DNA of 64,000 bases from a virus. Both the position numbers and the translations under genes were made by a program. The stretch lies in IMG/VR virus record IMGVR_UViG_3300025073_000026; one strand, given 5' to 3'. Of the stretch, positions 1 to 64,000 are shown in pieces. How positions within the stretch are numbered: position 1 is the stretch's first letter; each line of letters starts with the position of its first letter. The notes under the pieces were generated by a model. It searched no databases, had not been told where the DNA came from, and saw only the letters and a list, made by a program, of their open reading frames with translations.

Positions 1-864
1 CAGTACATCTGCCAGCAGGGATGAAGCTAATGCCTGTGCTGCATCCTTGCGGTTAGTGAACGTATCTAAGCCACCCAAGGCATCCCACCGGTGGGAGATA
101 CGCTCGGGAGTGAGCAGATCCACCACCATCTTCTCTAGTGGAGTAAACCCAAACTCGACAGCAAGACGATTCTCTAATGCCCTCTGATGCTTCCCTTCCC
201 GGTACTTAGGATTGACGATCTTGACCAGACAAGGATCCCCATTCTTACGGGTCAAGGGACCATGCAGGACCACACCTTCCCATGTGTCAAGCTTGGGATC
301 TTTAGCTGGGTCAATACCGAATACAGCCACGTCATCAAGTGACAGGCTACCGCCATTCTCGTACTTGGCAATAGCTTCCTTGACAGTCATCTTTACAGCA
401 GGAACAGCCAGCACTCTAGCATCCTTTTCAGTGAGCTGCTTTGGATCATGGTAACACCTATGCCTGATATGTGTCTCCCATAGTGGCACCCACTCCCACT
501 GTCCCGGAGCACCCGCAGCGAAAAGGCATATGGTTTGCCACATGGAATCATAGTAGGTGTCCACGGCGTTCTTGACCATGTACTCCCCATAGAGCCTTGG
601 GGTCATCCTGAGAAAATTGGCCAAGACACGACGGGTTTCAGCATGGAACCGGACTAGGGTAGCTGCACCTGAGTTATCACTCCAAGGTGGCAGTTCTCTT
701 GAATGAGAGCCTACAGCCGGAGTCCCCTCATCATCCCCATCCCAGATAGTGATGTTCGTCCCGTCCAACTTGGGCGAAACCCACACCACATAATCACTCT
801 GCTTGACTAGGTCGATGTCGCTAGAGTAATGATGCGGTACATCTGGGAAGGATCTGTATTCCAT
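1..864 (-). CDS. RNA ligase, Rnl2-like (3' end runs off window)
   Basis: Manual translation, absent from the ORF track: MEYRSFPDVPHH...SPKLDGTNI (motif I KxDGxN)...WEGVVL (motif IV)...LVKIVNPKY (motif V); open to position 1. Confidence 0.8.
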   Translation of the reverse strand, partial: MEYRSFPDVPHHYSSDIDLVKQSDYVVWVSPKLDGTNITIWDGDDEGTPAVGSHSRELPPWSDNSGAATLVRFHAETRRVLANFLRMTPRLYGEYMVKNAVDTYYDSMWQTICLFAAGAPGQWEWVPLWETHIRHRCYHDPKQLTEKDARVLAVPAVKMTVKEAIAKYENGGSLSLDDVAVFGIDPAKDPKLDTWEGVVLHGPLTRKNGDPCLVKIVNPKYREGKHQRALENRLAVEFGFTPLEKMVVDLLTPERISHRWDALGGLDTFTNRKDAAQALASSLLADVL

Positions 865-870
865 TGTCTG

Positions 871-1305
871 CTAGTCCTTATGCGTTTTCCGTGATTTCCG
901 CCCTGTAGGAAGTAATCGAGTAACTTTGGACGGTGGGTACCAGTGATCTACAGTTGGCCCGTTTCTGAAGGCAATCCCAAGAGGGCAAGTTGATCCCAAC
1001 ATGATGGCAACTACCTTACCCAGCGAATCCCCCACTAGGACGTCATCGTGGAGAGTGAATCCCAGACCCACCTTCTTGGCGAGTTTGCCTGACTTGGCAT
1101 ATCTCTCAGGCGGGCAGGGCGGATTCATCCACGCAACCACTGTAGATGGCTCGATAGGCATCCCGTTTGCGTACTCCCATAATGAATCCCCTTTCCCAGT
1201 ATAGATAGCTATCCAGACAGTTGGGGCGTAGTCGCCTTCGGTTACAGCAACAAGGTATTCACTGGGCTTTGACGGTTGATTACCATGAGTCCAGGACATT
1301 TTCAT
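871..1305 (-). CDS. hypothetical protein (DUF551-like N-terminus)
   Basis: ORF track; P...EYLV...VVAWM pattern; promoter motif upstream at 1330-1357. Confidence 0.6.
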   Translation of the reverse strand: MKMSWTHGNQPSKPSEYLVAVTEGDYAPTVWIAIYTGKGDSLWEYANGMPIEPSTVVAWMNPPCPPERYAKSGKLAKKVGLGFTLHDDVLVGDSLGKVVAIMLGSTCPLGIAFRNGPTVDHWYPPSKVTRLLPTGRKSRKTHKD

Positions 1306-1359
1306 AGCTTAACTCCTCCCACATCTATCTACTACTCTAATCGCCAAGCAGATAACACT

Positions 1360-1743
1360 TTAAGCCCATCCCAATCCTGTACGGCATCCTCCGGAATATT
1401 TCAGAACTCCCCGTATGTGCAGTTTTGCTGCCCAAATGGCCACGTCAGAAGCTCTCCGAGACCGGGCATTCTTTCCTCGTGTGTGGTAGTAATGGGCACC
1501 ATTTCCCACGATACAGACATAGTCACACCCTGGCTGGACACTCAGATCATATGGTGACGGCTTTCGCACCGTGACTGGCACCATTCCCTCTGGTTCGGGA
1601 AATACATCTCCAGGTATGGCCTGTCTCTTGAGGTAGACCGTGAATGTCTCGACTTGAAGGGCTTTTGCAGATGTGAACCTAACGGTCTGCTTCTGGTCAT
1701 GTTCTACCATCCCTGCAACAGTTGTCGACTTCCTAGTCATCAA
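1360..1743 (-). CDS. hypothetical protein
   Basis: GGAGG RBS; overlaps the stop of the upstream gene (ATGA coupling). Confidence 0.6.
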   Translation of the reverse strand: MMTRKSTTVAGMVEHDQKQTVRFTSAKALQVETFTVYLKRQAIPGDVFPEPEGMVPVTVRKPSPYDLSVQPGCDYVCIVGNGAHYYHTRGKNARSRRASDVAIWAAKLHIRGVLKYSGGCRTGLGWA

Positions 1744-2126
1744 CGCACCTCCTTCAACATCTTCATGACCTCAAGCCAATCCACGCACTTCTGATGGAAA
1801 CCATCAACCTGTATGAGCGGGCAACCGATAGCGGCATCGTCCACATACAAATGGGCGTAACACTTGGGGCTATCCGTCCAGGTGTGCTGTAAAGGTTCCT
1901 CCCAAATACCAAACAGGGGTATCTTCCGGTCACTGAACCACTGAGTTGCCGGTTTGATAGTTTCCGTTCCCCGCATGGTGTTGAGAACCAATTTGGTGCC
2001 GAGGCTTGTCAGCGCCAACAGGGACTCTACAGCGTGAGGAACATCTGGGCCAACCTTGGGATACCTGTGGTCCACCACTGTACCGTCAAAATCGACACCA
2101 AGGATCAAGCGGTCAAAGCGCATCAC
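1740..2126 (-). CDS. HAD-superfamily hydrolase (BT0820-like)
   Basis: ILGVDFDGTVV (DxDGT motif I), LVLNTMR, YVDD. Confidence 0.8.
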   Translation of the reverse strand: MMRFDRLILGVDFDGTVVDHRYPKVGPDVPHAVESLLALTSLGTKLVLNTMRGTETIKPATQWFSDRKIPLFGIWEEPLQHTWTDSPKCYAHLYVDDAAIGCPLIQVDGFHQKCVDWLEVMKMLKEVR

Positions 2127-2134
2127 TTAACACC

Positions 2135-2386
2135 TCACGGGTCAATGACCTTACCATTCTTAGTGATTTGGGTAGCATCATCAATACCCACGGATCCCCG
2201 GTCATCCGATTCATCAATGTAGATGACCACCTTCCTCATGCCCGAAGCTTTCCGAGTACAGTTAGAAACGATGTCTGCTACTGTTCCCGTGTTATCGGTT
2301 TCATAACTATCCTCACAGGGCCAAGCAAAGTAGTCCTTATCTTCCAAATCCGAATGCTGGAAACAGTAAACCTTGTACTTTGACAT
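2135..2386 (-). CDS. hypothetical protein
   Basis: Start moved to MSKYKV to avoid overlap with tRNA-Leu. Confidence 0.5.
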   Translation of the reverse strand: MSKYKVYCFQHSDLEDKDYFAWPCEDSYETDNTGTVADIVSNCTRKASGMRKVVIYIDESDDRGSVGIDDATQITKNGKVIDP

Positions 2387-2414
2387 CTTACACCCCCAAA
2401 GCGTTCCTGAATCG

Positions 2415-2497
2415 TACACGGGAGGGGACTTGAACCCCTATGAGTTTACACTCGCTGGGACCTAAACCCAGTGCGGCTGCCGTTACGCCACCCGTGC
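2415..2497 (-). tRNA. tRNA-Leu(UAG)
   Basis: Cloverleaf; CTGGG-TT TAG GT-CCCAG; long variable arm; GTTCAAGTC T-loop. Confidence 0.92.
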
Positions 2498-2537
2498 ATG
2501 TCAAACAACACACCCACTGACTTGCTACTCTAAACAG

Positions 2538-2619
2538 TGCCACCGGAGGAACTCGAATCCCCACACCTTTCGGCGGATGCTCTTGAGGCATCTGCGTCTA
2601 CCAGTTTCGCCACGGTGGC
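2538..2619 (-). tRNA. tRNA-Leu(CAA)
   Basis: GATGC-CT CAA GA-GCATC; long variable arm; A53:U61 T-stem closure. Confidence 0.9.
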
Positions 2620-2648
2620 ATACTATCAAAGAACTATCAGGCCCAACG

Positions 2649-2735
2649 TGCTACCGGGGGGATTCGGACCCCCATGAGGATTAAACCCTCGCCAAATTTT
2701 AAGTCTGGTGCGTCGACCAATTGCGCCACGGTAGC
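2649..2735 (-). tRNA. tRNA-Leu(UAA), C55 variant
   Basis: CCAGA-CT TAA AA-TTTGG; T-loop TCCGAAT. Confidence 0.88.
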
Positions 2736-2766
2736 ATACATTACCCATCTCATAGCCCCTCACCCA

Positions 2767-3063
2767 CTAAGGTCTCTTATAGCACTTGTAACAAATGGGA
2801 CTCCCATCTTCCGTGTAACTAACAGGTAGATCATCCTCTGGAATGGGTTCCTGACACTCCCCACAAAACATCGGTGGGTCCGGGAGATGCCATCTAAGGA
2901 TATCCACTAACGTCTCGATACTCCTTTCACACATCTTCGAACCAAGGTCGATGACATTGGGGGGTAAGGGTCCGATGTGGATGTAGGGTGTTCCCGGGAC
3001 TTCCTCAAACAGAGGGTAGGGTACTGGCCTGCCTTTTCCCTTGGGGAATTCTTTATCGTCCAT
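2767..3063 (-). CDS. hypothetical protein with C-terminal zinc ribbon
   Basis: CGEC...CYKC. Confidence 0.55.
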   Translation of the reverse strand: MDDKEFPKGKGRPVPYPLFEEVPGTPYIHIGPLPPNVIDLGSKMCERSIETLVDILRWHLPDPPMFCGECQEPIPEDDLPVSYTEDGSPICYKCYKRP

Positions 3064-3067
3064 CCCT

Positions 3068-3373
3068 TCAATCCTTATTAGGGCAACCTTGCCCTATGTA
3101 GAGATAGTCCTTGATAGCAAAAGCGTCCTTAGCCTTCTTCGTCAACAAGCCACATACGTAGCGCCCGCTGTGGTTCCTCAGCAATGGGCAAGGTCCACCA
3201 ATATCGCCCCTCTTGTCAGCAGCCACCCGGTAGATACCATATGCGATGGCACACAGAGTTTCCTTACAGCATTTCCCACAACAAGTACAAGGCTTCTTCC
3301 TTTCAGCAGAAGTACCTTTGAGTTCGGCCACCAGTGCTAGGGCTTCCTTGAAGAGATTAGAATCGTGCTTCAT
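3068..3373 (-). CDS. YkgJ-like CxxCxxCC cysteine-cluster protein
   Basis: CTCCGKCC...CPLL...YVCG. Confidence 0.65.
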   Translation of the reverse strand: MKHDSNLFKEALALVAELKGTSAERKKPCTCCGKCCKETLCAIAYGIYRVAADKRGDIGGPCPLLRNHSGRYVCGLLTKKAKDAFAIKDYLYIGQGCPNKD

Positions 3374-3594
3374 CCTTCCACGACTCCTACCAATTCAGGA
3401 ATGTCCATACTCTGGTAAAGGACAGCACCACAACTGAAACAAGCCGCTGAACAGTGCCCATCTTCCCAATCACCCACATCCTCGAAAGTATCAAAGAACG
3501 TTCCGCACTCTCGTTGGGGACTATCACTGGCTGCGAGGCTAGGCAACCCAACATCTCGCCCGCAGTACCATCTGACTTGGACTCTCTTAACCAT
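3370..3594 (-). CDS. hypothetical protein
   Basis: Co-oriented and tightly packed; RBS present. Confidence 0.5.
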   Translation of the reverse strand: MVKRVQVRWYCGRDVGLPSLAASDSPQRECGTFFDTFEDVGDWEDGHCSAACFSCGAVLYQSMDIPELVGVVEG

Positions 3595-3600
3595 AACGCC

Positions 3601-3801
3601 TCATACAACTTCCAGGGTTTTCCACCCACGGGATTTAAGCCGCCGCCAAGGTGTCCTGCTTGGTAGCCATGTCTTTGTGTTGACATGGTTCTTATGCCAC
3701 CAAGCCATGAATACTCCGATGGCCAATTCTCGTGTTCGATGCATTGTCCAATTGAGAACATTGCCATCTGGATTTCTTACCACGTAAACTCGGCTTCCCA
3801 T
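3601..3801 (-). CDS. hypothetical protein
   Basis: GGAGGT RBS before MGSRVY; promoter at 3827-3854. Confidence 0.55.
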   Translation of the reverse strand: MGSRVYVVRNPDGNVLNWTMHRTRELAIGVFMAWWHKNHVNTKTWLPSRTPWRRLKSRGWKTLEVV

Positions 3802-3927
3802 CAACCTACCTCCCCTTCCCACCCCATACTACCCTACCACAAGGATTCCTAACAGGTACAAGTTGCTCCCCACGGTAATCCCATTATGGAGTAGCCTTTC
3901 AATAGCAGCGAGTTTGGAGGCCAACCC

Positions 3928-4311
3928 ATGGACTTGAGAAGTGAAATCCTAAAGACAGCACATGATGTGCCGGAAACCCGTAAGCATCTGCTACCACTCC
4001 TATCCAAAGTAGCAGGAAGGCTTACTCTGTCTCCCGGCAAAGTGGATGAGAAGATGACTGTAACACTTGGCAAAGTCAAACTACAAGCCCGGAGCAATGG
4101 AAGCTTTGACACTGCCATGCTCTCAGCAGGGTTCTATGCTAAGAAGACCGGCAGGACTATGTACCTGTACTCAGGTAACTCCTACATGAACTGGGTATGG
4201 CGAGTTTCCTACAAGGCCAGTGACTACTTAGATCCCATTGGCAATACCGGGGACGTCGTGTTCTCCGTATCACCGGAACTGGTAGTACAGAGACATGAAA
4301 TCCAGAGATAG
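3928..4311 (+). CDS. hypothetical protein with shared N-terminal leader motif
   Basis: GGAGG RBS; N-terminus LRSEILKTAHDVPETRKHLLPLL matches the ORFs at 19900(-) and 63267(-). Confidence 0.75.
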   Translation: MDLRSEILKTAHDVPETRKHLLPLLSKVAGRLTLSPGKVDEKMTVTLGKVKLQARSNGSFDTAMLSAGFYAKKTGRTMYLYSGNSYMNWVWRVSYKASDYLDPIGNTGDVVFSVSPELVVQRHEIQR

Positions 4312-5306
4312 CTAGGGATTGGCGGAAACATCAATGGGGGCCCTCCACATGACTTTGGAAGTAGATCTCCGAGCACCCCATCCAAATGGTTCTCTGGGTA
4401 AAGGTCACTCGGGAACACTTCACGTAGAGTCAATCCCTTCCGCTTGGCCATGTCACGCTTCTTTCCAACGGCAGTATCATAATCCTTATGCCCATGCCAT
4501 AGGCCGAAATACTCCAGCCAGATATCTTTGTCAGGCAGATAGAAATCACAAGTGCAGCGACTCTGAGGGTACCTCTTTTGAGTGGTGTGCTGTATCCCGT
4601 GTGCCGATAGCCAATCGTCCACAATCTTTTCCGAGATACTATCCGCCCGATGACCGTCTTTGCAAGGAATCCCTTTCCGGGTGTACCATTCTGTATTAGG
4701 GGGGATGCCTAGAGACTCCATAGCTTTATTCCATGATCCAAAGAACCGGGAAGCCGCACCTGTCAACTTATGCCCGACTTCTTTGGTTGTGGGTGTTCTT
4801 CCGAACTCAATGTAGAGCTGCTGAATCCGAGATATGACCTCATCTTTGGTAAGGGGGAGTGAACCAAAATGTAGGATCTGTCCGCAAATCTTAGAACAAG
4901 CACGGGCGTCCTTATTTATGGGATGAAAACTATTACCACATATAACGCAATCCTTGGCAGCATGAATGGCTCCAGAGTTGGTTTCTTGAAGATGCCGTAT
5001 CTGTGCTTGGCGAGTCCGTTCCTTGGACTCTAGACTGCGGGGTGCTCTCCGTTGGTTGTTGTAGGTGGCAGCGCATGATTTGGAACAGAACACTCGTTTT
5101 GACGGGTTTTTGCGGCTGGGGGTTACATACACAGGTTTCCCACAAGTCAGGCAATTTTGGTCTTCGCCCACCCGGCGACTGTTCCCCTGGCAGTCTGGGG
5201 AACAGAACTGTAACCAACCCTGCTTTTCAGCTTCATTGGCTCTATTTACTGGCCGATCAAAGGCTTTGCCACAATGATCACAAACAACCTGTCTGATTCT
5301 GGACAT
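4224..5306 (-). CDS. putative homing endonuclease (zinc ribbons + PD-(D/E)XK/DUF559-like nuclease)
   Basis: Repeated CxxC...FCSxxC zinc motifs, GSWNKAM helical repeat, SEKIVDDWL...CDFYLPDKDIWLEYFG nuclease signature; lies directly downstream of tRNA-Pro. Confidence 0.7.
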   Translation of the reverse strand: MSRIRQVVCDHCGKAFDRPVNRANEAEKQGWLQFCSPDCQGNSRRVGEDQNCLTCGKPVYVTPSRKNPSKRVFCSKSCAATYNNQRRAPRSLESKERTRQAQIRHLQETNSGAIHAAKDCVICGNSFHPINKDARACSKICGQILHFGSLPLTKDEVISRIQQLYIEFGRTPTTKEVGHKLTGAASRFFGSWNKAMESLGIPPNTEWYTRKGIPCKDGHRADSISEKIVDDWLSAHGIQHTTQKRYPQSRCTCDFYLPDKDIWLEYFGLWHGHKDYDTAVGKKRDMAKRKGLTLREVFPSDLYPENHLDGVLGDLLPKSCGGPPLMFPPIPSYLWISCLCTTSSGDTENTTSPVLPMGSK

Positions 5307-5338
5307 AGGTAGTGCCTCCCTGTGGAGGCACTACCTAT
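5305..5338 (-). promoter_or_regulatory. RBS-sequestering hairpin of the endonuclease gene
   Basis: Perfect 15-bp stem with 4-nt loop containing GGAGG and the AT of the ATG. Confidence 0.8.
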
Positions 5339-5369
5339 AAGGAAAATAACGGAGTGGCAGACTTTGGAG

Positions 5370-5446
5370 TCGGGGTGATTGGATTTGAACCAACGAAAAC
5401 CTCCTGGTCCCAGGCCAGGCGCTCTACCAAACTGAGCTACACCCCG
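5370..5446 (-). tRNA. tRNA-Pro(UGG), C33 variant
   Basis: CCTGG-CC TGG GA-CCAGG; 8-nt variable loop. Confidence 0.82.
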
Positions 5447-5468
5447 ATATTGTCAAACCAACTTCACT

Positions 5469-5678
5469 CTACTCCACAGGCACACATATGAACCGTCTGT
5501 AGGTCTTCCTACCCTTCCCGTCGCTGGAAATCCTGACCGCTCCACCCATAGGGCAGTTGAAGTTCCACTCTGGCAAACCCTCCTTATGCGTATGTGGCTT
5601 TGCCAGTCCGCACTTCGTTGGGCCTGCACAGCCTTTCTCATCAGCATAATCACAGATGAACTGTTGGGTCTTTTTCAT
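5469..5678 (-). CDS. small Cys-rich hypothetical protein
   Basis: ORF track; co-oriented cluster. Confidence 0.5.
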   Translation of the reverse strand: MKKTQQFICDYADEKGCAGPTKCGLAKPHTHKEGLPEWNFNCPMGGAVRISSDGKGRKTYRRFICVPVE

Positions 5679-5684
5679 TGGCTT

Positions 5685-5915
5685 CTATTCCCACGCAAAA
5701 CCATTGATATTCCTCCGTTCAGACCAGTATCCCTCAGCGACCTTCTTGGTAAGGTAGCCATCGCCTTCACATAGACTGCACGCCCCTGAGCTGTCACAAC
5801 AGGGCGGGGGCATGTAGTTGCACCTACAGTCATCGTCCCAATGGGGCTTCCTGCATTCGTTCCCTGTGCCATCGCACTTGGGGCAGGAAACCAGCCCATC
5901 ACCAAGATCCGTCAT
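5685..5915 (-). CDS. small zinc-finger protein (CxxCxGxG repeats)
   Basis: CPKCDGTG and CSLCEGDG. Confidence 0.6.
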   Translation of the reverse strand: MTDLGDGLVSCPKCDGTGNECRKPHWDDDCRCNYMPPPCCDSSGACSLCEGDGYLTKKVAEGYWSERRNINGFAWE

Positions 5916-6157
5916 CTTGGAAACCTCCGTTCACAGGCTTCAATGGCTTCTGTTGCCGTGTCGTACCTGTCTGCCCCGAGTGTGTTGAAACCGCAAGCCC
6001 ACTGCTTTCCCTGTTTGCCAATCATGCCGACGTGACGAGGGGTGCATCCATACCATTCAAGCACATTATAGGCTTCCGTGAAGCCATCCATCCTGACCTG
6101 TACCAACTCGTACTTGTCAGGGACATTAGGGAATGTCTTTTCCAACTTGCTAGCCAT
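5912..6157 (-). CDS. hypothetical protein
   Basis: GGAGG RBS; coupled overlaps. Confidence 0.55.
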   Translation of the reverse strand: MASKLEKTFPNVPDKYELVQVRMDGFTEAYNVLEWYGCTPRHVGMIGKQGKQWACGFNTLGADRYDTATEAIEACERRFPR

Positions 6158-6599
6158 CGTTAGCCTCCTTGGTAGGACAACGTGTCATGTGCTGAGGTGC
6201 CATCCCCTCTTCGTTACAGGTTGCGGCTTCAGCCGGGGAGATAGGTCCGCCACACTTGAAGCAACTATACCCTTCTTTCAGCGTCCGTAGAACCGCTCTG
6301 GCGTCATCTTCTGTTGAGACAGTAGGAATCACACCGATAGCATGGTCTTCTTGGATACGGAGCCTATTGGCGAGCGCAGCAATTTGGGCTGCTAGGGTCA
6401 CCACCTTCTCTGTGAACCAGATGTCCTGATGAGAACCCGAGGAACACATTGCAGCCATCTCTCCGGTGAGATTGGCGAATTGCGCACGGTTATGGTCCAT
6501 GTCAGCTGCCATGAGTAAAGTCGTGTCCTTCTGCCCATCTGCAAAGGGTACGCCAACCAGTTCGTTGTAGGTGAGGAAACGGTTCTTTGCCATGATCAA
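6150..6599 (-). CDS. hypothetical protein
   Basis: Coupled overlaps; C-terminal CxxC. Confidence 0.55.
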   Translation of the reverse strand: MIMAKNRFLTYNELVGVPFADGQKDTTLLMAADMDHNRAQFANLTGEMAAMCSSGSHQDIWFTEKVVTLAAQIAALANRLRIQEDHAIGVIPTVSTEDDARAVLRTLKEGYSCFKCGGPISPAEAATCNEEGMAPQHMTRCPTKEANDG

Positions 6600-6901
6600 T
6601 CCTCCCAGACCGTGATAACAGCGCCATTGTTGGGTTCGGAGTGCAGCCGTTTCCCAGTCAATTCACACGCCATCTTGTCAACCTGCTGCCAGCGTTCAAA
6701 CCCCGTACCCCAATCGCTGTGCAGGGGATTCATGATCCCATTCTCCGTGTAGATGACCAGAAGGGCATCCGGCTTCCCCTTAACCCAACCCCCGGTATCT
6801 TCCTTGGGGGTACGAACATCGGCCTTCCAGTTCGGGGATTCCGTCAAAAAGAACCCCAGCACTTTCTCGATTGCCTGTGTATACGCTTCCTTGGCCGTCA
6901 T
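6596..6901 (-). CDS. hypothetical protein
   Basis: Promoter motif upstream at 6946-6973. Confidence 0.55.
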   Translation of the reverse strand: MTAKEAYTQAIEKVLGFFLTESPNWKADVRTPKEDTGGWVKGKPDALLVIYTENGIMNPLHSDWGTGFERWQQVDKMACELTGKRLHSEPNNGAVITVWED

Positions 6902-6971
6902 TTCCGTATCTCCCGGTTCAGGTTTCCACCTCCTGTCTACACCTGTACTACCCGGTTCTTGAAAACCCTAA

Positions 6972-7556
6972 CTAAAGACTTGGACATGGGATCCCTGCTT
7001 TCTGAAGGTACAGCGTCTTTTCCCCTATGTACTCCAACACAGCAGCTGGCACCAGTCCCTTGCAGGACTCCGAATTCCCAGTCCACTGCAATTCATTGCG
7101 GATATTGGTGCTGGAGATATCCGGGATCTTGATAAGGTGAGATGAGGGTACTCCATCCCGGCCTATGACCCATACAGGCACCATGGATAGTATCCCCCTA
7201 GCCTTGTGCCAGTTGTCAAAGTCAGCCCACTCGTCCTGGCCGACTATGAGATTGAAGATGTGATCTGGGTACTTCTCTTTCAGGTGCTTTAGCAGGTCCA
7301 CCGTGTACTTGGACTGAATGACACCCTCTACGGACATGACCTTAACTTTGCTGTAGTTAGTAGGGTCAAAAGCACGGACACACATCTGAATCCGATCCTC
7401 AAACGGAGCCATCTTCTTCCCAAAAGCATGTTCCCAGCAGGGAATGATCCACACTTGGTCAAACCCACCTACTGCTAAGGCATAGGTGACTGCAAAGACG
7501 TGCCCCATGTGAGGCGGGTCGAATGCTCCACCGAAGATACCAATTCGTTTCATCAT
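6972..7556 (-). CDS. nadD: nicotinate/nicotinamide-nucleotide adenylyltransferase
   Basis: IGIFGGAFDPPHMGH (HxGH), YTVDLL, IVGQD...W, ISSTNIR. Confidence 0.9.
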   Translation of the reverse strand: MMKRIGIFGGAFDPPHMGHVFAVTYALAVGGFDQVWIIPCWEHAFGKKMAPFEDRIQMCVRAFDPTNYSKVKVMSVEGVIQSKYTVDLLKHLKEKYPDHIFNLIVGQDEWADFDNWHKARGILSMVPVWVIGRDGVPSSHLIKIPDISSTNIRNELQWTGNSESCKGLVPAAVLEYIGEKTLYLQKAGIPCPSL

Positions 7557-8200
7557 TACTCCACTACTTGAACAACAGTCAGTCCCACCCTGATAATCTT
7601 GTCTGCATATGCTACTGCTGCTTTGATGATATCCAAATGGTCAAAGGCAAGCCGTGGAAGGCTATCCACGTAGAACCATTTTGCTTTGGTTGCATCGTCC
7701 TGTGCCTTCAGGTCATATATTTCCTTAGCATACGCTGTGAAGGCTGTGGAGATCACCCGTCCTCTAGGGTCTCTATCGGGTTTGCTGAATACCCCGAGCA
7801 ACTTCACATGCGTGAGTTCAAGGTTGGTTTCCTCTCGTACCTCTCGCCTAAGAGCGTCCTCTACCTCCTCATCCGGGTTGACAAATCCACCGGGGAGTGC
7901 CCAGCAGCCATAGAATGGCTCGTCTTTTCCCCCACGCTGGATTAGGAGTACTTTCATCTTGATATTGCTCAAGTCAAAGATCACAGCATCGACCGTGTTG
8001 TTTGCCTTGGGATACTTGTAGACGTGGCAGGTTTGGATGAATGCCGCTACGTCATAGGCACTCATGCCCGGAGGTAAACCCGAGAAGCACTCTGGGATCT
8101 GCGGGGGGTCCGTATAGGCACTCAATTCTTCCTTCAAGAGACGGCCAAGTTCCTGTACGACCACCTTAGCGTGCTTTTCAAGGTCTACGAGATTTGCCAT
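7556..8200 (-). CDS. NUDIX hydrolase (NrtR/ADP-ribose pyrophosphatase-like)
   Basis: WALPGGFVNPDEEVEDALRREVREETNL NUDIX box; RDPRGRVIS; LAFDH. Confidence 0.88.
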   Translation of the reverse strand: MANLVDLEKHAKVVVQELGRLLKEELSAYTDPPQIPECFSGLPPGMSAYDVAAFIQTCHVYKYPKANNTVDAVIFDLSNIKMKVLLIQRGGKDEPFYGCWALPGGFVNPDEEVEDALRREVREETNLELTHVKLLGVFSKPDRDPRGRVISTAFTAYAKEIYDLKAQDDATKAKWFYVDSLPRLAFDHLDIIKAAVAYADKIIRVGLTVVQVVE

Positions 8201-8610
8201 TACGTCAACTCCTTGAGCCATTCAGGTAGCCCTTTCCTAATGACTTCTGCGGCAAAATCAGGATCGGTCATGCACTCGTAACCTAGGGATTCCGTTATGA
8301 GAAGAAAGTGCTTGTACTTTCGCTTATTGGAAAGCCTGGACTCTGCTTCGGCCTTGATAGCAGCCCTCAACCCAACCAATAGTTGGTAAAGCCCCGGTGT
8401 ACCCGGCTTTGAATCCAAATACCCATATGAGACACCACTAGATCGCCCCATCAGATCACCGCAGGTGACTCTACAATGCTCGATCACCCTAACGATCTGA
8501 TCATCCGAGAGAACACAGATGACTTCCTCGGATTCTATCTCTTCTGCGGTGGGAGTATACCCCAGGCTATTGATGGGTCTATCGTCCGTTATGAAGAATC
8601 CACCTGCCAT
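8200..8610 (-). CDS. hypothetical protein
   Basis: GGAGGT RBS and promoter (8632-8659) before MAGGFF; TAATG overlap with the NUDIX gene. Confidence 0.6.
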   Translation of the reverse strand: MAGGFFITDDRPINSLGYTPTAEEIESEEVICVLSDDQIVRVIEHCRVTCGDLMGRSSGVSYGYLDSKPGTPGLYQLLVGLRAAIKAEAESRLSNKRKYKHFLLITESLGYECMTDPDFAAEVIRKGLPEWLKELT

Positions 8611-8668
8611 TGCCCCTACCTCCACACCCCTTACTACCCTAACCCATGTATCCCTAACAGGATATCCG

Positions 8669-9049
8669 CTAACCGAAGAGCCCACCTAGTCCGAACATGC
8701 CGCCCGCGGATACCCCGGCAAAGAAATACAATTTAGTTCCATTCCACTGTAAGGTACCGATCGGCAGATGGTATTCCGCAATAGCTGGCCTGTCCCACTC
8801 GATCCCCTCAGAAAGGACCAACATCTTGGCAGATCCCATAGGGCTGTCCTTCTCATTAGGGCACTTTGCTGTCCATAGTGCGTGCATTTCCTTGATTTTG
8901 TCGTCCTGCATGAGGAGCACCCAGGGTACATTTGGGTTATCGCTAGGTTCCACGCCCATGACCTGCTTGTAGGGCCCGGGTATTTGAACGATTCCCGGGA
9001 TGATCTCTTGAAGCTTAATGAGATCGAGTGACTTCCGCACCAACTTCAT
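8669..9049 (-). CDS. hypothetical protein
   Basis: ATGA-coupled ORF. Confidence 0.55.
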   Translation of the reverse strand: MKLVRKSLDLIKLQEIIPGIVQIPGPYKQVMGVEPSDNPNVPWVLLMQDDKIKEMHALWTAKCPNEKDSPMGSAKMLVLSEGIEWDRPAIAEYHLPIGTLQWNGTKLYFFAGVSAGGMFGLGGLFG

Positions 9050-9489
9050 TCAGCCCCCTTCCAATATCCCTTGTGCAAATTCTGTACCTTCAACGCCTTG
9101 TATTTGGTAGATTCCAACCGGAAAGTAGGGAAGTCCTGATGATGCAGACAAGCCAAATTCCCTCTACGGAGACTTACGGGACGCCCACCACACACTGGGC
9201 AAAGAGACACGTTCGGGTTTCCATCTGGGAAGATGACGAGATACTGATCGCATGTCTCACAAGTAGGTCGCTTAGGCTCGGGAACGCCCGGACATCCGAC
9301 TACTTGGCTGTCTGGTTCAAAGTAGTGCGGATTGCTGTAGGCACTTTTCTGGTACGGAAGGATCCGTGCCCCGCAATCTGATAACGGAATCGGGGGCGCA
9401 GCACCGGGAGCATTGGCGTTGAAACATCCATTTGTCTCATATCGTGGGCAACTCAGGCATCCAGCATGGCATACACTCACTAGTTTCAT
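9046..9489 (-). CDS. Cys-rich hypothetical protein
   Basis: Several CxxC pairs; coupled overlaps. Confidence 0.55.
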   Translation of the reverse strand: MKLVSVCHAGCLSCPRYETNGCFNANAPGAAPPIPLSDCGARILPYQKSAYSNPHYFEPDSQVVGCPGVPEPKRPTCETCDQYLVIFPDGNPNVSLCPVCGGRPVSLRRGNLACLHHQDFPTFRLESTKYKALKVQNLHKGYWKGAE

Positions 9490-9689
9490 TGTGCATTCCC
9501 CATCTTGAAGTCTCCAGGCAACTCAAACAAGTAATCTGGGATCAAACCTCGTTTGGTCCCTTCCATTCTAGTCGCATTGCACAGAGTGTTGACGTAGTCT
9601 CGGACCCCGTACCCCATGGCAGAGAAATCCATGATCTCCATGCCTACAGCATTCAGGATGATGACCTGACTGTCAGTCAACTTGGTCAC
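9486..9689 (-). CDS. hypothetical protein
   Basis: Coupled overlap. Confidence 0.45.
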   Translation of the reverse strand: MTKLTDSQVIILNAVGMEIMDFSAMGYGVRDYVNTLCNATRMEGTKRGLIPDYLFELPGDFKMGNAQ

Positions 9690-9743
9690 ATCAAAATTTT
9701 CTGGGAGGGGGGGGCAACTTGGGCGGTTTAGTGTAATCGTAGA

Positions 9744-9938
9744 TCAGACCCCAGCCTTCTCAACGCTATCATCAATATCTTCAAAGACACCTATTTCGGG
9801 CAAATTACGTTCCTTGAGCAACCCCCCTATCACCTGTGCCTGTTCTCTCAACCAATCCTCAACTACAGGATTAGCCGTGCCCCACATCCGGACAAACCTT
9901 TGGTAGCAGTGAAGAAAGCGTGCATCAACTGGAGCCAC
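9744..9938 (-). CDS. hypothetical protein
   Basis: ORF track; co-oriented. Confidence 0.4.
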   Translation of the reverse strand: MAPVDARFLHCYQRFVRMWGTANPVVEDWLREQAQVIGGLLKERNLPEIGVFEDIDDSVEKAGV

Positions 9939-9966
9939 AGATCGGGGAGTGCTTTCCAGGCATCGA

Positions 9967-11271
9967 TCATGGCTTGGCCTCGGCTTTGCCCGGACTCAGA
10001 CTTTCAATAGCCGGAAGGTTCTTCATGACATCCTCTAGAGCATCCTTCCCCTGCAAACCATCAATCAACCCAGGTGCCGTTTCCTGCATTAGATCAAACC
10101 CAAGACCTGCCCCGAGCATAGCCCCTGCAACTGCAGCGTTGGTATCTGTATCTCCCCCACCCCGGATAACCTTAGTCAGAGTATCAGCGAAGCCTCCATA
10201 CAGATGGTAGTTCTTGAGTGCCCAAAATCCCGCCCCGGCAGTCTTGTAGGTGTACCCGATTGCATGGGGTTCATTCAGATTGAGACCCTTGATATCCAAA
10301 CTGGCATATTTGATGATCTCAGGGTCATACTCCGATCCACGAGCAAGACCAATCTCGATAGCCTTGGGGATGCTACACCCACAAATCAAGGCAGCGATAG
10401 TACACGAGACCGACACTGCCGATGCAAGGCATCGTGGGTCAGCGTGTGTGACCCTACAGCATAGATCAGCCATCCTGATAGTCCACTCAGGGTTCCACGG
10501 CTTGACGATAGCCATACCGGCTGTCCGCATGACTGCCCCATTAGGAGCCGCCTGCCTGTTTGAGCCAACCCAATAGTTCTCCGCTATGGCTATCGGGTCG
10601 ACGTTGAACATCGGGTTGGTGAGAACCTCTACCGTGAGCCTACCCGCCCCCCGTCCATCCGTGAGGAGCCAGTTGATGAACTCGCCAGCAATGCTCTGGG
10701 CGATCTCAAGGATATCAGCATCAGGGGTTGCGGACAGTACCTTTGCAAGGATCAATGCCTGTGCAGTGTCATCGGTGAACTCACCCTTCTTGAAGGTGCC
10801 TCTAGGGGAATCTCTGTAGACGGCATCTTCCTTTGGTCCTACAACCATATGGCCGAACTCGTAGGGAGCTCCAAGGGCGTCCCCTATAGCCTGACCATAG
10901 AGGGCACCTTTGCGCCTGTCCTGGATGGTCTTGTACTCAGATGTACTTATCATGGCTGTAAACTCTGTGGGGGTCATCCTGGTTGCCTCTTCTCTAGGGA
11001 TGGCTGGTTCAACGGAAATCCGATTCTCTGCCAAGTGTTTGATTGTGGCAACATCCACATGACGTGGGACACTTTCCCGACAATAGGGGCAAACCCGGAC
11101 CATTGGGTCATCATCCGGGGCAGCCAGAACGTGCCCACATTCCAAGATGTCTTGCCACATGATAGGGATTTCAAATGCTGGCGTATGGGTATGGCCAAAG
11201 AGATTGCATTGGAATCTCCCTCGGGCTACTACCTTTCGTTCGGGTCCAGTCAACACCAACCTCACTTTCAT
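9967..11271 (-). CDS. ADP-ribosylglycohydrolase (DraG/ARH family) with N-terminal extension
   Basis: GALYGQAIGDALGAPYEF, FTDDTAQAL, NGAVMRTA, THADPRC, GGDTDTNAAVAGAMLGA; start uncertain. Confidence 0.92.
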   Translation of the reverse strand: MKVRLVLTGPERKVVARGRFQCNLFGHTHTPAFEIPIMWQDILECGHVLAAPDDDPMVRVCPYCRESVPRHVDVATIKHLAENRISVEPAIPREEATRMTPTEFTAMISTSEYKTIQDRRKGALYGQAIGDALGAPYEFGHMVVGPKEDAVYRDSPRGTFKKGEFTDDTAQALILAKVLSATPDADILEIAQSIAGEFINWLLTDGRGAGRLTVEVLTNPMFNVDPIAIAENYWVGSNRQAAPNGAVMRTAGMAIVKPWNPEWTIRMADLCCRVTHADPRCLASAVSVSCTIAALICGCSIPKAIEIGLARGSEYDPEIIKYASLDIKGLNLNEPHAIGYTYKTAGAGFWALKNYHLYGGFADTLTKVIRGGGDTDTNAAVAGAMLGAGLGFDLMQETAPGLIDGLQGKDALEDVMKNLPAIESLSPGKAEAKP

Positions 11272-11272
11272 A

Positions 11273-12235
11273 CTACTCTATCACGGAATTGATTCTCACG
11301 ACTACGGGCTCTTTCAATCCTGACCATCCGGACACAGGCCGAACCTTAATCTTACTGCCTACCTTCAAGCGATCCCTGCTAATGCACTCGTTGCACACCC
11401 AAACCAATCCTTGATCTGTATGTACCTGTACAGAAGCCCTCCGGCCGCACTCTTTGACTGACAAGACATCTGCAAATGCTTTCATTCCTTTCGATGGAAT
11501 ATAGCCCGCAATTTTCTTCATGACCCGACAGGTACCTGTGAGGCCATCTTTGGAGTCCTTCTGGCCTATGGCCTGATACTCATAGATTTTCTCTACTAGT
11601 ACCTGATCCGGGGAATAGACTACATACTCTGAGTGCTGCAGAGTACCACCCCAGCTTTCCGTTTTTCCCGCTACCCCCGCTACACTTTGGAAACCTTCTG
11701 TCTGGAGCCTGTCAAGATTCCATTTCTGCGCCCTCAGACATTCCTTGATCTTTCCAAGAGCCACCTTGACTTGAAGCAGGTAGCGGTGAGAGATACCTTG
11801 CCAACCTGATTGGGCATATGCCAACGCTTTGCCTGGATCACCTAGATAGATCCCCGACCCAAACATGCAAAGGCGACTTCCGGGTTTCAGGCCCTTAACG
11901 AGTATTTGGGAGATATTCATAGCAGACGTTCCGTGGTACAAAGTCCGAAGATTCCCGATGTTTCCGGCAACTTCCCGGAAGTGGGCATATCTCTCGGGTG
12001 AATTCTGGACATCATACGCTGCTATGCAGGCAGCTCCGGCAAATTTGGGGGCATCATGCTTTGAGCCCCCTACGACATTGAGCTGTTCTCCGTCTTTCTT
12101 GAACTCAGCGAGCGGTTTGGGGCGGGGGGCGTCTGGATTGAACTTTGGCTTTCGCATACCGGGGGCGACCACTGATGGCAAGGGTTTGGGGGCAATCTTT
12201 CTACTCTGCAACTTACTCTTTCGTTTCTTTGCCAA
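11273..12235 (-). CDS. PARP-like ADP-ribosyltransferase (H-Y-E clade)
   Basis: LYHGTS, FGSGIYL, LAYA, HSEYVVY; start reassigned to TTG after GAGG because the track start overlaps tRNA-Gln. Confidence 0.85.
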   Translation of the reverse strand: MAKKRKSKLQSRKIAPKPLPSVVAPGMRKPKFNPDAPRPKPLAEFKKDGEQLNVVGGSKHDAPKFAGAACIAAYDVQNSPERYAHFREVAGNIGNLRTLYHGTSAMNISQILVKGLKPGSRLCMFGSGIYLGDPGKALAYAQSGWQGISHRYLLQVKVALGKIKECLRAQKWNLDRLQTEGFQSVAGVAGKTESWGGTLQHSEYVVYSPDQVLVEKIYEYQAIGQKDSKDGLTGTCRVMKKIAGYIPSKGMKAFADVLSVKECGRRASVQVHTDQGLVWVCNECISRDRLKVGSKIKVRPVSGWSGLKEPVVVRINSVIE

Positions 12236-12257
12236 AACACCCTCATTACGACTAATG

Positions 12258-12332
12258 CTGGGGCGGCAGGATTCGGACCTGCGAGTTGTCTGGATCAAAG
12301 CCAGATGCCGTCGTCCACTTGGCTACGCCCCA
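12258..12332 (-). tRNA. tRNA-Gln(UUG), C55 variant
   Basis: U1-A72; TCTGG-CT TTG AT-CCAGA; T-loop TCCGAAT. Confidence 0.88.
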
Positions 12333-12334
12333 AA

Positions 12335-12510
12335 ACATCAATTCTGGTCGGCTCCCTGATAGAGGCCCAGCCGGTGTCGGACGCTTATCGATCCCGAACC
12401 GGCAACAGATCGTTAGGATGCAACGATAGGGAATCGAAGGGGTGCGAACCCCCGTGAGTGCCCCTATCGTGGCTTAAGGAGCGTCCATGCCCGAAGATGG
12501 AAAGCGCACC
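12335..12510 (-). ncRNA. candidate structured ncRNA or tRNA leader
   Basis: No ORF; promoter at 12520-12547; hairpins ACGATAGGG/CCCTATCGT, GCCGGT/ACCGGC, GGCCTCT/GGGAGCC. Confidence 0.35.
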
Positions 12511-12558
12511 CACAAACCTTACTACCCTAATTTTCAAAAGTCTAACAAAGATTCAGCA

Positions 12559-12915
12559 TTACAAAGTCGGAGCACGGACCCACAGGCTGTACCGGAGTCT
12601 CATGCCAGCCGACTGTACGCATCCAGTCGGATTCGGTTTGATGCACTTTTCAGGCAGGACCACTGGTGGATCGGGGTACTCAAAAGTCCAATCTGTAGGC
12701 TGTGGGTCACTAGCAGGTGCGGTGTAAGAGACCGTGACAGATGGACCGTCAACTACTGCATTGGTACCTGCCGTGGGGGATGCAGGATCAGGGAGTGTGC
12801 TGGTGTAGACGGTCCACTTAGACTTCTTGACTGGGGGAGCAGTCCAATCACAGGTGGACGAAGTAGTCCCCGTCCATGTTGTTGCTGTCTGGTCTCCTGT
12901 GCAGGACACAACCAT
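12559..12915 (-). CDS. Thr/Pro-rich hypothetical protein (possibly surface or virion)
   Basis: GAGGT RBS; beta-rich, low-complexity composition. Confidence 0.5.
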   Translation of the reverse strand: MVVSCTGDQTATTWTGTTSSTCDWTAPPVKKSKWTVYTSTLPDPASPTAGTNAVVDGPSVTVSYTAPASDPQPTDWTFEYPDPPVVLPEKCIKPNPTGCVQSAGMRLRYSLWVRAPTL

Positions 12916-12951
12916 ATCAACAAGACCTCAGTCTATTCCAGCTTCCGCATT

Positions 12952-13200
12952 TTACACATCGGATGCCTTTCGTTGCTGTGTGTGATCTCTTGATCTAGCA
13001 TTGGCCTCGTCATAGGGCCGGTCTCCCCAAACTTCTAGGATCTCCCACCCAATTGACCATCTTCCGTCCGGATCCATCAGGCTGATAACCACTCCCTTAG
13101 CAGCGTATCTCTTTGGTATCCATGAAACTATGGCCCTATTGCCAACGCCACTTTGGCTCCGCAACTTGCACTGGCAGAAGGTATCATATACGGATGCCAT
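12952..13200 (-). CDS. hypothetical protein
   Basis: Start MASVYD; the longer track start overlaps tnpB. Confidence 0.55.
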   Translation of the reverse strand: MASVYDTFCQCKLRSQSGVGNRAIVSWIPKRYAAKGVVISLMDPDGRWSIGWEILEVWGDRPYDEANARSRDHTQQRKASDV

Positions 13201-13300
13201 ATTGTTAGACAACGATAGGCAGACATAGATAAGAAAGCCAGCACTTTGTGCTTGCTCCCTTGTGATTACTGTAGTACAGTCCATCAAGGAGGATTGGTGG

Positions 13301-14575
13301 ATGACTCGCTCATCAAAAACTTCTCTCAAATTTGCTAATCCATCCAAACAGATAGCACTCCAATCCATCATCTCTGAATACTCTAAACTAACTCAATCCA
13401 TCATCGATACCATCTGGACACAAGCAGGGCCAATCCCAGCCCTGCTCCCAGCCAATATCACCAATGAACTCAAACAGCAAACATGGCTCTCCGCTCGGAT
13501 GATCCAATGTGCCGCAAAACAAGCTTCCGCCATCGTCCGTGGGACACAGGCCAAGCAGAAAAAACGCCTCTTCCTAATCGCTAAACTCAAAACCCAAGGC
13601 AAACTCAAACAAGCCCGAAAACTCGAACGACTCTGCAATGCTGCAGTGACCTCCAAGCCAACTCTCGACGGCAGTCTGGTTCCTATGGAACTGGACCGCC
13701 GCTTCATCCGATTTGATTTCACTCCGGAGACGGTAGCATTTGATTCATGGATTACTATCACATCAGTTGGTGACAAAAAGAAGCTAGTGCTCCCGTTCAA
13801 GAAAACCAAGCACATCCAGAAACTCATTGATAAGGGCGGTATCATGGCTCCAGGAGCCCGGATCACAGCCAAGAACATAACCCTGATGTTTGAGTTCAAG
13901 GACAAGGAACCTCAGGAACCCCATCCTCAGGAAGTTCCGAAAGAGATGATTGCGGGACTTGACATCGGGGTCAAGTCTTGCATTTCTGTTTCGTATAGCG
14001 ATGGTAGTTTTCATCAAGTATCAGAGGACGCCCATGGCTGGAGTCTTGACAAGATCAGTGACAAACTCTCAAGAAAGACGAAGGACTCGGGGGCATTTCA
14101 TAGGGCGCAAACTCATCGCACTAACTTCATAAACTGGTCGATTAATCAAGTAGACTTCCACGGTATCCGGGAGCTTAGGATTGAGGGTATCAGGAATCTC
14201 AGGTTGCGTAAGAGAGTTTCAAGGAAGTTGAGTCATTTTGTGTACCGGGAGATTTTTGACAGGTTGGGGATGAAAGCCGAAGAGGCGGATGTTCTGCTTT
14301 CTGAGGTTTCACCAGCCTATACAAGTCAAAGGTGCTCCGTTTGTGGTTGGACTCGTAGATCTAATCGAAAGGGAAAGCAATTCAAGTGCGGCAAATGCGG
14401 TTTTACTGCTGATGCAGATTTGAATGCTTCCGTGAACATTAGGTTGGACCTGAAGCCGATAGGCAAGAAGGAGCGGCTGAAGCGATTGAACCGGACGGGC
14501 TTTTATTGGCCGGTCGAGTTAGATCGTTTTGGGGCAGGAGTGTATAGTCCCTGCTGTCCTGGGAGCTTGGAGTGA
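13301..14575 (+). mobile_element. tnpB: IS200/IS605-type RNA-guided endonuclease TnpB (no tnpA nearby)
   Basis: RuvC-I GLDIG, RuvC-II IEG, YTSQRCSVCG...CGKCG zinc finger, RuvC-III DADLNASVNI; AGGAGG RBS; opposite strand to its neighbours. Confidence 0.9.
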
Positions 14576-14637
14576 CGGGTGTCTATACTCCAAGTAACTA
14601 TTATTTAAGTCGAGTGCCATTCTGTTGGATGCTCCTG

Positions 14638-15132
14638 TCAATCCGAGTTCAGGTATGTCAGGACTCCGACTCTGCCTTCAAGGCCACCAAAAGTGCCTCT
14701 GATGCCAAAACGGGTATCCGTCCCCTCCGGGAGTTCTGCCCTAACTCTAACCGGAACCCAAGCTTCTGCTAGGTCTACTCCTACAGGGAAGTACTCGGCA
14801 AGTTCATCATCTGGTATTGGTTCAAACATGTCCTGCAACTGCTGGCTTCGCCCCGACAGAAACTCCTGTACCCTTGAGGCATAGTAGGCACCACAGTAAT
14901 CTATAAGGGGGTCATCTCCACTATAATGGATCCAACTAGGGGGCAAAGGGATGAGTGTTCCCCGTATTTGCGGGTAGAAGCAGGCAGTTCCTCCCGTTTG
15001 GTTTGACCATTCAATAGGAGAATTGGGATCCCACATGATGAAGTACAAGTGATCAAGGTCCAAGTAATCAAGACTCAATTGGATAGGTTTGATGGATGAT
15101 AGGGACTTCAAGGTGTCCGAGAGATCCGTCAT
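14638..15132 (-). CDS. hypothetical protein (DUF6210-like)
   Basis: WSNQTGGTAC..P...G.LIPL and YLNSD end; GGAGGT RBS before MTDLSD. Confidence 0.6.
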   Translation of the reverse strand: MTDLSDTLKSLSSIKPIQLSLDYLDLDHLYFIMWDPNSPIEWSNQTGGTACFYPQIRGTLIPLPPSWIHYSGDDPLIDYCGAYYASRVQEFLSGRSQQLQDMFEPIPDDELAEYFPVGVDLAEAWVPVRVRAELPEGTDTRFGIRGTFGGLEGRVGVLTYLNSD

Positions 15133-15145
15133 TAGTGCTACCTCC

Positions 15146-15310
15146 TCATTTGTCATCGCTGTCAATCGGAGGCTGGTCCTCATCTTCATGGATGTGTGGT
15201 ACCAATTCCGACTTCGGGATATCGGCCATGAACTCTACTACTAACCCCACGGTATCATCGTCCGGGTACTTATCCCCCCATCGCAATGTTCTCGTGCCAT
15301 GACCTGACAT
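15146..15310 (-). CDS. hypothetical protein
   Basis: MSGHGTR start; acidic small ORF. Confidence 0.45.
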   Translation of the reverse strand: MSGHGTRTLRWGDKYPDDDTVGLVVEFMADIPKSELVPHIHEDEDQPPIDSDDK

Positions 15311-15431
15311 GGACGATCTTTCCAATGTATGGAAGGCAATCAGGACGCAAGTCGTCCGTCTGTTTGGGTTGAAAACGATAGGTTGGAAGATACAGGTCAC
15401 GGTCATCCATAGTTGGCCCCCACATTTATCT

Positions 15432-15480
15432 AACCCGGTGGCTTCCTGGCCCCGCTAAGTGCATGAGAAGCCACCGGGTT
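15432..15480. repeat. 14-bp perfect inverted repeat (hairpin)
   Basis: AACCCGGTGGCTTC-N21-GAAGCCACCGGGTT in an intergenic gap. Confidence 0.8.
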
Positions 15481-15570
15481 CAAGTCTCACTATACCCTAC
15501 TAATCCGTCGATTCCGTCACATCTCAATGGCTCCCCATACAGGGAAGTTTTCAACCAATTCGTGCTATGT

Positions 15571-16095
15571 TCAATCAACCAGTTCCGTCACAAGGACAGA
15601 ACCTGGTTCCCATCCCTCTAACCGCATGCTCAAATGCAGGTTCAACTGCTCCAACACTTGTTTGATCTCTTTGATGGATTTTCGGCCAAGCCCCTTCAAC
15701 TTGATCAAGTCAATTTCACTGAGTTGGACTATCTCACCTACCCAATGGATCCGAGCAGCATGCAGCACATGCTCTGTACGGATAGACAAATCAAGGTTGC
15801 TGACTTGTAGGCTACAGGCATGCCCCATATCCGACTCTCCCTCAGTTGGGTATGGATCAGCATCAGGCTGGATAGGTTTCTCACAATACAGGCTCAACTT
15901 TTCCTTGGTTGCCTTCCTGAGCCTGTATTCCATCCGAGCAAGAATCTGCCGTACTCGCTCTCTGGAGAGGAACACCTTCTCACCGATTTCTTCCAGGCTC
16001 ATTACAGGTGCTCGACCCTGACCGTCCTGTAGGAGCGGAATACCGTATCGGAGGCACAGGATCGTGATGTCCCGTGGATTGATAGGAGTTGGCAT
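15571..16095 (-). CDS. sigma70 region-4 HTH fused to RNA polymerase alpha-CTD-like domain
   Basis: MSLEEIGEKVFLSRERVRQI (sigma4.2) plus LDLSIRTEHVL..ARI..VGEIVQLSEIDLIKLKGLGRKSIKEIKQVL (alphaCTD). Confidence 0.85.
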   Translation of the reverse strand: MPTPINPRDITILCLRYGIPLLQDGQGRAPVMSLEEIGEKVFLSRERVRQILARMEYRLRKATKEKLSLYCEKPIQPDADPYPTEGESDMGHACSLQVSNLDLSIRTEHVLHAARIHWVGEIVQLSEIDLIKLKGLGRKSIKEIKQVLEQLNLHLSMRLEGWEPGSVLVTELVD

Positions 16096-16127
16096 TGTGG
16101 TCGACCTCCAAAGATGCTACCACTCTT

Positions 16128-16155
16128 TACTACTCTACTTTCTTGGAATCTAACA
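16128..16155 (-). promoter_or_regulatory. phage promoter upstream of the sigma4-alphaCTD gene
   Basis: TGTTAG at 16155-16150 and TAGAGTAGTA at 16137-16128. Confidence 0.75.
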
Positions 16156-16717
16156 CAGGTTTAGAGTCTTCGTGATCTTCGGAGAAGATTTTCAGCCTTT
16201 TGAGCGCCCGTAGATTGATGGAACTAGCACACCACCAACAATTCCGGTCATCTCCCCCAAAGTGGAGCATGAATCCAGTCCCGTCTGGTCCTGTAGTTGC
16301 GTAAGCCTCTTTCGTCTCCGGCGTCACGCTACCTACTTCAGCCAGACAGTAGCCAAATAAGGAAGGGGCTAGTACCATATCCCCGACCTTGATACCGTTC
16401 AGGGTCTTGATCCGGTACTTTCCTGTGTTAGCTAGACGCTCGTACATAGCTATTTCTGGCTCAGTACGGGTGTCATCTACAGGTGTTTTCGTGTTTCCTG
16501 CATCTTCGTGAAGACACTTCTTAGCGCCCCCTACTCGGTACTTGGCGTTGATAGCGTCTAAGGCTTCAAATGTCAGCCCCTCTGGGGCCAACACTACCTC
16601 GGCTCCTATCTGCTCGTAGCACATCCACTTGGGGGCTTCCTTTGGTTTGTCCGGGTGACCAAAGTTCTCTATGTCCATCGTGGACGGTGTTACTACCTTT
16701 GGGGACTCTCTGTCCAT
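16130..16717 (-). CDS. hypothetical protein, paralog A
   Basis: C-terminal domain shared with the next ORF. Confidence 0.7.
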   Translation of the reverse strand: MDRESPKVVTPSTMDIENFGHPDKPKEAPKWMCYEQIGAEVVLAPEGLTFEALDAINAKYRVGGAKKCLHEDAGNTKTPVDDTRTEPEIAMYERLANTGKYRIKTLNGIKVGDMVLAPSLFGYCLAEVGSVTPETKEAYATTGPDGTGFMLHFGGDDRNCWWCASSINLRALKRLKIFSEDHEDSKPVLDSKKVE

Positions 16718-16729
16718 ACGGGTATCTCC

Positions 16730-17338
16730 TTATCGGCTGATTTCCATCTTTTTGATTCCCTTCAGATTCATACTGAGGCCGCACCACCAGCAATCCCAGT
16801 CGGGACCACCAAATTCCAGAGGGAAGGCGCAACTTGAACTCCTTGCCCATGCCTTCCTCTCTTTGGCCCTTACCTCAGTTACGTTTGCAAGGGCATACCC
16901 AAAAAGGGTAGGGACCAAAAGCAGATCGCCTATCTGGATGCCATTAATGGACGTGATCTGGTATGTCTCTTCGTTGTCGATGACCTCAGCGATAGCTTTG
17001 CTCTGCTCATCCGACAAATCCAGTTGCTTCCCATCCTTGCTAACAGACTGATCTAGGGTCTCCTGAATTACTAGTCCCTTTGGGGCAAGGAGGACCGGCC
17101 CTCCATTCCGCATATGGACAGCCCAGCCTACAGGTTTGGTATCAGGGTCAGCAGGTAGGACTGTCATCTCAGTTCTAGACGGGATCTTCCCCACAGGCTC
17201 AGGTTCACCCACTTTGAAGGTGGTCCCATCAGGCAAAGAAATCGTCCTCATTACCTTCCCAGGGGGAAACACCGTTGCCATGTCATCATCCGCTAACATG
17301 GCTGCGTCCTTTTCCAACTTGGTGGGATCATCGGTCAT
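16730..17338 (-). CDS. hypothetical protein, paralog B
   Basis: NGI..GD..L.P.LFGY.LA.V...FGG.D..CWWC..S.NL shared with 16130-16717. Confidence 0.7.
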   Translation of the reverse strand: MTDDPTKLEKDAAMLADDDMATVFPPGKVMRTISLPDGTTFKVGEPEPVGKIPSRTEMTVLPADPDTKPVGWAVHMRNGGPVLLAPKGLVIQETLDQSVSKDGKQLDLSDEQSKAIAEVIDNEETYQITSINGIQIGDLLLVPTLFGYALANVTEVRAKERKAWARSSSCAFPLEFGGPDWDCWWCGLSMNLKGIKKMEISR

Positions 17339-17366
17339 GGGGTGCTACCTCCGTTAGAAACCATAG

Positions 17367-17438
17367 AGCGGATGGCGGGATTTGAACCCGCAACACTCTG
17401 GCTGGCAGCCAGACACGCTACCATTGCGCTACATCCGC
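17367..17438 (-). tRNA. tRNA-Gly(GCC)
   Basis: TCTGG-CT GCC AG-CCAGA; U73. Confidence 0.92.
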
Positions 17439-17641
17439 AACAGAAACCACAAACCCACCACAATCGCTGGTACTCCTGTAGCCCAGATCATAAGGCTCAG
17501 AATCTTTGCATCTGGGGTTCCCTTATCAGCCCAACTCTGCAGCGAAAGGTACCGACCCTTCCACGGGTGGGTTTTGGGCAGAATGGGGATCATCATGAAA
17601 GTGATAGACCAAGCAGGTATCCAGACCAATTTCTTCCACAT
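17429..17641 (-). CDS. small membrane protein
   Basis: Two hydrophobic segments. Confidence 0.4.
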   Translation of the reverse strand: MWKKLVWIPAWSITFMMIPILPKTHPWKGRYLSLQSWADKGTPDAKILSLMIWATGVPAIVVGLWFLLRM

Positions 17642-17653
17642 TGTGTCATGCCC

Positions 17654-17860
17654 CTAATCTGAAGTCGTCCGAATCGCCACAGCATTTAGGATATCAGGTG
17701 CTATTCCGTTATTGGGGCAATAGTCCCCGGTAGCCCTTTCATACGTCCCTGTCTCTAGTCCCTCAATGTCATAAACTATTTCACCATCTGGCCGCTGCAT
17801 GACCACTTCAAAATCAGGATCGATCTCCTGAAGTTTTGCAATCAATTCCTTGACTCTCAT
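17654..17860 (-). CDS. hypothetical protein
   Basis: MRVKELIAKLQEIDPDFEVV; GGAG RBS. Confidence 0.6.
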   Translation of the reverse strand: MRVKELIAKLQEIDPDFEVVMQRPDGEIVYDIEGLETGTYERATGDYCPNNGIAPDILNAVAIRTTSD

Positions 17861-18189
17861 ATCTCCCCCTGTTTCCGCATCATTTTCAGGCACGTCTTAC
17901 AGGTTACGGGATCATCCGTGAGGTGATCCCTAGAGAGTAAGCCCCCAAACCCGAACTCCGTGCCCATCACTTTACCGCATAGTGACTTGACCCTCCAGGC
18001 TAGGACTTTCCCTTTGGGGACATCAACGGCTTCTTGGAGTCTATGGATAGCACCTCCACTCTCACTAATAGCATTCCGTCCAGACCGTTTAAGTGTCCGA
18101 CACCAACGCTCACACTGCACAGCAGTGTTCTCATCCTTGAACTCATGTCCGCAGAACTCACAGCGGTAGTAGTTGACGGGACTAACCAT
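17857..18189 (-). CDS. zinc-finger hypothetical protein
   Basis: YRCEFCGHEF...C; CKTC; GGAG RBS before MVSPV. Confidence 0.55.
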   Translation of the reverse strand: MVSPVNYYRCEFCGHEFKDENTAVQCERWCRTLKRSGRNAISESGGAIHRLQEAVDVPKGKVLAWRVKSLCGKVMGTEFGFGGLLSRDHLTDDPVTCKTCLKMMRKQGEI

Positions 18190-18220
18190 TGTAGCTCCTT
18201 TATCTATACTCCATTCGTGC

Positions 18221-18489
18221 CTAATCCATCCCTGTTTTGACGAACTGCCCGAATTTGCCAAGGTCCGTGATCTTGATTACATCCGGGACAAGGCCCTTCC
18301 TGCACCTGCCGTAGCGATTGACGCTCATCTGGCGATCCGTCCCGCTATGCTTCAAGTGGGTGTACTGGTGAACACCGCACGTTCCCCACGGGGTTTGTGG
18401 GGAAGCAAAGGTGCCATTGCTGCACAGCCCACAACATTCCCGGATCGTGTACCCGACTTCCTTGAGCCTGTCTTCTTATTCTTGTCCAT
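18221..18489 (-). pseudogene. frameshifted small Cys-rich gene (1-nt deletion after MDKNKK)
   Basis: Promoter, GGAGG and ATG present; after six codons a -1 shift gives DRLKEVGYTIRECCGLC...RYGRC to TAG; span is 269 nt. Confidence 0.5.
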
Positions 18490-18543
18490 TCCCAGTACAC
18501 CTCCACAACAACATACTACTCTATTCTGACCCAACCTAACATG

Positions 18544-18617
18544 TAGCCCCGACCAGAGTTGAACTGGCAATCTCTGCCTTGAGAGGGCAGTGTCATAAAC
18601 CATTAGACTACGGGGCT
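18544..18617 (-). tRNA. tRNA-Glu(CUC)
   Basis: CTGCC-CT CTC AA-GGCAG. Confidence 0.88.
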
Positions 18618-18629
18618 ATACACGAAAAG

Positions 18630-18701
18630 AGCTGCAGGGGAGGGTCGGACTCCCGTTGCCGGATTACGAATCCGGAGTACTACCAATTGTACTACTGCAG
18701 C
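18630..18701 (-). tRNA. tRNA-Thr(CGU), C55 variant
   Basis: CCGGA-TT CGT AA-TCCGG; T-loop TCCGACC. Confidence 0.85.
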
Positions 18702-18719
18702 GTAGGAGTGATATGAACA

Positions 18720-18793
18720 TGGAGCGGGTTAGGAGACTTGAACTCCTCTCTTCAGGTTGGAAGCCTGAGGCCCAGCCTCTAGACCAAACCCGC
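18720..18793 (-). tRNA. tRNA-Gly(UCC)
   Basis: TCAGG-CT TCC AA-CCTGA; encoded CCA. Confidence 0.88.
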
Positions 18794-19900
18794 TTATGAC
18801 TTCTTGAACTGGGACTCACTGATAGGCGATGCTTCCCGGAAGAACTTCTCGATATCGTAGACTGTGACCTTCTTGTTACCCACACGCATTACAGGGAATT
18901 TACCCCACGTCCACTCAGCGGGGTTCCCATCGTACTCAAAATGCTTGGTTTTCCCGGCTGCTGTTTTCCCCTCGTTACTACCCCCAAACGCCTTCTTCCA
19001 AGCCTTATCATAGAGTGCCATCATTTCCCGATTAGCATCCTCTACGATAGCCATCTCTTCCTTGGATATGGTCTCCCCACCTGCCTTTTCTGCCTTCTCC
19101 TCAATCGAACGCACTTTCTCATAAAACCTATGGCCCTGTATCTTGGCAGTTAGCATAGGTTTCACGTGGAGTTGAAGTTCCCCGATATGACCGTTGGAGT
19201 AGGTCACGTTGAGTAGCACGTCCCTGTATCCTGCACCTGTGGGGGAAACGAACCGATCCTTTGGCTTTCTGGCTAATTTGATCCCGGACTTCTGCAACTC
19301 CGTCACCACTCTGGCAAGATCCTTGTAGTGATCCACAGCCACACTGGACCGTACAATGTCTTTCAGGCATGACCAGTTCCCGCCACAGGAAATCTCCACC
19401 TTCTCCTTGGAACGTTCTTTGGTCTTCATCGGGCCAATGACAATAACCGTGCCTTTGATGGCTGAGTAGTCCGGTTCTGGATCCTCCTTATCAATCCTGA
19501 CCATTTTGGCCCCAAGAGCCTTGTCTAGTCCTTTGCCCCGGTCCAGCATATCCAACTGGTCTTCATGTGCTTCCTTGGCGGCAGCAAACAGTTTGTCAGC
19601 ATCGGAAACAGACTGTCTGACGTCGTCCGGTAAATCCGCATGGCCTCTGAATAGGGGTTGTACCTTAGCTGGCATCCCGTGGGGGGACGTATCATCTTTG
19701 GTAGTGCCAGACGGTTCATAGAAGTCCCGCACGACCTTTTTGGTGGCAGGATGTTCTTTCTTGTACGCCTCAAAGAGGCTTTTAGCACCTTCTTCAGTAG
19801 GCGACTTGTCAGCAGCCATCCTAAGTAACGGCACAAGATATCGCCGGAGAGCGGGATCAAGGTGGGCTAGTTTGATGATGGACTTACGTAGAGTGGGCAT
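18794..19900 (-). CDS. RelA/SpoT nucleotidyltransferase-domain protein with shared N-terminal leader
   Basis: PMKTKERSKEK, LKDIVRSSV, KDRF, GYRDVLLNV, GELQLH; start MPTLRK after GGAGGT. Confidence 0.75.
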   Translation of the reverse strand: MPTLRKSIIKLAHLDPALRRYLVPLLRMAADKSPTEEGAKSLFEAYKKEHPATKKVVRDFYEPSGTTKDDTSPHGMPAKVQPLFRGHADLPDDVRQSVSDADKLFAAAKEAHEDQLDMLDRGKGLDKALGAKMVRIDKEDPEPDYSAIKGTVIVIGPMKTKERSKEKVEISCGGNWSCLKDIVRSSVAVDHYKDLARVVTELQKSGIKLARKPKDRFVSPTGAGYRDVLLNVTYSNGHIGELQLHVKPMLTAKIQGHRFYEKVRSIEEKAEKAGGETISKEEMAIVEDANREMMALYDKAWKKAFGGSNEGKTAAGKTKHFEYDGNPAEWTWGKFPVMRVGNKKVTVYDIEKFFREASPISESQFKKS

Positions 19901-19961
19901 GTGGTGATCTACCTCCATGAACGTCACACTCTAGTAGGCAAGATACGGAAACTATGCAACA

Positions 19962-20037
19962 AGTGGGTCTGGCCAGGATCGGACTGGCAACTTCCAGTTT
20001 GTAGGACTGGCACTCTCCCTAGTTGAGTTACAGACCC
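19962..20037 (-). tRNA. tRNA-Val(UAC), C33 and C55 variant
   Basis: CCAGT-CC TAC AA-ACTGG; T-loop TCCGATC; ends approximate. Confidence 0.82.
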
Positions 20038-20060
20038 ATATTGAAACCAAACAACAAAAG

Positions 20061-20143
20061 TGGGGGCGATTGGATTTGAACCAACACACCTTGCGGCACA
20101 GGTACCTTAAACCTGCGTGTCTACCAGATTCCACCACGCCCCC
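20061..20143 (-). tRNA. tRNA-Leu(AAG)
   Basis: Leu-type D arm; CAGGT-TT AAG GT-ACCTG with G37; long variable arm; A73. Confidence 0.85.
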
Positions 20144-20147
20144 AGAG

Positions 20148-20234
20148 CGGAAAGAGGGGGATTCGAACCCCCGGTAGGGTTGCCCCTACGTCGGATTAGC
20201 AATCCGGTGGTTTTAGCCGCTCACCCATCTTTCC
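20148..20234 (-). tRNA. tRNA-Ser(GCU)
   Basis: TT GCT AA loop; long variable arm; G73. Confidence 0.9.
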
Positions 20235-20253
20235 GTATCCACAAATTGTCAAG

Positions 20254-20328
20254 CAGAGGTGGCGAGAATCGGACTCGCTTAGACGTCGGTTTTGGAGACC
20301 GACCGCCGTGCCCACCGGCTGCACCTCC
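20254..20328 (-). tRNA. tRNA-Trp(CCA), C8 and C55 variant
   Basis: TCGGT-CT CCA AA-ACCGA; GGAGGTG-C8; T-loop TCCGATT. Confidence 0.8.
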
Positions 20329-20333
20329 AAAGG

Positions 20334-20531
20334 TTACTCCTCAAATCCTTGTGTGTCCATGTCGATCTGGTCACCCCCACTGGCACTGATGAACCACTGT
20401 TTGGCCCCTTTCCAATATGAATTCTTCTTGGAGCAGCAAACGATCCCACAGACCTCCCCCTCATATGCCCAGACATAGGCATTGTCCGGAATCTTGGACA
20501 GAAGTTCTTTCAAACGTTTGGCTCTGATCAT
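20334..20531 (-). CDS. hypothetical protein
   Basis: GGGGG RBS-like; lies between tRNAs. Confidence 0.55.
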   Translation of the reverse strand: MIRAKRLKELLSKIPDNAYVWAYEGEVCGIVCCSKKNSYWKGAKQWFISASGGDQIDMDTQGFEE

Positions 20532-20594
20532 TCAGACCCCCCATCAAGTTACACCCTAGGCTACCCCATTAGGGTAATCTCTGGCACAAAATAC

Positions 20595-20681
20595 TGGTGG
20601 GAAGGGGATGATTCGAACATCCTAGCCCTTTCGGGATTTGATTTACAGTCAAACGTAGCCCTCCAACTCTACCGCCTTCCC
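20595..20681 (-). tRNA. tRNA-Tyr(GUA), C8 variant
   Basis: TTTGA-CT GTA AA-TCAAA; long variable arm; encoded CCA; GGGAAGG-C8. Confidence 0.88.
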
Positions 20682-20850
20682 GAATGATGTGGTAGTGCTT
20701 TCGTCCAGGCACAGGCACCTATCCATGGCATGGGGTCCGTCCGGGGTGACTTACGCAATGGCAGCCTAGATTCCAAAGTAAGCGATTCCCGAGATACAGC
20801 CCACAGCAACCCACCACCCCACATCAGAGTGATGCCGAATCTGTTGTACT

Positions 20851-21219
20851 CTAAAACTGCCCCCACCCATGTGCCATGGCATAAGCCACAGCCGGGGCCA
20901 CATTGCTCTACTCTGGCCCAACCTGTTCTCCCGTAGAAATGTCATACCACCGTACTTTCTGCCCCTTCCGATACATGGCCACCCTCCTGCCATCAGGGAG
21001 ATTGAAACCCGTTTTGGCCCCGTACACAACTCCCCAATTCACCTTTGCGTCCAACTCCAAAACCCCCATAATCAGATGTTGGAATGGAACCCCCACCCAC
21101 GATCCCACTCCTTTGATCAGTGCTTCTAGGAACATCCATGTGTAATCCAAGCTCCCCGAAGGGCACCCCACCTCCCGCACTTCATAAGGTGAGGCAGGTT
21201 CCTGGCATGGACATCCCAC
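20851..21219 (-). pseudogene. hypothetical gene with internal TAG at 20908-20910
   Basis: ...EQVGPE*SNVAPAVAYAMAHGWGQF*; the frame continues plausibly past the TAG. Confidence 0.4.
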
Positions 21220-21527
21220 AACCGATCAAGCCCGAGCCGCAAGCAAATCCGGCTCCTGTCTCTTGCACCACTGAATAGGTGAGATTTCGCCAGATGGTGT
21301 TAGTAACCATTCCCCTCCCGTAAGAGGATCACAACAGTTGCATCCATCCAACTACCCCATACAAGTATCGCAACCTGTACAGTAATAGGCTGCTTGTACC
21401 CCTTACGTGCTACGGGGGGCGGATTCAAACCGCTCGTTCAAGCATCCGTCTCCTGCGACTTATCAAAGAGCATCGTTGCTCTTACATCCTACACTACCCG
21501 ACTCACGAAAAGTCTAACAAGAAAAAG

Positions 21528-21613
21528 TGCGAGGAGAGGAACTCGAATCCCCACGGGAAGCAACTCCCACAAGAACCTGAATCTTGCGCGGCTACCAGTT
21601 TCGCCATCCTCGC
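21528..21613 (-). tRNA. tRNA-Leu(CAG)
   Basis: CAAGA-TT CAG GT-TCTTG; long variable arm; A53:U61. Confidence 0.9.
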
Positions 21614-21617
21614 ATAG

Positions 21618-21702
21618 CGGAGAGGGGGAGATTCGGACCCCCGGTGGTGTGACCCACGTCTGCTTTCCAAGCAGATGCCCTAGACCTCTAGACGACCTCT
21701 CC
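21618..21702 (-). tRNA. tRNA-Ser(GGA), C55 variant
   Basis: TCTGC-TT GGA AA-GCAGA; T-loop TCCGAAT. Confidence 0.88.
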
Positions 21703-21703
21703 G

Positions 21704-21779
21704 TGGTGCCTCCCCCACGAGTTGAACGTGGATCTCCGATTCTTCAGACCGGCGCTTAGACCACCTAAGCTAGAGAGGC
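21704..21779 (-). tRNA. tRNA-Phe(GAA)
   Basis: CCGGT-CT GAA GA-ATCGG; encoded CCA. Confidence 0.9.
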
Positions 21780-22477
21780 TTATTGGGCGCATCCAATTGC
21801 TTCTTTGTCACTAGGAACCCACATCTTCCTTCCAAGATATACTCTACGTCCTCAACCCGCCAAACCATCTTACCATAAGTGACTTCATCAGCAGGGACTT
21901 CCAACATGAATCCTATGATGTCCAGTCGTTCTTGTGGGGCTTCAACCCCCACCCACTTGAGTTGGGCAAACTGGCAATTTTCCAGCCCCCACAGTTCCTT
22001 CCCCGCCCAGATCTTGAACGCTGCCCTGGGGCCACCTTTGACAGTTGGGGTTACATTCATCTCTGGTAGGCTCTCATCCAATTCTTTGAACACGGGTTTG
22101 ATAGGCGTCACAGGGGTCGGATCCGAAACAGGCTCCCCTGTTGGCCAAAACTTATGACAGAACTCTTGCTGCTGCAAACCCAATCTCAGATATGTGACCA
22201 GAGTCCCACTACCCTCTTTGACAAAGATGCCTTTCCTATCAGCTGTAAGCAGGTACACCCCACCATGTTCGCTAGAACGACCACATAGAGGCATGACCGT
22301 TTGGTAGTCCACCTCAGTAGCAGTGCAAACTGCATACCTAACGTCGCCCTCAGCGGCCCCCGGATGATGCTCTCTGTAACGCCTTAGAGCGTGTGTAGTC
22401 ACGAAAATGGGTACTTCCATAGGTATCGGCTCCTTTCGTGTCAGGAACAGACGCAAGAGTGCCCTGTTCACGGACAC
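21770..22477 (-). CDS. hypothetical protein; N-terminal half resembles small RNase/toxin folds
   Basis: FVTTHALRRYREH...GIFV....LVTYL; own promoter at 22479-22507; function speculative. Confidence 0.55.
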   Translation of the reverse strand: MSVNRALLRLFLTRKEPIPMEVPIFVTTHALRRYREHHPGAAEGDVRYAVCTATEVDYQTVMPLCGRSSEHGGVYLLTADRKGIFVKEGSGTLVTYLRLGLQQQEFCHKFWPTGEPVSDPTPVTPIKPVFKELDESLPEMNVTPTVKGGPRAAFKIWAGKELWGLENCQFAQLKWVGVEAPQERLDIIGFMLEVPADEVTYGKMVWRVEDVEYILEGRCGFLVTKKQLDAPNKPL

Positions 22478-22518
22478 ATACTACTCTACTGCCCTATAGA
22501 GGTAACAGGAGAAAACGG

Positions 22519-22593
22519 TCGGGGTGATTGGATCCTCGAACCAGCGACACCGAAACCCCAATCTCGTGGGCTACCTGGCTGCCCTACATCCCG
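22519..22593 (-). pseudogene. degenerate tRNA-Pro(GGG)
   Basis: tRNA-like arms, but 6-nt anticodon loop, 9-nt T-loop and mismatches in the acceptor and T stems. Confidence 0.65.
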
Positions 22594-22608
22594 ATTAGAC
22601 TCAAAAGG

Positions 22609-22683
22609 TGTCCCTGGCAAGACTTGAACTTGCGCCCTACAGTTCCGGAAACTGTCGCTCTGATCCGACTGAGCTACAGGGAC
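22609..22683 (-). tRNA. tRNA-Arg(CCG)
   Basis: ACAGT-TT CCG GA-ACTGT. Confidence 0.9.
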
Positions 22684-22744
22684 AAAAACGGATTCACCGT
22701 GGTATAGTGTCTCCCGGTGGTATGTTTAACAACTTTGAGGTATT

Positions 22745-23263
22745 GTGATGACTGATTACAGTGTAGGACCGGCTATTGATCGGCTTACTGTACAGGTGCG
22801 GGAACTTACCGGGGTGCTCAAAAGGCACTTCAAAGAAATGGGGGTGCCCGAAAACGCAATAGCACCTGAATCCGCAGAGGTGGCCTTTGAGCAGGCTATG
22901 GATTTCCTGACAAAGCTGCGCACCAAAACCCTGGAAGAACCCCTCCGTGTACATCCCGGGATAGCACCTTTAGGAAAGAATCCCTTAGCGGATGCGTTTG
23001 AGGGTGTGGAGCTGGATACCGGCCTCAGGGTGGCCGTGGTCCTTATGGGGTACAAGGAGTACAGCGACCTTAGACAGCTCCATGGCAATCATTTCAGGAT
23101 GGAAGATCGGGTTGTGAGACTCCGGAAAGGAATCATGGGGTCGATATGGGGAGCGTCTATTATACGGAACAAAGAAATCCCCCCTGGCAAAGTCTATGTC
23201 ATTGCTGAACGGACAGACCCGGCTGGGACCCATCTTTATCATGCCATCAGCATAATCCGCTAG
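22745..23263 (+). CDS. hypothetical protein resembling a C-terminal segment of a major capsid protein
   Basis: AFEGVE...LRVAVVLMG..EYSDLR...LRKGIMGSIWGASIIRNKEIPPGKVYVIAE recalled as similar to HK97-fold MCP A/P-domain segments; GAGGT RBS. Confidence 0.55.
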   Translation: MMTDYSVGPAIDRLTVQVRELTGVLKRHFKEMGVPENAIAPESAEVAFEQAMDFLTKLRTKTLEEPLRVHPGIAPLGKNPLADAFEGVELDTGLRVAVVLMGYKEYSDLRQLHGNHFRMEDRVVRLRKGIMGSIWGASIIRNKEIPPGKVYVIAERTDPAGTHLYHAISIIR

Positions 23264-23298
23264 CGCACTCCTGCAAACCTCTCAGATATTCTACTAGG

Positions 23299-23371
23299 CA
23301 GCGGTGGGAGGATTCGAACCTCCGTAGTGACCGGTCCAGAGCCGGTTGCCTTACCACTTGGCGACACCGCT
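23299..23371 (-). tRNA. tRNA-Gln(CUG)
   Basis: ACCGG-CT CTG GA-CCGGT; G73. Confidence 0.9.
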
Positions 23372-23564
23372 ATAAGATAGGAGTCCTGATTGGCACTCTC
23401 TTGACTTCCAACGTGTTCGGATCAATGATGGTTCTCCAACCTATGATCCGGCGTTCATGCTTAGGAGCAATTGGCTCTTCAGATGCCAGTAGGTTGTTGT
23501 CCGGTGTGTCATAGCCAAGATTGTCTGGGTGGAAGTAATAGAGCATGGTAGCACCCCCATACAT
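23370..23564 (-). CDS. hypothetical protein
   Basis: Small ORF between tRNAs; likely start MLYYF. Confidence 0.45.
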   Translation of the reverse strand: MYGGATMLYYFHPDNLGYDTPDNNLLASEEPIAPKHERRIIGWRTIIDPNTLEVKRVPIRTPIL

Positions 23565-23584
23565 CGACTATACCACAGACATAG

Positions 23585-23656
23585 CGGGAGTGACGAGAAT
23601 CGGACTCGCCTCATTGGCGTGACAAGCCAACCGCCTCACCAGAAGCGTACACCCCC
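23585..23656 (-). tRNA. tRNA-Asp(GUC), C55 variant
   Basis: TTGGC-TT GTC AC-GCCAA; G73; T-loop TCCGATT. Confidence 0.85.
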
Positions 23657-23674
23657 ATGAGCACGGAAAGGAAG

Positions 23675-23747
23675 GGTGAGTGATCGGGATCGAACCGACG
23701 ATAGAAGGGACCACAGCCCTTTGCCCTACCACTAGGCGACACTCACC
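23675..23747 (-). tRNA. tRNA-His(GUG) with genomically encoded G-1
   Basis: AAGGG-CT GTG GT-CCCTT; G-1 opposite C73. Confidence 0.9.
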
Positions 23748-23751
23748 ATCT

Positions 23752-24081
23752 TCAACTACTTTTCTGGTCACTCCCTGCACAATCACCCCAGAAGCGACCT
23801 TCGTGGGTTCGCATCAATCCACAGGCATACTTCCTAGCGGAGCCAGTGCCAGTATGTTCCACTACTGGAGCACCACAATCCGGGCAGGGCTTATTCATGA
23901 CCCACCCATCCAGATACGCCCGATCCTTACCAGCACACTCCATGGAACACCATGCCATCTCCCACTCTTCATCGTAGAAGCGAGTATCCCCCAGAGAAAC
24001 ACGCTTCCCACAACAAGGGCAATTGAATTCATCCTTGTACCGATGGATGACGGAACTCTTGAGTGTTGCTAGAAATGCCAT
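23752..24081 (-). CDS. zinc-finger hypothetical protein
   Basis: CPCCG, WCSMEC, CPDCG; promoter at 24102-24129. Confidence 0.6.
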   Translation of the reverse strand: MAFLATLKSSVIHRYKDEFNCPCCGKRVSLGDTRFYDEEWEMAWCSMECAGKDRAYLDGWVMNKPCPDCGAPVVEHTGTGSARKYACGLMRTHEGRFWGDCAGSDQKSS

Positions 24082-24132
24082 GCGAATCACCTCCACAGGC
24101 ATACTACCCGGCACAGCAGGATCCTAACAGAG

Positions 24133-24457
24133 CGGGTGTGGGAGGAATTGAACCTCCAACCTACGGATTACCCGTGCCCCCAAGTTTCCTTGGGACGTGG
24201 ACTATCTCATCATCCTAATCTGCTAGGATGCCGGGGGCTGACGGGGCTTATTGCTTTGGCTCTGCTCATCCCCTAGTCTCTGCACCTTCCAACCTACACA
24301 CTAAAACCAATTCGGTTGGTTCGGCTCAGGGTCACCATGCCCACCCGTAGAGGTGGGTTTAGGCTTCCTTGAATTCTCCCGGTTTGTCATGCTGGGTTAC
24401 CCCAACAAGCTGCATTTTCCTACAGTCCGTTGCCCTAACCAATTGGGCCACACACCC
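24133..24457 (-). tRNA. tRNA-Asn(GUU) split by a group I intron (exons 24422-24457 and 24133-24170)
   Basis: Spliced loop ACGGA-CT GT|T AA-TCCGT; G73. Confidence 0.85.
24171..24421 (-). mobile_element. group I intron (251 nt, no ORF), IC3-like
   Basis: P AATTCAAGGAAGC, Q GACCCTGAGCC, R GTGCAGAGACTAG, S GAGATAGTCC; P1 exon CUGU pairs with IGS GCAG (U.G at the splice site); terminal omegaG. Confidence 0.88.
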
Positions 24458-24470
24458 ATCGCTAAAACAG

Positions 24471-24545
24471 TAGCAGGAGAGGGAATTGAACCCCCGACTG
24501 ACGCAGAATATGGGTCTGCCGCACTACCAACTGTGCTATCCTGCT
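24471..24545 (-). tRNA. tRNA-Met/Ile2(CAU), C33 variant
   Basis: GCAGA-CC CAT AT-TCTGC; A1-U72; 7-nt variable loop. Confidence 0.8.
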
Positions 24546-24546
24546 A

Positions 24547-24622
24547 TGGTGGGAATGGCGGTAGTCGAAACCGCACTCTCAGGTTGAAAACCTGATGTCC
24601 AGAACCGCTAGACCACATTCCC
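24547..24622 (-). tRNA. tRNA-Glu(UUC)
   Basis: TCAGG-TT TTC AA-CCTGA; encoded CCA; U53:A61. Confidence 0.88.
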
Positions 24623-24634
24623 ATCCTGCAACAG

Positions 24635-24707
24635 TCGGAACGGGCAGAGTCGAACTGCCGACCTAACGGTTATCAACCGTTTGCTCTACCAACTGAGCTA
24701 CGCTCCG
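24635..24707 (-). tRNA. tRNA-Ile(GAU)
   Basis: AACGG-TT GAT AA-CCGTT. Confidence 0.9.
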
Positions 24708-24719
24708 AAACTATCCAAC

Positions 24720-24812
24720 ACGGAGGCCATGGGGGTGGTCTCTACACAGACCGTCACTTTGGGGTAGGTGTGTAGCCTTTTCCCAAAATTCAGACCCCCA
24801 TGGACTCTCCGT
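24720..24812 (-). ncRNA. novel structured RNA: three-way junction with kissing loops
   Basis: Outer stems ACGGAG/CTCCGT and CCATGGGGGT/ACCCCCATGG; two inner hairpins with complementary loops CTACAC and GTGTAG; strand inferred from the flanking tRNAs. Confidence 0.6.
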
Positions 24813-24814
24813 AG

Positions 24815-24888
24815 TCGGAGTGAGTGGATTTGAACCACCGGCCATCTGAGCCCGACTCAGAAGCTCTACCAGGCTGAGCTACACTCCG
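24815..24888 (-). tRNA. tRNA-Pro(CGG)
   Basis: TCTGA-GT CGG GC-TCAGA (unusual G32/C38). Confidence 0.85.
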
Positions 24889-24892
24889 ATAG

Positions 24893-24965
24893 CGGGCGAT
24901 ACAGAACTCGGATCTGTATTCCAGGATTCGTAATCCTGTGTCCTCTCCAATTAGACTAATCGCCC
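24893..24965 (-). tRNA. tRNA-Arg(ACG), C55 variant
   Basis: CAGGA-TT ACG AA-TCCTG; T arm ACAGA-TCCGAGT-TCTGT. Confidence 0.85.
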
Positions 24966-24972
24966 GTAAATG

Positions 24973-25194
24973 TCACGATTGATTTGCACGAAGACGCTTG
25001 GCTTTGTGCATCCGATTTAAAGTTGGCACATGAAGCCACCACTCCTTCCCGGTATCCCGACATCGGAAACCTATTCGGAAATTCTCTTTATCCTCTAGGG
25101 AGTCTATAATCCAATCATCGTGCCCTGCACCATATCTGCCCATGGCATCAAATAGCTGATCCAGATCCCCGAAGTCTCCGCTTTTCATCATCAC
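24973..25194 (-). CDS. hypothetical protein
   Basis: AAGGTG RBS; lies between tRNAs. Confidence 0.5.
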   Translation of the reverse strand: MMMKSGDFGDLDQLFDAMGRYGAGHDDWIIDSLEDKENFRIGFRCRDTGKEWWLHVPTLNRMHKAKRLRANQS

Positions 25195-25226
25195 GGCACC
25201 TTTTGTTGTTTCATCCCATTTCCAAC

Positions 25227-25303
25227 TGGAGGCGTCACCCGGATTTGAACCGGGGCAATGCCGAATTTGCAGTCCGGTGCTTTACCACCTTAGCTATGAC
25301 GCC
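25227..25303 (-). tRNA. tRNA-Cys(GCA)
   Basis: CCGGA-CT GCA AA-TTCGG; U73 and encoded CCA. Confidence 0.92.
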
Positions 25304-25320
25304 ACATGCTTCAATCTCGG

Positions 25321-25462
25321 CCGGGGGACTGGGACTTGAACCCAGAATTTGCTTGTGTGTTTAGCCCGATTAGGAACCTTTGCAGGCTCCCGAGTGAGCA
25401 AACAGGTTGCTTTTTAGATAGCTCCAAAAGGCTATTGCGTCTACCAGTTCCGCCATCCCCGA
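25321..25462 (-). ncRNA. tRNA-like RNA with 8-nt anticodon loop and about 70-nt branched variable arm
   Basis: Leu-type D arm GGCGGAACTGGTAGACGC; ATAGC-CTTTTGGA-GCTAT; canonical T arm CTGGG-TTCAAGT-CCCAG; insert contains GTTTGCT/AGCAAAT and a GGAGCCT-GCAA-AGGTTCC hairpin. Confidence 0.75.
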
Positions 25463-25485
25463 GAACACAAACCATCAACAAACAG

Positions 25486-25558
25486 TGGAGCTAACCCGGA
25501 TCGAACGGGCAACCTCAGGCTTGCAAAGCCCGCGCTCTCCCAATTGAGCTATAGCCCC
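25486..25558 (-). tRNA. tRNA-Ala(UGC)
   Basis: G3:U70; CGGGC-TT TGC AA-GCCTG. Confidence 0.92.
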
Positions 25559-26103
25559 AGACACTGATTCCATGTGTTCGTCATCAGTGCATCTAATGAC
25601 CGGACGATTGGTAAAGCCGGGTCTATCAGATACATCTGCATCTCCACGTCCCTAGTCCTAGGGTATCCTGGTTCAATCCCAATGCAGACAGCCTTACGTC
25701 TGAGCGGAAGATTCGCCCTCGGCCCAAAATTCGGGGGATATGCACACTCATTGTGCCATTCTGCCAGAGTAACGTACCGGCCCAACTCAAATAGCACAAT
25801 GGGTTGGATGGTTTCCTTGCAGAACCAGAACGAAATAACATCAGCCTCACACAATGCTTTCTGCTCCCACTCAATTTGGCCATCTGCCGCCTTCGGGTCA
25901 TGGATAGGGAAGTTGGCTCTACGTGGATTCAAGATGTGGATACAGGAATCTGTCCACTCTGCATCCGCTGTAAAACCACGGAGTCTTTCTATGGCTTCCT
26001 TCTGCCAATCCGGACATCCAGTGATGCCACCAGCAAGGAATAGGGGTGTATCATTAAGGCTGATTTCAAATGGCTCGATGGCTTCTGTAACCTTGATCTG
26101 CAT
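25549..26103 (-). CDS. nucleoside 2-deoxyribosyltransferase-like protein
   Basis: LFLAGGITGCPDWQ, LNPRR, QIEWE...L..ADVISFWF, PIVLFELG. Confidence 0.8.
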   Translation of the reverse strand: MQIKVTEAIEPFEISLNDTPLFLAGGITGCPDWQKEAIERLRGFTADAEWTDSCIHILNPRRANFPIHDPKAADGQIEWEQKALCEADVISFWFCKETIQPIVLFELGRYVTLAEWHNECAYPPNFGPRANLPLRRKAVCIGIEPGYPRTRDVEMQMYLIDPALPIVRSLDALMTNTWNQCLGL

Positions 26104-26348
26104 CAGGGCTTAACCTCCAAAGAATGCCCATCCTTATCAAACTTGAAGGGGCAGACAAAATCACATTCCCCTGCACCCAAGTACTCTACCGTAGCACACT
26201 TGGATGCACACTCAGGGAAGGGTAGGTGCTGTAGGTTTCCTGCTGGCAGAGGATTCTTTGCCACTTCAAGATTCGCTATCTCCATGTCTGGGCCATCGTC
26301 TGTCTCGTCCCATCGGATATCACTCATTGCCCTTGTCCTCCACATCAT
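26103..26348 (-). CDS. hypothetical protein
   Basis: TGATG overlap with the next gene. Confidence 0.5.
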   Translation of the reverse strand: MMWRTRAMSDIRWDETDDGPDMEIANLEVAKNPLPAGNLQHLPFPECASKCATVEYLGAGECDFVCPFKFDKDGHSLEVKP

Positions 26349-26352
26349 TCAG

Positions 26353-26426
26353 CGTCCCTGAGTGGATTTGAACCACCGGCTTCCCCTTTAGGAGAGGGGC
26401 ACTCTAATCCTCTGAGCTACAGGGAC
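26353..26426 (-). tRNA. tRNA-Arg(CCU)
   Basis: CCCCT-CT CCT AA-AGGGG. Confidence 0.9.
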
Positions 26427-26622
26427 AATCAACAACTTCCCACTCGCCAATCCACAAGATGAACACTCCCCAACTCTCTTTGCCATTAGGGTGCTTCAGA
26501 TCAACTGAAAACTCACTGTCTTTTGGGTTCACGGATATGACTTCACTCACATGGCCATTCTTGGGATTCCGGAATTTCATGCCGGGCACGATCTGTTCGT
26601 CGGATAGGTCCTTAACCTTCAC
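26404..26622 (-). CDS. hypothetical protein
   Basis: GAGGTG RBS; 3' end overlaps the tRNA 5' end. Confidence 0.5.
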   Translation of the reverse strand: MKVKDLSDEQIVPGMKFRNPKNGHVSEVISVNPKDSEFSVDLKHPNGKESWGVFILWIGEWEVVDCPCSSED

Positions 26623-26631
26623 TCGGCACCT

Positions 26632-26892
26632 CTACACATCATACAAACCCCTACCTGGCAGATCAAACATCTGAATCATGCTCTCTGGCACCTTCAGGTG
26701 CTTGAGAGCATATTTCCGACCTTCTCCCCCAAGAGTATGGAAATCCATGAGCAGGTTAGTGGTACCAAAAGTACCGGGTAGGCTGACAACGAGCCTGACT
26801 TTGTCTGTGTCACTCTTTCCATAGTGGAATATCTCGATTGCTTTGACCTTAATCTCTATCTTGAATCTCATCTTAGCCGTTTTGGTAGCCAC
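26632..26892 (-). CDS. hypothetical protein
   Basis: GGAGG RBS; overlaps the coaD end. Confidence 0.55.
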   Translation of the reverse strand: MATKTAKMRFKIEIKVKAIEIFHYGKSDTDKVRLVVSLPGTFGTTNLLMDFHTLGGEGRKYALKHLKVPESMIQMFDLPGRGLYDV

Positions 26893-27382
26893 GTTCGTCC
26901 TCCCTGTACTTGGCCTTCAGTGGTCCCACCACTTGGGGTGGCACAAACAACTCGACCCTACCGTGATGCTGTGCTAGTTCTCTAACAGCCGAAGAACTGA
27001 CGTAAAGCATATCCCGATCGGTCATGAGGTAGATGAATTCAATACCAGGAGCCAAACGCCTATTCATCAGGGTCATCTGAAATTCATACTCAAAATCACT
27101 GACGGCCCGCAACCCCCGGAGGACCAGTTTGGTGCCGACTGCCCTAACGAAGTCCACCAGCAATCCGCTAAAGGGGCGCACAGACACCCTAGGCTCATCA
27201 TCAAACACCGACTTGATGATACCTGCACGTTCATCTAGCGTGAACAAGGATTTCTTCTGCCCATTACAGGCAGGGGCAATGATCACCCTGTCTATGACTT
27301 CCAGACCACGCCGGATGATATCTACATGTCCGTTAGTGATAGGGTCAAAGGATCCGGGATAGATGGCTATTCGTTCTGGCAT
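26873..27382 (-). CDS. coaD: pantetheine-phosphate adenylyltransferase
   Basis: AIYPGSFDPITNGHVDII, LRGLRAVSDFEYEFQM..MNR, YVSSSAVRE. Confidence 0.95.
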   Translation of the reverse strand: MPERIAIYPGSFDPITNGHVDIIRRGLEVIDRVIIAPACNGQKKSLFTLDERAGIIKSVFDDEPRVSVRPFSGLLVDFVRAVGTKLVLRGLRAVSDFEYEFQMTLMNRRLAPGIEFIYLMTDRDMLYVSSSAVRELAQHHGRVELFVPPQVVGPLKAKYREDERGYQNG

Positions 27383-27600
27383 GGTGCATCCTCAGTGCCA
27401 AAGGCATCAATGGTTGAACTCATCCCACTCAATCCCCCTAGGATACCGTGGACACCTATATACACTTTGGAGAAAACCTCTGTCGCTAGGTTCATATCCC
27501 TGAAGGGTACAAACATCAGGACGATTGTACCAAGGAAGATAGCTAGACAAGTGAAGAAGCAGGCTTTGGTTGCCCACGGTTCCGAGCTATTGTCGTGCAT
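27367..27600 (-). CDS. small membrane protein
   Basis: Two hydrophobic helices. Confidence 0.5.
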   Translation of the reverse strand: MHDNSSEPWATKACFFTCLAIFLGTIVLMFVPFRDMNLATEVFSKVYIGVHGILGGLSGMSSTIDAFGTEDAPCQNE

Positions 27601-27603
27601 GGC

Positions 27604-27804
27604 TTACAACTCCTCTTGAGTGGGATCCCGGAAGTTCTCAGGGTGGTATCCCCAGTGGACCTTACCATCCTTAGTGGCAACGGCCACATGACCCGGCATA
27701 TTCTGTATCTCGCCTAGAAGGAGTACCTTTTCGCCATTGTTCCACGGGTACTGCCCATCATATCCCTCCGGTACATCGGTTATCTGGATGCGTAAGATTC
27801 TCAT
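27604..27804 (-). CDS. hypothetical protein
   Basis: GGAGGT RBS and promoter (27829-27856) before MRILRI. Confidence 0.6.
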   Translation of the reverse strand: MRILRIQITDVPEGYDGQYPWNNGEKVLLLGEIQNMPGHVAVATKDGKVHWGYHPENFRDPTQEEL

Positions 27805-28123
27805 GTGTCCACCACCTCCACACCTTCTTACTACTCTGATGTAGCAATGACTAACAGGAAAACGTTTGGCAGAGGATAGGCAGTACTCGAAACTGCACCG
27901 GATGGCATCAGCCACCCTTGCGAGACCCCGCATGGCACAATGGCCTTGCGTCCTCCATCTTCTATCCCCCGGAAATTCACAATGCAATGTACGCTCTGAC
28001 CAGATGGGTTGCTGGTCAGGCATACGATTGTACTTCGGTTGTCAAAGATCGGTTGACTCCTGATGCCTGTTTCGCACCGTCCCTCCCCGTCCAAATCTCA
28101 GGGGAGAAAGAGTCTAGCCAAGG

Positions 28124-28198
28124 TGGGACGAAGAGGACTTGAACCTCCAACCTGACGGTTAAGAGCCGCCTGCTCTAATCCAATTGAGCTATCGTCCC
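28124..28198 (-). tRNA. tRNA-Lys(CUU)
   Basis: GGCGG-CT CTT AA-CCGTC. Confidence 0.9.
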
Positions 28199-28273
28199 AT
28201 GATCTTTTCAAAGAGCGTCCTGTAACCAACCAATCCGTGGCTTCTGTACCGTAGGCACCTGAATTGTGCTGAG

Positions 28274-28345
28274 TGAGGATGGTTGGATTTGGACCAACGA
28301 CCTAAGGCTTAAAGGGCCTTTGCTCTTCCGCTAAGCTACATCCCC
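28274..28345 (-). tRNA. tRNA-Lys(UUU), C33 and C55 variant
   Basis: AAGGC-CC TTT AA-GCCTT; T-loop TCCAAAT. Confidence 0.82.
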
Positions 28346-28366
28346 GATTGTCTTGAAATTGTAGGT

Positions 28367-28675
28367 CTACTTCCAGAAGCTTTGTTTCGGCTGGTTGTCA
28401 AAGAGCAAATCCGATTCCGGGTGCGACCGCATCCGCTGCCAGGGTTCTGGCAGATGGTAGGGGCGCACCCTTTGATCCTTCCCGCGGTAATTGGCCGCAA
28501 GAATGGTCTCCGGGCACAAGCCCCGGAAACCCACGGATCCCATAATCGTCGTTGCGCTCAATGACACTTCAACTCCAACTGCTGTTTCAGGTTCATCCCT
28601 GCTCACACAGGGGCAACTATCATTGTCACTCTTACCATCGTGCTTGGAACTTGTCAAGCACTTTCTTCCACACAA
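28367..28675 (-). CDS. hypothetical protein (start uncertain)
   Basis: Downstream of promoter at 28678-28705. Confidence 0.35.
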   Translation of the reverse strand: MCGRKCLTSSKHDGKSDNDSCPCVSRDEPETAVGVEVSLSATTIMGSVGFRGLCPETILAANYRGKDQRVRPYHLPEPWQRMRSHPESDLLFDNQPKQSFWK

Positions 28676-28787
28676 TCTACTACCCTAAATATAGTCAAGC
28701 TAACATGAATCTTCCAAACTTTTTTGGCAACCCCATATGGGGTTGGGGGTACGAGATTCGAAGTCAGACCCACCACAAAAGTGGTCA

Positions 28788-29060
28788 TTAGTTATGACGA
28801 GAGCAGTCGGGGCACTCACAGTCATCGTCATCTTCCGGCCCCCCGAACATCTTTTCCATGTGACTGCTGAAAGCCTGCTGGACGGTCTCCACTGCCCCAT
28901 GGGCAGCCGACTGGACTGATGCTTGAGGGTTGACCCCAATCCCAGCAAAAAGATTGACTCCAGCGACTTTGACGAGTGTTATGAACACACCCGTTTCGTC
29001 TTCCTGTGTAACGAACTCCACATCCGACCACTTTATGAGACCCAATTCTTTCAATGTCAT
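28788..29060 (-). CDS. hypothetical protein
   Basis: C-terminal DDDCECPDC. Confidence 0.55.
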   Translation of the reverse strand: MTLKELGLIKWSDVEFVTQEDETGVFITLVKVAGVNLFAGIGVNPQASVQSAAHGAVETVQQAFSSHMEKMFGGPEDDDDCECPDCSRHN

Positions 29061-29087
29061 GTCCTAACCCCCTCTGTTGTCCACTTC

Positions 29088-29942
29088 TCATTTAGTTCCA
29101 ATTGGCTCCGCTTTTTCCAAATCCACTCCGGGCACGACGACATAGAATGCACCAGTGATTCTGGACTCTATGTCGTGAACCTGTAGATTCTCCAAATAAC
29201 GGGGCGTGTATTCATGCCTGTTCATCATCACTATGAGATTCTCTTTCATAGCCCAAAGCAATGCATCCTGAATGATATCCGTTTCAGGAGGTCGGAGACC
29301 GTGTTCCTTGATGTAGTGCTCCCATTGAGCAGGGTATAGCCATTTGGAATCTGGCGTTACATTGCAGGCATCTCCAAGGCGCTTCCCACAAATCCTGCAA
29401 GATGCCCAACCCTTCCAATACACCCCCGGTTTACCTGCCCTCAAGTACCAGATACATGCCACCCGCTCTGCTTCTGACATTGGGTCTGGCGGAACCCAAG
29501 AGAGTGCTTCATTTTTGCTATGGGTATTGAAGTACCCCATCTTTGGCAATTTCATAGCTAGGTTATGGAGACGATCCCCAGCAGCCCTAAAGGATGGCCC
29601 CTGCCGATAATAGTCAGTCTCCAGAATCGTCTGTAACTCCAGTATCCCCAATGTCTTGACAAGTTTCAAAGGCGGGACAGGCCTTTGTTCTGCAAGGATG
29701 GCGTCAACTTCCTCCGGTGTATCCGAAGTACAGTACTTGCCATAACCAGCATCTCCATCACGAATCTCTAAACACATGCTTTCTTTGTGGGGACCGTACT
29801 TCTCTCGGCAAAACCGCAGATGCGCCAAGACTTCTGGGGGCCATAGGAAGGGATCTTCAGTTGTTTCCCCCGTTCCATTCCATCGTGGGTCTGACTCAGA
29901 TGTCAATTTCCATTTGCATATCTCTGTCTGCTTTTTGGCCAT
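29088..29942 (-). CDS. hypothetical protein
   Basis: Long co-oriented ORF; G.A.CRICG motif. Confidence 0.65.
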   Translation of the reverse strand: MAKKQTEICKWKLTSESDPRWNGTGETTEDPFLWPPEVLAHLRFCREKYGPHKESMCLEIRDGDAGYGKYCTSDTPEEVDAILAEQRPVPPLKLVKTLGILELQTILETDYYRQGPSFRAAGDRLHNLAMKLPKMGYFNTHSKNEALSWVPPDPMSEAERVACIWYLRAGKPGVYWKGWASCRICGKRLGDACNVTPDSKWLYPAQWEHYIKEHGLRPPETDIIQDALLWAMKENLIVMMNRHEYTPRYLENLQVHDIESRITGAFYVVVPGVDLEKAEPIGTK

Positions 29943-29953
29943 TGGACCTATTC

Positions 29954-30442
29954 CTATTCCTTTTCCTTCATCAGCAGTTGATGCCTATCCCCACACAAGG
30001 CACAGATAACCAGGGGTTCCTTTCCACTATCATCTCGTATCAAAGTGCCATCACAATCGGACGATTTACAGAGGGTCTCTGTACTCTTTACAGCAGGGCC
30101 AATAATTCCCTTCGACTGCCGATACCTGACTACATCGCTGTACCGTTCCGGGTACCTTCCTGAGAACCACTGCATGCGTGTTTTCTTCATGACGAGAGCA
30201 AACCACTTTATGGTCCGGGTCGTATGCCCTATCTGGAAAACCGCAATAATCCGGACACCTTTATTCCCCTGGAACTCCCAGGATTCCATTGCGAAGCGGG
30301 ATTCCTCCAACGGGTAAGTGTCCACGATAAGGAACTCTGGCCATCGTCGCTGTATCTCGTGGAGACACTGGGCTTCCTCCTCGTAGGTAAGTGGATCTAT
30401 CCGCATGTTTAGCGTCCCAACTTCTTCATGGCAGCCAGCCAC
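29954..30442 (-). CDS. hypothetical protein with C-terminal zinc ribbon
   Basis: CKSSDC...CALCG. Confidence 0.55.
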   Translation of the reverse strand: MAGCHEEVGTLNMRIDPLTYEEEAQCLHEIQRRWPEFLIVDTYPLEESRFAMESWEFQGNKGVRIIAVFQIGHTTRTIKWFALVMKKTRMQWFSGRYPERYSDVVRYRQSKGIIGPAVKSTETLCKSSDCDGTLIRDDSGKEPLVICALCGDRHQLLMKEKE

Positions 30443-31116
30443 TTTTGGGTAATGACTAGTTGGCCTTCATATGCCCTGTAGCGTCCTCGAACCCAATTCA
30501 GGTTCCCGCTTGGGTGATCAATTGTGGCCCCCAGTTTAGCCAAAAGAGCAGCAAGAGACTCATGAATATGGGCTGAGATGTGCAATTGGCAATCTGGTAC
30601 ATCGAGGGTACGATCCGCTTCCGTGAAGTCCCTCCCGCAAATGGGGCAAATGTGGGGGCTGTAAACATGCTCAATACATAAGAGCATCTCAATTGCACGA
30701 TCCGCGTTCTCTTCAGTCAGCCCTATATTGGAATCTGTCTTGACTAAGTGGGGAAGCAAATCACCCATGTCTGTGTTATCGTCTAGAATCACATAAGGCA
30801 TCTTAGCAGGATAGCGTGCTAAGAAGGCTCCGATCTCTTCGTCACGGGGAATGTCACGCCTGAAATCGGGGGTGTACTTGACCTCTCCGGGCAATCGGAT
30901 GTTCTGACGGAATAGTTCCTTTGTGAGATCGGCTGCAGTGCGGTTGAAACGCCACACCGATGAAATGACAACTTGTGCTTCTGTTATTTTGAGTACCCTG
31001 TTCAGGGCATTGACACAAACAGGATCAAAGGTAGCAAAAGTGCCAAACTGCTTTGCTGACCTGGAGCTATTCAGTACCCCGTCAATATCTAGGAATAGGA
31101 ATGGTTTGCTGTCCAA
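30409..31116 (-). CDS. HAD phosphatase (Swiss-Army-knife RNA-repair-like HAD domain)
   Basis: FLDIDGVLNS, VVISSVWR, R.EEI..FL, YVILDD, GLT. Confidence 0.82.
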   Translation of the reverse strand: MDSKPFLFLDIDGVLNSSRSAKQFGTFATFDPVCVNALNRVLKITEAQVVISSVWRFNRTAADLTKELFRQNIRLPGEVKYTPDFRRDIPRDEEIGAFLARYPAKMPYVILDDNTDMGDLLPHLVKTDSNIGLTEENADRAIEMLLCIEHVYSPHICPICGRDFTEADRTLDVPDCQLHISAHIHESLAALLAKLGATIDHPSGNLNWVRGRYRAYEGQLVITQKWLAAMKKLGR

Positions 31117-31171
31117 TTATTGCCCCTCCCCTCTATACTACCCAAATCGATGGGTTCCTAACAGAAAAGTT

Positions 31172-31636
31172 CTAGTCTGGACTGAATCTGAAAAAAGCAA
31201 AAATGGCGCCTTTGGCGATTTCATCTAGTGCCTGCTCTATTTCTTTATCAGTCTGCCCAAATGCATTGGAAACAACTCGAAAGACGGATCGTGCTCTTTC
31301 CCATCGGGTTTGTTCATAAGCCATCCAACGTCGAGTCCGGTGAAAGAGGGATTCTAAGGCTTCTGTTTGAGTCAAGGAGAACCGTCGAGTCCTATATGAG
31401 TACCACTGCCCAAAGCTACGGATTGGTGTGCCTCTATCCAATTCCTGTGCCATATGGAGTAGCCAAAGATCAGACTTCTCCCCAGGATCTGCCCAAAATC
31501 CTGTTTCTGTCAATCTGAGAACGGTCCACTTGGCAAACGAGATGTTATCTAACCTATCGGAGGTCATTCGCTGATGGAGATTGACATTGGCTCGAATCAA
31601 ACTTGATCCTATTCGGATCTTCCCTTTCAGGGACAT
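31172..31636 (-). CDS. hypothetical protein
   Basis: Co-oriented; overlap coupling. Confidence 0.55.
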   Translation of the reverse strand: MSLKGKIRIGSSLIRANVNLHQRMTSDRLDNISFAKWTVLRLTETGFWADPGEKSDLWLLHMAQELDRGTPIRSFGQWYSYRTRRFSLTQTEALESLFHRTRRWMAYEQTRWERARSVFRVVSNAFGQTDKEIEQALDEIAKGAIFAFFRFSPD

Positions 31637-31929
31637 GGTATGGACTCCTCTACTTTGGAGAGTGTTTCAGCAACCTCTTTGCCTTTCTTTGTCAGAATCC
31701 AATGACGGGGATAGTAATCATCGTTCGGACGAGGATAGTAGTAGTCCACGAGCCCTTCTTTCATGAGTCTTGTCAGGAGAGCCGCCATGGGAAGATTGTA
31801 CTTGGTTTTCTTAGCCGGAATGGTAGTGAACCTGCCAAACACATATCTGGCAAGACTAGCCGTCCTGAGACCCCCATACCCTGGACCCCAGTTTCTCAGG
31901 AACAAGAGGGTCCTAGTCCGAGAGTCCAC
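31627..31929 (-). CDS. winged-HTH-like protein
   Basis: LLTRLMKEGLV...WILTKKG.E pattern. Confidence 0.55.
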   Translation of the reverse strand: MDSRTRTLLFLRNWGPGYGGLRTASLARYVFGRFTTIPAKKTKYNLPMAALLTRLMKEGLVDYYYPRPNDDYYPRHWILTKKGKEVAETLSKVEESIPCP

Positions 31930-31930
31930 C

Positions 31931-32779
31931 CTACGCCTCCGTACATTGTGTTGCCTGAGGATCGGGAATTATGACAATGGGAGCTTCCCCATAGATCAGG
32001 ACTCCGACCCGATTTGCCACAGCACCAAACTTAGGCATATCCAATTCCTGGACTTCATGGCGTTCTACGACCAGGTTGGGATCCTTCCTAGCTGCGTGTT
32101 TGGCCGGAAGTTTCCCGATCTCGGACGCCGTAAACGGCCTCTGTACCGTAACCCGCCGAATCCATGCCCCCCGTTTGGCCCAAGCGGGATAGTCGCTCCA
32201 GTTGATGCCCTTCTCTTGGAACAGCATCTCTTGAATCTCCTTGGTATCCTTGTGCATGAGCTGCTTGTGTGAGAATACTGCCTGCCCAGCAGCTTGGATA
32301 CTGTTACGGGCAGCATCCTGCTCCCGCCACAGAAAGACATTGGCGGCTTCAATCAGTGTGGGCACTGACCACACCCTGCAATCGAACACAGGCATCTGAT
32401 GCATCTTGTCAGGTAAGTAGTGGGGGATCTTTCGGTTGAAATCCGCGGTTGCCAGTGCCGCCAGGATAGAACACATCTTCTGGATGCGTCCATCAAAGAA
32501 AACCTGACTCTTGATGTTGTCGCTGTACCAGCACAAGCTGATCTCATCAGACTGTCGGTATCCCACGACAGCATTGGTTTCCTCCACCAGAAACTTGGTA
32601 ACAGACACCATTAGGCTCTTGAATCGTTCATCGAAGGGTCGGTTCAGTCCACGGCAGAAGGAATGGAAACTCCTGCCGTCCAGTCGGGCCATGATGGGAA
32701 GGAGGGGCATCAGACGTCGGCTACTTTCAGCCCCTTCGTACAACTTCATACGGTCACCGAAATCATCTGCTTTCATCAT
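31931..32779 (-). CDS. thg1: tRNA(His) guanylyltransferase Thg1-like protein
   Basis: ARLDGRSFHSF, GYRQSDEISL, FFDGRIQK, FDCRV, WREQDAARNSI, GINW.DYP.W.KRG. Confidence 0.93.
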   Translation of the reverse strand: MMKADDFGDRMKLYEGAESSRRLMPLLPIMARLDGRSFHSFCRGLNRPFDERFKSLMVSVTKFLVEETNAVVGYRQSDEISLCWYSDNIKSQVFFDGRIQKMCSILAALATADFNRKIPHYLPDKMHQMPVFDCRVWSVPTLIEAANVFLWREQDAARNSIQAAGQAVFSHKQLMHKDTKEIQEMLFQEKGINWSDYPAWAKRGAWIRRVTVQRPFTASEIGKLPAKHAARKDPNLVVERHEVQELDMPKFGAVANRVGVLIYGEAPIVIIPDPQATQCTEA

Positions 32780-32828
32780 CCACCTCCACACCCCCTACTA
32801 CCCGGTAGGTTGGCTCTCTAACAACAAA

Positions 32829-33467
32829 TTATTTTATGGAGGACGATACACCGATCGCAACATAACTCAATGGGAGGTAGCCCGGATCAGTGACCGACGT
32901 GTCTCCAATGTCCCTATACACCTTCTCAAACAGAACCGTGTAATAGAGGCAACTCTCGTCTCCAGGATACTGTGGGATATCCCAGTCGTCCATGCAATCA
33001 GGGTCCGTTTCTCCACGAGCAGTCAAAGAGATAGCTTTCCAGCCGTTTTCCCCATAGTCTGAGAGGTCACCCATCAATCGGCCAGCAGGGATATCCCTTT
33101 GAATATACGCCCACCGGAGATAAGCAGGGTTCAGAGCTTCAACTTCTTCAACAACTTTGGCATAGTCCGTATCGACTCGATACGTCCAGTCACCCACCTT
33201 CTGATTGAGAGATTTCAAGCGGGAGTCAATGCTGTCCAAGAGTTCTGGAGCATTTGCAGTTGAATGTCGAGTTGCCCTCGTATTTGTCTCGATGTCGACA
33301 GTGCGAACTCGAATATCTTCCCATGTAGGCCTGACACTTGCGAAAAGAAAAGCACCTAGAATCAGGAACACCACGAGAATGCCTACTCTTATGGAATCTG
33401 CCAAAGACATTTTTAACCTCCCCCTATTCAAAGACCCGCCAGATATACTACTCTGATTTAGGCACAT
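32829..33467 (-). CDS. membrane-anchored hypothetical protein
   Basis: N-terminal hydrophobic helix; likely start MSLADS. Confidence 0.55.
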   Translation of the reverse strand: MCLNQSSISGGSLNRGRLKMSLADSIRVGILVVFLILGAFLFASVRPTWEDIRVRTVDIETNTRATRHSTANAPELLDSIDSRLKSLNQKVGDWTYRVDTDYAKVVEEVEALNPAYLRWAYIQRDIPAGRLMGDLSDYGENGWKAISLTARGETDPDCMDDWDIPQYPGDESCLYYTVLFEKVYRDIGDTSVTDPGYLPLSYVAIGVSSSIK

Positions 33468-33768
33468 CTAATACGGAATCGCTCTCATTAATCAACCGCA
33501 CAAGTTGCCATCGGGCATAAAGGGACATGAACGAGTGCAAGAAATATCCATTTGCACACCAACCAATGGCACATCCGCCGACTGCCAAGCACCACGGTGG
33601 GGTATTCCACTCGACACCACACCAAGGAGCCACTATACACCAAACTACCAGCAACATCGCCACTACGCCCCAAACGATGCATTGCTTCCGAGACTCGCAA
33701 TGTGCCTCATTTAACCTCTCCATGTTCTGGCGTGTCGCATCTACTAGCAAGCTATGTTCCGGTCTCAT
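33448..33768 (-). CDS. membrane protein
   Basis: Two hydrophobic helices. Confidence 0.5.
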   Translation of the reverse strand: MRPEHSLLVDATRQNMERLNEAHCESRKQCIVWGVVAMLLVVWCIVAPWCGVEWNTPPWCLAVGGCAIGWCANGYFLHSFMSLYARWQLVRLINESDSVLDVPKSE

Positions 33769-34225
33769 CTTTTATCCCCCTCGTTGTTCGCAATTCCTCT
33801 CTGACCGCCATGAGCAATTTGCCAAGTCTATTCAGACCCATCTTGTCTCTACCCCATCCCCAATAGGAATCGTATGGGGATGCTTCAATGATTTCCCGGT
33901 TTCCTGATAAGGACAAAAGTTCCATAAGGGCTATATTCTGCCCGAACTTGGCTCTCAGGGCTGTCAGCATGACAGACTCCCGGACAGAATCCCAATCAAC
34001 CCTGATGGTGTACATCTTACTCCGACCCATCGTAGCAGCTTCTTTGGGGGTTTTAGCAACTCGAATCCACTCCTCTACCAGGGTGCCATGGAACTTTTGA
34101 GCCTGATAGTAATGCTCCACGGTGGGCCACATCTTCCCGCCTATGGTAAAGGATACCTTGAAGAAATTGGAGAAAGGCCCCCAGGGAACATCTACTGTAC
34201 GCCAAAAGGTTGCTGGTCCAGTCAT
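33752..34225 (-). CDS. NADAR (YbiA-like) protein
   Basis: FSNF, WPTVEHYYQAQKF, W...R..VM...LRAKF.QN, IIEASPYDSYWG.G, NRLGKLLM.VR. Confidence 0.92.
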   Translation of the reverse strand: MTGPATFWRTVDVPWGPFSNFFKVSFTIGGKMWPTVEHYYQAQKFHGTLVEEWIRVAKTPKEAATMGRSKMYTIRVDWDSVRESVMLTALRAKFGQNIALMELLSLSGNREIIEASPYDSYWGWGRDKMGLNRLGKLLMAVREELRTTRGIKDETGT

Positions 34226-34280
34226 GTGGGTAAAAAAGCCCCCAAGTTGTTCTAGGGAACTATACCTTATTTTCGGGTTC

Positions 34281-34457
34281 TTACTGTTTTGCCAGTGCTT
34301 CCCACTTTCCTTTCACGACTTTCTTCTGAATCTCGGTTAAAGCATCATAGACGGCCAGAAGAAGGGGGACCAACTTAGAATCCTGACGTGGAATCCCCGT
34401 ACAATCTTGGTCGTACCTTGAGTCATTGGCTAACAGATTCCTGATGAGACTTTCCAT
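34281..34457 (-). CDS. small hypothetical protein (58 aa, below the track cutoff)
   Basis: Manual translation MESLIRNLLAND...EALAKQ; directly follows the 559-aa gene. Confidence 0.45.
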   Translation of the reverse strand: MESLIRNLLANDSRYDQDCTGIPRQDSKLVPLLLAVYDALTEIQKKVVKGKWEALAKQ

Positions 34458-34468
34458 TGTTGGAGCAC

Positions 34469-36112
34469 CTATTTAGGGAACCCAATGACAGCCGCCGCAT
34501 GGAGATTCAGGGCATTGGCTCCATCACTCTTTAGATCTAGTGCCCAGACAACAGTGGCAGCGTCGGTGACGGCTGTTAAATCGAGGACTCCGGAATAGAA
34601 TTGCTGGTGGGTCACGCTTATTGTCGTGATCTCAGATGAGGGCAACGCAGACCACCCACCCCCATTATACCAATAGAGCTGACAGCTTCCATTTGCTGCC
34701 CCAGCATTCTTGAAAGCATTCACTACTAGCTTGTAGTCGTAATTCACAAAGTCCCAATAGGACTTCTGTGGCAAAACCAATCGCCAGACCAAAGCTCCCG
34801 TATAGCCAGCCCCAGATGTTGATACTACAGTCACTGGAGTATATGTGCCGATTACACTGATACCTGGGGATGGTATCTGTATGGATGCTGTGAGTTGAGC
34901 CTTGGAAGTGATCAGTCGAACATATGCCTTGATCACACATTTACCAGAGGATACGTAACTGGTATGTCCCCGAAAAGTGATCTGATAAACGGGAGCTATC
35001 TCAGGGAAAGGCAGGGGAGTGCCCCACTGGAGACCCGATACTGTTTCTGCTTCCGCCGCTGATTGACTCGTATGGACAGCTTGTCCAGGTACGACAATAA
35101 TCCTGTGAGGAACTTCCAGGGTCGACATGACAAACACATAATAGTTGACAAATTGGCCCGAAGTCAATTCTGTCAGTTGCCATGCTCCACCTGTAAACTG
35201 ATTGTATCGGATATATGACGCCCCCACCAAATAGGGGTCAACATTACCTTCTACCCAAGTCCAGTCCCCTGCGGCCCCCGTTCTTGAGAGGATTGTGTAG
35301 TTTCCAGCCAAAAGGGCACCAACAGGATAGTAAATATCCTCATCCATGACGACGCCAGACGTAAAGGCTGGACGCTTGTTGGCATCCACGTCACTATCTA
35401 GGGTGACTCCAGAAAGCAGAAAGCCACTATGCACCTGAGTTCCATATGTTGCATGAAGGAAACTATGAAGTGCCGGATCCCGTCGCCAGCCATGTAACTC
35501 AAACCATGCTATCCCGTCTACCAAAGTAGCATTGTAGTAGACAACACAAATAGGGGTTACTTCCTGGAGTAGCCAATAGGTAGTAGAAACCTGTAGCACA
35601 CCCGCACTGTTGTATGAGAAATAGTAGGTAGCAGTCACAGCTGCATGAGCCGCCGATATTTCAGCTCCAACGTGATTGAACTTGTTGCCTTTCACATAGT
35701 AGTCAAAGGAAGCTCCCAAAGGGGTTATTGTGACCTGTCTGGCAACGGCATCATAGGAGAGCGTGACATAGTGCTGCTGATTGGCATCTAGGGGGAATCC
35801 ATGAAGGTCCCGAGCACCCATGGATAGTGCATCTACATGATCCGCCCCACCCAGCACATGTGTGGGTGCATGAGTAACTAAGGCATACCCAGCTGCTGCT
35901 GTTCCCCCCAGAGCATCCGAATCCAAGGCATGATCGACGTAACCCAAAACAGCCGATGGGGCATACTCAGCTTTGGTCATGTCACCTATGGGGCCAGGAA
36001 CCGTAGTCCAAATGACTCGATCCAGAGCAGCACTGTAGACTGGTATGTCATTATCAGCGGGAGTCGAACTGATAAACCACTTGCCCCCGATCTTCCATTC
36101 TGCGTAACCCAT
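34469..36112 (-). CDS. probable virion structural / tail-fibre-like protein
   Basis: HAPTHVLGGAD repeat-like segment; Ala/Gly/Thr/Tyr-rich beta composition; GGAGGT RBS before MGYAEW. Confidence 0.5.
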   Translation of the reverse strand: MGYAEWKIGGKWFISSTPADNDIPVYSAALDRVIWTTVPGPIGDMTKAEYAPSAVLGYVDHALDSDALGGTAAAGYALVTHAPTHVLGGADHVDALSMGARDLHGFPLDANQQHYVTLSYDAVARQVTITPLGASFDYYVKGNKFNHVGAEISAAHAAVTATYYFSYNSAGVLQVSTTYWLLQEVTPICVVYYNATLVDGIAWFELHGWRRDPALHSFLHATYGTQVHSGFLLSGVTLDSDVDANKRPAFTSGVVMDEDIYYPVGALLAGNYTILSRTGAAGDWTWVEGNVDPYLVGASYIRYNQFTGGAWQLTELTSGQFVNYYVFVMSTLEVPHRIIVVPGQAVHTSQSAAEAETVSGLQWGTPLPFPEIAPVYQITFRGHTSYVSSGKCVIKAYVRLITSKAQLTASIQIPSPGISVIGTYTPVTVVSTSGAGYTGALVWRLVLPQKSYWDFVNYDYKLVVNAFKNAGAANGSCQLYWYNGGGWSALPSSEITTISVTHQQFYSGVLDLTAVTDAATVVWALDLKSDGANALNLHAAAVIGFPK

Positions 36113-36242
36113 GGTGATGGAACCTCCCCTTGAAAAGCCAGGACTCACCCTGTCAAGGAGAGATTGGATAGAGAGAAAAGTGCGAGCTTTCTAGACTGAT
36201 GGTTATCTGTAGAGGTTCACAGAAATTTCCGGGGGGACCAAA

Positions 36243-36656
36243 CTACCTCAGATCCTTGCACAAGGTCGCTTCATCTGGTGAGAGTGTCTTGTAGTCAACC
36301 GTGATCTCTTCTCCGGCTTCAATGTCTCGGAGTGCGAAATACTCCGTATCTTCCTGGCCGTCTCCCTCGGAGTTCGGTGTGTTTGAATGATTGATGTACC
36401 AGCCCACATCCATTTTGCAGAAGTCGTGCGGTGCCCAGTAGATAGGGCCGTCCTTGATCCCGTACCTATCCAGGAACTCGTAGAGAACTGAACCGGGTTC
36501 CACGTCTTTGACTGGAACCTTCCTAGTTCCCGGCCCTTTGAAGAGCCTCAGATGGGTTCTCTTCTTGATGCCGTGCATGGCAAAGACCCCTACCCCATCT
36601 ATGGAGGACGGCTTAAGCATGAAACTTAATTCATCCGTATCAGTCCGATAGATCAT
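36243..36656 (-). CDS. SET-domain protein
   Basis: SSIDGVGVFA, YINHSNTPN, ALRDIEAGEEITVDY. Confidence 0.9.
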   Translation of the reverse strand: MIYRTDTDELSFMLKPSSIDGVGVFAMHGIKKRTHLRLFKGPGTRKVPVKDVEPGSVLYEFLDRYGIKDGPIYWAPHDFCKMDVGWYINHSNTPNSEGDGQEDTEYFALRDIEAGEEITVDYKTLSPDEATLCKDLR

Positions 36657-36985
36657 TTCGGCTCCTTCAATTGGGCATAGTAGGTAGGGGTGAGTTCTCC
36701 TGAGACAGTATAGATAGTGACCTCTCCGGTCTCAGAATTCTTGACGTGGACAATCATCTCTTCCTTACCTGCGGCTACATCGTATTCACAGGCACGGTTC
36801 TCGTAATTCTCCACAAAGTCCTGTGCCGCATATTTAGCATCGGAAGCACTAATCCTGTAGGCGTCATCTTCCTCTTGCGTGTCTGGTGCCCAGCAAAGCC
36901 ATTGGGGAGGGCACTTGTGGGACTTCAACCCCAAGAGGCAAGACTCACCACAAGTTGGGCATCGATCTATCATTTCTGCACCCAA
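36653..36985 (-). CDS. hypothetical protein
   Basis: ATGA-coupled to the SET gene. Confidence 0.55.
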   Translation of the reverse strand: MGAEMIDRCPTCGESCLLGLKSHKCPPQWLCWAPDTQEEDDAYRISASDAKYAAQDFVENYENRACEYDVAAGKEEMIVHVKNSETGEVTIYTVSGELTPTYYAQLKEPK

Positions 36986-37395
36986 TCCTGGGATTTCCTT
37001 TCCTCAATTGCTTGCCTCAGGTACACAGCCGAATCAAGTATCTCCTGGTAAGTGTCTATGAGGGCATCTCTGCCATTGTGCGGCTGTAGGGGCGTCCCGT
37101 ACCTTTTGATGCCCACCTAACGTCGCTCTTCCATATCCGCCATAACCAACTTCCAAACATCGGGCTTGGATGGGTCATTTGGGGTGGGTGCAGGCTGGTC
37201 CTTGATATCATTGGAGGTATTAACATTGCGCCGTTGAAACAGACTTAGCAGACTACCTATAAGTAGGCTAACGATTACGACTATGACTACGACTACAGTA
37301 GCAAGAAACAGACTCCACTCTCCGAACCCATTTATAGCGCCATGGACCGGAAGATAGGCTCCTTTCATAATTGTCGTCGCAAACATCTGAACCAT
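36970..37395 (-). pseudogene. hypothetical gene with internal TAG at 37117-37119
   Basis: DQPAP...VW.LV.ADMEERR*VGIKRYGTPLQPHNGRDAL.D.YQE.LD.AVYLRQAIEE; the motif continues across the stop. Confidence 0.6.
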
Positions 37396-37411
37396 CTTAC
37401 GCTCCTTTCAC

Positions 37412-37633
37412 CTAATGGCGTATTGTCACCTTCCTGATTCTACCGCAAACTGTGCAGGATAGGATAGTCGTGTGTTTGATCCAACCAAAATGCTGCGTTT
37501 TCATCGTATCAACAATCGTCCACTGGTGCTTGCAGTAGTTGTTCAGGTAGCGGAGTATCGCAATGACTCCTACAATCGCAAGTGCGATAACTAAACCAGA
37601 TGATAACAAGAAGTCCCAATCCATCTCTAACAC
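37412..37633 (-). CDS. small membrane protein with C-terminal CxxC
   Basis: TM helix then CKHQW...CTVCG. Confidence 0.55.
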   Translation of the reverse strand: MLEMDWDFLLSSGLVIALAIVGVIAILRYLNNYCKHQWTIVDTMKTQHFGWIKHTTILSCTVCGRIRKVTIRH

Positions 37634-37639
37634 CTTTCC

Positions 37640-38512
37640 CTATACTGTAAACTCGTAGACTACCCCCGCCTTGGCCCACCCGGCAAAGCCGGAGATGTTT
37701 TGCTGCTCCCAATTGTCTGCATAATGCATTAGGAACATCCGACTCTTAACATCATCAGGCAGAGTCTTCAGATCATCCAGAGGTGCATGGACGGCTCCGG
37801 GGAAGAACTGCACGTCATGGAAGTAGGTCTCAACATCCGGATACATACTTATCAACTCCGGGTCAAACCTGCTATCCGCTGAGATGAAAACCTTCCCATC
37901 CACCACCATCCCGTAAGAGATAAAGCTATCTGCCCATCCCCCGGATCCTTCAGGGATATGCTTGGTACGGAACAAATCAATATGAATGGGGCCATAGTCA
38001 AAAGACCATATCTCTCTGGGCTGATTGGTCTTCCACGTTGGGGTAACTACATCAAAGAAATCGTGTAGCCCTAATCGCTGTCCACTAGTCTGATCCTTCT
38101 CGTTCCACTCTAGCCCGCCCCGCAAGCTGTAGTCCCATAGGACCCTCTGATACTCAGGAGTAGCTATCAACTGAATTTTGGGATGCTTCATGAAGCGCAT
38201 ACCCACGTATCGGTTCATCAAGGCGAGACATTCTGCGGATCCAATATGATCACTGTGACTGTGAGTGGGTAAGAAACATCGGATGTCTGTAGGCTTCAAC
38301 CCTGTGGTTTCTTTGAGTGCCCTTTGACCCGTGGCTCCAAAGTCCACCAAGATGTGGGTACTCCCTTTGATCAACAGGAAGTTGGTCTGGTTGTTCTTCT
38401 CAGCAAAGGCCGAACCCACCCCAATGAAGAACACTTGGAGTCGATTCGGATCACCACATGAGAGTGATAGGACTTCTGAACCTGTTGGCCTAAGAAATGG
38501 TTTCTGGTCCAT
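37640..38512 (-). CDS. metallo-beta-lactamase-fold hydrolase (RNase Z / phosphodiesterase-like)
   Basis: FIGVGSAF, ILVDFG, THSHSDH, KHIP, SADS, FHD, LMHY. Confidence 0.85.
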   Translation of the reverse strand: MDQKPFLRPTGSEVLSLSCGDPNRLQVFFIGVGSAFAEKNNQTNFLLIKGSTHILVDFGATGQRALKETTGLKPTDIRCFLPTHSHSDHIGSAECLALMNRYVGMRFMKHPKIQLIATPEYQRVLWDYSLRGGLEWNEKDQTSGQRLGLHDFFDVVTPTWKTNQPREIWSFDYGPIHIDLFRTKHIPEGSGGWADSFISYGMVVDGKVFISADSRFDPELISMYPDVETYFHDVQFFPGAVHAPLDDLKTLPDDVKSRMFLMHYADNWEQQNISGFAGWAKAGVVYEFTV

Positions 38513-38522
38513 TGAATACCCC

Positions 38523-38948
38523 CTAATCTACTATACCAGGAGGATTATCGGATTCTTTCCCGACGTCAAAGCACTCTTCGTTATCAGCGGAAACTTTTTC
38601 GTCCGTCACTCTCCCACCGACAATAGTCACAGGAGTTTGCGCACCAGCTTTGAGTGCTTCCTTCTGAATATCCATCATGGCATCGTCCACCCCGAGGCGC
38701 AGACGAGTACGCATGTGTGTGCCATCCCAGGACACTTCTGTGTTTGTTGCCTCCACAACCTGACCATTCTCACCGATTCCCCCAAAGTGTAGACAATGAT
38801 CGCAGCGCAGATAATCGTCCCCTGCCAATTTCAACTCTGGCCCCCAAACGTCACAGAAAGATTTGTTCCTCTGTGGACAAGCGGAACACCACTTTCCTTT
38901 GTAACCTGTCACTTGAGTTACAAAATGTCGAGATACCAGATAGGCCAT
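38523..38948 (-). CDS. hypothetical protein
   Basis: Cys-rich N-terminus; GGAG RBS. Confidence 0.55.
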   Translation of the reverse strand: MAYLVSRHFVTQVTGYKGKWCSACPQRNKSFCDVWGPELKLAGDDYLRCDHCLHFGGIGENGQVVEATNTEVSWDGTHMRTRLRLGVDDAMMDIQKEALKAGAQTPVTIVGGRVTDEKVSADNEECFDVGKESDNPPGIVD

Positions 38949-39025
38949 ATGTCAGACTCCTTTCAATTGACAGCACACCGGAGGATACAGACACCACCCA
39001 GGACTGCGACGTCCACTGTGAGAGA

Positions 39026-39631
39026 TCATCCCTTGACTCCAGACAGCATAACGTAGTGCTGCCAGAACCGAAACGACTTCTTCATCTCCCGTTCAAATCG
39101 TGTTGCATCCCACCCGGTGCTGGTGCCTCCGTCACCTTCCCTATGGAAATGGTTATAAAGCAAGGTCATGATGGGAAGTGGGACTTCTTCATCGGTCGGG
39201 CTGGCATTAATACTGATGATCTCCCAATTCCCCTCTTCCGGAGGAAGGTCATTCTCTTTGTTCTCAAATAGCACTGTGGATGCGTAGAGAATGATCTCAA
39301 CACGTTTGGCCGGAGTCTTGGCCCCCTGAATCTGAGGCACCCCAAACCGTGGTGGTTCATTGGGAACTCTAGAACGATAGGCTACGATGGCTTCAGCATC
39401 TTTGGTCACACCATCTTGGCCAACCATGACCGAAGGCATTTCAGCGATTGCCGTGTGGAACTTCCACGAGGGTACTCCTACCGACCTAACGCCTTCCTTG
39501 TAGCCTAGAGAGCCAAGGTGGAAGAACTTACCCACCAACTCTACCAATTCTTCATCTGTTCCGTTGAAATGCGAATATGGTTTCTCTGGAAGATGCCTGC
39601 CTTTTGCAAACTTATTGACCACGATCTTCAT
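39026..39631 (-). CDS. DUF3228-like protein
   Basis: GYKEGV, VEIILYA..VL.E, WEIISINA, GGT; promoter at 39655-39682. Confidence 0.6.
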   Translation of the reverse strand: MKIVVNKFAKGRHLPEKPYSHFNGTDEELVELVGKFFHLGSLGYKEGVRSVGVPSWKFHTAIAEMPSVMVGQDGVTKDAEAIVAYRSRVPNEPPRFGVPQIQGAKTPAKRVEIILYASTVLFENKENDLPPEEGNWEIISINASPTDEEVPLPIMTLLYNHFHREGDGGTSTGWDATRFEREMKKSFRFWQHYVMLSGVKG

Positions 39632-39689
39632 CCGTCCCCCTTAGTCACGCTATTTACTACTCTATTTCTTCACGCCCTAACAAGAGAAT

Positions 39690-40001
39690 TCAGGATTTTT
39701 GCTGAGAAAGCACACGATTGACTAAAATCTTCTTCCAACAAGCATACCCATCCTTCCCAGCACTCTCGCATGGCCCCTGACAAGGATAGCCTACCTTATG
39801 GGGACAAGGAATCGCTTTATGTAGTTCGTCCAGAGACGCCTGAAAGAGGGAACGTAGCCACGTAGCTTCTCTCTCCCGACAGGAATCCGCTATGGCCACC
39901 ATCTTTTTCCGGCTGGAATCGAAGGTCGACCCGCATTCGAATCTACACCGCTTCTCATACAGTTCCTTGATGGGACTCTTACAAAGGGGGCAACGGTTCA
40001 T
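39690..40001 (-). CDS. zinc-finger hypothetical protein
   Basis: CPLC...FECGS. Confidence 0.55.
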   Translation of the reverse strand: MNRCPLCKSPIKELYEKRCRFECGSTFDSSRKKMVAIADSCREREATWLRSLFQASLDELHKAIPCPHKVGYPCQGPCESAGKDGYACWKKILVNRVLSQQKS

Positions 40002-40441
40002 TTACGGGAATCCAGTTCTTTCAAGGTATCTTCCAAGAGACGTTCCAGGGTATCTGCTTTGACCCTCAAGTAGTCCACTTGTCCTCTGACCTCCAGATAT
40101 TTAGCACAGATGGACGTATTCACCATTAGAAAAATGTCCAGGAGTCCGTCAACTACTTCCTTTCGGGATTCAGGGGCGACGAATACCCCGGCTCGTTCAC
40201 AGGAGAGACAAATCTTCTCGAATGAGCGTACTAGCCGTGAAATTGACCCCTCCACATCTCTTGCCAAGACACTTCTAGACCCGATCCGAACGCAATCACC
40301 ACCTCTCCTGATGGTCGTTCCATCCTTTTTGGAAATGACCGTTCCGCACTCGTACTCTACGGTTCCAAACGGAAGCACATCGGTCTTGACCCAAACGGAA
40401 GCGTCACAATATGGACAATAAGGGGGAGGGGGTGTTGACAT
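39998..40441 (-). CDS. zinc-finger hypothetical protein
   Basis: CPYC...YECGT. Confidence 0.55.
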   Translation of the reverse strand: MSTPPPPYCPYCDASVWVKTDVLPFGTVEYECGTVISKKDGTTIRRGGDCVRIGSRSVLARDVEGSISRLVRSFEKICLSCERAGVFVAPESRKEVVDGLLDIFLMVNTSICAKYLEVRGQVDYLRVKADTLERLLEDTLKELDSRK

Positions 40442-40512
40442 TGATGACTCTTGGCCTCCCTTTCTTGGGTCTACTAAAAATGACCCACTAGAGAGAGCTG
40501 ATAGACAAGGTA

Positions 40513-41166
40513 TCAGGGGGCGACTTTACTTGCCTTTGGGAATCCAACTGGTACCTGCTGCGACGTAGGGAACACCTGGAGGGGCTCATCCTCTCCTGCA
40601 GCGAAAGCTTCCTTGGTCCGGGTGGAAGTCACAATATCGTAGTCAAGAACAGTCAGGTGGAAATCCCCATCTAGATCCTTGGGGGGTGCCAACTCCCCAG
40701 CCATATCATCAAGGTAGTCGGCAAAGAACAGGCAGAACTTACCCCACACTCCCTTTCGGTGTGTCCTAACTGCCCGCTGCTTATCCAAGAGCAATTCCTG
40801 GCCCTTAGCGAAGTCATTCCGACCGGACTCAATGACCTGCTGCACCTTCAAGTACATGTCGGCTGAAGGCCGTAGATCCCGTTCTTGGAACCACTGCATC
40901 ATAGCCCCTGAGCCGTTGGGGCCAAACTTGGCACTTACTTCAGCGGTCAGGAGTTCCTTGAAGTCGGACTTATACTTGTCAGGTACCTGAGCGACTTCCA
41001 CCACTTTCTTCCAGAAGGCATCATAAGAGTTCATGTTGTTACGATACTGTGCCATCGTGGATTCCTGCAAGGAGACCCCGTTGGAATACCACGACACGAT
41101 GCTGATGATCATGATCAGAATGAATACTACACCTGATACTACAGCAATCAGACCAACTCTGTTCAT
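40513..41166 (-). CDS. membrane-anchored coiled-coil protein
   Basis: TM helix after MNRVGL; E.AQVP..YK.D..E...GS.AMMQW..E...Y..VQQVIESGRN.F pattern; GGAGGT RBS. Confidence 0.7.
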   Translation of the reverse strand: MNRVGLIAVVSGVVFILIMIISIVSWYSNGVSLQESTMAQYRNNMNSYDAFWKKVVEVAQVPDKYKSDFKELLTAEVSAKFGPNGSGAMMQWFQERDLRPSADMYLKVQQVIESGRNDFAKGQELLLDKQRAVRTHRKGVWGKFCLFFADYLDDMAGELAPPKDLDGDFHLTVLDYDIVTSTRTKEAFAAGEDEPLQVFPTSQQVPVGFPKASKVAP

Positions 41167-41170
41167 TAGT

Positions 41171-42274
41171 CTACCTCCAGTTAGAACGTCCAAATCCACG
41201 GAAACCCCGGAACCGTCCGGAATCCCCGAAGATATCTTCCTTATGCGACCATATACCCAACCCCACCACAACCGCTAGATCCAACAGATACAGTAGGATC
41301 AAAGCCCAAGTGGGTGGAGTGGCATTAGCAGAGAGGTAACTATACTCCTCCATGGAAGTGCGGGTATACTTAGTTTCAATTGCCTGACGGATGGCTTCGA
41401 CACCACCTTCGGCATCCGAAAGAGGCCACCCCTTCAGATTGTCTCTCAGGATCACCTTGAGTTCTTCCACTTGATTCAGGGTCACGACCCGTACCCAGGT
41501 CAAGACCTTACCGTCCGTACCGGCTATGATGTTCACGCTATTCTTAGGGCCGTAGAGCCACTTCCCTTCCACCTTTAGGGCATAGGACTCATCAGGCTGG
41601 TCGGTCACCATCAGGGTCACATCCACTTGGCTGGAATAGCCTATGTCAGCATTCATTTCATTCAAGAGCCGATCCCACCCTTGAAGTTCGGGTATCCCCT
41701 TGTGCATGACCGGGTGCCTCTTGTACCTGTCATAAACGCTGGGGAATGGTGGTATCCTAAGTACCTTCTCCTCTTCTTCACTCAACGTCTGGTCTTTGTT
41801 CAGGATGGAATCTGGGTCCATCAAAAGGTAGTTAGTGTAGGAGTGCCCAACTGAGGCGGGTTCTCCTACAATAGCTTTGGCCCAGAGAAGCGGGTCACTA
41901 GCAGACGGTGGCTCACAGGAGTCAACTGTAATGGAATCGCCTGTAGATACATCCAACGACCACATCAGGTCATAGGAATGGGAACACACCTCCGTCCAAG
42001 AATTGCAGTTGCCATTACTATCGTGCCCCGTGCACACCTGACTGCAATGGCAGCAAGACATGTGCGACCGATCCTTATTAGTGATCCGTCCATTCCAGTA
42101 CTCCGTATCCTGTGCTGATCCCCAACGGGCGATGAAGAATCCGAGCACAGCGATTAGGATGGCAGCGCCCTCCATGAGGAGATACTCTTTCCAAGTGATA
42201 GTGGACTTGAAGAAGTAAAACATCGCCCCACCGACAATCAGGGGGACCAGAATTAATCCAATGAGCGACCCCAT
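41171..42274 (-). CDS. multi-pass membrane protein
   Basis: Two N-terminal TM helices, Cys-rich insert, C-terminal TM helix. Confidence 0.7.
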   Translation of the reverse strand: MGSLIGLILVPLIVGGAMFYFFKSTITWKEYLLMEGAAILIAVLGFFIARWGSAQDTEYWNGRITNKDRSHMSCCHCSQVCTGHDSNGNCNSWTEVCSHSYDLMWSLDVSTGDSITVDSCEPPSASDPLLWAKAIVGEPASVGHSYTNYLLMDPDSILNKDQTLSEEEEKVLRIPPFPSVYDRYKRHPVMHKGIPELQGWDRLLNEMNADIGYSSQVDVTLMVTDQPDESYALKVEGKWLYGPKNSVNIIAGTDGKVLTWVRVVTLNQVEELKVILRDNLKGWPLSDAEGGVEAIRQAIETKYTRTSMEEYSYLSANATPPTWALILLYLLDLAVVVGLGIWSHKEDIFGDSGRFRGFRGFGRSNWR

Positions 42275-42324
42275 CTCCGCAAACCCCCGAAAACACACCT
42301 ATCACGACTCTACTTTTGGAATCC

Positions 42325-42951
42325 CTAACAGGGCAATTCGTTACATGGAACTGTGGATGGGAACAATGGGACACTCACAGACGAGTTCCTATTGATTGCA
42401 TTGGCGTACTCAACGATCAGCTCCCCATCATTCTCGAAAGGAACGCTAACATGACGTACAGGATAAGCACGGAACAGATGTGCACAATTCAATGGATTGG
42501 GCGGCACATCCGAAGCAGGAAATGTCCGGGGTGACCTGGAAACCACAGAACGAGAGAAATCAAACGCACCATCTCGCCATGGAGTTGTCCAGTACACACG
42601 GGTCTCCCTAGCCGACAGGACGATACCCACACAAGTTGTCTTGGGGTCATAATGGAGGATACCAGTCAATGTGGGAGTGCCGTTAACCCAGACACCAAGC
42701 TCCAAGTCAACAACTTCTTCGGTAGTCAATTTCCCTGGCAACATCACGATGGCTGCCTGTAGTTGGTTATCGGTATGATCGAACACAACCAAATGCACCC
42801 CAGATGACCATGCCTTCCCTAGAGATGGGGTCAGAGCCAAGGCCATCTGGTCCAGAAAGAACCTTTTGAAGAATCTGCGAGTCGCAGCCAGGGTATCTCT
42901 CAAAGGGATTAACCCTCCGTCACGTTGTACACCCTCTACTACCCAACTCAA
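42325..42951 (-). CDS. hypothetical protein (start likely about 42900)
   Basis: Promoter motif at 42937-42964 overlaps the track start. Confidence 0.5.
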   Translation of the reverse strand: MSWVVEGVQRDGGLIPLRDTLAATRRFFKRFFLDQMALALTPSLGKAWSSGVHLVVFDHTDNQLQAAIVMLPGKLTTEEVVDLELGVWVNGTPTLTGILHYDPKTTCVGIVLSARETRVYWTTPWRDGAFDFSRSVVSRSPRTFPASDVPPNPLNCAHLFRAYPVRHVSVPFENDGELIVEYANAINRNSSVSVPLFPSTVPCNELPC

Positions 42952-42958
42952 AGGAAAC

Positions 42959-43144
42959 CTAACGAGAATTCATCTCGGCCAACTTTCGAGATAATTTGGT
43001 GTTCTGTTCCCTCTCATCCTGTAAATCCAGTATGAGGTCGAGAAACAATTCTCGCCAGCTCTTCCCTTCTGGTGCAAAGGTGCGCACCTTTGCATTCACC
43101 TCGTGGTACCTATCCTGCAAATCCCAATCGGATATTCGCTGCAT
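42959..43144 (-). CDS. hypothetical protein
   Basis: GAGGTG RBS. Confidence 0.5.
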   Translation of the reverse strand: MQRISDWDLQDRYHEVNAKVRTFAPEGKSWRELFLDLILDLQDEREQNTKLSRKLAEMNSR

Positions 43145-43173
43145 CTTTTCACCTCTTATCTCTGGGCGTTTTG

Positions 43174-43422
43174 TCAGATCGGAGTCACTTCAACACTTTC
43201 GTCGCAATAGGGACAATCAGCATGGCGACTCAAGTCAGTCTCTACAAAGGCCATCCCCCTATACGTCTCTTCTCTACGGACACGTAAACGCTGCCCACAA
43301 GTGCTGCACGTCCCCCCCATCCAATCCGGCAATCGGACGATCCGAAACGCCATCAAAGCACCTTTACATGCTCCAATTGCAACTGCACTACCAAAGTAGA
43401 TTGCCCTTAAAGGATTCATCAT
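43174..43422 (-). CDS. hypothetical protein with zinc ribbon
   Basis: CSTCG...CPYC; start MMNPLR. Confidence 0.5.
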   Translation of the reverse strand: MMNPLRAIYFGSAVAIGACKGALMAFRIVRLPDWMGGTCSTCGQRLRVRREETYRGMAFVETDLSRHADCPYCDESVEVTPI

Positions 43423-43454
43423 GTGTGGCCCCACTTGAAATGCTACTCGTATAG

Positions 43455-44498
43455 TTAACTCACCCAATGCCATCTAATGGCATTGTACGAAACAAATTTA
43501 CAGTCGGACGGGCGCACATTCTGTGCTAGCCGATCCCCTATCTCTACACTATGTAAACTTATCCGCTCATTTGACGAACCCCCTACATACGTTAACCCAT
43601 ACTTCTGATGCCTCACCAAAGAACCCCTCCTAAATCCCATCGACCTAGTACCACCATGAGACCTTCTCAAACCACCTTTAGCCGGTACCTCTAAATGCAA
43701 TGCCCGTCTCCTATAATCCAGAGGAGCTATGCACAATAAGCGCCCCGATGTAGGCTGTCGTTTTATTCCCAGCCCGTAAAGGGCCAGGACAAAACTGTCC
43801 ACACAATGTGCAGCAAAAATCTCATCCATCTTAGCTTTAGTCTTTTTCAGCCCAAGGTCATCCCTCAAAGCTTTCGTTTCATACCCAGCGATTAGGACTA
43901 GTGGCAGTTCCAACGCCTTAATTTGATTAGCAAAATAAGTCTTTCCTGCCTCCAAGGGCGAGAAAGACTTGTTCCACTTACGTTGGCCTTTCTTAGTGAC
44001 TGCTTTGATGTCCTCAACTACCACCTTGGAGACCGGGTAGATTTTCATCAACGCTTTGACTATAGTGAGTTTCCAATCCCATCTCGCCTTCGTTGATGGC
44101 GGGATACGATCCGAATGCACAGAACGATTGCTTCTGTTGGCCCGGCAAGGCGTATTCCTGCCCCGCCGTGCATGGCGCAATGCCGCCCTGCCCCCCAACT
44201 TCTCCTTGACCTTAGTTTTGGCGTCTAGTTGGATGTGCAGCAGGTCTGTAAGTTCTGTGAGAACGGACACACCTTCTTTCTTTGATCCCGGATCGATTCC
44301 AATGACTACAGGTTGGGTTGCATAACCGGATGGTTCCACATCAAGTCTGGCACAGAAGATACCGAGTTCGTTTACGAACGGGGTCGCTTTCCGTGTCTTG
44401 ATCCACAACTCTACACGTCGCCTTCTTGCGGGCATAAGAGGGACGCCTTTGGATGAAATCACAGGAATTCTCTTGGCGGGGGATGGAAAAGCCTTCAT
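43455..44498 (-). mobile_element. isrB: IsrB (IscB-family RRXRR RuvC nuclease lacking HNH), about 347 aa
   Basis: PLMP motif, GIDPG (RuvC-I), Arg-rich bridge RAALRHARRGR, RIPPS, VEDI (RuvC-II), HCVDS (RuvC-III), RRALH; no HNH between RuvC-II and RuvC-III. Confidence 0.85.
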
Positions 44499-44702
44499 GC
44501 CTGTAAGAGCAGCAAGTTTTTCCATCTTCGCCACTGATCCTGACAGAGGTGTAAAGCTAGACGAGCACTTTTCACATGTTTGCCCCGCTATTGCCGTACC
44601 GGCAATAGCTTCGCAGGATTCAGTTGAGGTTCTAACGATCATCTCTCCCTCTTAGGCTAATCCCTTGACCTGAGTTAACCGCAACAACATGGTTTTCAAG
44701 CC
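44499..44702 (-). ncRNA. omegaRNA scaffold of IsrB (guide predicted about 44703-44722)
   Basis: Begins GGCTTGA...TCAAG stem, GATTAGCC, GCTATTGCC-GGTAC-GGCAATAGC hairpin, TGCTCGTCTAGC, CAGTGGCGAAG; immediately upstream of the CDS. Confidence 0.7.
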
Positions 44703-44770
44703 AAACTCTGGGATGTGAAGTCTCCCCCAACACATCCGAAGGCACCTTACTCCATTTGCAGTCGATTTTC

Positions 44771-44798
44771 TGTTAGGAAAGGAAAAAATAGGGTAGTA
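44771..44798 (+). promoter_or_regulatory. representative phage promoter TGTTAG-N12-YRGRGTAGTA
   Basis: TGTTAG at 44771-44776 and TAGGGTAGTA at 44789-44798; the same spacing occurs at more than 20 sites in the window. Confidence 0.8.
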
Positions 44799-44843
44799 AG
44801 GGGTGTGGTAGGTAAGTTGTGTATCGTTGAAGGGGTATGAACA

Positions 44844-46529
44844 ATGGCAACAAAACTAGGACGTAAAGAGATGGTAGCCGGACATGGGCCTGAGGATTTC
44901 GAAGTTCAGGGTCGGGCTGCTAAGGACCAAGGTGACTTTGGCCCAGATGTCGGTGTGGCCGACTGTGCGTGTGTGAATCAGTTTGGCACTGTCGATGGGG
45001 ACAAAGCCAATAACGCGAAGTATTACAGTGGGGCTGTAGTCAAGAGTCGGAAAACAGGCCAGTGGTATGTCTACCTGGAGTGGGGACGTATCTTTGCCGG
45101 GAGGTCCTGGGAAGGTGGTTTTCACGGGCAGGACTACCAATTCGTCCAGTGCAACGGAGAGGCTGATGCACGGGACTTCTTTGCCGATCAGTTGAAGTCC
45201 AAGAACATCAAGCGTGTGGAGCAGAAGGTCATCGCTGGTGTGACAGTCTGGGCAGCCAAGGCTGGTAAGGATGGCTACCTTGTCCAGAGTCTGGCAACCA
45301 GAGAACGGGGCCTCCCCGACTGCTACAAGATCAAAGATTCCACGGGTATCGCCCCCAAGCCCGTGACACCTTTGGCAACTCCCAAGAGCAAGAAAGACGT
45401 TAAGACTCCGACTGTAGTAAAGCCTCTCCGCTCCTTCCAGCCTCAGGTGATCGCTCTGGCGCAGGCTCTGGTGGGCGGTGTGCGGACATACACCAAGGCT
45501 CTAGCAGCTGCTTCCGGGGTGTCACCCACCATGGATGCCATTACCAACGTTCGGGACAATCTGATCCCCGCTGCTCTCCAGCGGATCAAGATTGTGGGTA
45601 CGGACGTAGAAAAACAGATCAAGGACATCGACCTCAGAGACCTGTCGAAAATGGTCTCAGCCTTGGTTCCCCGTCCCATCCCGAGGACTGGCATGGACGA
45701 ACGGGAAGCCATCCTGAACACAGACAACATCCTGCGGCTTCAGCAGGATCTAGACACATTCGAGTCATCCCTGCAGGGTGAATCCTTTGACGTGGAGACC
45801 ACAGCTCCGTCTGTGGACCCTGATAGTATGCTCAGTGCACGCCTGACGTGGCTGGATATTAGCAGTGGGTTGGGTGAATGGGTAGCCCAAACCTACATGA
45901 GGATGTCCCGCAATAGGCACTCCAATGTGCGGAGTATGCGGGTCATCAATGTCTTCTCTGTGGAACGCCCTGATCGTGATAGCCGTTTCCTGGCAGCAAC
46001 GAACGCACTGGCAGCTAGCAGGAAAGGCCAGCAGCTGGGTGACATCCGACCGGAACTCCAGCCTTCCACCAGACCCGACATCACTGACATTGGGGCTCTT
46101 GCCCGGGAAGCTAACGTATTCCTTGGCATCCATGGGACACGTAGTGTCAATGTATCCCCCATCCTGTCAACTCATTTCAGAATGCCGAAGTCTCTTATTG
46201 GTGTTCAGATCCAGGGCGCCGCCTTCGGGTCGGGCGTATACGTAGCAGACGACAGAGGCAAGTCGGCACAGTATGTGGGGGCGTCCGCATCTGTTTACGG
46301 GTCAGGTGGTGGTATCCGTAATCGGGGCAATTTCATGTTCTTGTGCGATGTGGCGGGCGGTAAATTCTTCTATCCGACTCAAGCATGGGGGATTGGAGAT
46401 CGGTGCCCTAATGGTTGTGACACCGTCTATGCCCACCCGTCCAGATGCTACAGCCTCCAGAACAACGAGTATGTCTGTTTCCAGCCGGAGCGGATGCGTA
46501 TCCGCTATTTGGTTGAAGTAGCCCTGTAG
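44844..46529 (+). CDS. WGR-domain PARP-like ADP-ribosyltransferase
   Basis: WYVYLEWGRI (WGR), helical region, IHGTR, FGSGVYVAD, KSAQY, FLCDVAGG, QNNEYV. Confidence 0.88.
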   Translation: MATKLGRKEMVAGHGPEDFEVQGRAAKDQGDFGPDVGVADCACVNQFGTVDGDKANNAKYYSGAVVKSRKTGQWYVYLEWGRIFAGRSWEGGFHGQDYQFVQCNGEADARDFFADQLKSKNIKRVEQKVIAGVTVWAAKAGKDGYLVQSLATRERGLPDCYKIKDSTGIAPKPVTPLATPKSKKDVKTPTVVKPLRSFQPQVIALAQALVGGVRTYTKALAAASGVSPTMDAITNVRDNLIPAALQRIKIVGTDVEKQIKDIDLRDLSKMVSALVPRPIPRTGMDEREAILNTDNILRLQQDLDTFESSLQGESFDVETTAPSVDPDSMLSARLTWLDISSGLGEWVAQTYMRMSRNRHSNVRSMRVINVFSVERPDRDSRFLAATNALAASRKGQQLGDIRPELQPSTRPDITDIGALAREANVFLGIHGTRSVNVSPILSTHFRMPKSLIGVQIQGAAFGSGVYVADDRGKSAQYVGASASVYGSGGGIRNRGNFMFLCDVAGGKFFYPTQAWGIGDRCPNGCDTVYAHPSRCYSLQNNEYVCFQPERMRIRYLVEVAL

Positions 46530-46649
46530 GCCTGCACACGTTTAGGCTACTTTTCTTTGTTAGACTTTTGAAAATCAGGGTAGTAAGTAATGTAACAGTT
46601 CCCTTCCTTAGAGAAGGGTTGGATTGAAACTAAAAAGGAGGCGTGGCCA

Positions 46650-47486
46650 ATGACCACCAATTTTGTTCCCGTTGACGATGCAGCGAATGGTGCCCCAATC
46701 ATGAACAGTGCCGACTGGCAGTCAGCGATCAAGGATCTGCTGACCTTCTGGGTCGGACAGGGACGGTGCTTCTCCAGTGGGGAGGTCACGGCAGTCCTGA
46801 GGCTTCACCGTCCTGACCTGCGGTTCTCTACTCGTCGGGTCGGTGAGACTCTGAGGGATATGTTCTGGATGAACGCATTCCCGCAGTACACGGATGACGG
46901 AACCGGATTCGGCCCGGTCTCCCCGCTCCAGGCTTCCCGGTTCACGGTTGGGAAGTTCCCGGATCGGACCCCAGAGAACACGGAAGTCTTCGTGTATGGT
47001 CCCAACCAGAACGCTCTGGATTCGCACGAGTTCGAAATTTTCGTGCCCAAGCCTCCGATGGATGGCAAGCCGGGAGAGACCATGGACGATGCGCCGGATC
47101 CGGCAGTCACGACCCCTGCCAGCCAGACCGGGCCGGGATCGGTTCCCCACAACACGGGACTCACGGCTCTCCGGGCCAAGTTGGGTCGGGACAAGGTCAT
47201 CGCATCGGGTCTCAACGACGGGCGGCTCTACATCCCCCGTGCGGCCTTTGAGGCACTGTGTCACCTGAGTGGTACGGCACTTCGAGCGGGCGATCCGGTC
47301 TTCGTGCTGGCCGAACCCACCAAAGTCACGATCACGATGTTCGACACGAACAATGGAGGGATCCCCCGCCAGTTATTCACGGGCAAAGGTTCCCTCACGA
47401 TTCCGGGAACACTGCCCCCGTCGTCCCACTACCTGTGCAACGTAGACGCACAGAAGGTGGAGATCGATCTGACCGTAACCGTATAG
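46650..47486 (+). CDS. hypothetical protein with C-terminal AbrB-like domain
   Basis: DGRLYIPRAAF...LRAGDPVFV resembles the AbrB swapped hairpin; own promoter at 46558-46585. Confidence 0.55.
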   Translation: MTTNFVPVDDAANGAPIMNSADWQSAIKDLLTFWVGQGRCFSSGEVTAVLRLHRPDLRFSTRRVGETLRDMFWMNAFPQYTDDGTGFGPVSPLQASRFTVGKFPDRTPENTEVFVYGPNQNALDSHEFEIFVPKPPMDGKPGETMDDAPDPAVTTPASQTGPGSVPHNTGLTALRAKLGRDKVIASGLNDGRLYIPRAAFEALCHLSGTALRAGDPVFVLAEPTKVTITMFDTNNGGIPRQLFTGKGSLTIPGTLPPSSHYLCNVDAQKVEIDLTVTV

Positions 47487-47518
47487 AGGGGAACGTCTAC
47501 CATAGAAAGGGTGCTAGA

Positions 47519-48190
47519 ATGTCTTACTCGGGAAGTGGGGCGATCGTCCTCAAAAACTGGAAGCGAGATACCACCTGTGAGGATGTCTCCTTTGCGGGAT
47601 CCCCCAAACCCGCCTCTCAACCATGGTTTGACCGAACCGGACTCAAACTCGATGTCCTCATGGAATACTACAAGAAGTTTGGGCACGACCAAAATGCACT
47701 CGCTGACTGGCTCCTGATCCATCCCCACCATGCCATTATTGGGGAGAGGAACGGACTGTCCATCATCATGCACAAGAATGAACCATCCTTCTTGTGGAAA
47801 GGCAAAGAATTCAAAATCAAGCTGAAGCGGGGGATCCCCACGGAACGCCAAAAAGGCGGCTACACCTTTACTGTCTCTCATGTAGACGTTGCAAGTACCA
47901 GAGATGTTCTCTTCGCCATGGTGCTTTGCCCAGGTGGGGACGTCTACGTAGCGGTCTCAGGCTATGGCGTCGGAGACGGAGACATCGGGTTCCACAAGAA
48001 AGGTCGGACAATCCGTCGTAAAGGCCAATGGCACGACATGGTTTGGGATGTAAGTCATTCTGATGCCATCGAGAGCAATGAAGTTGTCGGGACTATCCCG
48101 GGGTATTACTACCCCACACCCAGAGAGTGGGAACAGTTGCTACGGTGGCAGAGAAAGTGTCTTGAACATCAGGCAATTTCAACCCTCTGA
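47519..48190 (+). CDS. hypothetical protein
   Basis: Start MSYSGS after AAGGG. Confidence 0.6.
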   Translation: MSYSGSGAIVLKNWKRDTTCEDVSFAGSPKPASQPWFDRTGLKLDVLMEYYKKFGHDQNALADWLLIHPHHAIIGERNGLSIIMHKNEPSFLWKGKEFKIKLKRGIPTERQKGGYTFTVSHVDVASTRDVLFAMVLCPGGDVYVAVSGYGVGDGDIGFHKKGRTIRRKGQWHDMVWDVSHSDAIESNEVVGTIPGYYYPTPREWEQLLRWQRKCLEHQAISTL

Positions 48191-48210
48191 ATTCCAGGAG
48201 TAACCTGACT

Positions 48211-49458
48211 TTGGGAACCAAACAGAGACCGTGGACTCCTACTGAGTGGGCCATCATAGTTGATGCACACAAAAATGGTATCGGCGGGAATGCTCTTTTT
48301 CACTCCGGACTGATCCCGGACAGATCAGAGATCAATATTCGTAACAGTCTGAACAGGTACAGTAGGTTGGCTAGGGGGCTTTGTTCGCATTGCTTGCAGC
48401 CCGTACTCAAAGAACCCCCAAAGGATCCCATCCCGGGGACGACTCTGACTTGTGGTGCCTGTAAGGCAGTAACGCGGGAATATCAACACAAGAGAATTCG
48501 TGCGGGTCACTGCGCCGCTTGTGGAAAAAAGCGAGACGCAGACGGAACTGCAACCTTGTGTTCGACGTGCAACACTCGCCACAAGACATATTTGTCATCC
48601 TACTTGAAGCTTAGACAACGAGTGGGCAAACCCCACCAGAAATCTGCCCAATATGTGTTTCCGTGGCCTGGTGCAATGTCCCGATACGCCATTGCGGAGG
48701 CTTGCAGTGGGCGAAAGGTATTTGATCTCTTTGGCGGGGCAGCCAAACTATCCTACCTTTGTCACCAAAAAGGGGCGGAAATTGTAGGCTGGAACGATAT
48801 CCACCCTGTCATTTACCAGTTCATGGAGCAGCTGAGGGACCGACCCGACATGCTCTTGGTCAACATCGAGAACCTCAGAGACGATCTTCAAGTTGGACTG
48901 CTAACCCCCCAGCAAATCATCAAGAGATACAGTACAGCCCGAGACAGTGGCCAGAGGAATTCTATCAACCCTGCATTACTCTTTTGGGCGAGTCGACTAG
49001 TGATGGGCTCCGCTTTGGTGAAGCCCGTTTTGCGAGAGATCCGAGGAAACACCTTCAAGGTTCCAACACATAATCTTCGGCGCATTCTGGCCCCCACCTC
49101 CAAGGCACTACAAGGTGTGCCTCTGCATTGTATGGATTTCGCTTCCGCTCTGGACAGGTATGGCGGAAAAGATGTTGTCATTGTGGCCGACCCCCCATGG
49201 CCTGGAGAGAGTCTCTTTGAGTACAGCATCGGGGATCGACATTGGGACCTTATAGCAGCCTTACTCCGAAAGAAAGCCGATTTCATCCTGACTCTACAGT
49301 CATCCAATAAGTCAAGGGAGCTCATAGATGAGTTCTGTCTGGGTGAGAAACGCCAGAGTAGGAAGACATACGTCTACAAGCACATGAACATCTATGGGCA
49401 TGAGCTGGTGATTTCAAGTTTCGAGATGAAGGCTGGGGTCAAGCCCCTTTGTCTGTGA
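48211..49458 (+). CDS. Dam-like (D12 class) DNA adenine methyltransferase with N-terminal HTH/zinc fingers
   Basis: FPWPGAMSR, DLFGGA, WNDI, DF..AL, VADPPW. Confidence 0.75.
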   Translation: MGTKQRPWTPTEWAIIVDAHKNGIGGNALFHSGLIPDRSEINIRNSLNRYSRLARGLCSHCLQPVLKEPPKDPIPGTTLTCGACKAVTREYQHKRIRAGHCAACGKKRDADGTATLCSTCNTRHKTYLSSYLKLRQRVGKPHQKSAQYVFPWPGAMSRYAIAEACSGRKVFDLFGGAAKLSYLCHQKGAEIVGWNDIHPVIYQFMEQLRDRPDMLLVNIENLRDDLQVGLLTPQQIIKRYSTARDSGQRNSINPALLFWASRLVMGSALVKPVLREIRGNTFKVPTHNLRRILAPTSKALQGVPLHCMDFASALDRYGGKDVVIVADPPWPGESLFEYSIGDRHWDLIAALLRKKADFILTLQSSNKSRELIDEFCLGEKRQSRKTYVYKHMNIYGHELVISSFEMKAGVKPLCL

Positions 49459-49471
49459 GGTAGGAGTAGCA

Positions 49472-50056
49472 ATGTCCAAACGTATTCTGACGATCTACTC
49501 TGACGGATTGGCTGAGCCTATGAACCCGGGTTTGGGTGCATGGGGGTGGCTCATTGAACAGGATGGCAAAACTCTGGTCTCCGAGTTCGACTGCACTAAG
49601 GATCAGCAGCCCATGACGAACAATGAGGCTGAGTACATAGCCCTAATCTCTGCTTTACAGCACGTCAAAGTGACAGTGGAGCCCTCAGAGATCGACAGGA
49701 TCGTAGTCAAAGGCGATAGCCAACTGGTCATTCGCCAAATGACAGGGGAGTATGCTGTAAAGGCGCCTAATCTGCATGTTCTATACGCCAAGGTATGCCA
49801 GATGGTCAACGACATTGGGATCCCTATCGAATTTGAATGGGTACCCCGGGAACAGAACGAAAAAGCGGATGCCCTTTCTCTGCTTGGGCTCAGGAAGGTA
49901 GAAGAGCAGGTCATAAGAGATACAACTTCCTGGAGTTGGAAGCGACACACAGCAACGCCTGCTCAGAGAAATTTCCTGAAGAATTTGGGTTTCGATTGCC
50001 CTGTGTGGTTGGGCAAACGTGCGGCATCAAAGAAGATCGACGAATTGAGGGGGTAA
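49472..50056 (+). CDS. rnhA: ribonuclease HI
   Basis: IYSDG...NPG.GAWG, TNNEAEY.AL, GDSQLVIRQ, WVPREQNEKADALS. Confidence 0.9.
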   Translation: MSKRILTIYSDGLAEPMNPGLGAWGWLIEQDGKTLVSEFDCTKDQQPMTNNEAEYIALISALQHVKVTVEPSEIDRIVVKGDSQLVIRQMTGEYAVKAPNLHVLYAKVCQMVNDIGIPIEFEWVPREQNEKADALSLLGLRKVEEQVIRDTTSWSWKRHTATPAQRNFLKNLGFDCPVWLGKRAASKKIDELRG

Positions 50057-50060
50057 ACCG

Positions 50061-50345
50061 ATGTTCTCAAAGAAAATTATGGCCAAAAAGGTGAAGGCGG
50101 GCACTTGGATTGAAGTCCGATGGGATGATGTCCCACCCGAAATGTGCCTTGTGATTGACAAGCCTGATTTCCGGGGGAAGGGTGACATTGATGTCCGGGT
50201 TTACTTCCCAAATCAGGGCACAACGGGTAGAGTGACTCACGGGCAGATCATTGGTATCAGCGACGAACCCCTGATGTTGCCTGGCGACTCCACCTTTTGG
50301 GACTCCAAAGGAGTCAATAGGAAGTGCCCTGAGGAGACCAGATAG
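50061..50345 (+). CDS. hypothetical protein
   Basis: GAGGGG RBS. Confidence 0.55.
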   Translation: MFSKKIMAKKVKAGTWIEVRWDDVPPEMCLVIDKPDFRGKGDIDVRVYFPNQGTTGRVTHGQIIGISDEPLMLPGDSTFWDSKGVNRKCPEETR

Positions 50346-50485
50346 TCCAGGGAGCCATGGGTAAGAGATTGGGGGCGGCAAGCTGCAGCCCGTATAGGGG
50401 GAACGAAAACCATGCCTACAGTCAAGCGACTTGTTAAGGATTGTGTTGCTGACCCTGCCCAATATTTCCACAACCGGAGTGCCAA

Positions 50486-50911
50486 ATGACTGATTCGGAA
50501 GAGCGCATCAAACAGATTGAAGCAGATCTTGACGTAGCCCACAAACGGAATAGCGATTTGAGAATGTTACTCACAGAAACCGATCTCAAGGCTGACCGCT
50601 ATCTGACTGCTTTAGGGAACATTGCAAAGCATTCCCATATAGGTCCAGCCGTTTGGAGTATAGCAACCGTGGCTTTGGGCCTTGGTGCGGACTCACAGGG
50701 TACTACTGACAAAGTAGTCAACGAGGACGATGCACTAGCTAGGGCTTACCGTAAATTGGCTGATGTCTCCGAAGAACTTGGGGTGGTCACAAAGAAGGCC
50801 GAGCATTACAGGGCCACACTCCGGGCTATCGCCCGAAGCGCATCCCACTGTAACGATGATGATGCGGATCTGGCTAGAAGGGTTCTAACCTCTTGGAAGG
50901 AATTGGAGTAG
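50486..50911 (+). CDS. coiled-coil hypothetical protein
   Basis: GGAGTG RBS; internal helical duplication. Confidence 0.6.
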   Translation: MTDSEERIKQIEADLDVAHKRNSDLRMLLTETDLKADRYLTALGNIAKHSHIGPAVWSIATVALGLGADSQGTTDKVVNEDDALARAYRKLADVSEELGVVTKKAEHYRATLRAIARSASHCNDDDADLARRVLTSWKELE

Positions 50912-50917
50912 GAGCCT

Positions 50918-51130
50918 ATGCCCACAATCAAACGCCTTGTGGTCGAGTTGATGGGAGAACGATGCTGCACCAAACCTCTCTACACGATGTTCTTACGGTA
51001 CAAACCTGAACGGTTAGAACTAACTTGCGTCCATTGTGGTGCAGTCGTCGTATCTGACATTGCTTATCTAGACCTTGCCCACAAGTATCTCACTAAGGAG
51101 ATATCCAAAGATGCCAAAGAAACTGCCTAG
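50918..51130 (+). CDS. zinc-ribbon hypothetical protein
   Basis: AGGAG RBS; CC...CVHCG. Confidence 0.55.
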   Translation: MPTIKRLVVELMGERCCTKPLYTMFLRYKPERLELTCVHCGAVVVSDIAYLDLAHKYLTKEISKDAKETA

Positions 51131-51899
51131 GATACCCATAGAGGGGGCGGAAAACCTTGCCAAGCAGTACGGATGCGATCAGGTCATAATCTTGGGCTGG
51201 TGGGCCAAAACCGGGTCAACCTGTGTGGCTACCTATGGCAAAAGTCTGGCTGACTGTGACCAAGCTGCTCAAGGTGGCAACTGGCTCAAGACGCATCTTT
51301 TGAAGTGGCCTGAATGCGAGGCACTCGCAGAACCCAATCGGGTCAAGACGCTAAAGAAGCGGATCAAAGAACTGGAGGCATACGTCGAATCCATACAGGA
51401 TGCCATACAACCGGCGATAGAAAACAGGAAGCGACCGGGAGAGGAACTGGTCAAGGAATTTGATGCGTTGCTGGATGGTCACCCCGACGCAAAACCGTCT
51501 CCTGATGTATGCCACTCTTCTAATCCCACCTCTGTCGGGACCCCTATTGACTCACCGTACCCTGAAGTCCTGACATATTCGATGATGGAGTGCCTAGCAT
51601 ACGACAGGCACCAATACAAGTGGATTCCAGTGTGTAAGGCGCTACCCGCCTTGGAGACACTCGTATCAGTTATCAGATCAGAGTGCCTCTATCCCATGGA
51701 CGCATTCCTGAAAGTCGATGAGACTAAGACACCCTTCTTTGTGGTGCCTTCCGAACCTGACGACAAGCGCACCTTGGCACAACGGCGGATTGGCGAGGTA
51801 ACCCACTGGATCTGGCCCCCGATTCTCACCCCACAGTATCTACCGGAAGACCCCGAGTGGAATCTAGGTCCTGATGGTTGGATTCGTAAGGGAAAGTAA
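51111..51899 (+). CDS. hypothetical protein (DUF551-like C-terminus)
   Basis: AAGGAG RBS before MPKKLP; WIPVCKALP...VTHWI. Confidence 0.6.
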   Translation: MPKKLPRIPIEGAENLAKQYGCDQVIILGWWAKTGSTCVATYGKSLADCDQAAQGGNWLKTHLLKWPECEALAEPNRVKTLKKRIKELEAYVESIQDAIQPAIENRKRPGEELVKEFDALLDGHPDAKPSPDVCHSSNPTSVGTPIDSPYPEVLTYSMMECLAYDRHQYKWIPVCKALPALETLVSVIRSECLYPMDAFLKVDETKTPFFVVPSEPDDKRTLAQRRIGEVTHWIWPPILTPQYLPEDPEWNLGPDGWIRKGK

Positions 51900-51981
51900 A
51901 GACCCCAAGCGCTTACGCTTTTCCACCACACTCGAAACTTGTGATCTAGTGGCTTTTCCGTCTCATAGAGACCGTTGCAAC

Positions 51982-52773
51982 CTAGGATGCCGGATAGAGT
52001 ATCAAAGGATTCTCATCCCATTCAGGGCCACGAGTCTTCTCCCACACCTGTCTCACGTCTAGAATAATAGCGTCTTCCTTCCCTTCCACAAAAGAGCAGG
52101 GCTTAGCCAAGTTTCCTAACCACTTCTGCTCTGCAATCGACCACAACACCACCATTTTGTATGCTGTTCCCAATAGTGGGATTAGGTCTGCACTTGTGGT
52201 CAGGCTATTCAGGGTGATTCCTACTCCACTACCAACTTCAAAGCACGCTTCTCGTGGGCCTTTCTCCTTCAGCCGTACCCACCCCTTGTAGGACAGGCCC
52301 CACAGAGCAGTATCCCGTGGGTGTTTCGGCCGGAGGGGAAGCCCATCAGTTCCAGGAGAAAACCAATGAGTGACCTCAAACGTCTCCAGTGTGTCGAGCC
52401 CTCTATATTTTGACGATCCCGCTTGGGGTACCACAAAATAGGGATTGTCCATATTGCCAGCGGAGAAGTTAAGCCATCCATAAGCAGGGCAAGGGTCCCC
52501 TCGAAGTAGAACGAGAATTGAGACGTTCTCCGGTGGCAGCGCCTCGGTGACTGGAATCCAATTCCCACAATAAGTTGCAGATAGGCGTCCCAACAGAACG
52601 GGCTTTGGTCGGGGCCTTTCCTTGACACTCTCAGGCTCGTGCAACATGAAGGCAAGGGCTTCTACAATCTCCCAAAGGGATTTGTCCTTTTCAGCCCACT
52701 CTAGGTACTGATGCAGGACTTTCCGAGCTCTTTCCCGATCCCACAGGCCGAATACCAAGTCCTTGTCTATCAT
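51982..52773 (-). CDS. hypothetical protein (DUF551-like)
   Basis: WIPVTEALPPE...VTHW. Confidence 0.6.
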   Translation of the reverse strand: MIDKDLVFGLWDRERARKVLHQYLEWAEKDKSLWEIVEALAFMLHEPESVKERPRPKPVLLGRLSATYCGNWIPVTEALPPENVSILVLLRGDPCPAYGWLNFSAGNMDNPYFVVPQAGSSKYRGLDTLETFEVTHWFSPGTDGLPLRPKHPRDTALWGLSYKGWVRLKEKGPREACFEVGSGVGITLNSLTTSADLIPLLGTAYKMVVLWSIAEQKWLGNLAKPCSFVEGKEDAIILDVRQVWEKTRGPEWDENPLILYPAS

Positions 52774-52988
52774 TTCTCGTTGCCTATCTTGTATCTACCT
52801 TCCATGCCCCAAGACCCGCAATGCCCAGTGCCCAGTGCCTTTAGGAACCAGCCTTCAAAGGGCGGGTCAAGAAGGATACTCGCGAAACAAGCCAAAACTG
52901 CCCCAAGTACTCCGATAAACCAACCGATCTGTGACGCCGTTATTTTCATACTTGCACCTCCACACCCTACTACTCTACCGTTGCACAT
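52770..52988 (-). CDS. small membrane protein (start likely MKITAS)
   Basis: TM helix; promoter at 52968-52995. Confidence 0.5.
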   Translation of the reverse strand: MCNGRVVGCGGASMKITASQIGWFIGVLGAVLACFASILLDPPFEGWFLKALGTGHCGSWGMEGRYKIGNEK

Positions 52989-53032
52989 CCTAACAGGAAT
53001 TCCTTGTTAGATTTTCTACCAGCAGGGTAGTA
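52968..53032. promoter_or_regulatory. back-to-back pair of TGTTAG-N17-TAGTA promoters
   Basis: Minus: 52968-52995; plus: 53005-53032. Confidence 0.75.
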
Positions 53033-53060
53033 TAGACGTGACAACGGGAGGCTTTGACGA

Positions 53061-53366
53061 ATGAAGACAGAAACCTTACGCCCGGCGAGTGTGAAGATCG
53101 AAACCCTGTGGGAGGAGAAGTCGGAGAGGGGTCATTACTCTGATCTCTCTGGGTGTTACCAATCGAACTGGACTCGCCTGAAGGTGGAAATCCACCTGGA
53201 TACATCTTATGCTTTCCAGTCTAGCGCGCACGTCTACCTTTGGGACGAAACCAAGTGGACACATGTGGCTGAGATCCTCGCCATGAATGTCAAGACACTG
53301 GAACAGGCGAAGCAGGTTCTTGTAGAACGGGCTGCCCTGGTGCTGGACATGGATTTCTCCTGTTAG
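53061..53366 (+). CDS. hypothetical protein
   Basis: GGAGG RBS; promoter upstream. Confidence 0.6.
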   Translation: MKTETLRPASVKIETLWEEKSERGHYSDLSGCYQSNWTRLKVEIHLDTSYAFQSSAHVYLWDETKWTHVAEILAMNVKTLEQAKQVLVERAALVLDMDFSC

Positions 53367-53414
53367 GAATTTCAGAGTCCGGGTAGTACTAGCGTGATAA
53401 CACGGGGTGATACG

Positions 53415-53777
53415 ATGGAAACCACGATCAGAGAATTTGCCGATGCCCTGCAGGAGAAGGCACACGAACACTACATCCGGCAATTCGGACAGGAGAATGC
53501 CGATAACATCCATGCACGATCTTGGAAGGTCAATGTCCGTTCGGGTCGGAAGTACACCAAGGTTGACCTTGGGGACTCTGGTAAGTTCATGGTCGACAAC
53601 AGCACAGGCTACGTGTACTACATCAAGGGATACGGAGTAGTAGACATCCGCAAATGCTTTGGCAAGGTACAGGACATTCTTGCTGCCGGGTTCCGGTTCG
53701 ACGGGTACAGCATAGTCCCTCTGTCCCTCCCGGCGCACATGGGTGCCCGCTTCGGCTTTGCTGGGCGGATTGCATAG
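53415..53777 (+). CDS. hypothetical protein
   Basis: GRKYTKVD..DSGKFMVD..TG.VY.IKGYG; promoter at 53361-53388. Confidence 0.65.
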   Translation: METTIREFADALQEKAHEHYIRQFGQENADNIHARSWKVNVRSGRKYTKVDLGDSGKFMVDNSTGYVYYIKGYGVVDIRKCFGKVQDILAAGFRFDGYSIVPLSLPAHMGARFGFAGRIA

Positions 53778-53784
53778 AGAGGAT

Positions 53785-54024
53785 ATGATGGCTGCCTACA
53801 ACTTGGGGATCAAAGAGGATCGGCTTTTACTCCGTAAGGAGAGGCAGGCTGAGTTAGACGCCATCAACTCCGGGCTGTGGCCTCGGGATGAAAATGACAG
53901 GATGCGATGGATTGGTTACCCCACTGGCGCAACTTTGAAAGAATGCCTGGTATATGCCGCCCAAATGTGCCGAGCAGATTTACATTACCTCGACTACTTG
54001 GATCATCAGAAGGACAAAGCATGA
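53785..54024 (+). CDS. hypothetical protein
   Basis: GAGG RBS; ATGA coupling. Confidence 0.5.
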   Translation: MMAAYNLGIKEDRLLLRKERQAELDAINSGLWPRDENDRMRWIGYPTGATLKECLVYAAQMCRADLHYLDYLDHQKDKA

Positions 54025-54626
54025 ATGCAACCAACTACGATTGGCTTCAGGACGCTCGTGAGCAGGCTGGTACCAAAAGCTTAGCAGTCATCCCCAGACA
54101 GTGGGTGGACGAATTCTGCAACAGGAATCCCATGTGGTTCCATGACCTGTGCAGGGAGGTGAAATCCTATCAAGGGCGGGTGACCATAGTCTCAGAAGGC
54201 TGGGATACCAATGTGACAGACCTGAATCCTTTTGGAGTTACTTTCAAGGAGCCCGGATCAGTTGCTATCACATTTCATGTGCCGGTCTATATCCGAATTC
54301 GCAAGCACCCCAATTGGGGCTTTATGCCCTTCATTTACTATGGTGCCAATGCAGATTGGCATGGTGGGTGGCACGGTTCCGAACAGGCCGCTCGTGAGGA
54401 AACCCATAGGGTACTGAATGGAAACGGAACCAAGGCACAGCCGGGGTATCTCGATTACTTCACTGAACAGCACAATATCGACTGCAAAGTAATTGATGTC
54501 CCTGTAGAGCCGTATGATGAATGGCAATGTAGCAGTTGCCACAAGGAAGTCTCCTTCATGGGATACACCGGGAACAAAATCATGGGTACCTGCATCAATT
54601 GCAGAAAGCCTCAGACTAGGGAATAG
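54021..54626 (+). CDS. hypothetical protein with C-terminal zinc ribbon
   Basis: CSSC...CINC. Confidence 0.6.
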   Translation: MNATNYDWLQDAREQAGTKSLAVIPRQWVDEFCNRNPMWFHDLCREVKSYQGRVTIVSEGWDTNVTDLNPFGVTFKEPGSVAITFHVPVYIRIRKHPNWGFMPFIYYGANADWHGGWHGSEQAAREETHRVLNGNGTKAQPGYLDYFTEQHNIDCKVIDVPVEPYDEWQCSSCHKEVSFMGYTGNKIMGTCINCRKPQTRE

Positions 54627-54628
54627 AG

Positions 54629-55246
54629 ATGGACTGGCTCGAAAAGTTTAAGGTCAATGTCCCGGAGGGGCAGGACGGTGTGTGGTCCGTCAAGAAATTC
54701 AACGTGAGCAAAAGGGACGCTGAATACGAACAGATGAGGGCCAGTTGTTCATCTAATGGCGGGCGGGGTGTACCCGCTGGAACCTACACGGGGCTCTATC
54801 GGGGTGACACACTGATCATGTCAGATACTCCGGATGAGATTCTCGATCATCTGGATATCATCCGCAAGGCGGCGGGGCATTGTCTGATCGGTGGTCTGGG
54901 TCTTGGTATGGTGACAAAAGCTATGCTCCAGAAACCAGAAGTCACCCATGTCACTGTAATCGAGTTGGCACCTGAGGTCATCCGGTTGATTGGAACCCAC
55001 CTTCAGGCAGAGTTTCCTGACCGCCTGACTATTGTAGAGGGGGACATCCTGACGTGGAAACCCCATAAGGGAGTCAAGTACGATACGGCATGGTTCGACA
55101 TATGGGATGGCATCTGCACGGACAACTTGAAGGAAATCAGCACACTCAATCGGAGATTTGCCCGGTGTGCTAAGGTAAAGCATTCGTGGCAGGAGGATAG
55201 GCTCCGGTACGAATTGAGACGTCTACAGAACTCTTGGGGATGGTAG
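54629..55246 (+). CDS. class I SAM-dependent methyltransferase (spermidine-synthase-like fold)
   Basis: LIGGLGLGMV, VTVIEL.PEVI, IVEGD, YDTAWFDIW. Confidence 0.8.
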   Translation: MDWLEKFKVNVPEGQDGVWSVKKFNVSKRDAEYEQMRASCSSNGGRGVPAGTYTGLYRGDTLIMSDTPDEILDHLDIIRKAAGHCLIGGLGLGMVTKAMLQKPEVTHVTVIELAPEVIRLIGTHLQAEFPDRLTIVEGDILTWKPHKGVKYDTAWFDIWDGICTDNLKEISTLNRRFARCAKVKHSWQEDRLRYELRRLQNSWGW

Positions 55247-55252
55247 GAATAC

Positions 55253-55837
55253 ATGGAAAGCACACAAGACCTTGCAGCAAAGTTGGTAGCCACCCTGAAA
55301 GGTATGTCTCGTTACGCCCCTCCAGGTTGGGGATTACCGACCAACTGGACGATAGCCACTGTGGAATCCTGCACAGGCGGGGCTTTGGCCAATGCCATTA
55401 CAGATATACCGGGTGCCAGTGAAGTGTTCAAGTACGGGTGGGTAACCTACTCCGACGACGCCAAACGTACCTTTGGTAGCGGGTACGGCAACTTCGGGTC
55501 CATGGATGATGCAATCCGAAAACACACAGTCTACTCCCCTGATGTCGCCCTGGAGATGGCTCGATCCGGGCAAACGACAGCCAACTCAGAGATCGCAATC
55601 GGGATTACGGGGACTCTCAACCGTGAGGACCCAGCCAATCCTGGAGTTACCCAAGGCTCCGTGAATATCGCCATCTATACCGTCTTGCCGGATGCTGACT
55701 GCCAAACGCACGTTCACATGGCCATTCCAGTTACAGACAGACGCACCATGAAGGACCAGATCGTCCACAAGGTGCTTGAAACAACTTTGGCCTTGCTCAG
55801 AGAAGTTAATCCGTTAGGTAGCCAAGTAGCAGAGTAG
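55253..55837 (+). CDS. CinA C-terminal / PncC NMN deamidase family protein
   Basis: VESCTGG, IPGASEVF..GWVTYS.DAK, S...A.EMA, IGITG. Confidence 0.85.
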   Translation: MESTQDLAAKLVATLKGMSRYAPPGWGLPTNWTIATVESCTGGALANAITDIPGASEVFKYGWVTYSDDAKRTFGSGYGNFGSMDDAIRKHTVYSPDVALEMARSGQTTANSEIAIGITGTLNREDPANPGVTQGSVNIAIYTVLPDADCQTHVHMAIPVTDRRTMKDQIVHKVLETTLALLREVNPLGSQVAE

Positions 55838-55884
55838 TATGAGAATGTGGAACGTAGCTATTCCACTCCGATGGAGATGATGCC

Positions 55885-56547
55885 ATGCGTAAGAATACTG
55901 TGAGGCTAAAACCACCCATCAAACTGGGAGACACAGTACGAGTCAGGATTCCTATCTGGAGACGTTGCGATGTGTGTGACGGTGAGGGTCGGATGCTTAA
56001 GGGCTACAAAAGGTGTCCAGCCTGCAACGACTATCACAATGGCGGGAATCCAGGCCGCGTATTAGTTGGGTACAAGGTGATCAAGTCCCGCCTGACTAGT
56101 GTCTCTTATGCAGGTTCGATAAGAGCAACGATCGAGGATCGCCCTGGTGAAGCTTTCTTCCCGGACAGTTTCCCGGATTGGCCTAAAGACTTTACTCGTG
56201 ATCCAGTGGTCATGTCCGATGGGTCGTTTGTCCGTAGACCCTATTGGATGCTCATAGACGTTCCTGGCACGATCCCATGTAAAGTGTGCAAGAAAGGGAA
56301 GCTCCGGTCCAAGCTGCTGAGACGATCTTTCACCTGCCCCTCGTGTCAAGGAACTGGTACCATCTATCACAGTGATCGGGTCACGGTAGAACAATCACCC
56401 TACTTGACTGACGAAGCGATATGGTCCTCAGACGGCGAGGCCACTATCACCTATCGCTCTGATTCCTATCCCACAGAGAAGGATGCCAAAGCAGCAGCTC
56501 GCAAGCGCAATCGAATCCTTAGCCAGAAAGAAATGAAATCCAGTTAA
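55885..56547 (+). CDS. protein with DnaJ-type CxxCxGxG zinc repeats
   Basis: CDVCDGEG, CPAC, CKVC, CPSCQGTG; promoter at 55812-55839. Confidence 0.65.
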   Translation: MRKNTVRLKPPIKLGDTVRVRIPIWRRCDVCDGEGRMLKGYKRCPACNDYHNGGNPGRVLVGYKVIKSRLTSVSYAGSIRATIEDRPGEAFFPDSFPDWPKDFTRDPVVMSDGSFVRRPYWMLIDVPGTIPCKVCKKGKLRSKLLRRSFTCPSCQGTGTIYHSDRVTVEQSPYLTDEAIWSSDGEATITYRSDSYPTEKDAKAAARKRNRILSQKEMKSS

Positions 56548-56593
56548 GAATTTGGTAAGTTGGGTAGTATCAGTGTGATAGGGGGCAAAGGTA

Positions 56594-56923
56594 ATGACGC
56601 CTATGGCAATCTGGTACATGAACAACGAAGTTTTCCGGGATCTCAGCTTTGGTTCACAGTCTTGTAAGGAATTGGGGATTGATCTCCCGGACCCCAAGAA
56701 TCTTCCTGGCACCCACACCATGGTTCTTAACATGAGTGGGGTTGATCTGGATGATGCTTTCACGCGATGCAATGATCCCGTTCCTAACGGTCTTCTGGCA
56801 CAAAACGTCCAGATGCTTGGACTTCGGCACACTTCCATGAGTGTGGGCGACATCGTAGTCATGGATGGCCACGCCTTCATGTGCGACAACAGCGGTTGGT
56901 ACGATTTGGGGAAATTCTGTTAG
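56594..56923 (+). CDS. hypothetical protein (YodL-like)
   Basis: LDDAF.RCN...HTSMSVGDIVV; promoter at 56542-56569. Confidence 0.65.
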   Translation: MTPMAIWYMNNEVFRDLSFGSQSCKELGIDLPDPKNLPGTHTMVLNMSGVDLDDAFTRCNDPVPNGLLAQNVQMLGLRHTSMSVGDIVVMDGHAFMCDNSGWYDLGKFC

Positions 56924-56974
56924 AGACAGCAAAATTAGAGTAGTACAGGATGTTGACATAAAGGAGCCTAACCG

Positions 56975-57280
56975 ATGAAAGCCTATATCACGAAGTACGC
57001 ATTGACTCAGGGTATCCTGGAAGTTGATGGGGAGATATCTGGGAGCTGCCCAACCATGTTCAACTATCTTGATGCCACGAGTTCGTGGAACTACATAATC
57101 AGCACTCACAAACCCGACTGGTACCTGTCCCTTGAGGAAGCTCAGGCTTACGCCGAGAAACTTCGGCTCAAAAAGATCGCGTCCATCAATAAGCAGATGG
57201 CCCAGTTGAAAAACATGGAAATCAAGGTGACTGTGATTCCCTGTAGGAAGAAAGCAGCCGACACGTCGGTTGAGGAGTAG
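56975..57280 (+). CDS. hypothetical protein
   Basis: AAGGAG RBS; promoter at 56918-56945. Confidence 0.65.
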   Translation: MKAYITKYALTQGILEVDGEISGSCPTMFNYLDATSSWNYIISTHKPDWYLSLEEAQAYAEKLRLKKIASINKQMAQLKNMEIKVTVIPCRKKAADTSVEE

Positions 57281-57749
57281 GGCCAGGGATCAATGCACGT
57301 ATTGTACCTGTAAGGGCAACTGGAAGGTTTGCAACTGCACAGTTTGCCCTATCAAGGAGACGTGGTTTGTCAAGGAGTACGACCTCCGGCATCAGAAGTT
57401 GGTGGATGCCCTTACTGGATTGCTGGGCTGCTTTGACACGCCAATCGCCCGTAGGGCTTTCTCTAATTCCTTCACGGAGGAAGCATTGAAGGATGCTAGG
57501 GAGACCTTGAAAGAACTCCGGATCCCGGTCAAACAGGCACAGCGAGAATTCGGGGTCTACGTCAGGGCGACCTCCCCCCAACTGGCAGAAAAGCCAGTTG
57601 GTACCATCACCTGCAGAGACACGATGACTGCTGCAGCAATACTTCGGGGTATGGCTGAGTCCGGGAGAGAGTTTTTCGGGCATCCAGCCAATGAGTTGGA
57701 AATCGGTGAGCCATGGGTGGAGAAGAGGAGTACGAGGGGACATCATTGA
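57270..57749 (+). CDS. hypothetical protein (start uncertain)
   Basis: Co-oriented ORF. Confidence 0.45.
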   Translation: MRSRARDQCTYCTCKGNWKVCNCTVCPIKETWFVKEYDLRHQKLVDALTGLLGCFDTPIARRAFSNSFTEEALKDARETLKELRIPVKQAQREFGVYVRATSPQLAEKPVGTITCRDTMTAAAILRGMAESGREFFGHPANELEIGEPWVEKRSTRGHH

Positions 57750-57794
57750 CTTTGGTGGTGATTCTACCAAGACTTCTTCCTGGATGAAAATGCC

Positions 57795-57947
57795 ATGGAT
57801 ATGGTCACTCAGTCCGAGTTGGTCCAAGAAGGGAAAATAGGACACATTACAGGATCAGATATAAACGGGCAACAACTACCAAATGCCTGCATGTGCTACG
57901 CTAGTCCGATTGACCCACCGGACAGCGACTCAAAACCCAAGGAGTAG
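57795..57947 (+). CDS. small ORF resembling a capsid-protein segment
   Basis: Manual translation MDMVTQSELVQEGKIGHITGSDI...LPNACMCYASP; frame open from 57762. Confidence 0.3.
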   Translation: MDMVTQSELVQEGKIGHITGSDINGQQLPNACMCYASPIDPPDSDSKPKE

Positions 57948-57951
57948 TGCC

Positions 57952-58323
57952 ATGCCTTTCGTGAACCTTCCAAAGCTGAAAGACATTGACGCTTGGAAAT
58001 GCCCACCTATTCCCGGACCCGGGATATATCTAATTGCCGAGTATGACGGGGCAGACTGGCGATTACGAGGACTCTGCGAATTGGCACAACGGTTCAGTGA
58101 GAAAACCGGATGCCATCTCAAAGGTTTGTATGGCCGCTGGATTGATGATGGCGGGAAGCGATGCACCGTGAACCTCCGGGGCCGACATTGGGTTTGGCGG
58201 AAATTGGGTTTCCCCGTGATTCAATCGGAATGGACTCGTAACTTTCGGCAGGGATCACTATTAAGGCCATGGGACATCACCTACATAGACGAAGCCCCAG
58301 CGGAAGATAGTGGCAAAACCTAG
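57952..58323 (+). CDS. hypothetical protein
   Basis: AAGGAG RBS before MPFVNL. Confidence 0.55.
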   Translation: MPFVNLPKLKDIDAWKCPPIPGPGIYLIAEYDGADWRLRGLCELAQRFSEKTGCHLKGLYGRWIDDGGKRCTVNLRGRHWVWRKLGFPVIQSEWTRNFRQGSLLRPWDITYIDEAPAEDSGKT

Positions 58324-58823
58324 GCCCAAGCCCCTTCCGTCTTAGCATCAGCCGGAGAGAACACATGTACTAACTGCAAGAGAACAGGATGCTCCTCTGT
58401 AGTCCGATATCCCTGTGTGCATGTCCAGATATCCTCTGACACTACACTACGGGCTGTGGCTGTCACCCCGTCATCCGTCTCCCCGGAAACCGTGGTCATT
58501 ACCATAGTGGACCCGTTGACATTCACACCCATAGCAGGATTCAGTTCCACGCTGGCAACCCTGTAACCCCCATCATGGGACAACCTGATAAGAAAGGGGT
58601 TATCCGCTTCATAACCGCCATTCCCATGCCCATGCTTCACAGGGCACGTCCACATCAACTTTGAGACTACACCCCGAACACCATTCAGGATCCTCACCAT
58701 CGTCTCGTCTGAGAAACTGGCCAAAATCACCGGAGCAGTCCCATCCGGTTTAGTGGCTGACTCTACAATCAACTTGGCTACTGTACTGTTAGATCCGTCT
58801 TGCCCCATTTCAATCGTGAACAT
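58320..58823 (-). CDS. hypothetical protein
   Basis: Downstream of the lysin-like gene. Confidence 0.55.
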   Translation of the reverse strand: MFTIEMGQDGSNSTVAKLIVESATKPDGTAPVILASFSDETMVRILNGVRGVVSKLMWTCPVKHGHGNGGYEADNPFLIRLSHDGGYRVASVELNPAMGVNVNGSTMVMTTVSGETDDGVTATARSVVSEDIWTCTQGYRTTEEHPVLLQLVHVFSPADAKTEGAWA

Positions 58824-58852
58824 TGTCCGTCCCCCTCACTGTAAGGTTCCCA

Positions 58853-59902
58853 CTATTCCAACACGATTGGCCACGCATCTCTGCCCTTCCACGGCCCACC
58901 TACAGGACTACATGTCACGGGATCCACGTCCATGACCCTGTAGAAATCCCACCCCTGAGTGAATCCCTCAGCCTGCTCAATCAGCCGGAACGTCTGCTTA
59001 GTGCCACTATAGTACTTCTCCGGAGTGCCATCCCCATCCACATCCTTCTTTGGGTAGTACCCATCCGCACCCCAACGATACAAGCCCGATTGAAGCGGCT
59101 TGCCCGGATTGGCAGGATCTTCAAGGTTCAAACCATTACCTCCCACTTTGAGGACGATAACGCAGTGGTGTTCCATCTCCACGAAGTTCACTTTCCGCAT
59201 CCACTCCCAATGCTTATAGAGAGTGTTCATTGGGATCTTTTCGAGACGGCGAACGCCTTCAACTTCGCAGTAGTCACCAAAGCCTGGAATCAGGGAGTTC
59301 TTGAAGACGTGATCGAAGTCTGCGTTGGCGATATCGAATGCACTTCGACCGATCCTGAAGTTGTAGTCGCTGTTAGCACAAAGGATATGAGCCATCATAA
59401 GGGATGCCCAAGGGGAACAGGTTCCGCCGTGCAACGGCTTGACCAGCGTGTTACCAGGGACGATCTTCCCCACTAGCGGAATCACGAACTTCTTCTGTAC
59501 ATCAAACTCTGGTTTGTCAAACAGATAAGGGTTGATCCACCCCCCATACCTGCACCCCTGTCCGTTGTCGCACGTCTGCTGCAATTTGATGGACTCGGAT
59601 ATCCGTTTGTCAAAGTTGGTGACCGGAAGTGTAGACGGGAGAGCACGGACTTCCTTGAAAGTATCCACCACCGTATCTACAATACCCTGTAGATCGGCCA
59701 GGATACCATCTAGAATCGCCAGAGTCTTGTTACCCACTACACCATCAACGGATAGGCCATGATCGACTTGAAAAGCCCTTACTGCACGGTCTGTGATCGC
59801 ACCAAAAATGCCGTCAGCAACCCCGCAAGGATATCCTGCCCGATTCAACTTGCCCTGCAACAGCCGGACTGGTTCTCCCATGAAGCCTTTCTTGAGTAGC
59901 AT
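58853..59902 (-). CDS. peptidoglycan-binding-domain protein, endolysin candidate
   Basis: LKKG..GEPVRLLQ..L...GY....ADGIFG..T..AVRAFQ..HGL.VDGVVG..T (PG_binding_1); C-terminal GGTCSPW...EHHC suggests a Cys/His hydrolase. Confidence 0.75.
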   Translation of the reverse strand: MLLKKGFMGEPVRLLQGKLNRAGYPCGVADGIFGAITDRAVRAFQVDHGLSVDGVVGNKTLAILDGILADLQGIVDTVVDTFKEVRALPSTLPVTNFDKRISESIKLQQTCDNGQGCRYGGWINPYLFDKPEFDVQKKFVIPLVGKIVPGNTLVKPLHGGTCSPWASLMMAHILCANSDYNFRIGRSAFDIANADFDHVFKNSLIPGFGDYCEVEGVRRLEKIPMNTLYKHWEWMRKVNFVEMEHHCVIVLKVGGNGLNLEDPANPGKPLQSGLYRWGADGYYPKKDVDGDGTPEKYYSGTKQTFRLIEQAEGFTQGWDFYRVMDVDPVTCSPVGGPWKGRDAWPIVLE

Positions 59903-59994
59903 CGTTTTCACCTCCACTGCACACTATACCACAGGGGATAGCCGCAAAAATGGAGTATAGTAGATTGCTGCTGGTAAGGAGCGGTTGAAAAGCC

Positions 59995-60417
59995 ATGTGG
60001 GTGAAATTGACTAGCACGGAAGATATAACGAGGAAGGGACTCCTAAGAGAGGGGTTGGGGTACCTCAGATTGGGTGAAGCGCAATACGATGGGAAGCGGT
60101 ATCCTGTAGATGACATTAAAGTGGAGGGCGGGTTCCTTCACTTATGGGTACCACGCCGATGGAAAAACCTGCCGGATACTCTAGTCTGTCTCGCCGGATG
60201 GCTCGTCGTTCTCCTTTTAGTTTGGAGGGGAAAGGTTCGGATACCCATTGCAATGTGGTGGCTGGGTTTTGGTCTACCCATAGCGGTTGCCATACAGGTT
60301 ATAGGTAGATTCCTTTTCAGTAGACTTACCCGCAAGAAGCGCATCGCACAACTTGAAAATGAAGTACGGGGACTCGCGACCAGGGCCGACAATAGTTGGT
60401 TGAACGGAAACCTTTAA
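59995..60417 (+). CDS. membrane protein
   Basis: Two hydrophobic helices. Confidence 0.55.
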   Translation: MWVKLTSTEDITRKGLLREGLGYLRLGEAQYDGKRYPVDDIKVEGGFLHLWVPRRWKNLPDTLVCLAGWLVVLLLVWRGKVRIPIAMWWLGFGLPIAVAIQVIGRFLFSRLTRKKRIAQLENEVRGLATRADNSWLNGNL

Positions 60418-60434
60418 CCCGGAGTGATTCATCC

Positions 60435-60686
60435 ATGCTAATGACCCCAGAGCAGATCCAAAATGCGCTACGTCCCTACTTCCCCACTGATACGGTAGAG
60501 GTTTACCCCGAGGGGGATAGTGCCAGAGTTGTTATCGTATCCAAGAAATTTACCTGTCAAGAGAAGGCATTCCGTGAGTACACTATCCGGGCTGTTCTAC
60601 CCCTTGGCTTTGAAGGCATCCTTTCCTTGTGGACACCTGCTGAGGTCATTGAACGATTCACACAGGAAGGCGGGCCGACCACTTAG
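60435..60686 (+). CDS. BolA-like protein (degenerate)
   Basis: EQIQNAL...V.V...GDS.RVVIVS.KF...R...I.A.L...L.LWTP.E pattern; the HR and HAL motifs are absent. Confidence 0.5.
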   Translation: MLMTPEQIQNALRPYFPTDTVEVYPEGDSARVVIVSKKFTCQEKAFREYTIRAVLPLGFEGILSLWTPAEVIERFTQEGGPTT

Positions 60687-60687
60687 T

Positions 60688-62145
60688 ATGGAACCTGTCA
60701 TCCTACGACCCGGTTTCCACGACAATCGTCCTGAGGCACGTCTGTACTATGGGATAGACGTAATCTCCGGGTTACGGATACTGCCAGACAACTCTGTGCA
60801 TTGTGCGGCAACCAGCCCACCTTATTGGGGCTTAAGGGACTACGGCACAGAACCCGTTGTATGGGGTGGTGATCTAACCTGTGACCACGAATGGTTTGAT
60901 ACGTCTGTCACCAGGAAAGGATCAACCAACGGGCGGATAGACCTTGGCTCGACCTTGATATCCGCCAATGGTCCGAAAACGTTGGCTCCTGGACTGGACA
61001 ATGACCCGATTGGAACAAAGCAATACAGGACAGATGGAATGGCGACTTGCCATAAATGCGGTGCATGGAAGGGGCATTTGGGTTTGGAACCAACCCCACA
61101 GATGTTCATACAGCATCTTGTGCAGATTTTCCGTGAAGTCAAACGGGTACTGCGATCTGATGGAGTGCTCTGGCTCAATCTAGGGGATTGCTTTGCACAG
61201 GCTCGGGGACATGGGCATTGGGAATGTAGAGATGGCAAAGGAGATGAATCAGGGCAGAAAGCCACTCAACTTTGGGCTGGTAAAGATGCTTCTGATATTG
61301 GACTCAAACCCAAGGACTTGATCGGTATTCCATGGAGAGCAGCGTTTGCCTTGCAAGATGATGGTTGGTGGTTGCGCTCTTGCGTATGCTGGGAAAAACC
61401 GAATGCCCTTCCGGAACCCGTGATTGATAGACCAACTCAATCACATGAATACCTGTTCCTACTGACCAAGAGTGCTAGGTATTACTACGACCACATGGCT
61501 GTTAGAGAGAATGCCACTAGAGACAAATCCGGGTGTAAAGACCGTAGGAAATATGAGTCCGGTGAGAATCAACGTGTGGGGACTGCTCGTGGAGAATCTA
61601 TCCCGTGGATCAACACAGGGGACGGACGCAATTTAAGATCCGTTTGGTCAATTCCGACCCAACCCTATCCAGGCAGCCACTTTGCAACATGGCCCACCAC
61701 ACTAGTAGAACGTCTTATCAAAACAGGGTCATCAGAGAAAGGGTGCTGCCCTATTTGTGGAGCCCCATGGGTACGGGTACTACAGCGAACTGATGCTGTA
61801 GATGAACGTGCCTGCGGGAGTCGCTTTGATAAAGGCAAAACAGTAGCCAGGCTAGGTGGTGAAAGAACTCAACCCGGAGAACGATACCTACAGCAGATGA
61901 CTGGCTGGCAACCTTCCTGTGGTTGCCCTAACAACACTCCTACCCACTGCACTATCCTAGACCCCTTTTCAGGAAGCGGTACAACGGGCTACAAGGCTCT
62001 GCAACTAGGAAGGAACTACATTGGTATTGACTTGAATCCAACCTACCTGGAAATGGCAATCAGACGCATCAGTGGGGAACCCGCTCTAAAAGAGCCGGAT
62101 GACGCTGATACATCCTTCATGGATACCTTTGGGACTAACGAATGA
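60688..62145 (+). CDS. site-specific DNA methyltransferase (N4-C/N6-A, beta class)
   Basis: TSPPYWGLRDY, LWLNLGD, KPKDLIGIPWR.AFAL, HFATWP, LDPFSGSGTT. Confidence 0.92.
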   Translation: MEPVILRPGFHDNRPEARLYYGIDVISGLRILPDNSVHCAATSPPYWGLRDYGTEPVVWGGDLTCDHEWFDTSVTRKGSTNGRIDLGSTLISANGPKTLAPGLDNDPIGTKQYRTDGMATCHKCGAWKGHLGLEPTPQMFIQHLVQIFREVKRVLRSDGVLWLNLGDCFAQARGHGHWECRDGKGDESGQKATQLWAGKDASDIGLKPKDLIGIPWRAAFALQDDGWWLRSCVCWEKPNALPEPVIDRPTQSHEYLFLLTKSARYYYDHMAVRENATRDKSGCKDRRKYESGENQRVGTARGESIPWINTGDGRNLRSVWSIPTQPYPGSHFATWPTTLVERLIKTGSSEKGCCPICGAPWVRVLQRTDAVDERACGSRFDKGKTVARLGGERTQPGERYLQQMTGWQPSCGCPNNTPTHCTILDPFSGSGTTGYKALQLGRNYIGIDLNPTYLEMAIRRISGEPALKEPDDADTSFMDTFGTNE

Positions 62146-62939
62146 CTCAAGTAGAAATCCGGCAACAGGAAGCCACTCAACTCCTGCGATCATTAGCGCC
62201 AGGATCAGCCCAAATTATCCTAACCGATCCGCCTTATGGTATTGCCTATCACTCAGGGCACTACAAGGACAAGAACCCCCACGCACCTGTAGCTAGAGAT
62301 TGGAATTTCCAGATAGGCTCCTTTCTGAATGTAGCAGCACAGCCCTTGAAAGAAGGCGGGGTTATCTACCTGTTCTGCCGCTGGGACGTGTATCCCCTTT
62401 GGGTTCAACAGATCCCGCCTCCATTGAAGTTGAAGAACGCCATCATTTGGGTCAAAGACAACTGGAGTGCAGGTGATCTGACTGGTAACTTTGGGTACCA
62501 ATACGAAATCCTGATGATGCTCACTAAGGGACGGCACACCATCCGTGGGCATAGGTATCCCAACGTATGGCCTTTCCCACGAGTACCATCCAAGTCTTTG
62601 ACGCATCCAACTGAAAAGCCAGTTCCAGTATTGCAACGGGCTATCATAGCATCATCGGATGAAGGCGATTTGATAGTGGACCCCTTCTGTGGCTCAGGGA
62701 GCACAGGAACAGCTGCTGTCTCTACTAATCGGAATGTCCTACTGGGGGATATCGATCCCAAGATGGTACGGCTGACTGCCGAACGGCTAGATGTACCTTG
62801 CCCTGAGATGGTGGATGCAGAACCGGAATCTATGCCTGTTGATCCATGCTACAATCTAGAACCGCCAGACCCAAACTTGTGGGGGATCCATCCAGAAGAT
62901 TTGGCTGAGTGGATAAAGCGATCTACAGGACCGGCTTGA
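62142..62939 (+). CDS. site-specific DNA methyltransferase (beta class)
   Basis: TDPPYG, IIWVK, HPTEKP, VDPFCGSGST. Confidence 0.92.
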   Translation: MTQVEIRQQEATQLLRSLAPGSAQIILTDPPYGIAYHSGHYKDKNPHAPVARDWNFQIGSFLNVAAQPLKEGGVIYLFCRWDVYPLWVQQIPPPLKLKNAIIWVKDNWSAGDLTGNFGYQYEILMMLTKGRHTIRGHRYPNVWPFPRVPSKSLTHPTEKPVPVLQRAIIASSDEGDLIVDPFCGSGSTGTAAVSTNRNVLLGDIDPKMVRLTAERLDVPCPEMVDAEPESMPVDPCYNLEPPDPNLWGIHPEDLAEWIKRSTGPA

Positions 62940-63267
62940 GCTTCTTCTTGAGGTCTTCCTTGAACTGCTGAACTACACCGGCGATTTCTTCTCTATCCCT
63001 AGGTGAATCTCCGAAATCATTCTCCAGCTGCTCTTGGAGCCCCATAGCTGCTAAACGCAGTGCTTTAATGGCACTCACGAAGTCGGCACTGGTGGTAATT
63101 GAACCATTACAAATAGCCGCAAGGATCAGAGCAATTTTACCTGAGTAGGTCGATGCAAAAGGTACGCTGAATGCGGCATGCTTCTTCAACAGCGGGGTCA
63201 AGTGCTTCCGAGTCTCAGGCTTATCATGTGCTAGTTTCACTAACTGGTTATAGAGTTGCTTTTCCAC
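62923..63267 (-). CDS. hypothetical protein with shared N-terminal leader motif
   Basis: GGAGGT RBS and GTG start; LYNQLVKLAHDKPETRKHLTPLL. Confidence 0.7.
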   Translation of the reverse strand: MEKQLYNQLVKLAHDKPETRKHLTPLLKKHAAFSVPFASTYSGKIALILAAICNGSITTSADFVSAIKALRLAAMGLQEQLENDFGDSPRDREEIAGVVQQFKEDLKKKLKPVL

Positions 63268-63424
63268 AGGGATACCTCCATATGTGCTATAGTAACTGCT
63301 GTGATAGTCAGAATAACGATATCATAGATAGGTTTTTCCTGTTAGAACCCCTCAAGGTAGAGTAGTAGGTGTAGTACCTGAAGGGCGCAAATCTATGGGG
63401 CCCATCTGACAGGGGGGCATTGAA

Positions 63425-64000
63425 GTGACTCGCAGATACATCCGACACAAGGAATGCCCCTTTGCTCTAACGGCCGAGAAGATAAACGAGATACGAATAC
63501 TAATCTCTCAGGGGATGACCCTAACAGAAGTGGGCAAACGTACAGGCCGATCAAGACAAGCAGTAACCCAGATATCTCAGAGATATGGTATCCCACTCCC
63601 TGAGAGAGTAGACTGGTCAAGAGTAAACCTGAGTCAGGACTACCATGACATCGCCAAAGAACTGAGAGTCACTGAATCCACAGTCACTGAACACCAACGG
63701 AAAGCACTTGGGCATACAGTCCCTTGGCGGAAGAGACTGCTGGAAGATGTTCCAGACGCCATTCTAGTCACCCCCGAAGCCTACAACATCCTCAGAGAAT
63801 TAGGTGGGAAGGACACCACTAAGGTTTACCTGGAACGTAAACGACGGGGCCTAAGTAGGCCCAAAGAGCAACGAAACTGGCAGGAAGCCGCCCATTTATT
63901 CGGTCATGTCTCTGATCGAGAAGTAGGTGCCCAGATGGGTGTCTCAGATCGTGCGGCCTCTATTCAGAGGCGCAGACGTGGGATTCACGCTTGCAATCCC
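63425..64000 (+). CDS. multi-HTH DNA-binding protein (3' end runs off window)
   Basis: Manual translation from GTG: GMTLTEVGKRTGRSRQAVTQI, DIAKELRVTESTV, SDREVGAQMGVS; promoter at 63340-63367. Confidence 0.7.
   Translation, partial: MTRRYIRHKECPFALTAEKINEIRILISQGMTLTEVGKRTGRSRQAVTQISQRYGIPLPERVDWSRVNLSQDYHDIAKELRVTESTVTEHQRKALGHTVPWRKRLLEDVPDAILVTPEAYNILRELGGKDTTKVYLERKRRGLSRPKEQRNWQEAAHLFGHVSDREVGAQMGVSDRAASIQRRRRGIHACNP

What the first reader, a model, noticed from the sequence alone, without database searches (positions are those of the whole stretch)
24720..24812. 93-nt three-way-junction RNA with perfectly complementary kissing loops, placed like a tRNA in the array
It sits between tRNA-Ile and tRNA-Pro with spacers of 12 and 2 nt. 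The closing helix is 16 bp (6+10). Hairpin A is TTTGGG..AGG-[CTACACA]-CCT..CCCAAA and hairpin B is GGTCT-[GTGTAG]-AGACC, so the loops can form six Watson-Crick pairs. The topology recalls purine riboswitches and loop-loop ribozymes. It has CTGA after the closing stem but lacks the full hammerhead core (CUGAnGA/GAAA) and has no T or D loops. Flanking tRNA processing would release it as a discrete RNA. I do not recognise the family.
Basis: partly seen in the sequence, partly recalled or inferred. Interest (0 to 1): 0.72.

Follow-up and report, generated by a model that had tools for sequence, protein, structure and literature searches.

The report
Orphan folded RNA in phage tRNA array
A large uncultured phage encodes, in a slot between two of its tRNA genes, a very stably folded 93-base non-tRNA RNA whose two hairpin tips could pair with each other. 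It fits no known RNA family and has no detectable relatives, so its reality as a functional RNA and its role remain unproven.

Summary
On the minus strand (the strand of all 31+ tRNA genes), window 24720-24812 folds into a 17-bp bulged closing helix, a three-way junction and two hairpins. Their loops, CUACACA and GUGUAG, are complementary over six Watson-Crick pairs. The fold has MFE -48 kcal/mol and z -4.5, stronger than the flanking tRNAs, and is the second most stable 95-nt fold among 25,564 windows. It folds on its own inside the tRNA-Pro/element/tRNA-Ile precursor. It has no promoter or terminator of its own.

It matches no Rfam family, even at E<=10. That excludes tRNA, hammerhead, purine riboswitch, pRNA and Y RNA by profile.

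No homolog was found in GenBank phages, IMG/VR, metagenome contigs or prokaryote genomes. The phage lineage is an orphan and its copies are identical, so loop covariation cannot be tested. Loop pairs this complementary occur at about 6e-4 per pair, with five in this window. They are therefore notable only given the element's other properties.

Best reading (about 0.5): a discrete small RNA cut out by tRNA-processing enzymes, like T4 RNAC/RNAD. Its loops may kiss within one molecule or between molecules, as in phi29 pRNA.

The scan has flagged analogous, sequence-unrelated tRNA-array RNAs in other phages.

The parts
24720..24812 (-). The 93-nt structured RNA element (RNA position p = 24814 minus the window coordinate)
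   Evidence: RNAfold MFE -48 kcal/mol, z -4.5. Second most stable 95-nt fold in the window. Same fold inside the 255-nt precursor.
24794..24812 (-). 5' strand of the closing helix (6+1+10 bp, bulged A and U). Its first bases, CGGAGAGU, resemble the start of tRNA-Pro, CGGAGUGU.
   Evidence: (inverted repeat I1)
24790..24793 (-). Junction strand CUGA
24756..24789 (-). Hairpin A: 8 bp (one G-U pair), AAA/AC internal loop, 3 bp. Loop CUACACA lies at 24769-24775.
24753..24755 (-). Junction strand GAC
24737..24752 (-). Hairpin B: 5-bp stem. Loop GUGUAG lies at 24742-24747. It abuts the 3' strand of the closing helix with no linker, as a T arm abuts the acceptor stem.
24720..24736 (-). 3' strand of the closing helix
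24708..24719 (-). 12-nt trailer before tRNA-Ile. Its first six bases, GUUGGA (24714-24719), can pair with the 3' end of tRNA-Pro (24814-24819). That would lengthen the helix to about 23 bp in the precursor.
   Evidence: centroid structure of the 255-nt precursor
24814..24888 (-). Upstream tRNA-Pro(CGG). Its nt 5-10 are GUGUAG, identical to loop B.
24634..24707 (-). Downstream tRNA-Ile(GAU)
27828..27856 (-). Nearest upstream phage-type promoter (TGTTAG-N16-GTAGTAA). Likely start of the mixed mRNA/tRNA transcript that carries the element.
   Evidence: 25 motif matches against 0.9 expected
24101..24129 (-). Next phage-type promoter, downstream of the tRNA sub-array

Best explanation
The element is a discrete, stably folded small RNA of about 91-95 nt. 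It is a passenger in a phage tRNA/mRNA polycistron.

Proposed steps:
1. It is transcribed from a phage-type promoter about 3 kb upstream, together with tRNA-Arg, tRNA-Pro, tRNA-Ile, tRNA-Glu, tRNA-Met and an intron-bearing tRNA. This is inferred from promoter positions.
2. It folds on its own into a long bulged helix stacked on a 5-bp T-arm-like hairpin, with a second, longer hairpin branching off. The fold is shown by prediction; the stacking is inferred.
3. It is freed by the enzymes that mature its neighbours. RNase P, or the 3' processing of tRNA-Pro, cuts 1-2 nt before its helix. RNase P cutting at tRNA-Ile leaves a 12-nt tail that exonucleases trim back to the helix. This is inferred.
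4. The two loops then form a six-base-pair kissing helix. This is inferred, and I cannot tell which.

The cellular role is unknown. The tRNA supply and repair context (Thg1, HAD_SAK_2) makes a role connected with tRNA metabolism, or with host tRNA-targeting defence, the first thing to test.
For: - The fold is exceptional. MFE -48 kcal/mol, 34% of the ensemble, z -4.48 with 0 of 200 shuffles as good. The flanking genuine tRNAs score z -3.1 and -1.9. It ranks 2nd of 25,564 windows.
- It keeps the same fold as an autonomous domain between two cloverleaves in the 255-nt precursor.
- It lies on the same strand as 31+ tRNAs, with tRNA-like spacers of 1-2 and 12 nt.
- It has no promoter of its own. 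The phage motif TGTTAG-N16-GTAGTAT occurs 25 times against 0.9 expected, and the nearest copies are at 27828-27856 upstream and 24101-24129 downstream. No sigma-70-like promoter or terminator lies at the element.
- No ORF covers it.
- The outer 5 bp (CGGAG/CUCCG) are the acceptor-stem bases of the neighbouring tRNA-Pro, and hairpin B abuts the 3' strand as a T arm does.
- The loops are 6/6 Watson-Crick complementary, -7.5 kcal/mol. The complementarity does not extend into the stems, so it is not a leftover of a longer palindrome (sequence).
- Precedents exist. T4 transcribes two small RNAs of unknown role, RNAC and RNAD, from its tRNA region (PMC3014915, PMC9697503). ROOL and GOLLD lie near phage tRNA islands and self-assemble through kissing loops (PMC12286853). 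pRNA is a three-way junction with mutually complementary loops (PMC4201828).
Against: - There is no homolog anywhere, so there is no covariation and no evidence of selection.
- The three loci fetched and aligned (of 24 contigs read that carry the neighbouring protein, the rest listed as similar places) are identical over the element, at most 1 difference in 12.4 kb.
- No expression data exist.
- The plus strand folds as well.
- Loop complementarity of this degree occurs five times in this window by the same measure, which is what chance predicts.
- The arms are unequal (11 bp plus an internal loop, against 5 bp), and the internal loop has no K-turn consensus. An intramolecular kiss is therefore not obviously feasible.
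- The helix, at 17-23 bp, is longer than RNase P's usual acceptor/T-stem substrate.
Confidence: 0.5

Rival explanations
1. It is a processing or insulating element, not an RNA with a function of its own. The long helix (17 bp, extendable to about 23 bp with the tRNA-Pro 3' end and the trailer) would be an RNase III-type cut site. Alternatively it would be a folding insulator between two tRNAs whose acceptor ends are nearly identical (CGGAG...). The loop complementarity would be coincidental.
For: - The centroid fold of the precursor extends the helix by 6 bp, using UCCGAC of tRNA-Pro and GUUGGA of the trailer.
- tRNA-Pro, the element and tRNA-Ile all begin with CGGAG.
- Loop matches of 6 nt arise at the chance rate in this window.
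- No relatives keep the loops (all homolog searches).
Against: - No other tRNA junction in this array carries such an element. Other gaps fold no better than shuffles, and the covariance model finds no second copy in the window.
- A cut site needs only a helix, not two well-formed inner hairpins.
- The extension competes with the tRNA-Pro acceptor stem, which would already have folded during transcription.
Confidence: 0.22
2. It is evolutionary debris. It would be a rewired duplicate of a Pro/Ile-type tRNA gene, or a palindromic insertion. It would be tolerated because it is spliced out of the array by normal tRNA processing, and it would have no function.
For: - The first 8 nt, CGGAGAGU, compare with tRNA-Pro CGGAGUGU, and the 3' CUCCG is shared.
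- Loop B equals tRNA-Pro nt 5-10.
- It is a singleton with no relatives.
Against: - Decay erodes structure. Here 33 of 33 predicted pairs are standard and the fold is better defined than real tRNAs.
- There is no similarity to tRNA beyond the helix ends (no tRNA hit at E<=10).
- No other copy exists in the window, and no multi-copy family in 185,579 species genomes matches a stem-anchored pattern.
Confidence: 0.13
3. It is a DNA-level signal. It could be an inverted repeat bound by a protein. It could also be a folded single-strand signal for recombination, replication or an IS200/IS605-type element, since the phage carries TnpB/IsrB-like genes.
For: - A 14-nt, 93%-complementary inverted repeat with a CCATGG core.
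- Both strands fold equally well.
Against: - It sits exactly in a tRNA slot, on the transcribed strand, inside an operon.
- Nested hairpins are not expected of a duplex operator.
- It shares no sequence with any other place in the window, including the IS-like genes' ends.
Confidence: 0.07
4. It is a self-cleaving ribozyme or a ligand-sensing riboswitch, of hammerhead-like or purine-riboswitch-like topology.
For: - The helix order and the CUGA after the closing helix mimic a type I hammerhead.
- A three-way junction with loop-loop contact recalls purine riboswitches.
Against: - No hammerhead, twister, pistol, hatchet or purine family match even at E<=10.
- The core lacks NGA, GAAA and the UH site.
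- In hammerheads the contacting loops are on stems I and II, not on the two inner hairpins.
- The junction strands of 4, 3 and 0 nt leave no purine-type pocket.
- No expression platform or regulated ORF follows. The next gene is a tRNA.
Confidence: 0.03

Closest known systems
T4 RNAC and RNAD (species 1 and 2 stable RNAs of the T4 tRNA region)
   Same: They are small non-tRNA RNAs transcribed from a phage tRNA gene region. Their roles are still unknown (PMC3014915; PMC9697503). This is the same kind of genomic placement.
   Different: There is no sequence similarity. blastn of the element against 50,697 phage records, a collection built from GenBank phage records, found nothing at E<=10. The fold plan with complementary loops is, to my knowledge, not described for RNAC or RNAD. 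The host and phage lineage are unrelated.
phi29-family prohead/packaging RNA (pRNA, Rfam RF00044)
   Same: It shares the long closing helix formed by the 5' and 3' ends, the three-way junction, and two loops that are complementary to each other. In pRNA these loops pair between copies to build a ring (PMC4201828).
   Different: There is no RF00044 match at E<=10. The genome is at least 118-140 kb and tRNA-rich, not a 19-kb phi29-like phage. The element is not next to a packaging ATPase or portal gene and sits inside a tRNA operon. The complementarity is 6 nt here and shorter in phi29. Oligomerisation is untested.
ROOL and GOLLD large ornate RNAs
   Same: They are phage or prophage RNAs often found beside tRNA islands. 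They form homo-oligomers held by kissing loops, and their function is unknown (PMC12286853).
   Different: GOLLD members often exceed 800 nt and ROOL is also a large, multiply pseudoknotted RNA, against 93 nt here. There are no Rfam matches.
Lysine and purine riboswitch aptamers (intramolecular loop-loop contacts)
   Same: Neighbouring arms of a multi-helix junction are joined by loop-loop pairing. In the lysine riboswitch the L2-L3 contact depends on a kink in the longer arm (PMC3082890). The AAA/AC internal loop of hairpin A could play that part.
   Different: There is no family match, no ligand pocket, no K-turn consensus and no expression platform.
D-armless tRNA-like fold / canonical tRNA (RF00005)
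   Same: The outer 5 bp are identical to the tRNA-Pro acceptor stem. A 5-bp hairpin abuts the 3' strand like a T arm. Hairpin A has a 7-nt loop with U at its second position.
   Different: The helix is 17 bp, not 7 bp. There are no T-loop or D-loop sequences, no tRNA model hit and no ARAGORN call.

Membership tests
tRNA (RF00005) | Cloverleaf with 7-bp acceptor stem, D arm and T arm, scoring above the model's gathering threshold | tested here: not met
   cmscan at E<=10 over 24600-24920 reports only the two flanking tRNAs. ARAGORN calls nothing at 24708-24813.
Hammerhead ribozyme | Core CUGANGA ... GAAA ... UH around three helices, with tertiary contact between stems I and II | tested here: not met
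   Only CUGA is present. The second junction strand is GAC and the third has no nucleotides. No hammerhead family match at E<=10.
Purine riboswitch (RF00167) | Three-way junction with conserved J1/2, J2/3 and J3/1 pocket nucleotides, L2-L3 kissing, and a 5'-UTR position with an expression platform | tested here: not met
   Junction strands are 4, 3 and 0 nt. No match at E<=10. The downstream gene is a tRNA.
phi29-type pRNA (RF00044) | Long closing helix, three-way junction and two mutually complementary loops | tested here: met
   Predicted fold and 6/6 complementary loops.
phi29-type pRNA (RF00044) | Match to the family covariance model | tested here: not met
   No match at E<=10.
phi29-type pRNA (RF00044) | Encoded by a small phi29-like phage, with its own promoter, functionally tied to the portal and packaging ATPase | tested here: not met
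   Contigs of 86-140 kb carry the locus. The element lies inside a tRNA operon without its own promoter. None of the 40 ORFs scanned matched a packaging-gene family; the Pfam scans covered 11-37 kb and PHROGs ten scattered ORFs.
phi29-type pRNA (RF00044) | Loops pair between molecules to form rings | not testable with these tools
   This needs native gels, AUC or cryo-EM with trans-complementing loop mutants.
Phage tRNA-cluster small stable RNAs (T4 RNAC/RNAD type) | Non-tRNA RNA gene inside the tRNA gene cluster, on the same strand | tested here: met
Phage tRNA-cluster small stable RNAs (T4 RNAC/RNAD type) | Accumulates as a discrete stable RNA after processing | not testable with these tools
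Only indirect support exists: no own promoter or terminator.
Phage tRNA-cluster small stable RNAs (T4 RNAC/RNAD type) | Sequence homology to T4 rnaC or rnaD | tested here: not met
   No blastn match in 50,697 phage records at E<=10.
Y RNA / YrlA (RF02553) | Model match, and an Ro60 (TROVE) gene nearby | tested here: not met
   The only weak YrlA hit (19 bits against a threshold of 69) lies on tRNA-Pro, not on the element. No TROVE domain was found among 30 ORFs scanned between 11 and 37 kb.
Intrinsic terminator | GC-rich hairpin followed by a U tract | tested here: not met
   No terminator-like site at the element. The trailer GUGUUGGAUAGUUU has no U run directly after the stem.
ROOL / GOLLD | Large multi-domain RNA matching RF03087 or RF01998 | tested here: not met
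   No match. The element is 93 nt.

The most novel reading that the evidence does not exclude
The 93-nt RNA is a miniature self-assembling RNA. Here that would occur in a large tRNA-rich phage, with no link to a phi29-type packaging motor. This would extend RNA-only quaternary assembly (pRNA, ROOL, GOLLD) to a tiny new class tied to phage tRNA islands.
Probability: 0.15. Interest if true: 0.75.

Novelty: new member of a known kind. Interest (0 to 1): 0.45.

Why it matters
Phage tRNA arrays are increasingly seen as counter-defence and translation-support islands. Several still unexplained structured RNAs ride along with them, such as T4 RNAC/RNAD, ROOL and GOLLD. A 93-nt RNA with a simple, testable design would be a far more tractable model than the 600-800-nt ornate RNAs. 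That design is a helix, a three-way junction and two mutually complementary loops. It could show what such passengers do and whether kissing-loop self-assembly is a general theme.

If it proves to be only a processing helix or debris, the case is still useful. It shows that a perfect six-base loop match occurs at the chance rate in a 64-kb window, and is not evidence for a tertiary contact on its own.

Tried and rejected
Family searches
- Rfam at gathering thresholds over the window, and at E<=10 over 24600-24920, found no family for the element.

Homolog searches, all negative
- megablast and blastn against GenBank phages.
- An exact 16-mer of hairpin B in IMG/VR gave 6 chance hits.
- A loop-anchored gapped pattern in IMG/VR gave 24 chance hits, none with the fold.
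- A stem-anchored pattern in IMG/VR gave 0 hits.
- Two loop-anchored patterns in metagenome contigs gave 0 and 16 hits, none matching the model.
- A stem-anchored pattern in 185,579 species genomes gave 17 unrelated inverted repeats in unrelated taxa, so no multi-copy host element.
- The single-sequence covariance model R1 was run on the window (no second copy) and on three huge uncultured phages with the closest Thg1 plus two IMG/VR tRNA-array contigs. One 17.5-bit hit lies inside a LAGLIDADG-type coding frame and is chance.
- R1 was also run on contigs carrying distant relatives of neighbouring genes.

Synteny route
- The PF15891 neighbour has no relative above 50% identity.
- The 216-aa neighbour has none at all among 5.8 billion clusters.
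- Relatives of the sigma4-alphaCTD protein lie in unrelated temperate phages.
- Three loci of the same phage, from different samples, are identical across the element.
- A tRNA-Ile anticodon-arm pattern found other phage arrays, one with tRNA-Pro directly followed by tRNA-Ile and no element.

Ideas dropped
- Cas12a-repeat mimicry: only CUAC/GUAG is shared, and the loop is far too long.
- K-turn in hairpin A: no G-A/A-G pairs.
- A peptide-coding role: AUG GGG GUC UGA only.
- A shared 12-mer with the 20.5-kb gap: this is a ribosome-binding site of a small ORF, E 0.3-0.6.

Full report
**What is there**

The window carries at least 32 tRNA genes, all on the minus strand: 31 by ARAGORN and one more by Rfam. 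There is also a group I intron next to the tRNA-Met gene.

The flagged stretch is therefore read as the reverse complement of 24720-24812. It lies 1-2 nt after the discriminator base of tRNA-Pro(CGG) (24815). It lies 12 nt before the first base of tRNA-Ile(GAU) (24707).

RNAfold gives one dominant structure, 34% of the ensemble, with the centroid identical to the MFE:
- A closing helix of 6+1+10 bp with two single-base bulges on the 5' strand.
- A four-base junction strand, CUGA.
- Hairpin A: 8 bp including one G-U pair, an AAA/AC internal loop, 3 bp, and the loop CUACACA.
- A three-base strand, GAC.
- Hairpin B: 5 bp with the loop GUGUAG.
- No nucleotide between hairpin B and the 3' strand of the closing helix.

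The energy is -48.0 kcal/mol, z -4.48, and none of 200 shuffles folds as well.

**Is it more than chance?**

The fold is.
- In a scan of all 95-nt windows at 5-nt steps on both strands (25,564 folds), this locus is the second most stable. Its G+C content is lower than that of the top locus.
- Its z-score exceeds those of the genuine tRNAs on either side, which are -3.1 and -1.9.
- Other gaps in the array fold no better than shuffled sequence.
- In the 255-nt tRNA-Pro/element/tRNA-Ile precursor, the MFE structure is two cloverleaves with the unchanged element between them.

The loop complementarity needs more care.
- It is six-for-six Watson-Crick, with a duplex energy of -7.5 kcal/mol.
- It does not continue into the stems, so it is not the remnant of a longer palindrome.
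- However, I measured the same quantity for every pair of hairpin loops in the window's local MFE folds. 5 of 8,722 pairs (6e-4) reach six contiguous pairs, which is what random sequence predicts.
- The match is therefore notable, at roughly 1e-3, only because this element was singled out on independent grounds. It is not evidence for a tertiary contact on its own.

**Strand and transcription**

Energy does not choose the strand: -48.7 on the plus strand against -48.0 on the minus. Context does.

A phage-specific promoter motif, TGTTAG-N16-GTAGTAT, occurs 25 times against 0.9 expected, always pointing along the local genes. On the minus strand the nearest copy upstream of the element is at 27828-27856. 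The next one downstream is at 24101-24129. No sigma-70-like promoter or terminator-like site touches the element.

The element therefore has no transcription signals of its own. It sits in a mixed transcript with CoaD-like and deoxyribosyltransferase-like genes and at least nine tRNAs. Excision by the nucleases that mature the neighbouring tRNAs is the simplest route to a discrete RNA. This is an inference.

**What it is not**

- Rfam finds nothing on the element at gathering thresholds.
- Rfam also finds nothing at E<=10 in a 321-nt search, where the filters are lax. That covers tRNA, all hammerhead models, the other small ribozymes, the purine riboswitch, pRNA, Y RNA/YrlA, STnc100, ROOL and GOLLD. 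The only weak hit (YrlA, 19 bits) lies on tRNA-Pro.
- The hammerhead core is absent apart from CUGA.
- The junction strands are too short for a purine-type pocket.
- There is no U tract for a terminator.
- No ORF covers it.
- It is single-copy in the window, both by covariance model and by blastn.

**Search for relatives**

DNA and model searches were all negative.
- GenBank phages were searched by blastn.
- IMG/VR, metagenome contigs and one genome per prokaryote species were scanned with exact and gapped patterns. The patterns were anchored either on the loops or on the closing helix.
- Every returned locus was then screened by fold or by the model R1. All hits were chance or pattern-forced.
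- R1 found nothing credible in three huge uncultured phages that hold the closest Thg1 genes. Its one 17.5-bit hit lies in a LAGLIDADG-type reading frame.

The reason is that the lineage is isolated.
- One neighbouring protein has no homolog at all among 5.8 billion clusters.
- Another has none above 50% identity.
- The same phage has been assembled many times from ENA, JGI and Logan data. The three loci fetched and aligned carry at most one substitution in 12.4 kb and none in the element; the other places were listed only as similar.

There is thus neither deep nor shallow variation to work with.

**Anatomy and likely mechanism**

Three features suggest that the RNA presents itself to tRNA-processing enzymes.
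- Its outermost five pairs, CGGAG/CUCCG, are the acceptor-stem pairs of the adjacent tRNA-Pro. Its first eight bases differ from those of tRNA-Pro at one position.
- Hairpin B has a 5-bp stem and abuts the 3' strand without a linker. This is the T-arm/acceptor arrangement that allows coaxial stacking.
- The spacers match those between true tRNAs in this array.

The helix, at 17 bp, is far too long for a translating tRNA.

The loops can be read in two ways.
- An intramolecular kiss would compact the RNA. The arms are unequal, so hairpin A would have to bend sharply at its AAA/AC internal loop. The lysine riboswitch achieves its L2-L3 contact in this way, through a kink-turn (PMC3082890). No K-turn consensus is present here.
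- Alternatively, the design is exactly that of the phi29-family pRNA: a long closing helix, a three-way junction and two mutually complementary loops. In pRNA the loops pair between copies to form rings (PMC4201828).

ROOL and GOLLD are phage RNAs that often lie beside tRNA islands, and they also self-assemble through kissing loops (PMC12286853). I cannot decide between cis and trans pairing with the tools at hand. The trans-complementation experiment used for pRNA would decide it.

**Rivals**

- Processing signal. The centroid fold of the precursor extends the helix by six pairs, between the 3' end of tRNA-Pro and the first six trailer bases. That gives about 23 bp of interrupted duplex. This is the length class of RNase III substrates, by my own knowledge. 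The element could therefore be mainly a processing or insulating signal.
- Rewired tRNA duplicate. The resemblance of its ends and of loop B (identical to tRNA-Pro nt 5-10) to tRNA-Pro also allows an origin as a rewired tRNA duplicate without function.
- DNA-level role. This is possible but fits poorly with nested hairpins in a transcribed tRNA slot.
- Ribozyme or riboswitch. These readings are the least likely.

**Context**

The surrounding 25 kb encodes tRNA-supply and RNA-repair functions:
- Thg1 and a HAD_SAK_2 domain protein.
- NAD/ADP-ribose enzymes.
- A sigma-region-4/alpha-CTD fusion protein.

No Ro60, RtcB or packaging gene was seen among the 40 ORFs scanned (30 against Pfam between 11 and 37 kb, 10 against PHROGs across the window).

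**Comparison and verdict**

By placement, the element works like the T4 RNAC/RNAD small RNAs, which are transcribed from the tRNA region and still have unknown roles (PMC3014915, PMC9697503). By architecture it resembles pRNA. It is a member of neither family by sequence or by model.

Earlier notes of this scan describe sequence-unrelated tRNA-array RNAs with pairing loops in other large phages. A by-sequence look-up found no look-alike of this one. Those notes are leads, not evidence.

My verdict is that this is a real and unusually well-defined local RNA fold in a tRNA slot. It is most likely a processed small RNA of a known kind but a new, orphan sequence class. Its kissing interaction and its function remain untested.

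Noticed in passing
window 24178-24432 (-), with flanks to about 24133-24457: Group I intron (Rfam RF00028, 71 bits, full-length model). It lies immediately downstream of tRNA-Met on the tRNA strand, apparently interrupting a tRNA gene. I did not verify the exons.
   Followed up: partly
window-wide, e.g. 3826-3854, 18513-18541, 24101-24129, 31135-31163 (-) and 53005-33 (+): Phage-specific promoter-like motif TGTTAG-N16-GTAGTAT. It has 25 matches at up to 2 mismatches against 0.9 expected, and each points along the local coding strand.
   Followed up: yes
window 15571-16095 (-): A 174-aa protein joins sigma-70 region 4 and the RNA polymerase alpha C-terminal domain (Pfam, both above threshold). 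The only relatives with this architecture are 35-41% identical over 33-76% of the query; the two whose contigs were fetched lie in unrelated temperate phages.
   Followed up: partly
window 31931-32791 (-) and 30409-31116 (-): A Thg1 tRNA-His guanylyltransferase, with closest relatives at 51-54% identity in 485-635-kb uncultured phages. Nearby is a HAD_SAK_2 'Swiss Army Knife RNA repair' domain protein. Together they form an RNA-repair module beside the tRNA array.
   Followed up: partly
window 5304-5339 (-): A perfect 16-bp hairpin with a 4-nt loop, about 30 nt downstream of tRNA-Pro(UGG) and touching the start of an HNH-endonuclease-like ORF (PHROG matches). The region's z-score is -4.6. It could be a terminator, an RNase III site or a mobile-element end.
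   Followed up: no
window 22517-22593 (-): A poor tRNA (30.7 bits, just above threshold) that ARAGORN reports with a two-base 'anticodon' (gg). It has a Pro-type acceptor stem. Its MFE fold is not a cloverleaf.
   Followed up: no
window 23585-23656 (-): A tRNA found by Rfam (47.5 bits) but missed by ARAGORN. It folds as a clean cloverleaf with a 6-bp D-arm-like stem. By my reading the anticodon loop gives GUC (Asp).
   Followed up: partly
It contains T-arm-like and GNRA-capped hairpins, but its folding energy is not better than shuffles (z -0.4 to -0.8).
   Followed up: partly
window 28346-28530 (-); 28416-28510 (+): The most stable 95-nt fold in the whole window (-49.7 kcal/mol, plus strand). 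It lies just upstream, in transcript terms, of tRNA-Lys(UUU). On the minus strand it is a row of hairpins with z -2.7. It may be a structured leader.
   Followed up: partly
window 20329-20541 (-): The 266-nt gap between tRNA-Tyr and tRNA-Trp appears to hold a small ORF of about 65 aa, preceded by a GGGGGG ribosome-binding site. Its RBS region shares a 12-mer, GGGGGUCUGAAU, with the element. I judge this chance (E 0.3-0.6).
   Followed up: partly
window 24714-24719 and 24814-24819 (-): The first six trailer bases after the element (GUUGGA) are complementary to the last six bases of tRNA-Pro (UCCGAC). This lets the precursor form an alternative helix of about 23 bp that competes with the tRNA-Pro acceptor stem.
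   Followed up: partly
L007, L008, L009 (ENA ERZ4902915; JGI 3300003358, 3300009285): 24 contigs were read that carry this phage's PF15891 protein (up to 140 kb; ENA, JGI, Logan). The three loci aligned are practically identical, 0-1 differences in 12.4 kb. Several of the phage's proteins have no homologs at all. It is an abundant, clonal, phylogenetically isolated phage.
   Followed up: partly

What the first reader, a model, noticed from the sequence alone, without database searches (positions are those of the whole stretch)
25321..25462. 142-nt tRNA-like RNA with 8-nt anticodon loop and giant branched variable arm
The D arm and T arm are textbook Leu-type, and the anticodon stem is perfect, but the loop is CUUUUGGA (8 nt). 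About 70 nt replace the variable arm, forming a GTTTGCT/AGCAAAT stem around a GNRA-capped hairpin. The acceptor stem has a one-base asymmetry and G73. The insert is structured, which argues against simple decay. Possibilities are a quadruplet or frameshift-suppressor tRNA, a decoy for anticodon nucleases or synthetases, or a tRNA with a non-canonical removable insert.
Basis: partly seen in the sequence, partly recalled or inferred. Interest (0 to 1): 0.75.

Follow-up and report, generated by a model that had tools for sequence, protein, structure and literature searches.

The report
Oversized glutamine-like tRNA look-alike in phage
A large uncultured phage carries, inside its tRNA gene cluster, a 142-base gene with the body of a leucine tRNA, glutamine-like ends, a faulty anticodon loop and a 72-base folded insert; it is most likely a non-decoding tRNA look-alike of the kind long annotated in phage T5 (function unknown), not a four-base-codon reader.

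Summary
Real: minus strand, 25462-25321, between tRNA-Ala and tRNA-Cys in a ~30-tRNA phage array; identical in three assemblies; missed by ARAGORN and Rfam. The Leu-type D arm, T arm, 5-bp stem with 8-nt loop, G73 and acceptor defect are confirmed. The architecture (tRNA-Leu top half, long unrelated middle) is shared by >200 viral/prophage sequences and by T5 RNA1, annotated 'tRNA-like stable RNA with unknown functions'. This scan has found that class many times on other DNA. Particular here: G73 plus a CU-U-UUG-GA loop match phage tRNA-Gln(UUG) genes on a Leu-type body, and a related Asn-type design with a long arm shows a covarying anticodon stem. So this looks like a Leu-body tRNA-Gln whose arm expanded and whose loop and acceptor each slipped by a base. 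No orthologue was found, so selection on this copy is unproven and decay stays possible (~28%). Quadruplet decoding is unlikely: CAA-A is not avoided, and a normal tRNA-Gln(UUG) lies in the window.

The parts
25321..25462 (-). tRNA look-alike gene, position 1 to discriminator G73 (142 nt)
   Evidence: identical in L119-L121; missed by ARAGORN and Rfam
25456..25462 (-). acceptor stem 5' strand UCGGGGA (the mature 5' end may be C at 25461, which puts U at -1 as in most tRNAs of the array)
   Evidence: sequence
25437..25455 (-). U8 G9 and Leu-type D arm (3-bp GCG/CGC stem; A14, A15, G18, G19)
   Evidence: sequence; D stem probability 0.75 unconstrained
25418..25435 (-). anticodon-like arm: AUAGC/GCUAU with 8-nt loop CUUUUGGA (25430-25423); the 3'-stacked triplet is UUG (Gln), with one extra U
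   Evidence: chance 5e-4; compared with Leu-body tRNA-Gln genes
25412..25429 (-). competing hairpin UUUUGGA/UCUAAAA that would bury the anticodon-like loop
   Evidence: probability 0.96, but not beyond chance
25346..25417 (-). 72-nt insert in place of the variable arm; ends in U48, able to pair with A15
   Evidence: z -3.8; no similarity to 227 other middles or to the rest of the window
25359..25403 (-). main hairpin of the insert: GUUUGCUCA/CGGGCUAAAC, 4x4 internal loop, GCAA-capped stem (25390-25373)
   Evidence: pair probabilities about 0.9-1.0
25329..25345 (-). T arm, 5 bp, loop UUCAAGU
   Evidence: probability 0.9
25319..25328 (-). acceptor 3' strand UCCCCCG, G73 (25321), encoded CC (25320-25319); the terminal A is not encoded
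   Evidence: sequence; C74 follows the discriminator in nearly all tRNAs of the array
25485..25558 (-). upstream neighbour tRNA-Ala(UGC), 22-nt U-rich spacer
25227..25303 (-). downstream neighbour tRNA-Cys(GCA), 17 nt after G73
12257..12332 (-). ordinary class I tRNA-Gln(UUG) with U1-A72 and G73, outside the array; makes the element redundant as a CAA reader

Best explanation
A non-decoding tRNA look-alike that works like phage T5 RNA1. SHOWN: it sits head-to-tail between two tRNA genes, keeps every nucleotide of the tRNA elbow (U8-A14, A15-U48, G18-U55, G19-C56, U54-A58) and a closable acceptor with CC, and carries a folded 72-nt domain. INFERRED: it is transcribed with the array, cut out by the host's tRNA-processing enzymes because the elbow and acceptor look normal, given its terminal A, and kept as a stable RNA of about 145 nt. 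INFERRED: LeuRS does not charge it (G73 is an antideterminant), Gln charging is poor (8-nt loop, no U1-A72 pair, bulged acceptor), and it does not decode. Origin, about 60:40: a tRNA-Gln(UUG) on a Leu-type body whose variable arm grew and whose loop and acceptor each slipped by one base, versus an ordinary anticodon-less Leu shell whose cargo starts with a chance hairpin. Likeliest job (weakly supported): bait for host proteins that bind or cut tRNAs, with a U-rich loop holding both UUU and UUG; alternatively a stabilising carrier for the insert.
For: About 96 of 117 viral hits to a D-arm plus T-arm pattern also have a paired acceptor that the pattern did not ask for; 172 unrelated middle types, U48 in 163. 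T5 RNA1 (144 nt) has this build and is annotated 'tRNA-like stable RNA with unknown functions'; T4 RNAC/RNAD are expressed late (PMC9697503). Leu-body tRNA-Gln(UUG) genes with G73 exist in phages: L233, L472, L488, L485, L491. A Leu-body, G73-CCA, Asn(GUU)-loop family with a 35-44-nt arm has a covarying anticodon stem, 39 of 40 cells paired, so this design is under selection elsewhere. The middle is better folded than 96% of class middles (z -3.1). A73 is needed by LeuRS and G73 blocks it (PMC2377443, PMC9976931). The phage carries other translation- and nucleotide-conflict genes (Thg1, Apyc1-like, ADP-ribosylglycohydrolase).
Against: No orthologue in viral, metagenome, phage, plasmid or clade-neighbour searches, so no covariation for this copy. 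It is the only one of 172 types with both G73 and an imperfect acceptor, as a decaying gene would be. Expression and end-processing were not tested. The decoy role rests on inference only.
Confidence: 0.5

Rival explanations
1. A decaying pseudogene: a spare Leu-body tRNA-Gln(UUG), or an old shell, that took an insertion and two homopolymer slips and is now carried along in the transcript with no role.
For: Both defects are one-base changes in runs (U run in the loop, G run in the acceptor). A normal tRNA-Gln(UUG) exists at 12257. The array holds another damaged gene, the tRNA-Pro(GGG)-like one at 22517-22593. No orthologue anywhere.
Against: D arm, T arm, all elbow nucleotides and the 5-bp stem are intact; the insert is strongly folded and has no source in the window. 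No close relative of the phage is held (best neighbour homologues 45-55%), so the missing orthologue says little.
Confidence: 0.28
2. A working giant-arm tRNA-Gln that reads CAA as a triplet, the extra U being absorbed on the 5' side of the loop, as in yeast mitochondrial tRNA-Thr(UAG) with its 8-nt loop.
For: G73, G10, G2-C71 and G3-C70 (in the slipped register) and a 3'-stacked UUG match the bacterial Gln identity set (PMC9976931); Leu-body Gln tRNAs exist; an 8-nt loop can decode triplets (PMC7609411).
Against: All five Leu-body Gln genes keep a 7-nt loop, U1-A72 or A1-U72 and an arm of 7-16 nt; this one keeps none of the three. A37 and U38 are absent. The acceptor bulge lies where EF-Tu and synthetases bind (own knowledge). 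The insert has no helix next to the T stem.
Confidence: 0.1
3. A tRNA with a removable insert (non-canonical intron) that is cut out and re-ligated, perhaps by the phage's own RNA ligase.
For: The phage has a group I intron in tRNA-Asn and an RNA-ligase-like frame with a KLDG motif near 600-950 (family not scanned). A 6-nt direct repeat AAGCAA flanks most of the insert.
Against: No Rfam intron match even at E 10; 72 nt is too short for self-splicing; deleting between the repeats leaves a 14-nt arm that cannot form a hairpin; the 8-nt loop and acceptor defect would remain.
Confidence: 0.05
4. A natural quadruplet or +1 frameshift suppressor reading CAAA (or AAAA).
For: Perfect 5-bp stem with an 8-nt loop, C32, U33 and G37.
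Against: CAA followed by A is used at the expected rate in 65 window ORFs (46 against 47.5, p 0.87); AAA-A is lower (O/E 0.67) but inside the range of all NNA-A contexts, 0.56-1.09. Known suppressors are otherwise normal tRNAs (own knowledge). None of the 23 true long shells in a complete scan for a Y-U...R-A loop has a 5-bp stem. Charging is doubtful.
Confidence: 0.04

Closest known systems
Phage T5 RNA1 (and RNA2), AY543070, 'tRNA-like stable RNA with unknown functions'
   Same: Size (144 against 142 nt), place inside a tRNA array, Leu-type D arm, T arm, closing acceptor, long structured middle (80 against 91 nt), no Rfam family.
   Different: No sequence similarity in the middle; T5 RNA1 has no anticodon-like arm and no G73.
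Phage T4 species 1 and 2 RNAs (rnaC, rnaD)
   Same: Stable 120-140-nt RNAs of unknown function in the tRNA cluster; rnaC ends in a T arm and a tRNA-like 3' end.
   Different: Neither has the Leu-type D arm or an anticodon-like arm.
Phage tRNA-Gln(UUG) on a Leu-type (class II) body (L233, L472, L488, L485, L491; not found described in the papers searched)
   Same: Same D arm type, CU-UUG-RA loop motif (G37 as in L233), G73, G-rich acceptor.
   Different: Those have 7-nt loops, U1-A72 or A1-U72, a 7-16-nt variable region, and ARAGORN calls them; this one has an 8-nt loop, a 72-nt arm and an acceptor defect.
Canonical bacterial class II tRNA-Leu (Rfam RF00005)
   Same: D arm, T loop and elbow contacts.
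   Different: G73 instead of A73, no Leu anticodon, 8-nt loop, 72-nt arm; below the Rfam threshold.
Yeast mitochondrial tRNA-Thr(UAG); +1 frameshift suppressor tRNAs
   Same: 8-nt anticodon loop.
   Different: Those have otherwise normal bodies and are charged.

Membership tests
T5 RNA1-type tRNA-like RNA (Leu shell with long middle) | Leu-type D arm and T arm with elbow nucleotides, U48 | tested here: met
   the search pattern was taken from this D arm, so only acceptor pairing and U48 in the hits are independent evidence
T5 RNA1-type tRNA-like RNA (Leu shell with long middle) | acceptor stem closes the molecule | tested here: met
   6 of 7 pairs; 158 of 172 types have 7 of 7
T5 RNA1-type tRNA-like RNA (Leu shell with long middle) | structured middle of 45 nt or more, unrelated between types | tested here: met
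   91 nt, z -3.1; best alignment score 27 against 25.6 +/- 2.5 for shuffles
T5 RNA1-type tRNA-like RNA (Leu shell with long middle) | no anticodon arm | tested here: inconclusive
   an anticodon-like arm is present (chance 5e-4) but is not the favoured fold
T5 RNA1-type tRNA-like RNA (Leu shell with long middle) | A73, as in most of the class | tested here: not met
   G73, as in 18 of 172 types; T5 RNA1 also lacks A73, so this is typical rather than defining
T5 RNA1-type tRNA-like RNA (Leu shell with long middle) | accumulates as a stable processed RNA | not testable with these tools
Canonical tRNA-Leu (RF00005) | A73, 7-nt loop with Leu anticodon, 13-17-nt arm, Rfam or ARAGORN call | tested here: not met
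Leu-body tRNA-Gln(UUG) of phages | Leu-type D arm, G10, G73, UUG in a C-U...R-A loop on a 5-bp stem | tested here: met
   (UUG as the 3'-stacked triplet)
Leu-body tRNA-Gln(UUG) of phages | 7-nt loop, U1-A72 or A1-U72, short variable arm | tested here: not met
   8-nt loop, U1.G72 or C1-G72, 72-nt arm
+1 frameshift suppressor tRNA | 8-nt anticodon loop | tested here: met
+1 frameshift suppressor tRNA | otherwise normal, chargeable body; footprint in codon context | tested here: not met
   acceptor defect and 72-nt arm; CAA-A O/E 0.97
+1 frameshift suppressor tRNA | aminoacylation and four-base translocation | not testable with these tools
   needs bench work
tRNA-Sec, selC* tRNA, allo-tRNA | 8/5, 8/4 or 9/3 acceptor/T branch | tested here: not met
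   7/5 (or 6+bulge/5) branch; definitions in PMC7609411
Group I intron-containing tRNA; tmRNA; YrlA | Rfam match over the element | tested here: not met
   no match at E 10 over 25321-25462, while the intron at 24178-24432 is found

The most novel reading that the evidence does not exclude
The gene is a caught intermediate between working Leu-body tRNA-Gln genes and the anticodon-less shells: a still chargeable or decoding tRNA with a 72-nt arm, or a selected bait that shows a Gln/Lys-type U-rich loop to anticodon nucleases. It would show how phages turn tRNAs into non-coding carriers, and that the ribosome or synthetases tolerate far larger natural arms than known.
Probability: 0.15. Interest if true: 0.75.

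Novelty: new variant of a known kind. Interest (0 to 1): 0.4.

Why it matters
T4 and T5 have carried tRNA-like stable RNAs of unknown function in their annotations for decades. The class turns out to be large and invisible to ARAGORN and Rfam. This copy still shows the marks of a specific parent tRNA, so it suggests a route (class II remodelling, then arm expansion, then loss of decoding) and gives a concrete test of whether such RNAs are bait for tRNA-targeting defences. On its own it is a single copy with two defects, so it is a weaker test object than the conserved families, such as the Asn-type one found here.

Tried and rejected
Sequencing or homopolymer error: rejected, three assemblies are identical. 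Orthologue searches gave nothing: DNA patterns in viral contigs, metagenomes, BLAST of phages and plasmids, the neighbour gene, clade relatives through the RelA/SpoT-like gene (only L453 had a tRNA array, and no shell). A selected 'anti-anticodon lock' was rejected as unproven (40% of shuffled inserts do as well). An insert inside the anticodon loop (5' UAGCC pairing with distal GGCUA) was rejected: the remaining 16 nt form no variable-arm hairpin, unlike the 7 true cases. Likeness of the insert to a c-di-GMP riboswitch or to group I P4-P5 was noted by eye and not supported by Rfam. T4 rnaC as closest relative: only the T arm and 3' end are shared. My first count of C55 tRNAs (12) included three false matches and was corrected to 9 by inspection. 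The calibration script stopped after 22 tRNAs.

Full report
Setting. The window is part of a large uncultured phage: endolysin, a major-head-protein fragment, Thg1, an ADP-ribosylglycohydrolase and an Apyc1-like gene match PHROGs or Pfam, and contigs carrying the neighbouring gene reach 140 kb. ARAGORN finds 31 tRNA genes, all on the minus strand, most between 17.3 and 28.3 kb. The element is on the minus strand between tRNA-Ala(UGC) and tRNA-Cys(GCA), with spacers of about 20 nt like those between the other genes. ARAGORN and Rfam miss it, even at E 10. It has no promoter of its own. The nearest upstream copy of the phage's repeated TGTTAG promoter-like motif (7 copies against 0.8 expected) is at 31163-31135, and the one sigma-70-like match at 26666 is not above chance. 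Co-transcription with the array is therefore inferred.

Observation. The coordinates run exactly from position 1 to G73. D arm, T arm, the 5-bp stem with its 8-nt loop, G73, the following CC and the one-base acceptor defect are all there. Three assemblies are identical over the element. The insert is 72 nt and well folded (z -3.8, 0 of 200 shuffles). The anticodon-like hairpin has probability 0.02 against 0.96 for a competing hairpin that buries the loop. Real tRNAs of the window mostly score high in a similar test (21 of 22 at 0.28 or more, Tyr 0.01), but shuffled inserts suppress this weak stem just as often (40%). Folding therefore says the arm is weak, not that it is absent or deliberately locked.

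The class. About 96 of the 117 loci also had a paired acceptor stem, which the pattern did not require. Pooling scans gave 215 long shells in 172 unrelated middle types: 158 with a perfect acceptor, 163 with U48, 132 with A73 and 18 with G73. In bacterial genomes many hits are tandem or attachment-site duplications, but true shells occur too. What is kept is the top half of the L shape, which points to selection on RNA shape (inference). The middle of this element resembles none of the others. Earlier notes of this scan describe the same class on other DNA many times and named T5 and T4 RNAs as leads, which I checked. T5 RNA1 (144 nt), annotated 'tRNA-like stable RNA with unknown functions', has the same build and is picked up by my shell finder; Rfam misses it too. 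T4 rnaC shares only a T arm and 3' end. It is expressed late and has no known function (PMC9697503; PMC12685909).

What is particular here. Most shells have no anticodon arm: a hairpin at position 27 occurs in 3 of 131 types against 1.5% by chance, and none of 23 true shells in a complete scan for a Y-U...R-A loop has a 5-bp stem. Here the hairpin with C32, U33 and a purine at 37 has a shuffle chance of 5e-4. That figure is post hoc, since the element was picked for this feature. Two further features agree with it, however: G73, and UUG as the 3'-stacked triplet, both Gln marks (PMC9976931). Phages do carry tRNA-Gln(UUG) genes on this same Leu-type D arm with G73, three of them with a class II arm. 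A scan for G73-CC shells found a family with a Leu-type D arm, U1-A72, G73-CCA, an Asn-type GUU loop and a 35-44-nt hairpin arm. Its anticodon stem keeps 39 of 40 cells paired through two to four pair types per position. So 'Leu body, G73, real anticodon arm, oversized variable arm' is a design under selection elsewhere, and I put a Gln ancestry for this element at about 60%. Compared with the working-looking Gln genes it has an extra U in the loop, lacks U1-A72 and has a one-base acceptor defect. It is the only type with both G73 and an imperfect acceptor.

How it likely works. Shown: position, elbow nucleotides, closable acceptor, folded insert. Inferred: it is processed out of the array transcript like a tRNA and persists as an RNA of about 145 nt. 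LeuRS needs A73 and the elbow but not the anticodon arm (PMC2377443), and G73 is an antideterminant, so unlike A73 shells this one should not be leucylated. SerRS needs a variable-arm helix by the T stem, and 12 unpaired nucleotides are predicted there. Gln charging is doubtful for the reasons above. The phage has normal tRNA-Gln(UUG), tRNA-Gln(CUG), both tRNA-Lys and five tRNA-Leu genes, so it needs no decoding from this gene. A quadruplet reader should leave a footprint, and CAA-A is used at the expected rate. I therefore commit to a non-decoding look-alike (0.5), most plausibly bait for tRNA-binding or tRNA-cutting host defences; anticodon attack and phage tRNA provisioning are reviewed in PMC7824862, but the bait role itself is my inference. 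Decay is the main rival (0.28): both defects are homopolymer slips, the array holds another damaged tRNA gene, and no orthologue was found. The phage has no close relative in the collections, so conservation could not be tested either way.

Verdict. A real gene, and a new variant of a known but unexplained kind (T5 RNA1-type tRNA-like RNAs), already met repeatedly by this scan. Its interest lies in the apparent Gln parentage, which links remodelled class II tRNAs to the anticodon-less shells. Interest 0.4.

Noticed in passing
L190:3436-3548(-), L563, L564, L567, L571, L574, L576, L577, L580: Conserved viral family: Leu-type D arm, U1-A72, G73-CCA, Asn-type GUU loop with U37 and a 35-44-nt hairpin arm; the anticodon stem covaries; ARAGORN misses the six members run through it. 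A better test object than the element itself.
   Followed up: partly
L233:3187-3272, L472:1166-1254, L488:4918-5003, L485, L491: Phage tRNA-Gln(UUG) genes on a Leu-type body, three with a class II arm; L488 has one next to an ordinary tRNA-Gln(UUG).
   Followed up: partly
L002:2870, L074:3273, L097, L209, L271, L282, L446:1415: tRNA-Leu genes with an insert inside the anticodon loop; in L002, L074 and L446 the insert looks like a nested tRNA-like unit ending in ACC before the AAAA of the loop.
   Followed up: no
window 2648, 12257, 18629, 19963, 20253, 21617, 23585, 24892, 28273: Nine of about 31 tRNA genes have C instead of U at position 55 of the T loop (no pseudouridine 55 possible).
   Followed up: no
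window 22517-22593 (-): Damaged tRNA-Pro(GGG)-like gene: mispaired anticodon arm and 9-nt T loop; ARAGORN gives no anticodon.
   Followed up: no
window 20060-20143 (-): tRNA-Leu with anticodon AAG (A34), rare in bacteria; the phage has five Leu genes.
   Followed up: no
window 24178-24432 (-): Group I intron (Rfam RF00028, 71 bits) inside a tRNA-Asn gene of the same array.
   Followed up: partly
window 24718-24812 (-): Another non-tRNA RNA placed like a tRNA: three-way junction, z -4.7, no Rfam match; T5 has similar unexplained RNAs (RNAI, III, IV).
   Followed up: partly
window 3826, 18513, 21491, 24101, 31135, 53005, 63497: Repeated promoter-like motif TGTTAG-N17/18-TAGTRT, 7 copies against 0.8 expected.
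   Followed up: no
L322, L335, L337, L344, L351, L356, L401, L411: In Flavobacteriaceae a 5' half of tRNA-Leu(CAA) is repeated just upstream of the full gene, across genera.
   Followed up: no
L347, L419, L404, L108: One shell middle type recurs across distant hosts with conserved blocks and apparent compensatory changes.
   Followed up: no
L453:15858-18246: Array of a clade relative with a long-armed tRNA-Pro(UGG), a tRNA-Gly(ACC) and a gene that ARAGORN reads with a four-base anticodon (CATG).
   Followed up: no
window 18794-19927 (-): RelA/SpoT-like gene inside the tRNA array; 53 hits, most from large contigs or without a name, a few with PF04607.
   Followed up: partly
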